A stretch of 24,444 nucleotides of DNA from positions 1 to 24,444 of the forward strand of contig JANOTL010000129.1 in NCBI GenBank assembly GCA_031416315.1, given 5' to 3'. A program made the position numbers and the translations under genes. The stretch is from Pseudomonadota bacterium. Its GTDB lineage: Bacteria > Bdellovibrionota_B > Oligoflexia > Oligoflexales > CAIYRB01. Of the stretch, positions 1 through 24,444 are shown one piece after another. The number at the start of each line of letters is the position of its first letter. The stretch's first letter is position 1. Under the pieces are notes generated by a model that was not told the DNA's origin, did no database searches, and worked only from the letters and a program-made list of their open reading frames with translations.

Positions 1-35
1 GAACTCCGGTTCGTCATTCGACGGGACCGGAGTTC
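1..35. repeat. Inverted repeat / hairpin
   Basis: GAACTCCGGT (1-10) pairs perfectly with ACCGGAGTTC (26-35); inner CGTC/GACG stem with ATTC loop. Confidence 0.8.
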
Positions 36-105
36 GTGCAGTGTCAGGGGTGGTGGGGCGAGCCGGACACTGGGCGAACACTCCTCAACTTGCCGATTTT
101 ATTGA
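1..105 (+). CDS. Possible 3' end of a gene entering from the left (candidate large serine recombinase C-terminus), partial
   Basis: Frame 1 is open from base 1 to TGA at 103-105 (ELRFVIRRDRSSCSVRGGGASRTLGEHSSTCRFY*) and reads through the att-like site. Identity is inferred only from context (att site plus neighbouring recombinase-domain gene). Confidence 0.3.
   Translation, partial: ELRFVIRRDRSSCSVRGGGASRTLGEHSSTCRFY
32..79. mobile_element. attP-like recombination site with tRNA-Val 3'-end core
   Basis: Inverted arms GTTCGTGCAGTGTC (32-45) and GACACTGGGCGAAC (66-79) are 12/14 complementary and flank a 20-nt centre. The centre contains TGGTGGGG (51-58), identical to 10200-10207 (tRNA CCA end). 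The symmetry axis falls on GG 55-56. Confidence 0.7.
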
Positions 106-106
106 C

Positions 107-508
107 TTGCCATGCAAGTTCAACCTCATCCCCGACGCAGAGATTCTCCATCTCCGCGCGAACCAGAACCTCACAGCTGCCAAGATCTCCGACAGAACCG
201 GCGTCTCCAAAGCGCAGGTCTTGCGGCGCCTCCACCGGATGAATGTTCGTCGCGACGTCGGCACCGAGATCCGGCGCGGGCCGCAGCATGTCCCCTTCTG
301 CATTCGTCTTGTCGGCGGACGCCTCCGGGAGCATCGACAGGAAATTCGGGTCGCTCGACTGATCGTCGAGCTGCGACAGCGCCAAGACCTGGCGTGGGGA
401 GGCATCGTCCAGAAACTCAACGCGGCTGGCCTAAAGACTCGCGAGGGCAAGGAATGGGGTCTGACGACCGTGGCCCGGGTCTTCAAGCGTTGGAGTGGAA
501 AGTTGTGA
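107..508 (+). CDS. Small HTH + serine-recombinase 'Recombinase' (PF07508-like) DNA-binding domain protein, no catalytic resolvase domain
   Basis: HTH-like LTAAKISDRTGVSKAQVLRRL, then VPFC..VGGRL..H.QE..V..LI..LR...LAWGGIVQKLNAAGLKTREGKEW..TTVARV, which fits the recombinase-domain pattern. Start is uncertain: TTG 107 right after the frame-1 stop, or GTG 41/50/53. Confidence 0.75.
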   Translation: MPCKFNLIPDAEILHLRANQNLTAAKISDRTGVSKAQVLRRLHRMNVRRDVGTEIRRGPQHVPFCIRLVGGRLREHRQEIRVARLIVELRQRQDLAWGGIVQKLNAAGLKTREGKEWGLTTVARVFKRWSGKL

Positions 509-602
509 TCAACGCACCGCTGAATGTTGAACAGGGCGATACATCTCCAGTTGAGGAAGGATATTGGAGAGCTGCAACTGCTCGGGAAAACAATTTTTGG
601 CT

Positions 603-1295
603 TCACGGAGTCGGCGAGCACGCCATTCCAAGCGTCGCACCCTCGCGTCCAAACCCTGGCTCGGCCGGATACCCATTCGTCAAGGCGACACGTTCCGCGG
701 TCGTGAGCGACATGATCCCGCCCCGTCTGCTGTAGCTCATGATGGAGTCACGGTCTTCGTGCAGGTGGTGGTATCCGAGACAATGGATGATTTCGTGGGT
801 CAACGTCGCCCTGAAGCCAGCCGCCGACTTGACGGCGCCCGGCGAGAGCTTGATCGTGCAGCTCGTAATTTCTCCGTCGGCACTTTCGGGAGCCGCTACT
901 CCACCGACTCCGGACTTAAGATCGCTCCGGACGATGCGAATCGTGTGTGTCGCAGCGTAGCTCTCCGAAAAGATCATCTCTCCGGCGGCGGGCTGATCGA
1001 GGTCCGGAAACTGCCCAGGGTAGGTCTGAAGCCGAAGAAATGACGTCTGAACGCTGCGAAAATCGCCTAGAACCATCGCGACAACGGCCCCACGCCTCTC
1101 GCCCTCGGCAACGCCCTCGAGGGGCGTGGTGTCGTCCCAGAACGTCGTCGTATCGAAGCCTTCCGCGATAATTTCCGGATCAAAGTCGATCCAAACCGTC
1201 GGTTGCTGAGGCGAGACGTCCCAGCGCGCGCTGAATAGCGGACGAAATCCGAAGCTGAGGCCGGCGAATATCAAGATCACTGCGACTCTATACAC
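603..1295 (-). CDS. Exported metzincin (matrixin-like) zinc metalloprotease
   Basis: HEIIHCLGYHH = HExxHxxGxxH, Met-turn SIMSY, hydrophobic N-terminal signal, G-rich RBS before GTG. Confidence 0.85.
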   Translation of the reverse strand: MYRVAVILIFAGLSFGFRPLFSARWDVSPQQPTVWIDFDPEIIAEGFDTTTFWDDTTPLEGVAEGERRGAVVAMVLGDFRSVQTSFLRLQTYPGQFPDLDQPAAGEMIFSESYAATHTIRIVRSDLKSGVGGVAAPESADGEITSCTIKLSPGAVKSAAGFRATLTHEIIHCLGYHHLHEDRDSIMSYSRRGGIMSLTTAERVALTNGYPAEPGFGREGATLGMACSPTP

Positions 1296-1307
1296 CTCAC
1301 CCCCCTC

Positions 1308-1703
1308 TCACCATCCGACCGTAACTCCGGCAAGACCCATAGCCCTGGTTTCGCCGCTGCCTGCGCATGTTCCGAGGAACTCGAACGTCAGCCCAGCGAC
1401 GCGGATGAAGCGCCATTCGTAGCCGACGGTGCCGTACCACCCCAGATGCGGGTAAGGCATGCCGAGACCAAAACCGGCAAAAGTCGAACCCTTCCAAACG
1501 CGCGTCCCGCCATAAAGCCCGATACCCGGTGCCATGCCGAGGTCAAAGCTACCGAACGAAAGACGGTAGTTGGTCGGAAAGTACGCCTCGCCGATGCTTA
1601 CGGATGCGGAAAAGACGTTGTCTTTTCCAGCGTTCGCCACCGTTGGCATTCCGACGATGGCAATGCCGAATGCCGCAACCATCAGCCGCATGAGCGTCGT
1701 CAT
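1308..1703 (-). CDS. Small exported protein, probable outer-membrane beta-barrel
   Basis: Signal peptide (MTTLMRLMVAAFGIAIVGMPTVANA), Gly/aromatic alternating strands, C-terminal GVTVGW with terminal aromatic residue. ATG 1703 overlaps the upstream TGA (ATGA). Confidence 0.7.
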   Translation of the reverse strand: MTTLMRLMVAAFGIAIVGMPTVANAGKDNVFSASVSIGEAYFPTNYRLSFGSFDLGMAPGIGLYGGTRVWKGSTFAGFGLGMPYPHLGWYGTVGYEWRFIRVAGLTFEFLGTCAGSGETRAMGLAGVTVGW

Positions 1704-2218
1704 AGTTCGATTCCGATCGCCCCAAGGCCAGTCGCCGGCCACGCGCCGGCAAAGATGCCGACGTCGAGGCCCATGTTGTACTCGACGCCTATGTAAACCG
1801 GCCCGAGAGGCTTGAACGCGACACGGAAGCTCGGCCCGATCTGGGTGTCGACGTCGACCGCGAGGTCATACGGCTTTCCGTTCGCGTCGACCTGGGTGTA
1901 GACCCCCTTTCGCCCGTAGTATGCGCCAAATCCGATCGCGGTCTCGAGTCGACCGAACCAGAATTTACCCCAATCGACCGACCACATGCCGTTCAGCATG
2001 TATCCCGAGACGAAATAGGCTTGCGTCCGCGCGCCGGCCGTCATGCCGGAGATGACGAAGTCTTTAGAAAGGTTCGCGCCGACGTTGAGCGCGGGAAGCT
2101 TGCGGCCACTCGTCACCGTCGAATAGCCAACACCTGCATACCAAGCGGACGCAGGGCCGGCAGGCCCGACGAGCGTGGCCGCCCAGAGACTCGCACAGAC
2201 GAAAAGGATGCGTTGCAT
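1700..2218 (-). CDS. Small exported protein, probable outer-membrane beta-barrel
   Basis: Signal peptide ending ASA; amphipathic strands (WYAGVGYS, LNVGANL, IGPSFRVAF, VYIGVEYNMG, GAIGIEL). Confidence 0.7.
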   Translation of the reverse strand: MQRILFVCASLWAATLVGPAGPASAWYAGVGYSTVTSGRKLPALNVGANLSKDFVISGMTAGARTQAYFVSGYMLNGMWSVDWGKFWFGRLETAIGFGAYYGRKGVYTQVDANGKPYDLAVDVDTQIGPSFRVAFKPLGPVYIGVEYNMGLDVGIFAGAWPATGLGAIGIEL

Positions 2219-2251
2219 GCCATCCGGTTCGGTCGTCCACGGAGACTGCCT

Positions 2252-2270
2252 TACTTAAGTTGTCGTAAGT
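2252..2270. promoter_or_regulatory. Putative operator TACTTA-N5-TCGTAAGT (copy 2)
   Basis: 15/19 identical to 4446-4464; lies 34-52 nt upstream of the 2218 start and overlaps the regulator's stop codon. Confidence 0.5.
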
Positions 2271-2986
2271 TCGACCTGAAGGCAGTAGGTATCTTCTCCT
2301 ACGCGTTTGACGTCGTAGCCAGAAGCACGAAGCTTTTTCCGCAATCTGTGCAGATGCACATTGAACGTGTTGGTGCCGTAGCTGCCGCTTCCCCAAATTC
2401 GGCGAACGATCGTCGGCCGGTCGAGGGTTTGCGCCGGCGCTTGCGTTAGGAGCGTCACGATCTTGAGCTCTATCAAGGTCAGCTGAACATCGCGTTCGCC
2501 AATGCCATTCAATAGCGCGTTACCGAGTTCGAAGGGCTCGCACGCGGCAGTCTGCGTCTGATCGATGGGCATCAAGCTAGCGCGTAGGCGGACCAGCTCC
2601 TGCTCGTAGTAGCGCCGTTGCTCCAGAATGCGTAGAAAGTGCCTCGCCGCGGCCAAGAGATCCCCAACGGAGACCGGCTTGCGGAACACCGCCGAAGCGC
2701 CCTTGTCGAAGGCATCGGCAAGGATCGTATCCGAGAATCCCGTGACGACGAAAACGATCGGCACATCGGTCCCGGAGTCGGCGAGCCGAGTCAAGAGATC
2801 GACGCCTGTGCCATTCGGCATACGGACGTCGGTGATGATGAGATCCTGGCGATCCTCGGTCCAGAGATCAAACGCTGCGAAAGCACCTCCGGCGGTTTTG
2901 ACCCGACAGCCTTCGCGCTCGAGCTCGACGCCAACGTGCTTGACGAATGCGTCGTCGTCATCGACGAGAAGGACGCTCGGAGTCAT
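2255..2986 (-). CDS. Response regulator, REC + OmpR/PhoB-type winged helix
   Basis: VLLVDDD, IITDVRMP (phospho-Asp), VVTG, FRKP; C-terminal LTLIELKIV..L...IWG.....NTFNVHLHRLRKKL. ATG 2986 overlaps the kinase TGA; the ORF-track extension to 3184 is not used. Confidence 0.92.
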   Translation of the reverse strand: MTPSVLLVDDDDAFVKHVGVELEREGCRVKTAGGAFAAFDLWTEDRQDLIITDVRMPNGTGVDLLTRLADSGTDVPIVFVVTGFSDTILADAFDKGASAVFRKPVSVGDLLAAARHFLRILEQRRYYEQELVRLRASLMPIDQTQTAACEPFELGNALLNGIGERDVQLTLIELKIVTLLTQAPAQTLDRPTIVRRIWGSGSYGTNTFNVHLHRLRKKLRASGYDVKRVGEDTYCLQVELTTT

Positions 2987-4365
2987 GACTCTCCTCGCAA
3001 GAGCACGGCGATGTCTTCGATTTGGGTCGAGCTCGGAACGATATGGACCGGGCCACGAAACCCAAGCTCGCCGGCATGAACGGCGGCGAGCACCTCTTCG
3101 GCAAAGGCCTGGCCCGATATCGGGTAGGCGTTGGCATCGCACAAAACCATGGTCACGGGCGTAGTCGCGAGAATCTGCAAGCACTCACTAACCGTCGCAG
3201 CGAAAAGAACTCTCGTGTCAACATTGACCGCGGCGAGCTTAATCGTAGCCACTGTCGAGGCCCGGTCTGCCAAAACGAGCGCAGTCGCACCGTGCGAGCG
3301 CCCGGGCCTTGGCATTACCAAGCGAAAGCGCAAGCCGATGCCTGCCGCAGGCTCGCATGCGATGTCGATCTCGTTGGCATCAGCGAGCCGTTTCGCGATC
3401 GAAAGGCCCAGTCCCAACCCGCGGGCGTCGGGCGTATCGATCGTCGCAAAGGGGCGAAAGAGGTTTGCGGCAATTTCCGCGGGAAGGCCGGGTCCCGTGT
3501 CTCGAACTTCGATGACGACGCGACCGTCTTCAACGTCGACGCGGAGATCGATACGTTTTTCGTGCGACTTTTCGAGAGCCTCGACGGCGTTCTTGATCAG
3601 AACCAGGAGAATCTGCTGGAGGTGGTGCTCGTCGACGTGAGCAAAAGGCGCGCCTTCCGTCACGTGAACCTTCACAGTGACACCGCGAGTCTCAATGAAG
3701 CCTTCGAGCGTACGTAGGGCTTCCCCCACGGCAGCCGAGGCCGAAACCTCCGTGCGCCACGCTGTGCGATGCACGGCGTATTTATGCACGCCCCGACAGA
3801 CGAGATCCATGCTGCGAAGACCGGTCTTCGCGTTATTGAGACGCTGCCGTGCGGCGTCGGAGAGGATTGTCGCCGCGTCGCTTTCGAGCAAGGCCAGATT
3901 CGACGTCACCGACTGGATAGCTCCGTTGAGCTCGTGAGCAACGATCGATGAAATCTCGCCGAGAACCGCCATCTTCGAAGCCTGCAAGGTTGCTGCCTCG
4001 CGTCTCGTCTCTTCGGTGACGTCGATCGTATGGACGAGCGCGACAACTTCCGGCTCACGTCCGACGATGAAGGAACGCATCCAAAGCTCGCGGACCTCTC
4101 CTCCTTGGACGTGCATGCGCGTACGAAGCTCGGAATGGCCGTCTTCGTCTAAGCGAATGAGCGAGGCATTGAGGCGGTCGAGCTCGCCAGGGGGATAATA
4201 GCTTTCGATCGGCCGCTGTTCGTTGCCTTCCCCGTAACCCATCGCCCGCATCGCCGTCTCATTTTGAATGAGGACTTTGTTTTGGGTGAGTGAAAACAGG
4301 TTCACGATGTCGCGACTGTTCGAAAAGATCGTCGAGAAGTTATGGATCAAGTCGTCGAGCTTCAT
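2983..4365 (-). CDS. Soluble PAS sensor histidine kinase with degenerate C-terminal receiver-like domain
   Basis: N-terminal PAS-like region; H-box AHELNGAI, N-box LIKNAVEA, G1 DTGPG, F-box LFRPF, G2 GLGLGLSI; tail ...MVLCDANAYPISG resembles REC; no TM segment seen. Confidence 0.9.
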   Translation of the reverse strand: MKLDDLIHNFSTIFSNSRDIVNLFSLTQNKVLIQNETAMRAMGYGEGNEQRPIESYYPPGELDRLNASLIRLDEDGHSELRTRMHVQGGEVRELWMRSFIVGREPEVVALVHTIDVTEETRREAATLQASKMAVLGEISSIVAHELNGAIQSVTSNLALLESDAATILSDAARQRLNNAKTGLRSMDLVCRGVHKYAVHRTAWRTEVSASAAVGEALRTLEGFIETRGVTVKVHVTEGAPFAHVDEHHLQQILLVLIKNAVEALEKSHEKRIDLRVDVEDGRVVIEVRDTGPGLPAEIAANLFRPFATIDTPDARGLGLGLSIAKRLADANEIDIACEPAAGIGLRFRLVMPRPGRSHGATALVLADRASTVATIKLAAVNVDTRVLFAATVSECLQILATTPVTMVLCDANAYPISGQAFAEEVLAAVHAGELGFRGPVHIVPSSTQIEDIAVLLRGES

Positions 4366-4445
4366 TGGCCTATTCTAATCATGGAAGTGCTGGAAGCGAT
4401 GGAAGAATCAAACAGCTAATTTTGGCTACCAAGTCGTTAGGGGTA

Positions 4446-4465
4446 TACTTACGAACTCGTAAGTA
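4446..4465. promoter_or_regulatory. Perfect palindromic operator in divergent promoter region
   Basis: TACTTACGA-AC-TCGTAAGTA (9-bp arms) in the AT-rich 4366-4524 gap between the kinase and lipoprotein genes. Confidence 0.65.
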
Positions 4466-4524
4466 ATGGAAGTTTCTACACTCACCGATCGTCGCCTGGT
4501 CGTTCGACGAGGAGGGTGTTGGCC

Positions 4525-7500
4525 ATGCGTAGCGCATCAGCGTTTTTGGTAGCGGCTCGGCTGATGCTCTTTGGTCTGGTCGCGAGCGGATGCGAGGCTT
4601 CTTCGTCGAACAGTGGTCCTGCGCCGGCGACTGCGATCGGAACGCCAGATCCCGCTCCTGCGGGGACGAGCCCTGCCAATGGGCCAGGCCCGACGGATCC
4701 AAGTGGCGGCATAACTCCCGCGGCCCCTGATCCACAACAGTCGGGTTCGCCTTCGCCGGCACCGGAACCATCCGGCGAGACGGGCGGACCAGCGTCTCCC
4801 TCACCAGCGACCCCTTCAGGTCCGGCCGATCCGACCACGCCGTCGTCTGGTCCTACGCCGACCCCATCCCGAGCGCTACCTGATGCGCCAACAGCGGTGC
4901 TGACGGGAGTCCCGAGCATGAGCTCGAACGTGGCTGCTTTGTCCATAGTCGTCGCAGGCGAAGGCGTGACTCACTACCGCAGAAAGCTCGGCCCCGCATC
5001 GACGACGATTTGTGCCGATGAAATCGGATACGGCACCGAAACTGTCGTCGCGACGAAAGTTAGCGACTCGCTCGCGCCGTTCGATGACGGGCCAATACGC
5101 CTCTGCATCGTCGCTCGTGGCGCAAATACGACTTTTCAAGGGTTCGCGACTGCAACGGCCGCGACATGGGCGAATGACATGACGCCGCCGGCGGCACCCG
5201 CCACACTCAGCGCCACGTCTTCCGAAGCCAGCATTTCGCTGAGCTGGACGTCGTCTGCCGGTGCCGCCGGTTACGTCGTAGTGCGAACCACGAATCCGTC
5301 GCTCACCTTCGAACCCTCGCGCGGCGATGCCTACCTTTCGGGCAACGAACCTAAGATGGGCGAAAAGATAGTGTATGTGGGGCCAAACTCTAGCACGGTC
5401 GTAAACGGCCTTCAAAACGGCTCGAGCCACCGCTTTGCGGTCTATTCCTTCGACGACCTTTACAACTATTCGACGACCGCAAGCGAAGCCTCCGCGATCC
5501 CCGTGGGCCCGCTCGCAATCTGGCAAGCGTTCTCTGGATGGGGCGCCGGCGAGGTACGCGTCATGACCTCGGTGGGAACGACGCTCTACGTCGCCGGTGG
5601 CTTCAGCTTCCTAGGCCCCTTCACTGGTTCGGGTGTCATCGTCAACCGGGTGACCGGCGCATCCGCGCCGCCAACCGGAGTCAAGATCACGGGAGAAGTG
5701 CTTGCCGCCGTCGCGGACGGCAGCGGCGGCTGGTTCGTCGGCGGGGAGTTTTATGGGTTCGACTCGGTGCGCTATCTCCTCCACATCAAAAGCGATGGAT
5801 CCCTCGACACTTGGGATCCGGCACTCGACGGTAAGGTGCGGGCGATCGTGCGAAGCGGCAGCACTCTTTACGTCGGCGGCGAGTTTCGAAACGTCGGTGC
5901 AGTGACGCGGAACCGTGCCGCGGCAATCTCGACCACGACGGGGCTGGCTTCCAGCTGGCACCCGAACGTCGATAACACCGTAAACGCGCTGTCGATCAAC
6001 GGCTCGACGGTCTACCTCGGTGGATACTTCGCGTACGTCAATGGTATCGCTCGCAATTGCATCGCTGCGGTCACGACCTCGGGGACGTTGTCGACCTGGA
6101 ACCCCAACGCCAATCATATCGTCAACGCGTTGGCGATTGGTTCCGGAGTCGTCTATGCCGGCGGAAAATTCACGAGCATAGGGGGTCAGAGCCGCAAGAT
6201 CGTGGCGGCGATCGACGCGACGACGGGCACGGCGACGGCGTGGAACCCCGACTCGACGAGCTCGGCTCCTGAAGTGATGGCGCTCGCCATCGATGGTTCC
6301 ACGCTGTATGCGACCGGATATTTCGACAATATCGGTGGAGCAGCGCGCTCGAACCTCGCAGCTATCGATGTTTCGACCGGCTCGGCGACCGCTTGGAACC
6401 CCACGATCACCTCGACTGGCAAGGCCCTAGCCCTCACCAGTGACGACGTCCTCATCGGAGGCTACTTCTCGAAAACAGGAGCTCTCGATCGAAACAACGC
6501 GGCCGCCGTTGCCAAAGCCGACGGGACGGTTCGGAGCTGGGACCCGAGCTTTTCGTCGAACGTGAACGCCATTGCCGTCGACGGCGACGCCGTATTCGTC
6601 GGCGGGCGGTTCCTCAGCTCCGGGGGCCGACCGCGGCGCAACCTCGCCGCGATCGACCTTGCAACTGGAAAGGCTACTGACTGGAACCCTAAGTGCTACA
6701 AGGCTTCCGGCGAATCTATGCCGATCTGGAGTATGGTACGCGACGGCGCCACGATGTACGTCGCCGGAAACTTCGACAACTGCGGCGGCGCCGCGCGCTC
6801 GCACCTAGCTGCCATCGATCTCGCCACAGGGGCTGCACTGCCGCTGAACGTCGCGATCAATCAGCGTCTCTACAACGTCGCGAAGAGGGGAACGACCCTC
6901 TATCTCGGCGGCGATTTCACAACCGTCGGGGGCCAGACTCGCAATCATTTCGCTGCTATCGACACCGACGGCAACGTCCTGCCCTTGGATCCGAATCCGA
7001 ACGGCTCGACTGTTCGCGCCATCGCGGTCACAGATGACGCTATCTATCTCAGCGGGGACTTCACGACCGTCGCCGGTCAAAGCCGGCAACACCTCGCCGC
7101 GCTCAACTCGACGACGGGCGTGCTGAAGTCTTGGAACCCTGGGATGAACGGTGAGGCAGCACGCCTCCTAGTCGCGGGCGGTGACCTCTACGTCGCCGGC
7201 AGCTTTTCGACGATCGGCAGCGCGACGCGTAAAAATATCGCTCGTCTCAAACTGTCGGATGCAGCGTTGAGCGCCTGGGCTCCCGATCCGGATCAGCTCG
7301 TTTTTGATCTCGTTCCTTCGGGAGATCGAGTCTATTTCACCGGCGCCTTCACCAAGGTCGGCGCGACCGATCGAGGTGGCATCGCGGCCGTCGACGCCTT
7401 ACTGGGAGGTCTTCTGCCGTTCTCTGGCAACGGCTTCCAGGCCTCTGGAATCGCAGTCTCCGGGCTCGGTGTTTACGTGGGTGGCGCCTTCTTCGAGCTC

Positions 7501-7563
7501 GGAGGTAAATCCAACGTCTATGGTCTTGGCGTTCTTGGCATCAATTCTGGTTTACACCCTTGA
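4525..7563 (+). CDS. Large surface lipoprotein: Pro/Ser/Thr stalk, Ig-like + FN3-like domains, 14 beta-propeller blades
   Basis: RBS GGAGG 4511-4515, ATG 4525, lipobox ASGC, long P/S/T/G/A linker, FN3-like (PAAPATLSA..ISLSW..GYVV..GLQNGSSHRFAVYSFD), 14 repeats of about 48 aa (V.AL...G.TLYVGG.F..IGG..R..LAAID..TG....WNP). Confidence 0.88.
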   Translation: MRSASAFLVAARLMLFGLVASGCEASSSNSGPAPATAIGTPDPAPAGTSPANGPGPTDPSGGITPAAPDPQQSGSPSPAPEPSGETGGPASPSPATPSGPADPTTPSSGPTPTPSRALPDAPTAVLTGVPSMSSNVAALSIVVAGEGVTHYRRKLGPASTTICADEIGYGTETVVATKVSDSLAPFDDGPIRLCIVARGANTTFQGFATATAATWANDMTPPAAPATLSATSSEASISLSWTSSAGAAGYVVVRTTNPSLTFEPSRGDAYLSGNEPKMGEKIVYVGPNSSTVVNGLQNGSSHRFAVYSFDDLYNYSTTASEASAIPVGPLAIWQAFSGWGAGEVRVMTSVGTTLYVAGGFSFLGPFTGSGVIVNRVTGASAPPTGVKITGEVLAAVADGSGGWFVGGEFYGFDSVRYLLHIKSDGSLDTWDPALDGKVRAIVRSGSTLYVGGEFRNVGAVTRNRAAAISTTTGLASSWHPNVDNTVNALSINGSTVYLGGYFAYVNGIARNCIAAVTTSGTLSTWNPNANHIVNALAIGSGVVYAGGKFTSIGGQSRKIVAAIDATTGTATAWNPDSTSSAPEVMALAIDGSTLYATGYFDNIGGAARSNLAAIDVSTGSATAWNPTITSTGKALALTSDDVLIGGYFSKTGALDRNNAAAVAKADGTVRSWDPSFSSNVNAIAVDGDAVFVGGRFLSSGGRPRRNLAAIDLATGKATDWNPKCYKASGESMPIWSMVRDGATMYVAGNFDNCGGAARSHLAAIDLATGAALPLNVAINQRLYNVAKRGTTLYLGGDFTTVGGQTRNHFAAIDTDGNVLPLDPNPNGSTVRAIAVTDDAIYLSGDFTTVAGQSRQHLAALNSTTGVLKSWNPGMNGEAARLLVAGGDLYVAGSFSTIGSATRKNIARLKLSDAALSAWAPDPDQLVFDLVPSGDRVYFTGAFTKVGATDRGGIAAVDALLGGLLPFSGNGFQASGIAVSGLGVYVGGAFFELGGKSNVYGLGVLGINSGLHP

Positions 7564-7622
7564 GCGCAACACGCGAAGTTCAACCGATCCACGACCACTT
7601 TCGAACGACCGGGGCTGCCGCA

Positions 7623-9998
7623 ATGATGACCCACTTTTCTTCGCGCGTTCTTCTGATGACGGCGCTCGTACTTCAAGGCTGCAGCGGCGGCGGGGGCGGC
7701 GGCGCGACGAAGTCGTCGCCCGCGGTGACACCGCGATCGCCCGCGGCAATTCCCGCGGCAGCACCGCCACCAGCCGCGCCCGAAATCGGGGCGGTCGCAG
7801 TAAGTACTGAAGCGGGCTCGAAGGAGACGATTGACGCCCTAGAGGGCGTCGAAAGCGCACCTGATAAAGTTCCTGCGGGCACGCTTGGCAGCGTTGCTAT
7901 GGTCGGCGTCCTGGCGATCGGCATTGCTGAGCAAGAGGCAGTACTCGGCCTCGCATCCGAAGCTCAGCGGTTCTTGGCCCGATACGTCGAAACAGGCGAC
8001 TTGCAAGTCCTCGATATGGCGAAGCTCGGCTTCACGGCGGATTCACATGTCGATCGAATGATCGACGTCGGCAGCTATGGTTTCATCGTGCTCGGGGGAT
8101 TTGGCATTGCCAACGAAGGCAAAGACGATACCAAAGGGCAGGTCCTTTGGCTGAAACCGGACGGTTCGCTGCGCTTGTTCGACGGTGCATCTTTTGGATC
8201 ACCGGAGTCAAGAGTCGAGCAGATGCAGTTCACCAAGGACGGACGCTTGTGGCTTCGCTATCAAGCGACGTTCGACGGACGAGCGCTTGGGTACATCGAC
8301 TTGAAAACGGGTGAGTTCCATCAGCTGACCGACGACCAGCAGTCCATCGAATCCTTCGTCGCGACCGTTTCCGGAGATGTCTTCCTCTCGGGCCAAGTGC
8401 GCGCGACGAGCGCCAAATTCATCCGGAAAGTCAAAACTGACTCCAGCGGATTCGAGGTGTTGAGCAACATGCCGGAATTCGCCTTCGGCGACTCCGTATT
8501 TGCCCCGAGCAACTGGGAGGGAATCGGCGGTAGTCGCGGGACGACCGAAGTCATCGAAGTCGCCGGCGGCAAGATGCGCTTCAGCTATTTGCCGTCGATC
8601 CTCAACTGGCCGCGCCGCGCAGGACAAGACCGAGCAATCGAGCTCCCGCTCGTCGGCGACACCTGGCTCGTAACCCAGAGCGCCTCAGCATCGGGATCGC
8701 TCGTCGCGCTCGATATTGGAGCGAAAAAAATGCCGGGACCTCTGCTCGGCGCCGATGCCGTGCTAATCGACGAAGCACAAGGACTTGTCTTCGACGGCGC
8801 GAACGTACTTCAGATCATCCTCGACGGCGCCAAGCTGAAGATCGTGACCCACCGCAGGCTCATTTCCGACAAGGCGAACGGGTACCGGGTCCTGAGGTTG
8901 TTCGGACCGAAGCAGGGCTATACCACCAAATGGCGTGCCGTCATTCAACGCTCAGGAGCGTTCTCGGGGTACTGGTTCGCCGACGTCGATCCGGAAACCG
9001 GATTGATCGACGTTGATCATCGCACCAAGCTCGTTTCGGGGAACGGGGAGCTCTTCGGTCGCTTTCCCGAGCTCGTTCGCAAGGTCGGAAGTCGCTCGTT
9101 TCTCGTCTACTATGGGGAAATCTACCAGTTCTCCGAGCCCGCCGCGAACGATCCGGAGGTCACCCTGACCGAAGCGACGGGCATGCAGACTCATTCGCTT
9201 CGGATCCATCACGGTCTTCTTCGCAACGGCGTCATGTACCTGCCGGAAGGCGACTCCATCAATGCTTATGACACGGCGTCAGGTACAGTCACGAACGTGG
9301 ACCGCTTCGATCAAGCTCCCAACTGCTACCGAATCATGCGCCTTTTCGAAGTCGGCGGCGCTACGAAGAAACCCGCCGCGCTCGCCAAACGGTGGAGCGG
9401 CGAGTGCGGCAACACGGCCGACAAGCTGTACGTCCTCGAGTTCGGCGATTGGAGCGGCGGCTTGACGACAACGAACTTAGTTGCCGCTCATGAGCTCGGT
9501 GAAACGCCGCGTTATACAGACTACGCCATCTTCGCAGACAAAAATGGCGCGCGCTTCTTGGCGCCCAGTGACGCATCGCCTCTTCTTTTGCTAACTCCGG
9601 ACTCGTTTTCCGTTAGCGGTCAGATCGTTTCCAGCCAGGGTATTGCGTCTGATGAAACCGTCTATTTCGCGAAGCAGTTTCCTTACAGCGACATCGAAAT
9701 GGTCGCCGCCTGGGGCAACGATCGGGTCCTTACGGCCGGACTGATCGACAACGAGTACCGAGTCCAGCGCACGAGTCTTGTCCAACGCACCTCGGAATTC
9801 CTTGCCGACCTCGATGGAGTGCAAGTCTACTTCGCCAAGACGATTGGAAGTCGTGTGTTCGTTAACGGCCACAGAGTTGCGACCAATGAGCGCGTTACTC
9901 GGACGTACGACTTGGCGGGGACCTTACTTTCCGAGCAAACGGCATCAGCATTCAAGATTCTTTCATTGAATCCAGTCATGAGCCAAAAGGCCGAGTGA
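7623..9998 (+). CDS. Large lipoprotein of unknown function, beta-rich (possible propellers)
   Basis: MMTHFSSRVLLMTALVLQGC lipobox followed by poly-Gly and Pro/Ala linker; long open frame. Start refined from TTG 7560 to ATG 7623. Confidence 0.78.
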   Translation: MMTHFSSRVLLMTALVLQGCSGGGGGGATKSSPAVTPRSPAAIPAAAPPPAAPEIGAVAVSTEAGSKETIDALEGVESAPDKVPAGTLGSVAMVGVLAIGIAEQEAVLGLASEAQRFLARYVETGDLQVLDMAKLGFTADSHVDRMIDVGSYGFIVLGGFGIANEGKDDTKGQVLWLKPDGSLRLFDGASFGSPESRVEQMQFTKDGRLWLRYQATFDGRALGYIDLKTGEFHQLTDDQQSIESFVATVSGDVFLSGQVRATSAKFIRKVKTDSSGFEVLSNMPEFAFGDSVFAPSNWEGIGGSRGTTEVIEVAGGKMRFSYLPSILNWPRRAGQDRAIELPLVGDTWLVTQSASASGSLVALDIGAKKMPGPLLGADAVLIDEAQGLVFDGANVLQIILDGAKLKIVTHRRLISDKANGYRVLRLFGPKQGYTTKWRAVIQRSGAFSGYWFADVDPETGLIDVDHRTKLVSGNGELFGRFPELVRKVGSRSFLVYYGEIYQFSEPAANDPEVTLTEATGMQTHSLRIHHGLLRNGVMYLPEGDSINAYDTASGTVTNVDRFDQAPNCYRIMRLFEVGGATKKPAALAKRWSGECGNTADKLYVLEFGDWSGGLTTTNLVAAHELGETPRYTDYAIFADKNGARFLAPSDASPLLLLTPDSFSVSGQIVSSQGIASDETVYFAKQFPYSDIEMVAAWGNDRVLTAGLIDNEYRVQRTSLVQRTSEFLADLDGVQVYFAKTIGSRVFVNGHRVATNERVTRTYDLAGTLLSEQTASAFKILSLNPVMSQKAE

Positions 9999-10107
9999 TC
10001 AAGGGATCAAATCGCCCGATCGAGCTTTTGCCGATTGCGCCGAGCCCGACGAATCAGCCGTGGGAGCTACGAAGCGCGCGCAGGCTACCGATGCTAGCCC
10101 GACGAAG

Positions 10108-10162
10108 TGGGGATGAAGTCTCAACCCCAACACTGGGCGAACAACTTGCAACTTGTGGATTT
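10108..10162. repeat. Second att-like site: palindrome plus direct repeat of 67-99
   Basis: TGGGG-A-TGA-AGTC-TCA-A-CCCCA palindrome (10108-10129) followed by ACACTGGGCGAACA-N5-CAACTTG-N2-GATTT (10130-10162), 26/33 identical to 67-99. Confidence 0.75.
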
Positions 10163-10199
10163 CACTCAGGCAAGCACATCAGATGTTCGCGCGAGGAGA

Positions 10200-10276
10200 T
10201 GGTGGGGATACACAGACTCGAACTGTGGACCTCTGCTGTGTGAAAGCAGCGCTCTAACCAACTGAGCTATATCCCC
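10200..10276 (-). tRNA. tRNA-Val (anticodon CAC), encoded CCA
   Basis: Minus strand GGGGATATAGCTCAGTTGGTTAGAGCGCTGCTTTCACACAGCAGAGGTCCACAGTTCGAGTCTGTGTATCCCCACCA: 7-bp acceptor stem, D-arm, CTGCT/AGCAG anticodon stem with TT-CAC-AC loop, GTTCGAG T-loop. Confidence 0.97.
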
Positions 10277-10288
10277 CTAGAGCGCCAG

Positions 10289-10317
10289 ACTTTATCCGCC
10301 GGACGGGGACTCGGCAA
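10289..10317 (-). promoter_or_regulatory. sigma70-type promoter of tRNA-Val
   Basis: TTGCCG-17 nt-TAAAGT followed by GC-rich discriminator CTGGCGC, ending 12 nt before the tRNA. Confidence 0.7.
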
Positions 10318-10362
10318 CATCCAATATTCAGCTATGATATCAGGCGCATGATGAAAGACTGA

Positions 10363-10430
10363 CGACGGCGACTGCAAGCCGTCGCCGTCGGTTTCGCGCG
10401 AAACCAAATCAGTGCGGCGTCACCGCACTG
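10363..10430. terminator. Cluster of hairpins at the end of the Cys-rich lipoprotein gene (probable terminator region)
   Basis: CGACGGCGAC/GTCGCCGTCG (10363-10390), palindrome GGTTTCGCGCGAAACC (10390-10405), CAGTGCGG/CCGCACTG (10410-10430). Confidence 0.5.
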
Positions 10431-11485
10431 CCCCGCGACGCCTTCTCGTCCTTGATCCGCTTTTCCGCCGTCTCGGAAAACGTCGGCGCGAACTCTTTGT
10501 CGGTCTCGCCGCCGAAAGCGGGCGCGTTCGCCGTGTGGCCTGTCCACATCGCGAGGTCGTCGCAGTCCAGCTTCATGGGCTCGCCGCAGATCCGGAAGTC
10601 GGGGCGGACGCCCAGGCCGTTCGCGAGATTTCCCTTCGTCGCTCTGTTGACCGTCTCGATCAGCGCATTCTTCTTCTTACGCTTGTCGAGGACGCCGGTC
10701 AGCGTGCCGTCGTCGCAGCAGTTCTTCGAAGCGCACGCGTCGTACTGCGTCTTCAACGTCTTCAGGAGGCCGCTGCCGCAGGTCGCGCCCGCAAACTTGT
10801 CGTGGGAAACCTGCGCCGGCTTCTTGCCGGAGTTCGAGCACTGGAAGTAGCCGCCGAAGACGACGGGGCCGCCGCCAGACGGAAAGATGCAGTGGATCTC
10901 GCCGTGGCCGGGCCGCTGCGCTTGGTTGCTGCTCGCGAACTCGACGCCTAGGTGATAGTGGCAGGAAATGAAGGGCAGCCCGCCCGCGCCGGGGTACTCG
11001 CAGTCGCCGTCGGCGTTGATCTTGCCGTCGCCGACGGTGGAGACATCGGGCATGTTGTCGCCACACTGCGACATCTTCTCGAAGAAGCTCGGCGCGAGCT
11101 GGAGGTCCATCTCGCCGGTCCGCGACGCTTTCTCGTCCTTCGGCTTCTCGTCCTTCGGCTTCTCGTCCTTTGGGGTCGCCGGCGCCTCCGGGCTCGGAGA
11201 CTCCTGCGTCGAGGTGCTCGGATCGAAGTTCCCGCCTTCGACGACGTTGCCGCCGAAGCTCTCCTCGAGATCTCCGTCGTTCAGCCCGAGCCCCTTCACC
11301 TGCTCCTCGCAGATCTTCATCCCGGAGCCATCGCCCGCAGCGGCAGGCACAGGCGCCGAGGCCGGCGCTTGCCCCTCGATCGCGTCGCCCTCCGCCTTCA
11401 CCAGCGAGCTTCCGGTGTCCTTCTTACAGGCAGGAGCAAGAGTCATCAGAGCCAGCAAAGCGCCGGGGACAAGGAAGTGACGCAT
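10409..11485 (-). CDS. Cys-rich lipoprotein, unknown function
   Basis: MRHFLVPGALLALMTLAPAC-KK lipoprotein signal; 12 further Cys; acidic/Pro linker with KDEKP repeats. Start refined to ATG 11485. Confidence 0.8.
   Translation of the reverse strand: MRHFLVPGALLALMTLAPACKKDTGSSLVKAEGDAIEGQAPASAPVPAAAGDGSGMKICEEQVKGLGLNDGDLEESFGGNVVEGGNFDPSTSTQESPSPEAPATPKDEKPKDEKPKDEKASRTGEMDLQLAPSFFEKMSQCGDNMPDVSTVGDGKINADGDCEYPGAGGLPFISCHYHLGVEFASSNQAQRPGHGEIHCIFPSGGGPVVFGGYFQCSNSGKKPAQVSHDKFAGATCGSGLLKTLKTQYDACASKNCCDDGTLTGVLDKRKKKNALIETVNRATKGNLANGLGVRPDFRICGEPMKLDCDDLAMWTGHTANAPAFGGETDKEFAPTFSETAEKRIKDEKASRGSAVTPH
11130..11170. repeat. 15-bp in-frame tandem repeat (about 2.7 copies) encoding (P)KDEK
   Basis: TTCTCGTCCTTCGGC x2 + TTCTCGTCCTT. 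Confidence 0.9.
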
Positions 11486-11621
11486 GAGCGAGCCTCGGTT
11501 CCGAACGGGTTGAATCTCCGGGGACAACTCCGTGTTTTTCGGAACGGTTCAAGCGCTACCTTAGGCAAGATTGTGCGCTCGGGGAATTTATCCTTTAATT
11601 TTAGTAAATTGCCCGAGAGCT

Positions 11622-12386
11622 TCAGACGACGGCGCCTGCGAAGTACGTCCGGATCGCTCGGTCCTGGCGCGGATTGAGCGACGAGATTTCCTGGAAGGAA
11701 GGAGCCTCCACGATCTCATGGCGCGAGGCACTGAGCTCCACTTCGCGTGCGTACGGATCGACGCGGTGGACGAGGTGGACAGGTGCGACGATGAGCCGCT
11801 CGTGCAGAAGCCAGCCGCTGCTCAGGACGACGTGGGCGACGCGCCAGCGCTGCATGTCGATGACGAAGCTTTTGACCGTGCCGCACTTTTCGCCGCCGAC
11901 GGCCTTCACGGTGAAGGACTCCAGGTCCCGGGCCGAATAAAGCTGGAAATCGTCCTCGACCGACTCGTGGACCTCGACGACCGTATCGCCCGGCCCTTCA
12001 CGGATCGGCTCCACCAGCGGGGGATGCGCGAAGATCGGGCCGCCGGTGATCCAGATGTCGTGCCAGTGATAGTAGCGATCGACTTCGAGCGCGATCGTCC
12101 GCGTCACCGGGGCGCGCTCTTCGATCACGGGCGAGGCGTCGATCCGGTCCCGATCCAGGTCACAGCGAATCTTTTTCGAGGCGAGGTCGATCTCGCGGAA
12201 ACTCTGGGGAGAAAGGAGCGTCCGACGGCCGGTCAGCCAGGAGCCGGTGTCGACGACGATATAGGCAACCGTCCAAGGCGCCAGGTGAAATAGGACGTCG
12301 GTGATCTTGCCGACGACTCCGTCGCGACCTTCGACCGTGAATCCGCGGAAAGCCTCGAGATCGAGGCGCGTGGGCTCGTCATGCAT
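11622..12386 (-). CDS. Tandem PRC-barrel domain protein
   Basis: Two PRC-like repeats (GFTVEGRDGVVGKITDVLF..WTVAYIVVDTGSWL.GRRTLLSP; FTVKAVGGEKCGTVKSFVID..WRVAHVVL..GWL..RLIVAP); GGAGG RBS before ATG 12386. Confidence 0.88.
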   Translation of the reverse strand: MHDEPTRLDLEAFRGFTVEGRDGVVGKITDVLFHLAPWTVAYIVVDTGSWLTGRRTLLSPQSFREIDLASKKIRCDLDRDRIDASPVIEERAPVTRTIALEVDRYYHWHDIWITGGPIFAHPPLVEPIREGPGDTVVEVHESVEDDFQLYSARDLESFTVKAVGGEKCGTVKSFVIDMQRWRVAHVVLSSGWLLHERLIVAPVHLVHRVDPYAREVELSASRHEIVEAPSFQEISSLNPRQDRAIRTYFAGAVV

Positions 12387-12409
12387 GAGACTCGTCCTCC
12401 AACGTATGC

Positions 12410-12450
12410 GAAAAACCGTGAGAGGGCGAAAAGCCCATCTCACGGTTTTC
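12410..12450 (-). terminator. Long hairpin with U-tract downstream of the sigma54 activator gene
   Basis: AAAACCGTGAGA-GGGC...GCCC-A-TCTCACGGTTTT; reads as a stem followed by TTTTT on the minus strand. Confidence 0.65.
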
Positions 12451-12452
12451 AA

Positions 12453-12468
12453 AGCAAGACATGGACCA
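12453..12468 (-). promoter_or_regulatory. Putative sigma54 (-24/-12) promoter for PRC-barrel gene
   Basis: Minus strand TGGTCCATGTCTTGCT: GG-N10-GC spacing with TTGC. Confidence 0.5.
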
Positions 12469-12493
12469 AGACGATCCTGCGAATATCCCTAGC

Positions 12494-13918
12494 CTAGCGG
12501 TATTCGGTCTGGTCGAGGCCGTAACGAGCGAGCAGGCGATACACGTCGGCGCGATAGCGGCCCGACTGCGACGCGGCTTCCACGATGTTGCCCTTGCAGC
12601 GGCGCAGGAGCTTGTCGAGATAGTCGCGCTCGAAAGCTTGCTTCGCTTCCGTCAACGGAAGCTCGTACACGCCGCCGACAGTCGCCGCGATGCTGCGCTC
12701 CGCGTCGTCGTTGCTGCTCGAGCCGCCGCTGCGGCTCGGCTGCATCAGGTGGCTGAACATGTTCTCCAGCGTCAGCTCGCCGTCGGTCGAGAGCACGACG
12801 GCGCGCTCCACGGCGTTCTGCAGCTCGCGGACGTTCCCCGGCCAATCGTAGGCGGTGAGGCGCGCCAAAGTACTGGGGCTCGGCGACTTCACTTCGCGTG
12901 AGAAGCGTTTGTTGAAGGTATCGAGAAAGTGCGACACGAGGACCGGCACGTCCTCGAGGCGGTGGCGCAAGGGCGGGATCCGCAGGACGACGATCGAGAG
13001 CCGGTAGAACAGGTCCTCGCGGAAGCGCTTCGCCTTCGCCTCGAAGAAGATGTCGCGGTGCGTCGCGGCGATGACGCGGGTGTCGATCTTGACCGAGTTC
13101 GAGCCGCCGATCGGCGTGATCTCGCGCTCCTGAAGGACGCGCAAGAGCTTCGTTTGCAAGGACATCGGCATGTCGCCGATCTCGTCGAGGAGGAGCGTGC
13201 CGTCGGAGCAGAGCTCGAAGATGCCCTTGCGATCCGCTTTGGCGTCGGTGAAGGCGCCGCGACGGTGGCCGAAGAGCTCGCTCTCGAGGAGGTTCTCCGG
13301 GATGGCGCCGCAATTGATGGCGTCGAACCGGCCGCCGGCGCGCGCCGAGGTCCGGTGAATGGCGCGGGCGACGACTTCCTTGCCGGTCCCGGATTCGCCG
13401 AGGATCAGGACCGTGGAGTCGACGTCGCGGAGGCGCTCGATCTTTTCCCAGACTTCACGCAGCGCTTCGGACTGCCCGACGAGGCCTAAGCCTTCAATGC
13501 TGTCCGGCGAAGTGGCGGCGACCGGGCGCGGAAGCGGCTGCGGCAGCTCGGCCTTCAGACCGGAGAGCAGGCGCTCCGGGCCGGCGCCCTTCTCGAAGAA
13601 GCCGGCAGCGCCGCGCTTCATCGCCTCGACGGCCCGCTCGATGGAGCCGTGCGCCGTGAGCACGAACACCCGCGTGAACGGGTACTCCTTTAGAATCCAG
13701 GCGACGCCGTCGAAGCCGTGCTCCGCGCCGAGCTCCAAATCCATGATCACGCCGTCGTAATACACGGCGGAAAGACGCTCTTTCATCGTGCCGAGCGAGT
13801 CGGCCTCGTCGACCAAGTAGCCGGCCTTCGTCAGGAACTTGTCGTAGAAAGCTCGGACAGATGCCTCGTCGTCGACGATGAGCAAACGCCCAAGAAAAAG
13901 CTCGCGCTGGTCGGCCAT
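12494..13918 (-). CDS. NtrC/AtoC-family sigma54-dependent response regulator (REC-AAA+-Fis HTH)
   Basis: LIVDDE, IMDLEL, Walker A GESGTGKE, ESELFGH, GAFTDA, Walker B LLLDEIGD, FREDLFYRL, WPGNVREL, C-terminal HTH; GGAGG RBS before ATG 13918. Confidence 0.96.
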   Translation of the reverse strand: MADQRELFLGRLLIVDDEASVRAFYDKFLTKAGYLVDEADSLGTMKERLSAVYYDGVIMDLELGAEHGFDGVAWILKEYPFTRVFVLTAHGSIERAVEAMKRGAAGFFEKGAGPERLLSGLKAELPQPLPRPVAATSPDSIEGLGLVGQSEALREVWEKIERLRDVDSTVLILGESGTGKEVVARAIHRTSARAGGRFDAINCGAIPENLLESELFGHRRGAFTDAKADRKGIFELCSDGTLLLDEIGDMPMSLQTKLLRVLQEREITPIGGSNSVKIDTRVIAATHRDIFFEAKAKRFREDLFYRLSIVVLRIPPLRHRLEDVPVLVSHFLDTFNKRFSREVKSPSPSTLARLTAYDWPGNVRELQNAVERAVVLSTDGELTLENMFSHLMQPSRSGGSSSNDDAERSIAATVGGVYELPLTEAKQAFERDYLDKLLRRCKGNIVEAASQSGRYRADVYRLLARYGLDQTEYR

Positions 13919-14045
13919 AGGTCCTCCAATCTGCCGCTTATAGCCGCTTCTCGCCGGCGAATGCAATGTCGCGGCGATGAGAGCGGGGGTGTATTCATTT
14001 CAAGACAGTCGGGCCGAAAGCGGCTAGCTGAGCGACATACAGGCA

Positions 14046-14061
14046 TGGAACGCCTGTTGCA
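14046..14061 (+). promoter_or_regulatory. sigma54 (-24/-12) promoter for hybrid kinase-Hpt operon
   Basis: TGGAACGCCTGTTGCA, close to consensus TGGCAC-N5-TTGCA, 31 nt upstream of GTG 14093. Confidence 0.7.
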
Positions 14062-14092
14062 CCTAAAGCTGGACTCCCGTGACGGAACCCGC

Positions 14093-17000
14093 GTGACCCA
14101 AACGATCTCCAACGTCCGATTGATGCAGCCGGCGCGCCTCCGCGCGTCATGGCTCGTCAGCCTATCGATCCTGGGCCTGACCGGGGTCGCGGTTCTGTTG
14201 TCCGCGAGCAGCGAAGCCGACAAGAGGCGCGCCCGGATCGAGCGCGAGGAGCGGCACCTCGTCGGTACCATCCGGATTCGCATGGATTCTTACGTCCGCG
14301 CGTTGGAGCAGACGGCGGCTTTCCTGAAAATGGACGCCGAGCGCGGCGTCGAGCGCCTAGGGACTTACGTCGAGGAGGCTCACGTCTTCGAGCGCCTCCC
14401 CGGCCTGCAGGGCGTGGGCTACGTCGCCCTGGTCAAGCGGACCCAGGAGGTGCCGGCGGCTAAGGCTTTCCCCAGGTCCCCGAGCGAGCACCGCTTCATC
14501 GTGCAAAAGCTCGTCCCCGACGACTGGCGCAACCAAAAGGCCGTCGGCCAAGACCTCTACTCCGAGCCGGCGCGCCGCCGGGCGATCGACCGGGCCTGGC
14601 AGCTCGGGACGCCCTCGATGACCGGGGCGGTAAGCTCCCTGACCGAGGCGGGGCCGAACCGACAGGCGGGATTCTTGGCGTTCGCGCCCGTCTTCGCCGC
14701 GCCCGGTCAGCTCCGCGGCTTGGCCTACATGCCGTTCCGCGCCAACGACTTCTTCACCGTCCTCCTCGACGCCGAAGGAACGCAGGCACTCGACTATTGG
14801 ATCTTCGACAGCGCCGAGACCACGCCCGTCTCGCTCCTCTACGGCAATGCCCCTCTGGTCGAGACGAGCGAGATCGCGGGCCTCAGCAGCAACTCGCTGC
14901 CGGTCGCCGGACGATCCTGGACCGTCGTCTCGCGGCCACGCGCGGCGTTTTTCGCCGAGCTCGGCGGGCCCTTGCCCGAGCTGATGCTCGCGTTCGGGGT
15001 CCTGATCTCGTTCGCGTCCTTCCTCTTCCTGCGGCTGCGCGAGCGTCAGGCCGAGCTGATCCAGGGGCTCTATATCGAGACGAACGCGAAGCTGGATGAA
15101 AAGCGGGCGGCGCTCCGAGCGTTGGAGATCAGCGACGCGCGGCACGCCGTCCTCGGGCAGATCGCCGGCGGCGTTACGGTCGTCGTCGATCCCGTCGCGC
15201 GGCGCATCGCCTGGGGCGAAGGGTTGGAGCGCGTCTTCGGCCATCCCGAGTCGGGGCCGGAGATCAACCGCCTCGATTGGCTCCTGGACCTCGTGCATCC
15301 GGACGACCAGAGCACGATCCGCGCGAAGCTCGAGTCGCCGCCGGCGAGCGCGACCGACGTCTTCAGCGCGGCTTGTCGCTTCCGCAAGCAAAGTGGCGCC
15401 TATGCGCCCGTCCTAGTGCGGGGTGCGACGCTCGGCTCCGGTAAGGACGGCTCGCGCTTCGTCGTCGCGCTCCAAGACTTGAGCCATCAGGAGTCGGTGA
15501 CCAGCGCCCTGCAAAGCGCGCGCGACCGCCTGGCGCTCGCTTTGGTGTCGACCGGACTCGGCACCTTCGACTACAGCACCGAAGACGACGATCTGAGTCT
15601 GTCGCCGGTGGCGGCGCGTATGCTCGATTTGGCGCAAGGCGAAGCGCACGGCCTTCGAAAAGTGCTGAAGCACGTGCACGTGGACGATCGCGACGCGCTG
15701 CTGCGGGCTTTCACGGCGCCGGAGGGGCCGGAAGACGGCGAGGATCACGTGCGGGTCGAAGCGCGACTCGTCTGCGAGGGCAGCGAGGCCTGGGTCGAGG
15801 TGCATGGGCGCGCCTATCGCGGCGAGAACGGCAGGATCCAGCGCGTCGCCGGCGTCATGATCGACACGACGGAGCGGAAGCACCAGGCCCTCGAGCTCGA
15901 GCGGGCGCGGCGCGAGGCGGAGGCCGCGAGCTACGCCAAGAGCCTCTTCCTCGCGAACGTCAGCCACGAGATCCGCACGCCGCTCGGCGTCATCCTCGGA
16001 TACTCCAAGCTGCTCGACGAGCCGAAGCTCGCACGCGAGGACAGGCGGCAGTTCCTCGACACGATCGAGCGCAGCGGCCGTCACCTCACCAACTTGATCG
16101 ACGACATCCTGGACCTTTCGAAGATCGAGTCCGGCCGACTCGAATTCGAGCGCGTTCCCTTCTCGTTGACGCAGATTCTGGAAGAGGTGCGCGCGATGTT
16201 CGAGCTGAGCGCGAAAGAGAAGGGCCTGGGCTTCTCGGTGCGCCGCGAGCCCGAAGCGCCAGAGTACGTGATCGGCGACCCGGTACGCCTGCGCCAGGTG
16301 CTGACGAACCTGGTCAACAACGCGGTGAAGTTCACTGACGCGGGCGAGGTCTCGGTCGACGCAAAGGTCGCGCCCGAGCTCGGTCGCGACGGCAATCTCG
16401 TGCTCGAGCTGCGCGTGCGCGACACGGGCGCGGGGATCTCGCCCGCCGTCGCGGCGAAGCTCTTCGAGCCGTTCACGCAGGCGGATCCGCACACGACGCG
16501 TCGCTTCGGCGGCTCCGGTTTGGGGCTCGCGCTGTCGCGGCGGCTGGCGAAGGCGATGGGCGGCGACGTGGTGCTCGCGGCCTCGGCCGAAGGCGACGGC
16601 AGCACGTTTCTCGCGACCATCGATTCGGGCCTCACGCCCGCCGCCTTGAGCCGGCTCGTCGCGACCGGGGTGAAGGAACCCTTGCCCCCACGGCGCGAGG
16701 CGGGGACCGGCGCGAAGCCTTTGCAAGGTCTCTCCGTGCTCGTGGCCGAGGACGCGATCGAAAATCAGGAGCTGATTCGCCGCATCCTGACGCGGCGCGG
16801 CGCCGCCGTGGCGGTCGTGGACAACGGCGCCAAAGCCGTCGACGCGGCCCTCGCCGGAGCTTACGACGTCGTCTTGATGGACCTCCAGATGCCGGTCCTC
16901 GACGGCCTGGAGGCGACGGCCACGCTCCGGCGCGGCGGCTACGGCAAGCCGATCGTGGCGCTGACGGCGCATGCCTTGCGCGAGGAAAGAGACCGATGTT

Positions 17001-17101
17001 TGGCGGCCGGCTTCGATGAGCACCTGTCGAAGCCGATCGATTTCGAGAGATTGTGTAGAGTCGTACGAGTTCTGGGTGCGCCCAGACAGGAGAGACCATG
17101 A
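14093..17101 (+). CDS. Membrane hybrid histidine kinase: CHASE, two PAS/PAC, HisKA, HATPase, REC
   Basis: TM-CHASE-TM (PGLQGVGY, N.KAVG.DL.SEP.RR.AI.RA), PAS (VHPDD, VHVDD), FLANVSHEIRTPL, GDPVRLRQVLTNLVNNAVKFT, DTGAG, GGSGLGL, REC (VAED, LMDLQMP, KP). Start uncertain (GTG 14093 or ATG 14123). Confidence 0.93.
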   Translation: MTQTISNVRLMQPARLRASWLVSLSILGLTGVAVLLSASSEADKRRARIEREERHLVGTIRIRMDSYVRALEQTAAFLKMDAERGVERLGTYVEEAHVFERLPGLQGVGYVALVKRTQEVPAAKAFPRSPSEHRFIVQKLVPDDWRNQKAVGQDLYSEPARRRAIDRAWQLGTPSMTGAVSSLTEAGPNRQAGFLAFAPVFAAPGQLRGLAYMPFRANDFFTVLLDAEGTQALDYWIFDSAETTPVSLLYGNAPLVETSEIAGLSSNSLPVAGRSWTVVSRPRAAFFAELGGPLPELMLAFGVLISFASFLFLRLRERQAELIQGLYIETNAKLDEKRAALRALEISDARHAVLGQIAGGVTVVVDPVARRIAWGEGLERVFGHPESGPEINRLDWLLDLVHPDDQSTIRAKLESPPASATDVFSAACRFRKQSGAYAPVLVRGATLGSGKDGSRFVVALQDLSHQESVTSALQSARDRLALALVSTGLGTFDYSTEDDDLSLSPVAARMLDLAQGEAHGLRKVLKHVHVDDRDALLRAFTAPEGPEDGEDHVRVEARLVCEGSEAWVEVHGRAYRGENGRIQRVAGVMIDTTERKHQALELERARREAEAASYAKSLFLANVSHEIRTPLGVILGYSKLLDEPKLAREDRRQFLDTIERSGRHLTNLIDDILDLSKIESGRLEFERVPFSLTQILEEVRAMFELSAKEKGLGFSVRREPEAPEYVIGDPVRLRQVLTNLVNNAVKFTDAGEVSVDAKVAPELGRDGNLVLELRVRDTGAGISPAVAAKLFEPFTQADPHTTRRFGGSGLGLALSRRLAKAMGGDVVLAASAEGDGSTFLATIDSGLTPAALSRLVATGVKEPLPPRREAGTGAKPLQGLSVLVAEDAIENQELIRRILTRRGAAVAVVDNGAKAVDAALAGAYDVVLMDLQMPVLDGLEATATLRRGGYGKPIVALTAHALREERDRCLAAGFDEHLSKPIDFERLCRVVRVLGAPRQERP

Positions 17102-17457
17102 CGATGACCGATTCCCAGGTTCCGCCGACGACCTCGATCCCGATCGAGTCGTGCCGGACCGATGATTATTTGGACCTCTTGCCGATGTTCGTCGCCGAGG
17201 CGCAGCGCGCTTTGATCGAGCTCGGCGCGGCGCTCGATGCCGGCGAAATCGAGGAAGCACGACGGATCGCGCATCGCATCAAGGGCTCGGCCGCGACGTA
17301 CGGGTACGTCGACCTCAGCGCGCGCATGGCGGCGCTGGAGGATCGGATGCGCGCCGGTGAGTCGATCCCGACCGGCGCGGGAGCGAAGTTGGGCGATTGG
17401 TCGGTGGCGTTGGAGAAGGGTTTGTTGGAGTTGGGGCTGGCGCCCCTTGTTCGGTAA
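17098..17457 (+). CDS. Hpt (histidine phosphotransfer) protein
   Basis: AHRIKGSAATYGY motif in a helical protein; ATGA overlap with the kinase stop. Confidence 0.92.
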   Translation: MTMTDSQVPPTTSIPIESCRTDDYLDLLPMFVAEAQRALIELGAALDAGEIEEARRIAHRIKGSAATYGYVDLSARMAALEDRMRAGESIPTGAGAKLGDWSVALEKGLLELGLAPLVR

Positions 17458-17490
17458 AACGTGGACGTCGACGTTTCGGTCGCCCCCGCC

Positions 17491-17895
17491 TCACGGCACG
17501 ACGACGGATCGCTGCAGGCAGCTCGTAACGCCGTTCGCGAGCGTCCTGCAGCCGAGCTCGACGGCGGAGAGCTCGGGACCCCAGAGCTGTGCGGACTGCG
17601 TCGACGGGTCCAGGCGCGCGCCCCACGAGTCGGCGTTCGTGCAGGTCGTGGCGGACGAAGTGACGTCGGACGAGCGCCCACAGGAAAGCGTCGCGAGCGC
17701 GGCACTCACGACCCCGCCCGTCGCGTCGACCCAGTTGACGACCGCTTTCGCGGGGGCGTCGCCTTCCGGCACGACCTCTAGCTGCCACGATGACGGCGCA
17801 CCGGGATTCGCGGTGCGGCACGAGGTGGCAACTGCGCGCGCGCGCGCGCGCGCGAAGAAGGGTGTGGGGGCTTCGGAAATTGGTTTGAAACACAT
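17491..17895 (-). CDS. Hypothetical Cys-containing protein; 5' end uncertain
   Basis: Fills the gap between Hpt and the ABC operon with plausible composition in its 3' part; N-terminus runs through a (GC)10 tract. Confidence 0.4.
   Translation of the reverse strand: MCFKPISEAPTPFFARARARAVATSCRTANPGAPSSWQLEVVPEGDAPAKAVVNWVDATGGVVSAALATLSCGRSSDVTSSATTCTNADSWGARLDPSTQSAQLWGPELSAVELGCRTLANGVTSCLQRSVVVP
17834..17854. repeat. (GC)10G dinucleotide tract
   Basis: 21-nt uninterrupted alternating GC. Confidence 0.95.
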
Positions 17896-17943
17896 GCCAT
17901 TCAGTATAGCAAGACGAGGTACCCCCGTCGTCGGAGAACCTGC

Positions 17944-19167
17944 ATGCGTCTTTTCCTATGCTCCGTGATTCTCTCGATCTCGAGCCTTGCCCGGGCCGAG
18001 ACGCCGGCGCCCGACGCGGCCTGGGACCAGACCCTGGCGAAGGCGAAAGGCACCGAGGTGGTCTTTTCCTCCTGGGGCGGCAGCGACAGCATCAACTCGT
18101 GGATCGACAAGTGGGTCGCGCCGGAGATGGCGAAGCGCTTTGGCGTGAAGGTGAAGCGGCAGCCTTACAAGGATACGGTCGACGTCGTGAACAAGCTTAC
18201 GAGCGAGAAGCAGGCCGGAAAAAAGGCTGACGGCTCGATCGACCTGGTGTGGATCAATGGCGAAAACTTCAAACTGGCGAAGACCGCGGGCGTGCTCCAC
18301 GGCCCCTTCACCGACCAGCTGCCGTCGTTCAGACAGTACTACGACGCCAAGGCGCCCGACATCACCACCGACTTCGGCACGCCGGTAGATGGCTTCGAAG
18401 CGCCATATGGCAAGGCACAGTTCGTTTTCGTCTACGACAGCGCGAAGGTGAAGGAGCCGCCGCGCTCGTTCGAAGCGCTGCGCGCCTGGGCCGCGCAGAA
18501 TCCTGGACGCTTCACCTACCCGGCGCCGCCGGACTTCACCGGCAGCGCCTTCGTGCGGCAGGTGGTGTACGCGACGACGGGCGGCTACGCGCAGTATCTG
18601 CCGAAGGTCGACCTCGAGCTCATGGCGAAGAAGCTGCCGGCGGCCTGGAGCTTTCTGAACGCGATGAAACCGCACCTGTGGATGAAGGGCGAGACGTATC
18701 CCGACGGACAGCCGCGGCTGAATCAGCTCTATTCCGACGGCGAGGTGTGGATGACGATGGGCTATTCGCCGACGACGGCGGAAGCGGAGATGGCCAAGGG
18801 CACCTTTCCGAAGTCGACGCGCACGTTCGTGATGAAAGAGGGCACGATCGCCAACACGCATTTCGTCGGCATCCCGTTCAATGCGAAAAACGTTGAAGGC
18901 GGGAAGGTGCTGGCCAACTTCCTCTTGTCGCCCGACGCGCAGATCTCGAAGTTCGACCCGAAGCTTTGGGGTGATTTCCCCGCGCTCGATCCGACGAAGC
19001 TCACCGACGCCCAGCGGCAGCAGCTCGAGAGCATCGACCTTGGCATCTCGACCTTGCCGGTCCGCGAGCTGGCGAGCCATCGCGTGCCGGAGATTCAGCC
19101 GGAGTATCTGGTCCAGATCGAGAAGGAGTGGGCGAAGCAGGTGGCGCAGAAGAAGGCGTCGCACTGA
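17944..19167 (+). CDS. ynjB: ABC transporter substrate-binding protein, YnjB-like
   Basis: Signal peptide; WGGS..IN, GSIDLVWINGENF, DFGTPVDG.EAPYGKAQ, PGRFTYPAPPDFTGSAF, GTIANTHFVGIPFNA, ANFLLSPDAQ match the YnjB family as recalled. Confidence 0.85.
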   Translation: MRLFLCSVILSISSLARAETPAPDAAWDQTLAKAKGTEVVFSSWGGSDSINSWIDKWVAPEMAKRFGVKVKRQPYKDTVDVVNKLTSEKQAGKKADGSIDLVWINGENFKLAKTAGVLHGPFTDQLPSFRQYYDAKAPDITTDFGTPVDGFEAPYGKAQFVFVYDSAKVKEPPRSFEALRAWAAQNPGRFTYPAPPDFTGSAFVRQVVYATTGGYAQYLPKVDLELMAKKLPAAWSFLNAMKPHLWMKGETYPDGQPRLNQLYSDGEVWMTMGYSPTTAEAEMAKGTFPKSTRTFVMKEGTIANTHFVGIPFNAKNVEGGKVLANFLLSPDAQISKFDPKLWGDFPALDPTKLTDAQRQQLESIDLGISTLPVRELASHRVPEIQPEYLVQIEKEWAKQVAQKKASH

Positions 19168-20063
19168 GCGCGAGGCTCCGCCGGTCCCTCGTCCGAGGCG
19201 TGTTGCTCGCGCCCGCTTTCATCGTATTGGTCGTCTTGTTGTGGACGGGACTCGGGATCGCCTTCGTGCGTGCGTCCGGCGTTTATCCGGCGTTCGGGAT
19301 GGTGACGCCTAGCGGCATCTTCTGGCGCGAGGTTTTGGGCGACGAGGCGTTCGGGCCGAGCCTGTGGCTGACCCTGCGGATCGCGGGGCTTTCCACCCTG
19401 GCGGCGGCGGGGCTCGGGACGGCGCTGGCGTTCCTCGCGGCGGCGTGGACGAAGCCGACGTGGCGGCTGCGCCTCCTTTTGCAGTGTCCCCTCTATTTGC
19501 CGCATCTGGTGGCGGCGAACGTCGTGATCCTGACCTTGGGACAAAGCGGGCTTTTCGCGCGCATTCTGCACCTCGTGGGCCTCGCGGCGGAGCCGGCCGA
19601 TGCGCCGCGCTTGGTGTACGACGCCTTCGGCTGGGGCAGCGTCCTTGGTTTCGCCTTGAAAGAGACGCCGTTCGTCGCGGTCCTGGTCTATCCGTTCGCG
19701 CTGGCGGCGCTGGCGACTTACGGCCCGGTGGCGCGGACCTTGGGCGCCTCGCTCGGCGGAATTCTGCGGCGGATCGTCCTGCCGATGAGCTGGCCGGCGG
19801 TCGCGACGGCCGCGGTGATCACCTTCGCCTACGGCTTCAGCTCTTTCGAGATCCCTTCGGTCCTGGGCCGCACGTATCCCAAGGTGCTCTCGAACTGGGC
19901 TTACGAGCTCTACACAAACGTCGAGGCGGCGAGCCGGCCGAGGGCGATGGTCGTCGGGCTCCTTGTCGTCGGGGGCAATGCGGTGCTCGCGGGCGTCTAC
20001 TTCGTGCTGGCGGCGCGCTACGATGCGATGTTGACCGCGATCCGCGCGGGGAAGACGACGTGA
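19164..20063 (+). CDS. ABC transporter permease (YnjC N-half/PotB-like)
   Basis: Multiple TMs, KETPF, EAA-like ARTLGAS loop, FSSFEIPSVLG.TYP. Start uncertain (CTG 19164 overlapping the upstream stop, or GTG 19128/19200). Confidence 0.88.
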   Translation: MSARLRRSLVRGVLLAPAFIVLVVLLWTGLGIAFVRASGVYPAFGMVTPSGIFWREVLGDEAFGPSLWLTLRIAGLSTLAAAGLGTALAFLAAAWTKPTWRLRLLLQCPLYLPHLVAANVVILTLGQSGLFARILHLVGLAAEPADAPRLVYDAFGWGSVLGFALKETPFVAVLVYPFALAALATYGPVARTLGASLGGILRRIVLPMSWPAVATAAVITFAYGFSSFEIPSVLGRTYPKVLSNWAYELYTNVEAASRPRAMVVGLLVVGGNAVLAGVYFVLAARYDAMLTAIRAGKTT

Positions 20064-20833
20064 GGACGTGGCGCGCAGCGCTAGTGCATGCGGCGCTGGC
20101 GGCGCTGATTTTGCCGGTCTTGCCGCTCTTAATTTGGAGCTTCACCGAGGCGTGGCCGTGGCCGGGGCTTTTGCCGACGACCTTCAGCTTGCGCGCTTGG
20201 CGCGTGGCGGCGGACGCCGATGCCGGGTTTCTTAGCGGCTTGGCCGCGTCCTGCGCCTTGGCGGCGGTCGTGACAGTGATCTCGCTCGCGATCAGCCTGC
20301 CGCTCGCGGAGCTCTTGGGGCGTGGACGGTTTCGCGGCAAGGCGTTCGTCGAGGTGCTCGCGATGCTGCCGCTCTTCATTCCGGCGTTCGTCGCGGCGAT
20401 GGGCCTGCACGAGACCTTGATCCATTGGGGGCTCGCCGATACGTACGCGGGCGTCGCGCTCTTGCAGCTCGTGCCGACGACGCCTTACATGGTGCGGAGC
20501 TTGGCGACGGGGTTCGCGCTGCTCGGCACGCGGCTCGAGGATCAGGCGCGCACGCTCGGCGCCGGGCCCTGGCAGGTGTTCTCGCGCATCACCCTGCCGA
20601 GGCTCGTGCCGGCGATCGTGCTGGGCTCGACTTTCGTCTTTCTCGCGAGCCTCGGCGAGTATCTGCTGGCGCTCCTCGTCGGCGGCGGCGCGGTGCGGAC
20701 CTTGCCGATCGTGCTCTATCCCTTTCTCGCGAGCGGGGACCGGGCGATCTCCTCGATGGGGAGCTTGCTATTGTACGCGGGGCCGTTGGTGGTTCTGCTG
20801 GTGATCGACCTGAAGACGCGGAAGTACGTTTGA
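20060..20833 (+). CDS. ABC transporter permease (YnjC C-half/PotC-like)
   Basis: W.WP.LLP..FSLRAW, LEDQARTLGAGPWQVF.RITLP EAA motif; GTGA overlap at 20060. Confidence 0.9.
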   Translation: MRTWRAALVHAALAALILPVLPLLIWSFTEAWPWPGLLPTTFSLRAWRVAADADAGFLSGLAASCALAAVVTVISLAISLPLAELLGRGRFRGKAFVEVLAMLPLFIPAFVAAMGLHETLIHWGLADTYAGVALLQLVPTTPYMVRSLATGFALLGTRLEDQARTLGAGPWQVFSRITLPRLVPAIVLGSTFVFLASLGEYLLALLVGGGAVRTLPIVLYPFLASGDRAISSMGSLLLYAGPLVVLLVIDLKTRKYV

Positions 20834-21936
20834 TGGTGTTTCGACTGGAAATCGAGGGAATCGCTAAGGCATACGGGCGCCAGGAAGTGCTGTCGGCGAC
20901 GAGCCTCGCGCTCGCGCCGCGCGAGCTTCTCTGCGTCCTGGGGCCGAGCGGCTGCGGCAAGTCGACCCTGCTCGGGATCGTGGCGGGCCTGGTCGAGCCC
21001 TCCGCGGGGAGCGTGCGCCTCGACGGCGTCGACGTCACGGCCTTGCCTTCGGAGAAGCGCGGCATGCCGATGGTGTTCCAAGATCACCTCCTGTTTCCCG
21101 CGATGACGGCGGGCGAGAACGTCGCGTTCGGGCTGGTAATGCGGCGGGTGGCGCGCGAGGACATCGCGCGGCGCGTGCGGGAGGCTTTGGCGGCGGTACG
21201 GCTCGAGGGCATGGAGTCGCGCTTGCCGTCGGAGCTTTCGGGCGGGCAGAGGCAGCGGGTTGCTTTGGCGCGGGCACTGGTTTTGCGGCCTGCGGTGCTG
21301 TTGCTCGACGAGCCGTTCAGTAATTTGGACGCCGGCCTTCGTCTGGAGATGCGCGAGCTGATCATGGAGATGCGTGACGCTCTGGGGTTCGCCGCCTTGG
21401 TCGTGACGCACGATCCGCAGGAGGCGCTCGGGCTCGGGGATCGGGTCGCGGTGATGCAGCGTGGGGCGGTGGCGGAGATCGACGCACCGGCGGCGCTTTA
21501 TGCCCGCGCGAAAACGCAGGCGGTCGCGGCGCTGCTCGGGCCGGCGAGCTTTCTGCCGTTGACGCGGGGTCATGCTGGGCTGCGCTTGCGGGATGGGACC
21601 CCCGTCGCCAGTGAAGGCGATCGGGCGGGCGAGCTGGCCTTGTGCCTACGGCCGGAGATCTTGAGATTCGCCGGCGGACGGGAGTTGGCCGGAACTGGGA
21701 TGTCACTTCCGGCGCAGCTCGGAAAGACGTACTTCACGGGAGCGAAGATCGTCGCGGAGGCGCGGACGACCTGCGGGACCTTGCGCGTCGATTTGGACGT
21801 GACGGCAGATCTGGAGGGCCTGGCGCGGCAGTCAGCGGTGGGAGATTTGTGCGTGGCGTGGGATCCTTCCCGGGCTTTCGTGGTGGGCGCTGAGCCCGTG
21901 GTTTCCGAGTTGGAGCTCAAAACAGGCGCGCCGTGA
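20833..21936 (+). CDS. ABC transporter ATP-binding protein (PotA/YnjD-like)
   Basis: Walker A GPSGCGKS, signature LSGGQRQR, Walker B LLLDEPF, VTHD; TGATG overlap at 20833. Confidence 0.95.
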   Translation: MVFRLEIEGIAKAYGRQEVLSATSLALAPRELLCVLGPSGCGKSTLLGIVAGLVEPSAGSVRLDGVDVTALPSEKRGMPMVFQDHLLFPAMTAGENVAFGLVMRRVAREDIARRVREALAAVRLEGMESRLPSELSGGQRQRVALARALVLRPAVLLLDEPFSNLDAGLRLEMRELIMEMRDALGFAALVVTHDPQEALGLGDRVAVMQRGAVAEIDAPAALYARAKTQAVAALLGPASFLPLTRGHAGLRLRDGTPVASEGDRAGELALCLRPEILRFAGGRELAGTGMSLPAQLGKTYFTGAKIVAEARTTCGTLRVDLDVTADLEGLARQSAVGDLCVAWDPSRAFVVGAEPVVSELELKTGAP

Positions 21937-21970
21937 AAGCCGTGCCGCAGAGCTTGATGGGAGGCGGAGC

Positions 21971-22633
21971 GTGATCGATTTTGTCGGGTTCGCGAAGATC
22001 GCGGGCGGCGTGGCGGTGAGCTCCGCGCTGATTTACGCGGCGGGGCGCGAGTTGCCGAGGCTGCGGGAGCAGGCGACGCGGACCCGCGCGGCCGTGCGGA
22101 TCGTCGTGTGCGTCTCTACGCTTGCGATGCTCGCGGCGGGAGCTTGGTTCTTCGGGAAATTGAACGGACTGTGGGCCCCTTCGACCGAGAGCTTGGGGCC
22201 GTCGGCGATCCCGGGGGCCCTCGTCCTGACCGTGATCGTCTCCGCCCCGGCCTATATGATCGGGCGGGAGATATTTCGCGTCGCGGATCCGGCCCTCAGG
22301 AAAAAAGCATTGGTCCAGCTGGCCGCGGTCGCTGTCGCGGGCTTTTTGCTCTTTGCGGTGCTGGACGGGATGCGCGACGTCCCGGAGCAAGCGAAGATCG
22401 ACTTCACGATGATCAAGATGGACGAGGTCGCAAAAGGCTTGGCCGCGTTCAAGGCGGCGAAAGGGCGGTTTCCGAGCGCGGAGGAAGCGCAGCTCGTGAA
22501 GGATGCTTGGGGCGAGGAGCTTCGGTACGAGATCGAAGGGGAAGGCTTCGTGCTACGCTCGGACGGGACGGATCAGAAGGCCGGAACAGGGGACGACTTA
22601 TTTTTCGGAAGAAAGCCGCCAGATTTGCCTTAG
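21971..22633 (+). CDS. Multi-TM membrane protein with C-terminal GspG/T2SS pseudopilin-like domain
   Basis: Four hydrophobic segments then L..F....GRFP......DAWG....Y......F.LRS.G.D...GTGDD, the GspG-type C-terminal motif. Confidence 0.75.
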   Translation: MIDFVGFAKIAGGVAVSSALIYAAGRELPRLREQATRTRAAVRIVVCVSTLAMLAAGAWFFGKLNGLWAPSTESLGPSAIPGALVLTVIVSAPAYMIGREIFRVADPALRKKALVQLAAVAVAGFLLFAVLDGMRDVPEQAKIDFTMIKMDEVAKGLAAFKAAKGRFPSAEEAQLVKDAWGEELRYEIEGEGFVLRSDGTDQKAGTGDDLFFGRKPPDLP

Positions 22634-23154
22634 CTTGCCTCTTCGCCGTTGAGACGCAAGCGACATCCGAAGAAGGGCGCGTGCGCCTGCGCGCCCGTGA
22701 GCATTACGAATCGCTTGCTGTCGCGCGGGACGGACGCTCCGCGCGTTTTTCCGGTTTTACGAACACCATAGTCCTGAACTACGAGGTCCCGTTCCGTTAC
22801 GCCTTTGGCTTCGCAGGGAGCCCGTTGTTCGCGACCTTGCGCCGCGATGGTCCTTTGCCGGGCTTCGGGGAGCGCATTCGCCTCGTGCATCTTGGGGTCG
22901 GAGGGAAGCTGTTTCCGGTCGACGACGTCGCGGCGTTCGTGCGCGCGGAGGCGTTCACGTCGACTCTGAATCCGCGCGGGGAAGCTGGGATTCAGCGCGG
23001 CGAGAGCGCCCTCGGCGGGCTCGGCTACGAGTTCGACTTCGGCGGTATCGGACTGGCACCCGAGCTCGCTTGGCGCAGGGGATTGCTTGGGGATGGGACG
23101 CGATTCTCGGGCTCGGCTCCGGCCGTCGGGCTGCACTTTTACAGCGCCATTTGA
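22597..23154 (+). CDS. Probable exported beta-barrel-like protein; start codon not identified
   Basis: 3' part of ORF 22108..23154: signal-like RKKAARFALACLFAV, amphipathic strands (LVHLGVGGKLF, LGGLGYEFDFGGIGLAPELAW, AVGLHFY). Confidence 0.6.
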   Translation, partial: LIFRKKAARFALACLFAVETQATSEEGRVRLRAREHYESLAVARDGRSARFSGFTNTIVLNYEVPFRYAFGFAGSPLFATLRRDGPLPGFGERIRLVHLGVGGKLFPVDDVAAFVRAEAFTSTLNPRGEAGIQRGESALGGLGYEFDFGGIGLAPELAWRRGLLGDGTRFSGSAPAVGLHFYSAI

Positions 23155-23171
23155 ACGGAGGATCGTCCGCG

Positions 23172-23837
23172 ATGCGGGTTCTGATTTTTGGCGCGACCGG
23201 CATGGTCGGACAAGGCGCGCTGCACGAGTGCCTGCAGAATCCTGCCGTTACCGAGGTTGCGACGATTGGGCGCAGCGCCTTGGGCGTGAGGGATCCGAAG
23301 CTGACCGAGATCGTGCATGCCGATCTTTGGAGTTACGCGGGGAAGGAGGCGACGCTTTCGGGCTTCGACGCGTGCTTCTTCTGCCTGGGGACCACCTCGG
23401 CGGGAAAGACGGAGGCGGAGTACACGAAGATCACGTACGACTTGACGCTCGCGGCGGCGACGACCCTGGCGCGGCTCAACCCGGGGATGACCTTCGTCTA
23501 TGTCTCGGCCGCCGGAGCGGATGGCAGCGAGTCGGGGAAGATCATGTGGGCGCGCGTGCGCGGGAAGACTGAGAACGCCCTCTTCCAGCTCCCGTTCAAG
23601 GCCGCCTACGCGATTCGGCCCGGGATCATCCAGCCTTTGCAAGGCATCCAGTCGAAGACGGGAGCTTATCGCTTGTTCTATAGCGCGACGAAGCCGCTGC
23701 TACCGTTGGCGCGAAAGCTCTTTCCGCGGAGCATTGCGACGACGGAGCAGGTGGCGCGGGTGATGCTTCGGCTCGCGACGGACGGTGCCGAAAAGCGGGT
23801 GCTGGAGGCCTCCGATTTCCTCGACCTGGCGCCGTGA
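23172..23837 (+). CDS. NAD(P)-binding Rossmann protein (atypical SDR/epimerase, TIP30/YraR-like)
   Basis: MRVLIFGATGMVG, DACFFCLG, FVYVS..GAD, WARVRGKTEN, IRPG; GGAGG RBS before ATG 23172. Confidence 0.92.
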   Translation: MRVLIFGATGMVGQGALHECLQNPAVTEVATIGRSALGVRDPKLTEIVHADLWSYAGKEATLSGFDACFFCLGTTSAGKTEAEYTKITYDLTLAAATTLARLNPGMTFVYVSAAGADGSESGKIMWARVRGKTENALFQLPFKAAYAIRPGIIQPLQGIQSKTGAYRLFYSATKPLLPLARKLFPRSIATTEQVARVMLRLATDGAEKRVLEASDFLDLAP

Positions 23838-23858
23838 GCTCCGCTTAGCCCCGCTCGG

Positions 23859-24026
23859 TCAGCGCCGGGAGCGCGTCATGCGGATGATGCGCAGCACCAC
23901 GAAAACCACCATGACGACGGTCGCGACCCATTGCATGGTCGATGCGCGTTCGATCCCGACCTGCATGATGCCGTAGGTGTTGTAGCCGAGAACGGCGATC
24001 ATGATGGCGAGGAAGACGAAGTCCAT
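23859..24026 (-). CDS. 55-aa two-TM small membrane protein (absent from ORF track)
   Basis: MDFVFLAIMIAVLGYNTYGIMQVGIERASTMQWVATVVMVVFVVLRIIRMTRSRR*; strong GC3 bias, basic tail. Confidence 0.7.
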   Translation of the reverse strand: MDFVFLAIMIAVLGYNTYGIMQVGIERASTMQWVATVVMVVFVVLRIIRMTRSRR

Positions 24027-24042
24027 GGGGAGTGAGTACCAC

Positions 24043-24294
24043 CTAGCTCTTGATCCACCAAGGATTCGAATCGGAGGCCGGCTTGCTCACCTGCAGGCCT
24101 TTCCGGAACGTGACGAGCACCTTGTTCGTGGTCACGTCCCAGACGCGCTCCATGCGGCGGTTGTTGTTCGACTCCGCCTTCGCCGAGCGGAACGCCGAGA
24201 CGTAGTCGTCCTCGAAACGTCCGTGCTCCCAGTCGAAGCCGTTCTTGCTGAGCTCGATGAAGTACGCACCGAACCGACGACCAAGGTCGAGCAT
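24043..24294 (-). CDS. Hypothetical 83-aa protein
   Basis: Strong purine-rich RBS (GGAGGGGAGGG), GC3-biased codons. Confidence 0.65.
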   Translation of the reverse strand: MLDLGRRFGAYFIELSKNGFDWEHGRFEDDYVSAFRSAKAESNNNRRMERVWDVTTNKVLVTFRKGLQVSKPASDSNPWWIKS

Positions 24295-24311
24295 CTCCGC
24301 ACCCTCCCCTC

Positions 24312-24443
24312 CTAGTTCCCGTTACGGCCCTCGCGCGCCAGGTTCCGACGAATCGCCCGCAGCGCGGCGATGACCTGGGTGCGACGGTCGTCGGTCGGTC
24401 GACCGCGGGGGGTGTTGGGAGAAGGGAGGGGTGGAGAAAAGAG
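24312..24443 (-). CDS. Possible 3' end of a gene entering from the right, partial
   Basis: Open frame to the window edge ending ...RRTQVIAALRAIRRNLAREGRNGN* (TAG at 24312-24314), directly before the next RBS. Confidence 0.35.
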   Translation of the reverse strand, partial: LFSPPLPSPNTPRGRPTDDRRTQVIAALRAIRRNLAREGRNGN

Positions 24444-24444
24444 C

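Follow-up and report, generated by a model that had tools for sequence, protein, structure and literature searches.

A P x P' attachment joint near a tRNA-Val gene, likely left by tandem accretion of serine-integrase elements

The window, a stretch of 24,444 nucleotides whose position 1 is a contig end where the assembled sequence begins, carries two sites resembling the attachment (att) sites of serine integrases, one next to that contig end (site 1) and one at the 3' end of a tRNA-Val gene (site 2). The question raised by this locus is whether the two sites form a working switch for the one-way deletion of the 10.1-kb block between them, as an earlier note on this DNA had proposed, or mark a junction in a tandem island array, the alternative that it also named. 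The reading favored here, with a probability of about three in four, is that site 1 represents a joint of the P x P' type, likely produced by the tandem accretion at the tRNA-Val 3' end of elements of a large serine recombinase (LSR) family that targets tRNA genes and carries attP inside the integrase gene, and that it is likely a decayed relic without an integrase of its own.

Geometry and identity of the two sites

Site 1 occupies positions 32-79, with inverted arms at 32-45 and 66-79 that are complementary at 12 of 14 positions. The att core TGGTGGGG is found at 51-58 and again at the tRNA-Val end (10200-10207), together with a GAC at 66-68 and 10215-10217, respectively. The distance from the core to CGAAC is 16 nt in site 1 versus 11 nt in site 2, and that from the left GTTCG to the core is 19 versus 15 nt; the positions first reported for arms, core, GAC, CGAAC and GTTCG were all correct on recheck. 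By itself, the arm symmetry is at chance level, since 152 of 6,354,156 genome positions reach 12/14 at the spacer of site 1 (about 0.6 per 24 kb). Site 1 is considered real because of its homology to LSR ends: nucleotides 1-50 of the window are identical at 38 of 50 positions to the end of an intact 652-aa LSR frame in a genome of the same family (L140, G029:C641), at 36/50 to another LSR (L142), and at 44/50 to a remnant in genome G028. On a matrix built from 15 LSR P arms, the left arm of site 1 scores 15.6 bits (13.0 without the closest relative), a value reached by none of 200,000 random 19-mers, and it is the sole match of at least 10 bits before TGGT[GC]G in the genome. The earlier note was right to propose a serine-integrase system centered on GG 55-56. 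Judged by these comparisons, site 1 is genuine and non-hybrid, of the P x P' type.

Site 2 reads as the usual end of a tRNA gene and has no P arm. Among 52 tRNA-like junctions (131 genomes), GTTCG stands at -19 in 24, at -14 in three, and at -15 in one, which is site 2 itself, where it lies 1 bp off symmetry; it was found at -14 or -15 in none of 21 module junctions. GTTCG at -15 is thus not enriched in the family and does not appear to be one of its features, and the matrix score of the adjoining flank (10185-10199; Table 1) is equalled or beaten by 38% of random 19-mers. The claim that both sites are non-hybrid stands for site 1; a special B-B' site at the tRNA is not supported. A conserved host B' arm was also rejected, the tRNA-Val(CAC) flanks in genomes of the same family being without GTTCG at -15. 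The GTTCGCG-N8 of the flank also precedes a 17-bp tRNA-Val fragment on another contig of the genome (C125:6296-6327), and the flank may come from a tyrosine-integrase island.

Table 1. Features of the window, with the evidence for each
Feature	Position	Strand	Evidence or remark
GC-rich hairpin inside LSR 3' coding tail	1..35	-	Fold of -21.4 kcal/mol; followed in the G028 homologue by a T-run on the tRNA strand
Last 16 codons of LSR gene before att core (NSG...TGVRAVSGV)	2..50	+	Homology to LSR gene ends; parent element left of the contig end
P half-site	32..55	+	GTTCG 19 nt before core, TGTC at -9; matrix 15.6 bits
HTH + Recombinase-domain module without catalytic domain	50..508	+	In frame with LSR tail; PF07508, E 2.6e-4, plus HTH matches
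att core, common to tRNA 3' end	51..58	+	Crossover probably at GG 55-56, from arm symmetry
P' half-site	56..79	+	CGAAC 5 bp further out than in tRNA T-arm
Cargo: SprT-like protein, two small unknown proteins, response regulator, histidine kinase	603..4365	-	Pfam
Cargo: 1015-aa beta-propeller repeat protein (DUF5122) and 812-aa unknown protein	4516..9998	+	
Degenerate second P' arm with module-start stub (HWANNLQLVDF)	10107..10162	+	14-bp exact, 26/33 match to 67-99
tRNA-adjoining flank, GTTCG at -15	10185..10199	+	Not the family P arm; matrix -19.8
Intact tRNA-Val(CAC)	10200..10276	-	ARAGORN; acceptor 3' strand and T-arm (10205-10223) form the B half-site

An integrase gene divided by its own attachment site

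The relevant reading frame is 2-508, which is open from base 2 and carries both the LSR tail and the module, and not the frame ending at 105 in which a serine recombinase had been suspected. The homologies identify the left arm as LSR 3' coding sequence and the right arm as the opening of the tail module in the same frame; given that attP lies inside the integrase gene in this family, the joint leaves the final codons of the integrase reading straight into an HTH and recombinase-domain tail. The profile of the module family matches the recombinase domain (RD) of the A118 integrase (E 4e-4), and the module is under purifying selection (dN 0.07-0.33 versus dS 1.1-1.4 in four close pairs). The relatives are Bdellovibrionota, going by record titles and Atlas clusters; their enzymes have serine recombinase domains, and the best NCBIfam match is CcrB, at 156 bits against a cut-off of 900.

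Several of these relatives carry in-frame fusions of LSR and module (P0099, P0027, L110). For instance, a whole LSR ending in tRNA-Met (P0151) and a 98% identical, module-fused one (P0099) are located on the same contig, 30 kb apart, and LSR and module frames agree in both single elements with both ends visible (G005, G006). As far as the sequences tell, the module of the relatives is the split-off 3' part, or tail, of the integrase gene. A protein with intact resolvase, RD, zinc-ribbon domain (ZD) and module was not found in a weak search for longer forms, the fusions being damaged or N-terminally cut, and a word-index search with the module as query gave no match. A second LSR clade, whose proteins end in WW, is out of frame with the neighboring modules in three genomes (G021, G045, G046); its member L034, the first LSR found beside a module, was for this reason rejected as representing the cognate clade.

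It is improbable that the module is instead a small gene of its own, beginning at the att core and encoding a trans-acting directionality factor or repressor, the in-frame fusions being incidental. A possible start codon (ATG, GTG) overlaps the core, but it comes from the other half-site and varies (CTG in L009, TAG in L008). Gene callers annotate stand-alone proteins of about 155 aa, a ribosome-binding-like AGGAGG precedes the module on C125, and out-of-frame LSR-module neighbors exist; against this, the module frame of one subfamily passes through the core as NG or WL, lacks a start codon at that point, and agrees with the frame of the cognate LSR in three different registers.

GTTCG at -19 is present in 15 of 18 LSR x tRNA junctions, including all three that are read in another frame, and therefore reflects a motif in the DNA itself, not the coding of the protein. 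The core with CGAAC at +24 was recognized in 21 of 60 module loci, the arms of the other 39 being too divergent for the search motif. The 5-bp shift between P-type and B-type arms noticed in the window holds family-wide (CGAAC at +24 in P', YGAAY at +19 in the tRNA), and where related LSRs lie at tRNA 3' ends, their P arm exceeds the T-arm half by 5 bp; the distal motif would be the ZD site. The targets of the family include tRNA-Pro, Ala, Met, Arg and Val as well as tmRNA, with tRNA-Val used in L155, L162 and, judged by the P arm, G092:C20.

P x P' joints are ordinary in the tandem tRNA arrays of this family, which supports the array alternative. Exact P x P' loci number 12 in 7 genomes, with a module behind six of them; in the search for such loci a reversed-pattern control returned about as many rows (24 versus 27), so that its informative part is the pile-up at one spacing. 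In one element (L153/L154), the P x B and P x P' joints part right after TGGTGG. In a complete genome (G046), tandem modules point at tRNA-Ala, tRNA-Met, tRNA-Pro, tRNA-Val and tmRNA (17 matches).

Relic or working switch

The block between the two sites differs in GC content from the DNA to the right of the tRNA (0.602 in 56-10199 versus 0.658). Its annotation reveals neither an LSR nor a P arm at the tRNA end, and Pfam detected no integrase or transfer genes in it. A third, degenerate copy of the right arm, missed by the earlier note, is present at 10130-10162 (26/33), and the stub at 10107-10162 to which it belongs appears to mark a second, collapsed cassette. Contig C125, which may belong with the tRNA-Val locus of the window, carries a paralogous arm and module, likewise missed by the earlier note, in a mixed array that also contains a tyrosine-island end and the tRNA-Val fragment. 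According to the accretion reading, a first element would have occupied the tRNA end in the form P x tRNA; the next one, inserting at the same tRNA end, would have displaced the P arm and created the P x P' joint; a third would have repeated the displacement, giving rise to the stub; and later deletions would have taken out the integrase genes and the tRNA-side P arm. Because there is no P arm at the tRNA end of the block, we infer its right boundary; its deletion history is likewise a reconstruction.

No LSR gene, either adjacent or elsewhere, was found in the assembled contigs (93.3% complete, 226 contigs, with the window opening at a contig end), so that site 1 is likely to be a relic instead of a functional deletion switch. 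The window start overlaps no other contig of the assembly, and the Logan contig also begins at base 1. Among the contigs of X1, the one run that contains this DNA, none spans at least 80% of the nearest LSR gene, a weak negative, and those aligned to the L140 integrase gene give scattered short cover only. The genome contains no further GTTCG-N8-16-TGGTGGGG-N8-18-CGAAC sites beyond sites 1 and 2, and the deletion and circle joints expected between the two were absent from the X1 contigs, which represent one run and drop rare variants.

The one-way switch would require an intact LSR just left of the contig end, so that the chromosome encodes a fused integrase beside a live attP and deletes the block against the tRNA. 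In its favor, frame 2 has no stop from base 2 onward and starts with codons of an LSR tail, the cores are compatible, B' appears unconstrained in the family, the assembly is incomplete and fragmented, and attP x attB recombination needs no directionality factor in the system described by Rutherford et al. (PMC3783163). Nonetheless, besides the lack of an LSR and of recombination joints in the data above, the arm of the closest homologue (G028) is preceded by 33 open codons, no LSR match lies in the roughly 0.4-1.5 kb visible upstream of any of the 11 other exact P x P' loci, such joints are common relics in the relatives, and an irreversible loss would not last as a switch next to decayed stubs. 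The switch is therefore improbable, although a reaction between site 1 and the tRNA is possible in principle if an integrase is supplied in trans. That the two sites resemble a tRNA 3' end by chance, or bound a tyrosine-integrase island, is the least credible reading and is refuted for site 1 by the LSR homology: despite the chance-level symmetry, the 11 tyrosine-recombinase matches in the genome, the tyrosine-island remains on C125 and the possible origin of the flank, site 1 matches LSR ends over 50 nt, outscores all the random 19-mers, and shares just 8 bp with the tRNA versus 17 bp at the tyrosine-type repeat on C125.

Known systems and the design of the family

A close parallel is offered by the ssrA islands of Dehalococcoides, in which the CcrB-like LSR DsiB is located at a tDNA 3' end and many of the tandem islands are integrase-less; the integrase gene overlaps att at its 3' end, and the authors suggest that it is complete only on the circle or beside an adjacent island (McMurdie et al., 2011; PMC3146451). 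The LSR family likewise has a CcrB-like enzyme overlapping attL at tDNA 3' ends and forms tandem arrays. Unlike the ssrA-specific islands, the target here is tRNA-Val, and the family uses many tRNAs and tmRNA; the six-gene integration module with DsiA described for Dehalococcoides is absent from the block. The HTH and recombinase-domain tail is a feature of the LSR family, none being described for DsiB in the available part of that paper (PMC3146451), and the open-access literature searched yielded no published description of such a tail on a serine integrase.

The "suicidal" integrases of SSV1, pTN3 and pT26-2 contain attP within the integrase gene, which is partitioned on integration; they are of the tyrosine class and are said in that source to be exclusively archaeal (PMC8371274). 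The LSR family resembles them in that its attP is inside the integrase gene, which is split on integration into a tRNA gene, but it consists of bacterial serine recombinases whose catalytic, RD and ZD parts stay joined, an extra DNA-binding tail being cut off. The integrase of myxophage Mx8 is another tyrosine enzyme. Its attP lies in the int coding sequence, and integration gives a new 3' end that changes the activity without killing it (PMC6070905); unlike the LSR family, it is a phage enzyme and, as depicted there, has no second recombinase domain.

For the LI/A118 integrase, the distal motif is placed 5 bp nearer the center in B-type than in P-type halves, with sites of about 48 and 38 bp (Rutherford et al., 2013; PMC3783163). 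The same shift is seen in the LSR family; LI attB, as presented there, has the motif in both halves, whereas in the family it is in the tRNA half only. The Resolvase, Recombinase and zinc-ribbon domains of such enzymes are all present in L140 and P0151, and no enzyme of this kind was found in the genome assembly of the window. Finally, work on tandem accretion and cis-mobilizable elements (CIMEs) describes how elements that have decayed and lost their integrase pile up at the 3' end of a tRNA gene, the att sites between them being chimeric, with tyrosine integrases as the worked example (PMC5704250). Like a CIME, the block has lost integrase and transfer genes; a CIME keeps both att ends, while the block has its P' end present and its P end lost.

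The locus itself is likely a relic, and its interest resides in how the family is built: the serine integrase gene is divided by the attP that it carries. Serine integrases normally require a separate directionality factor. Part of the favored reading is that the full integrase of about 750 residues would be encoded solely by the excised circle, and that the inserted copy would yield an enzyme lacking the tail and finishing in tRNA antisense codons; integration itself would alter the enzyme and likely bias the direction of the reaction. Going further, and with somewhat less than even odds, a widespread Bdellovibrionota family of serine integrases might treat the conserved T-arm of many tRNAs as an attB with a single recognized side and carry directionality control in its own gene, the circle producing a four-domain-plus-tail enzyme and the inserted copy a tail-less one. 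Tandem insertion would then leave chromosomal attP sites such as site 1, open to collapse against the tRNA by any integrase of the family that arrives; this would account for the lack of intact integrase genes seen before such joints. Self-splitting integrase genes have been described for archaeal tyrosine enzymes and Mx8, and the Dehalococcoides work anticipates the idea (PMC3146451). A serine integrase that sheds an HTH and a second recombinase domain on insertion offers a direct test of built-in directionality control, and an enzyme needing the tRNA T-arm half alone could insert cargo at native tRNA genes of many hosts without a landing pad.

Promoter and terminator scans gave a signal no better than that of shuffled sequence. 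The hairpin on the minus strand at the window start, of which similar forms are found in the LSR ends of L140, L142 and L338, is likely a terminator for tRNA read-through, whose T-run would fall beyond the contig end.

Proposed history of the tRNA-Val end

The most likely reading of the window, to which a probability of about three in four is assigned, is that successive elements of one integrase family inserted at the tRNA-Val end. Each insertion would have pushed the previous left attP arm (P) outward, joining it to the right arm (P') and the module (HTH plus Recombinase domain, RD) of the newcomer, and the integrase genes, together with the last P arm, would later have been lost by deletion. 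The order of these events, like the role of the tail, is our reconstruction; it agrees best with what the earlier note had offered as an alternative, a junction of tandem islands. All coordinates of that note proved correct when rechecked on the sequence. The window begins a contig of a 6.36-Mb assembly (93.3% complete) and can be read only from base 1 rightwards, so nothing to its left is accessible. Two features had been overlooked: the frame crossing site 1, which codes for HTH and RD without a catalytic domain, and a degenerate right-arm copy close to the tRNA. The arm symmetry of site 1 is weak when taken alone (equalled at 152 of 6.35 million positions at that spacer). The block has a lower GC content (0.602) than the sequence to the right of the tRNA (0.658).

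Features of the window and of other contigs of its assembly
Feature	Location	Remarks
Frame crossing site 1	2-508	168 codons; module from about 50
Site 1	32-79	
Block	56-10199	two-component pair and large unknown proteins
1015-aa protein	4516-7563	Pro/Ser-rich linker; ~48-aa beta-propeller repeats (141-144-bp DNA repeats)
Module-stub frame	10097-10215	open across the flank into tRNA antisense codons
Resembles worn tRNA-Val fragment	10107-10126	
Degenerate right-arm copy and first module codons	10130-10162	37 bp from tRNA
Site 2	~10185-10223	
tRNA-Val(CAC)	10200-10276 (-)	intact
Stretch of C125	C125:782-6460	L004 covers 1-3443; tyrosine integrase 3' fragment, AbiEi-like gene
Direct repeats TGGTCGCA	C125:1404 and 6446	
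Second module	C125:1476-1946	
tRNA-Val(CAC) 3' fragment	C125:6311	17 bp
tRNA-Val(TAC) flank	C26:36772-36813	GTTCG at -18, VRP-like codons; may be a further P-arm remnant

An integrase gene and its tail

Arm identity and frame, as well as the missing genes, are shown by the evidence. By homology, site 1 has as its left arm the P arm, located within an integrase gene, and the frame 2-508 is integrase tail joined to the module. In the same-family genome G029, a 652-aa large serine recombinase (LSR) frame ends at a tRNA-Ala, its end being identical to window 1-50 at 38 of 50 positions. In the library proteins P0099 and P0027, the module is fused after LSR-type sequence ending in VRxxxxLV, a motif that the window also reads immediately before the core, whereas P0151, a whole LSR that shares 98% identity with P0099 and lies 30 kb from it on one contig, ends in tRNA-Met antisense codons instead. 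The module frame is also that of the LSR, in two further registers, in G005 and G006, the sole single elements with both ends visible among 37 stretches. However, a separate clade of LSRs ending in WW does not share the frame of neighbouring modules in three genomes. No undamaged full LSR-module fusion was found among the library proteins and the loci, or in a search for longer forms, which was weak. Joints of P with P' may be stable only after the integrase is broken.

The closest known systems are the Dehalococcoides ssrA islands, the SSV1-type integrases and Mx8. The family works alike, but differs from the first in its target and from the other two in its enzyme class. Searches of open-access literature gave no report of a serine integrase that loses an HTH plus RD tail; at this locus, the split-integrase layout probably survives as a relic.

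Geometry of the attachment sites

In 15 of 18 distinct LSR-tRNA junctions, GTTCG begins 19 nt ahead of the core, in two reading frames (LSR profile score of at least 700, along with two partial genes; the contig of one more gene has no junction), and a CGAAC-type motif lies at +19 in the tRNA T-arm and at +24 in P' arms. The distances from the central GG (23.5 for P, 23.5 for P', 18.5 for the T-arm) bear out the earlier proposal of a 5-bp motif shift between att types, as in the LI model (PMC3783163).

The GTTCG at 10185, by contrast with what had been proposed, is probably no sign of a special attB, as judged from three comparisons. A junction pattern scan of 131 genomes gave 92 matches, of which 52 were classed on visual inspection as ends of a tRNA or tmRNA; the GTTCG offset there is 19 in 24, 14 in three and 15 solely at the window; offsets are spread evenly in the remaining 40. 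Among 60 modules, 21 have a recognisable arm, with a P-type left arm at -19 in five, at -20 in one and at -14/-15 in none, so the flank half of attB (B') seems unconstrained in the family. Finally, a matrix from 15 frame-1 arms gives site 1 15.6 bits (leave-one-out range 6.9-25.7) and the left flank of site 2 -19.8. The same GTTCGCG-N8 does, however, precede the tRNA-Val fragment on C125. The same tRNA-Val(CAC) end in G092 carries a proper P arm closely like that of site 1 and thus shows how the family normally joins this tRNA; no such junction is present in the window.

The earlier note had also suggested a one-way deletion switch, and nothing shows a programmed one. The assembly holds one 214-aa resolvase and two RD matches, both of them the modules; no zinc-ribbon match was found in it, and four LSR queries gave nothing further at its 93.3% completeness. 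Neither a deletion or circle joint nor a close LSR gene appears in the contigs of X1, the one public sequencing run that contains window DNA and a possible source of it, both weak negatives. In principle, an integrase acting in trans could still delete 56-10204, as proposed.

Joints, arrays and the module family

P-P' joints are ordinary in the family: the pattern occurs at 26 loci, 12 with exact spacing, in seven genomes, and a module lies behind six of the 12. In the 11 exact loci other than site 1, no LSR match directly precedes the joint within the roughly 0.4-1.5 kb visible. Since a control with the reversed pattern returned a similar number of rows overall, the spacing alone is informative. 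Such joints are predicted by tandem accretion (PMC5704250; PMC3146451). At loci L325-L349, no intact integrase gene was seen before an exact joint. All in-frame LSR-module fusions seen are damaged or cut off.

The module paralogue on C125 opens with the same type of arm, and the stretch 782-6460 probably belongs to one mixed array with the window; the neighbour of its AbiEi-like gene is presumably AbiEii-like. A single query found homologues in 22 of 95 genomes from the order, and a profile found them in 34 of 104 genomes of the phylum at least 85% complete. Against 1.84 billion representatives, the profile gave 120 matches at 1e-10, many of about 155 aa, the named relatives being Bdellovibrionota; it also matches the RD of the A118 integrase (E 4e-4). 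In close pairs, dN is far below dS.

The complete genomes G046 and G045 (L097-L112) contain 17 and 9 matches to the module, respectively, many of them arranged in tandem at several tRNAs and the tmRNA, and are well suited to the study of how arrays grow. Among 20 stretches covered from the matches in these two genomes, G046 modules lie behind tRNA-Ala (two), tRNA-Met (three), tmRNA (three), tRNA-Pro (two, plus an LSR) and tRNA-Val (one), every one facing the tRNA from the opposite strand. One intact LSR was found in G046. In the window's own assembly, a broken third module copy (C95:34711-34901) lies about 10 kb from a tRNA-SeC and its tyrosine integrase.

Follow-up and report, generated by a model that had tools for sequence, protein, structure and literature searches.

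The 24,444-nucleotide stretch of DNA analysed here (the window) opens with a reading frame of about 150 amino acids that resembles part of a large serine recombinase (LSR) and lies against a site resembling attP. Is this frame a dedicated gene acting at the attachment (att) site, as an earlier note on the same DNA had proposed, or is it a part of the integrase itself?

The module reading frame

The frame, referred to here as the module, comprises the following features:

56..508, + strand: probable C-terminal integrase module ("mini-recombinase") of about 150 amino acids, encoded in the P arm (open frame; family in 44/95 genomes; fused to a full LSR in P0252)
134..238, + strand: predicted three-helix HTH domain (AlphaFold helices 29–63; weak Pfam HTH; VIA Z 5.0–5.7)
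269..505, + strand: N-terminal half of a recombinase domain, made up of a hairpin and an HTH; predicted to bind DNA (PF07508 positions 2–50/102; VIA Z 8.1 to 9dxd_A)

In an ORF scan of the window, frame 2 reads without a stop from base 2 up to the TGA at 506–508 (168 codons). Base 1 is the first base of the contig, and the N-terminus is therefore open-ended. Pfam analysis placed the Recombinase domain (PF07508) above the cut-off (E value 1.5e-4), covering only positions 2–50 of the 102 in the HMM, together with weak HTH matches below the cut-off in the N-terminal part. The same search gave no match in the module ORF to the Resolvase catalytic domain (PF00239) or the zinc ribbon (PF13408), and NCBIfam yielded nothing close to its cut-off. 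With no catalytic domain, complete recombinase domain or zinc ribbon by Pfam, the ORF alone does not qualify as an LSR, and a catalytic domain belonging to it would have to sit upstream of the contig start.

The AlphaFold model, built on a 17-sequence alignment, contains two small domains, one of helices (residues 29–63) and one of strands and helices (residues 85–148), with a mean pLDDT of 79, a pTM of 0.46, and low confidence at the N-terminus and in the linker. Residues 74–152 align with the recombinase domain of a serine integrase (9dxd_A; VIA Z 8.1, rmsd 2.8, 79 residues), while the first domain aligns with generic HTHs from Mos1, GcrA, and Tn3 resolvase (VIA Z 5.0–5.7). Foldseek with this model returned no match at E ≤ 1e-3, and hhalign of the half recombinase domain against the LSR family reached only 54% probability at 16% identity. 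The HMM and structure predictions proposed in the earlier note thus recovered two predicted small domains and half a recombinase domain. Its description of an intact frame carrying an HTH and a recombinase-domain portion, without catalytic or zinc domains, was confirmed, with the qualifications that the recombinase portion is the first half only and that the HTH matches in Pfam are sub-threshold.

The start that had been assigned at TTG107 was not borne out, as frame 2 is open from base 2 and the homologues align from 50–56. A paralogue on contig C125 (45% identical) and its relatives align from the att centre, at window 50–56, far 5' of TTG107. An arrangement in which a frame-1 LSR ends at the stop at 103–105 and the module starts at TTG107 was also rejected, as the LSR tail described below lies in frame 2 and the homologues align from about 50; because that tail shares frame 2 with the module ORF, the frame-1 stop is irrelevant. 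The Shine-Dalgarno sequence of the window copy matches at 3/5 positions, and no + strand promoter was found within window 1–700.

The tail of an LSR gene at the contig start

The first 18 codons of the module frame are identical at 17/18 residues to the C-terminus of the LSR P0153 (residues 567–584), and on this match the ORF carries on directly, in the same frame, from the C-terminus of an LSR. Bases 1–55 share 43/55 nucleotides with the 3' end of the LSR L146, which is located next to tRNA-Ala and comes from the window host's own family. Both P0153 and L146 carry Resolvase, Recombinase, and Zn-ribbon domains, and both end in a short tail typical of antisense tRNA, seen at the DNA level for L146 only. 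The reading of bases 1–50 as ordinary chromosomal tRNA flank was rejected after these two matches. Two features were assigned:

2..55, + strand: 3' tail of an LSR gene (frame 2), also the P' arm of the att site; truncated by the contig start (17/18 aa to P0153; 43/55 nt to L146)
1..36, − strand: hairpin in the P' arm (−21.4 kcal/mol; −23.0 kcal/mol in L146, with a different inner stem)

The hairpin is likely a terminator supplied by the element behind the tRNA, whose T-run would fall just off the contig. A terminator scanner reported none at 1..36. The copy in genome G009 (L008/L087) retains this tail hairpin, with an A-run ahead of it on the + strand, and has no upstream LSR.

No overlap with the window start was found among the other contigs of the assembly, and in the probable source sequencing run the matching contig likewise begins at base 1 and shows no joint, of the kind a free circle would give. 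Searches of the assembly (93% complete) by tblastn, Pfam, and a custom HMM found no LSR gene; a small resolvase is present on C188 only. The window copy is most likely either a P'|P junction, as made between tandem islands, or a relic. An upstream gene, if intact beyond the contig, would encode about 734 amino acids; otherwise the copy is plausibly a relic with the LSR tail only, as in G009.

Predicted attachment sites and layout of the window

The sites and the DNA between them are as follows:

30..81, unstranded: attP-like site P'|P (inverted repeat about G55|G56, CGAAC at positions 20–24 of both arms)
603..9998, unstranded: cargo, lying between the two att sites (a putative zinc peptidase, two exported unknowns, a histidine kinase with a response regulator, and two large lipoproteins of beta-propeller-like type)
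10130..10162, + strand: decayed duplicate of the P arm together with the first module codons (79% identical to 67–99)
10185..10223, unstranded: attB-like site at the tRNA 3' end (CGAAC at 16–20 of the left arm and 15–19 in the T-loop; centre 10204|10205)
10200..10276, − strand: tRNA-Val(CAC), the likely target (ARAGORN, Rfam; antisense 3' end equals window 51–58)

The imperfect inverted repeat at 30–81 has 15/19 symmetric matches, a score reached by 2 of the 24,392 centres in the window with an arm size that was picked after the site had been viewed. Its CGAAC motifs fall at 32–36 and 75–79, and the same arm spacing is found in LSR-tRNA junctions and homologues. The motif in the P arms is 5 bp further out than in the tRNA T-loop (20–24 versus 15–19), which is an LSR attP/attB signature. 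The LI/A118 integrase is similar in having sites of about 50 bp, with the distal, zinc-domain motif described as 5 bp further in for attB than for attP (PMC3783163). From the sequence we infer that crossover would occur at G55|G56, with the T-loop of the tRNA acting as the zinc-domain motif of attB.

The distal site of the window is P'|P and the tRNA site is B-like on both sides; with a B-type arm on the tRNA side, the window is not a simple attR–attL island. The decayed P-arm copy points to repeated events. The earlier observation that both attP and attB are present was upheld, in the form of an attP-like site and an attB-like site at tRNA-Val in direct orientation, as was the association of the module with an att site. 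The accompanying proposal, that the module acts as a blocker and explains why the sites persist unrecombined, is not needed, because no LSR was found in the 93%-complete assembly.

No integrase was found in the cargo, which has a GC content of 0.57–0.63 versus 0.66 past the tRNA. The lipoprotein-like ORFs at 4516–9998 encode 1015 and 812 amino acids, the first with DUF5122-type propeller repeats and the second without a Pfam match. An Rfam scan of the window returned the tRNA only.

Distribution, frames, and selection of the module

Module matches were obtained in 16/61 relatives with a single-protein query, in 44/95 genomes of the order (up to 29 per genome) with an alignment query, and in 35/131 genomes of the phylum at a stricter cut-off. 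The NCBI labels of two LSR homologues are Bdellovibrionaceae and Bdellovibrionota. Word-index searches with the module ORF and alignment A3 gave no match, which is weak evidence. Pattern scans returned none in the viral set, one in metagenomes, and in genome contigs none and then three uninformative loci; tblastn of the module found none in phages and one weak partial match in plasmids.

Both domains occur in one ORF in 71 of the 105 distinct module copies in the fetched loci, many in islands without an LSR; the other 34 are split or partial, and a number of these lie at contig ends. The module faces the 3' end of a tRNA or tmRNA gene, 0.6–12 kb away, in 30/35 copies with such a gene in the locus (22/26 loci), a count made on hand-picked stretches, often longer downstream, and including related copies that are not independent. 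The opposite layout was seen in L083 (9638–10141) and L094 (14080–14601), where the module directly follows tRNA-His on the same strand, perhaps by inverted integration. A frameshifted 3' module fragment (L002 6741–6896; G000:C95) is 82% identical at the DNA level to window 335–480. The dN/dS check that had been suggested indicated purifying selection, with values of 0.09–0.41 among module pairs of at least 62% identity and measurable dS, for which the window copy had no qualifying partner.

A recognisable att centre was located in 48/93 HTH-bearing copies within a search range of 120–200 nt before a fixed lysine, and in 46 of those it falls 149–166 nt before this residue; a clear centre was not found in the other 45. 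All three frames are in use (A 17, B 9, and C 22 among the 48), the copies keeping whichever frame the LSR uses across att. Forty-three copies are open from the att centre, of which two have a start with a Shine-Dalgarno match of at least 4/5 and nine have no start codon before the HTH.

Among the top 150 database representatives, 49 are near-full-length module matches (135–286 aa), 38 of them of at most 170 aa, and the remaining 101 mostly repeat a single module unit, either the one or the other, in tandem. In P0001–P0013 and similar entries, P0021, P0065, P0099, and P0108, the module halves form long tandem repeats, counted by eye as 8–16 HTH units or 3–5 half-recombinase units; in some of these proteins the repeats follow an N-terminus that looks HNH-like or resolvase-like.

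LSRs at tRNA genes

Antisense read-through into a tRNA or tmRNA gene was observed in 25/40 LSR-centred loci. By a strict count, 78 of the 120 best LSR homologues of L146 have an antisense-tRNA ending; a looser count of 94/120 includes false positives. A perfect CGAAC at LSR-arm position 20 is present in 10/32 LSR-tRNA junctions centred by the T-loop, and the remaining 22 belong partly to clades with other motifs. Where at least 9 kb upstream was available (9–16 kb fetched), 1/15 tRNA-linked LSRs had a correctly oriented module within the fetched DNA. Four more tRNA-linked LSRs have a module 24–33 kb away, and some LSR clades may be without one. The LSR homologues P0236, P0246, P0261, and P0220 continue beyond the att motif; their tails are not tRNA-derived, do not match the module, and are possibly other P-arm extensions.

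Fusions of LSR and module, and islands that carry both parts

In P0252 (739 aa), a complete LSR is followed by an att-arm motif and then by the module, all in frame; the protein contains Resolvase, two Recombinase, Zn-ribbon, and HTH domains, and matches the module with an E value of 8e-25. It is the only long LSR-module form (1/120) among the best homologues of L146, and none was found among 13 viral loci. In P0085, a coiled-coil region of the L146 family (37% identity to L146 over 100 aa) is joined to a module of the window's clade, and further partial fusions occur in L059, L060, L053, L064, L067, and L093. Of the 50 rows of the tree, 8 are fused, and these sit on several branches (6 changes); P0252 forms a long branch, and the window and L087 are not labelled as fused.

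The predicted attachment site lies within the integrase reading frame. The N and C parts were found at opposite ends of two intact islands, with LSR and module sharing a frame in 2/2 pairs: L086 (C/C, 8.0 kb) and L168 (B/B, 15.6 kb). In L086 the left arm of the distal site is B-type and its right arm P-type; at the tRNA site the order is reversed, as integration predicts. The window itself holds the C part and the LSR tail only. The cargo of L086 (8966–14867) includes a primase-polymerase with DUF3987 and a DUF4238 gene, and that of L168 (5316–18336) a PolA-like polymerase, TetR/MFS, and an aminoglycoside-nucleotidyltransferase-like gene.

At 14 junctions the left arm resembles an LSR end more closely than the null allows (threshold at least 27/45; null maximum 26 in 40 shuffles; 9 weaker matches dropped). 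Of these junctions 11 are in frame, 8 of the 11 from host family f5. The out-of-frame cases are L072, L113, and L136, to which L130 and L074 were added by eye. L113 has a stop in the assigned frame of the arm and was probably matched to the wrong LSR.

The derivation of the module from an integrase system, as the earlier note had it, is supported by these findings, while the dedicated separate gene from TTG107 is not, given the continuity with the LSR C-terminus, the natural fusions in P0252, P0085, L060, and L093, and the poor conservation of start codons and ribosome-binding sites among the copies. The note had also allowed that the homologues might be nothing but pseudogene fragments of full-length recombinases. 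They do appear to be pieces of full-length recombinases; the idea of random debris does not hold, as the module is systematically split off and selected.

Proposed mechanism and alternatives

Taken together, the module is probably an in-frame C-terminal part of an LSR that is split by its own attP, with a likely role as a switch; the split itself is firmer than the switch role. At the sequence level the basis for this reading is the presence of LSR tail, att, and module in one frame, the antisense-tRNA ends of the LSRs, the module at the far end of islands, the natural long forms, and the purifying selection on the module. The LSR gene would run across its own predicted attP, and integration at a tRNA gene would cut the module off. 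An attP × attB crossover at the tRNA 3' end would restore the tRNA. One end of the island would then carry a short LSR whose last few residues are encoded by the tRNA, the other end the module, and the P' hairpin would serve as a terminator. Excision or tandem insertion would rejoin LSR and module. The circle would then probably give a long, integration-favouring enzyme and the chromosome a short, damped one. By analogy, the two extra HTH units might bind element DNA near attP or cover an RDF-binding site. The switch role is proposed because of the Mx8 precedent discussed below and because C-terminal extensions have been suggested to obstruct the site where an RDF binds (PMC12286644); a role of the module in directionality is put forward by analogy with these cases. 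Rarity of the long form would be expected if most sequenced copies are integrated. Counting against the split-integrase reading are the single long form among 120 LSR homologues and the upper length of 286 aa in the 49 near-full-length matches, the out-of-frame junctions and the origin of 8 of the 11 in-frame ones in one host family, the 14/15 tRNA-linked LSRs with no correctly oriented module in the fetched DNA, the 45/93 copies without a clear att centre, the lack of an upstream LSR on the contig or of one found in the assembly, and the B-type arm on the tRNA side of the window.

The alternative closest to the earlier proposal is a stand-alone att-binding accessory protein (a blocker, repressor, or directionality factor), which would start at GTG50/53 in the att core and be expressed from attR or P'|P. 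It is favoured by the short database representatives (38/49 of at most 170 aa) and by the 71/105 copies with both domains in one ORF, many in islands without an LSR. Furthermore, the frame A core itself supplies the GTG, the C125 paralogue has a perfect GGAGG followed by ATG, and the 13-row subclade of the window copy consists entirely of frame A or core-start members without a long fusion. However, frames B and C have no core start, 9/43 copies have no start codon, only 2/43 have a good Shine-Dalgarno sequence (3/5 in the window copy), and no + strand promoter was found in 1–700. The short entries are gene-caller products at attR, the searches behind the copy set favour intact copies, and natural in-frame LSR fusions exist. 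In toto, we regard a stand-alone protein as unlikely.

It is more doubtful still that the split is real but the tail is a transcription-regulating or dispensable DNA-binding appendage, with an inert copy in the window. The short LSR forms do retain the catalytic, recombinase, and zinc domains, the HTH unit is also tandemly repeated in unrelated proteins, 34/105 copies are split or partial, and the window's assembly yielded no LSR. Against such an appendage stand the purifying selection on the module, its recombinase-domain half, which is unlike an ordinary regulator fold, its fixed position at att across three frames, and the Mx8 precedent, in which an altered C-terminus is described as changing activity. 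Least probable, and very much so, is a pair of overlapping genes in which the module on the circle is coupled to the LSR by re-initiation or frameshifting and forms a separate subunit. L130 and L136, where a full LSR stops just inside the 5' end of the module in another frame, would suit such coupling, but their LSR arms differ in motif spacing and look like junctions of unlike elements, and the two intact pairs (L086 and L168) as well as the window are in frame.

If the module is indeed the split-off C-terminal part of the LSR, a wider and more tentative possibility is that this widespread LSR clade needs no separate RDF and sets its direction by remodelling the integrase protein itself. The circle or a tandem P'|P would encode the long enzyme, with a second recombinase-type DNA-binding module, and integration would amputate it, while reading of the T-loop as a zinc-domain motif might open many tRNA targets and allow cassette stacking and chimeric enzymes. 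For serine integrases without a known RDF, a domain added or removed by the reaction itself is a candidate answer to how direction is set. For tool mining, LSRs cloned from integrated elements of this clade would be short forms whose tail is encoded by a tRNA. In annotation, many ORFs of 150 aa labelled "HTH/recombinase" at island ends would be split-off LSR tails.

Relation to known systems

The layout with att inside the integrase gene has precedents among tyrosine enzymes, and was suspected earlier for the serine-type DsiB. In the ssrA islands of Dehalococcoides, the 3' end of the serine recombinase gene dsiB overlaps attL at the tmRNA gene, and McMurdie et al. considered that full dsiB might exist only on the circle or beside an adjacent island (PMC3146451). 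The present case resembles DsiB in that the 3' end of a CcrB-like LSR gene overlaps attL and that islands occur in tandem, some without an integration module (PMC3146451); the best NCBIfam match of P0252 is CcrB, far below the cut-off. It differs in that no 3' fragment is identified in the available text of that report (PMC3146451), whereas here there is a conserved tail of about 150 aa, with an HTH and half a recombinase domain, which is fused in natural proteins and is associated with many tRNA targets.

The Mx8 integrase likewise has attP within int, and integration is described as swapping the C-terminus to give an active but changed enzyme, read as a switch (PMC6070905). Mx8 Int is a tyrosine recombinase (PMC4383910), in contrast to the serine-type enzyme proposed here, in which the lost part would be a two-HTH module. 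With SSV1, pTN3, and pT26-2 the present system shares an att site in the gene, int(N) and int(C) flanking the element at tRNA genes, and the possibility of chimeric genes (PMC8371274). Those enzymes are, however, tyrosine recombinases with the catalytic domain on int(C) and both halves inactive, and such suicidal integrases have been called exclusive to archaea (PMC8371274). In the present system all three canonical LSR domains stay on the integrated N-part, and the C part has no catalytic domain; belonging to a serine enzyme as well, the window module falls outside the SSV1-type definition.

RDFs are separate proteins; for the module, a translation start of its own would rest on the GTG in the frame A core or on the good Shine-Dalgarno sequences of 2/43 copies. 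One survey predicted RDFs for 43/64 serine integrases, proposed C-terminal extensions for some of the gaps, and suggested that such extensions, when they follow the second DNA-binding domain, obstruct RDF binding (PMC12286644). Those extensions are permanent, while the module would be added and removed by recombination. According to a 2014 database paper, tRNA genes were not among the known targets of serine integrases (PMC4383910), and in a tycheposon preprint LSR elements are given as a minority of its tRNA-associated set. The available text of PMC12884075 makes no mention of a split serine-integrase layout, and no description of this module of about 150 aa was found in the main texts of the open-access literature.

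A putative mixed array, and one LSR family at several tRNA genes

The L001 locus (G000:C125, 1085–6460) combines the 3' remnant of a tyrosine integrase, the paralogous module with its perfect Shine-Dalgarno sequence, and an AbiEi/AbiEii toxin-antitoxin pair, with a 17-bp copy of the tRNA-Val 3' end and repeated arm-like motifs at 6311. It has the make-up of a mixed tyrosine/serine tandem array and possibly belongs to the same tRNA-Val locus as the window. A link between the module and tyrosine integrases, considered on account of this paralogue, was set aside, the remnant being most simply the previous element of a tandem array. In L066 (6511–10735; G060:C19), three tandem modules are followed by a 197-aa tyrosine-recombinase-like gene. 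One LSR family (L141, L143, L147, L049, L051, L101, L114, and L121; G015 and G030) is found at tmRNA as well as at the tRNA genes for Pro, Ala, Met, Asn, and Arg. In every case its frame is the same and it crosses 14 nt from the T-loop, which suggests, at the level of sequence, relaxed T-loop-based targeting. The 45-nt arm of L141 is identical to the arms of L059 and L060.
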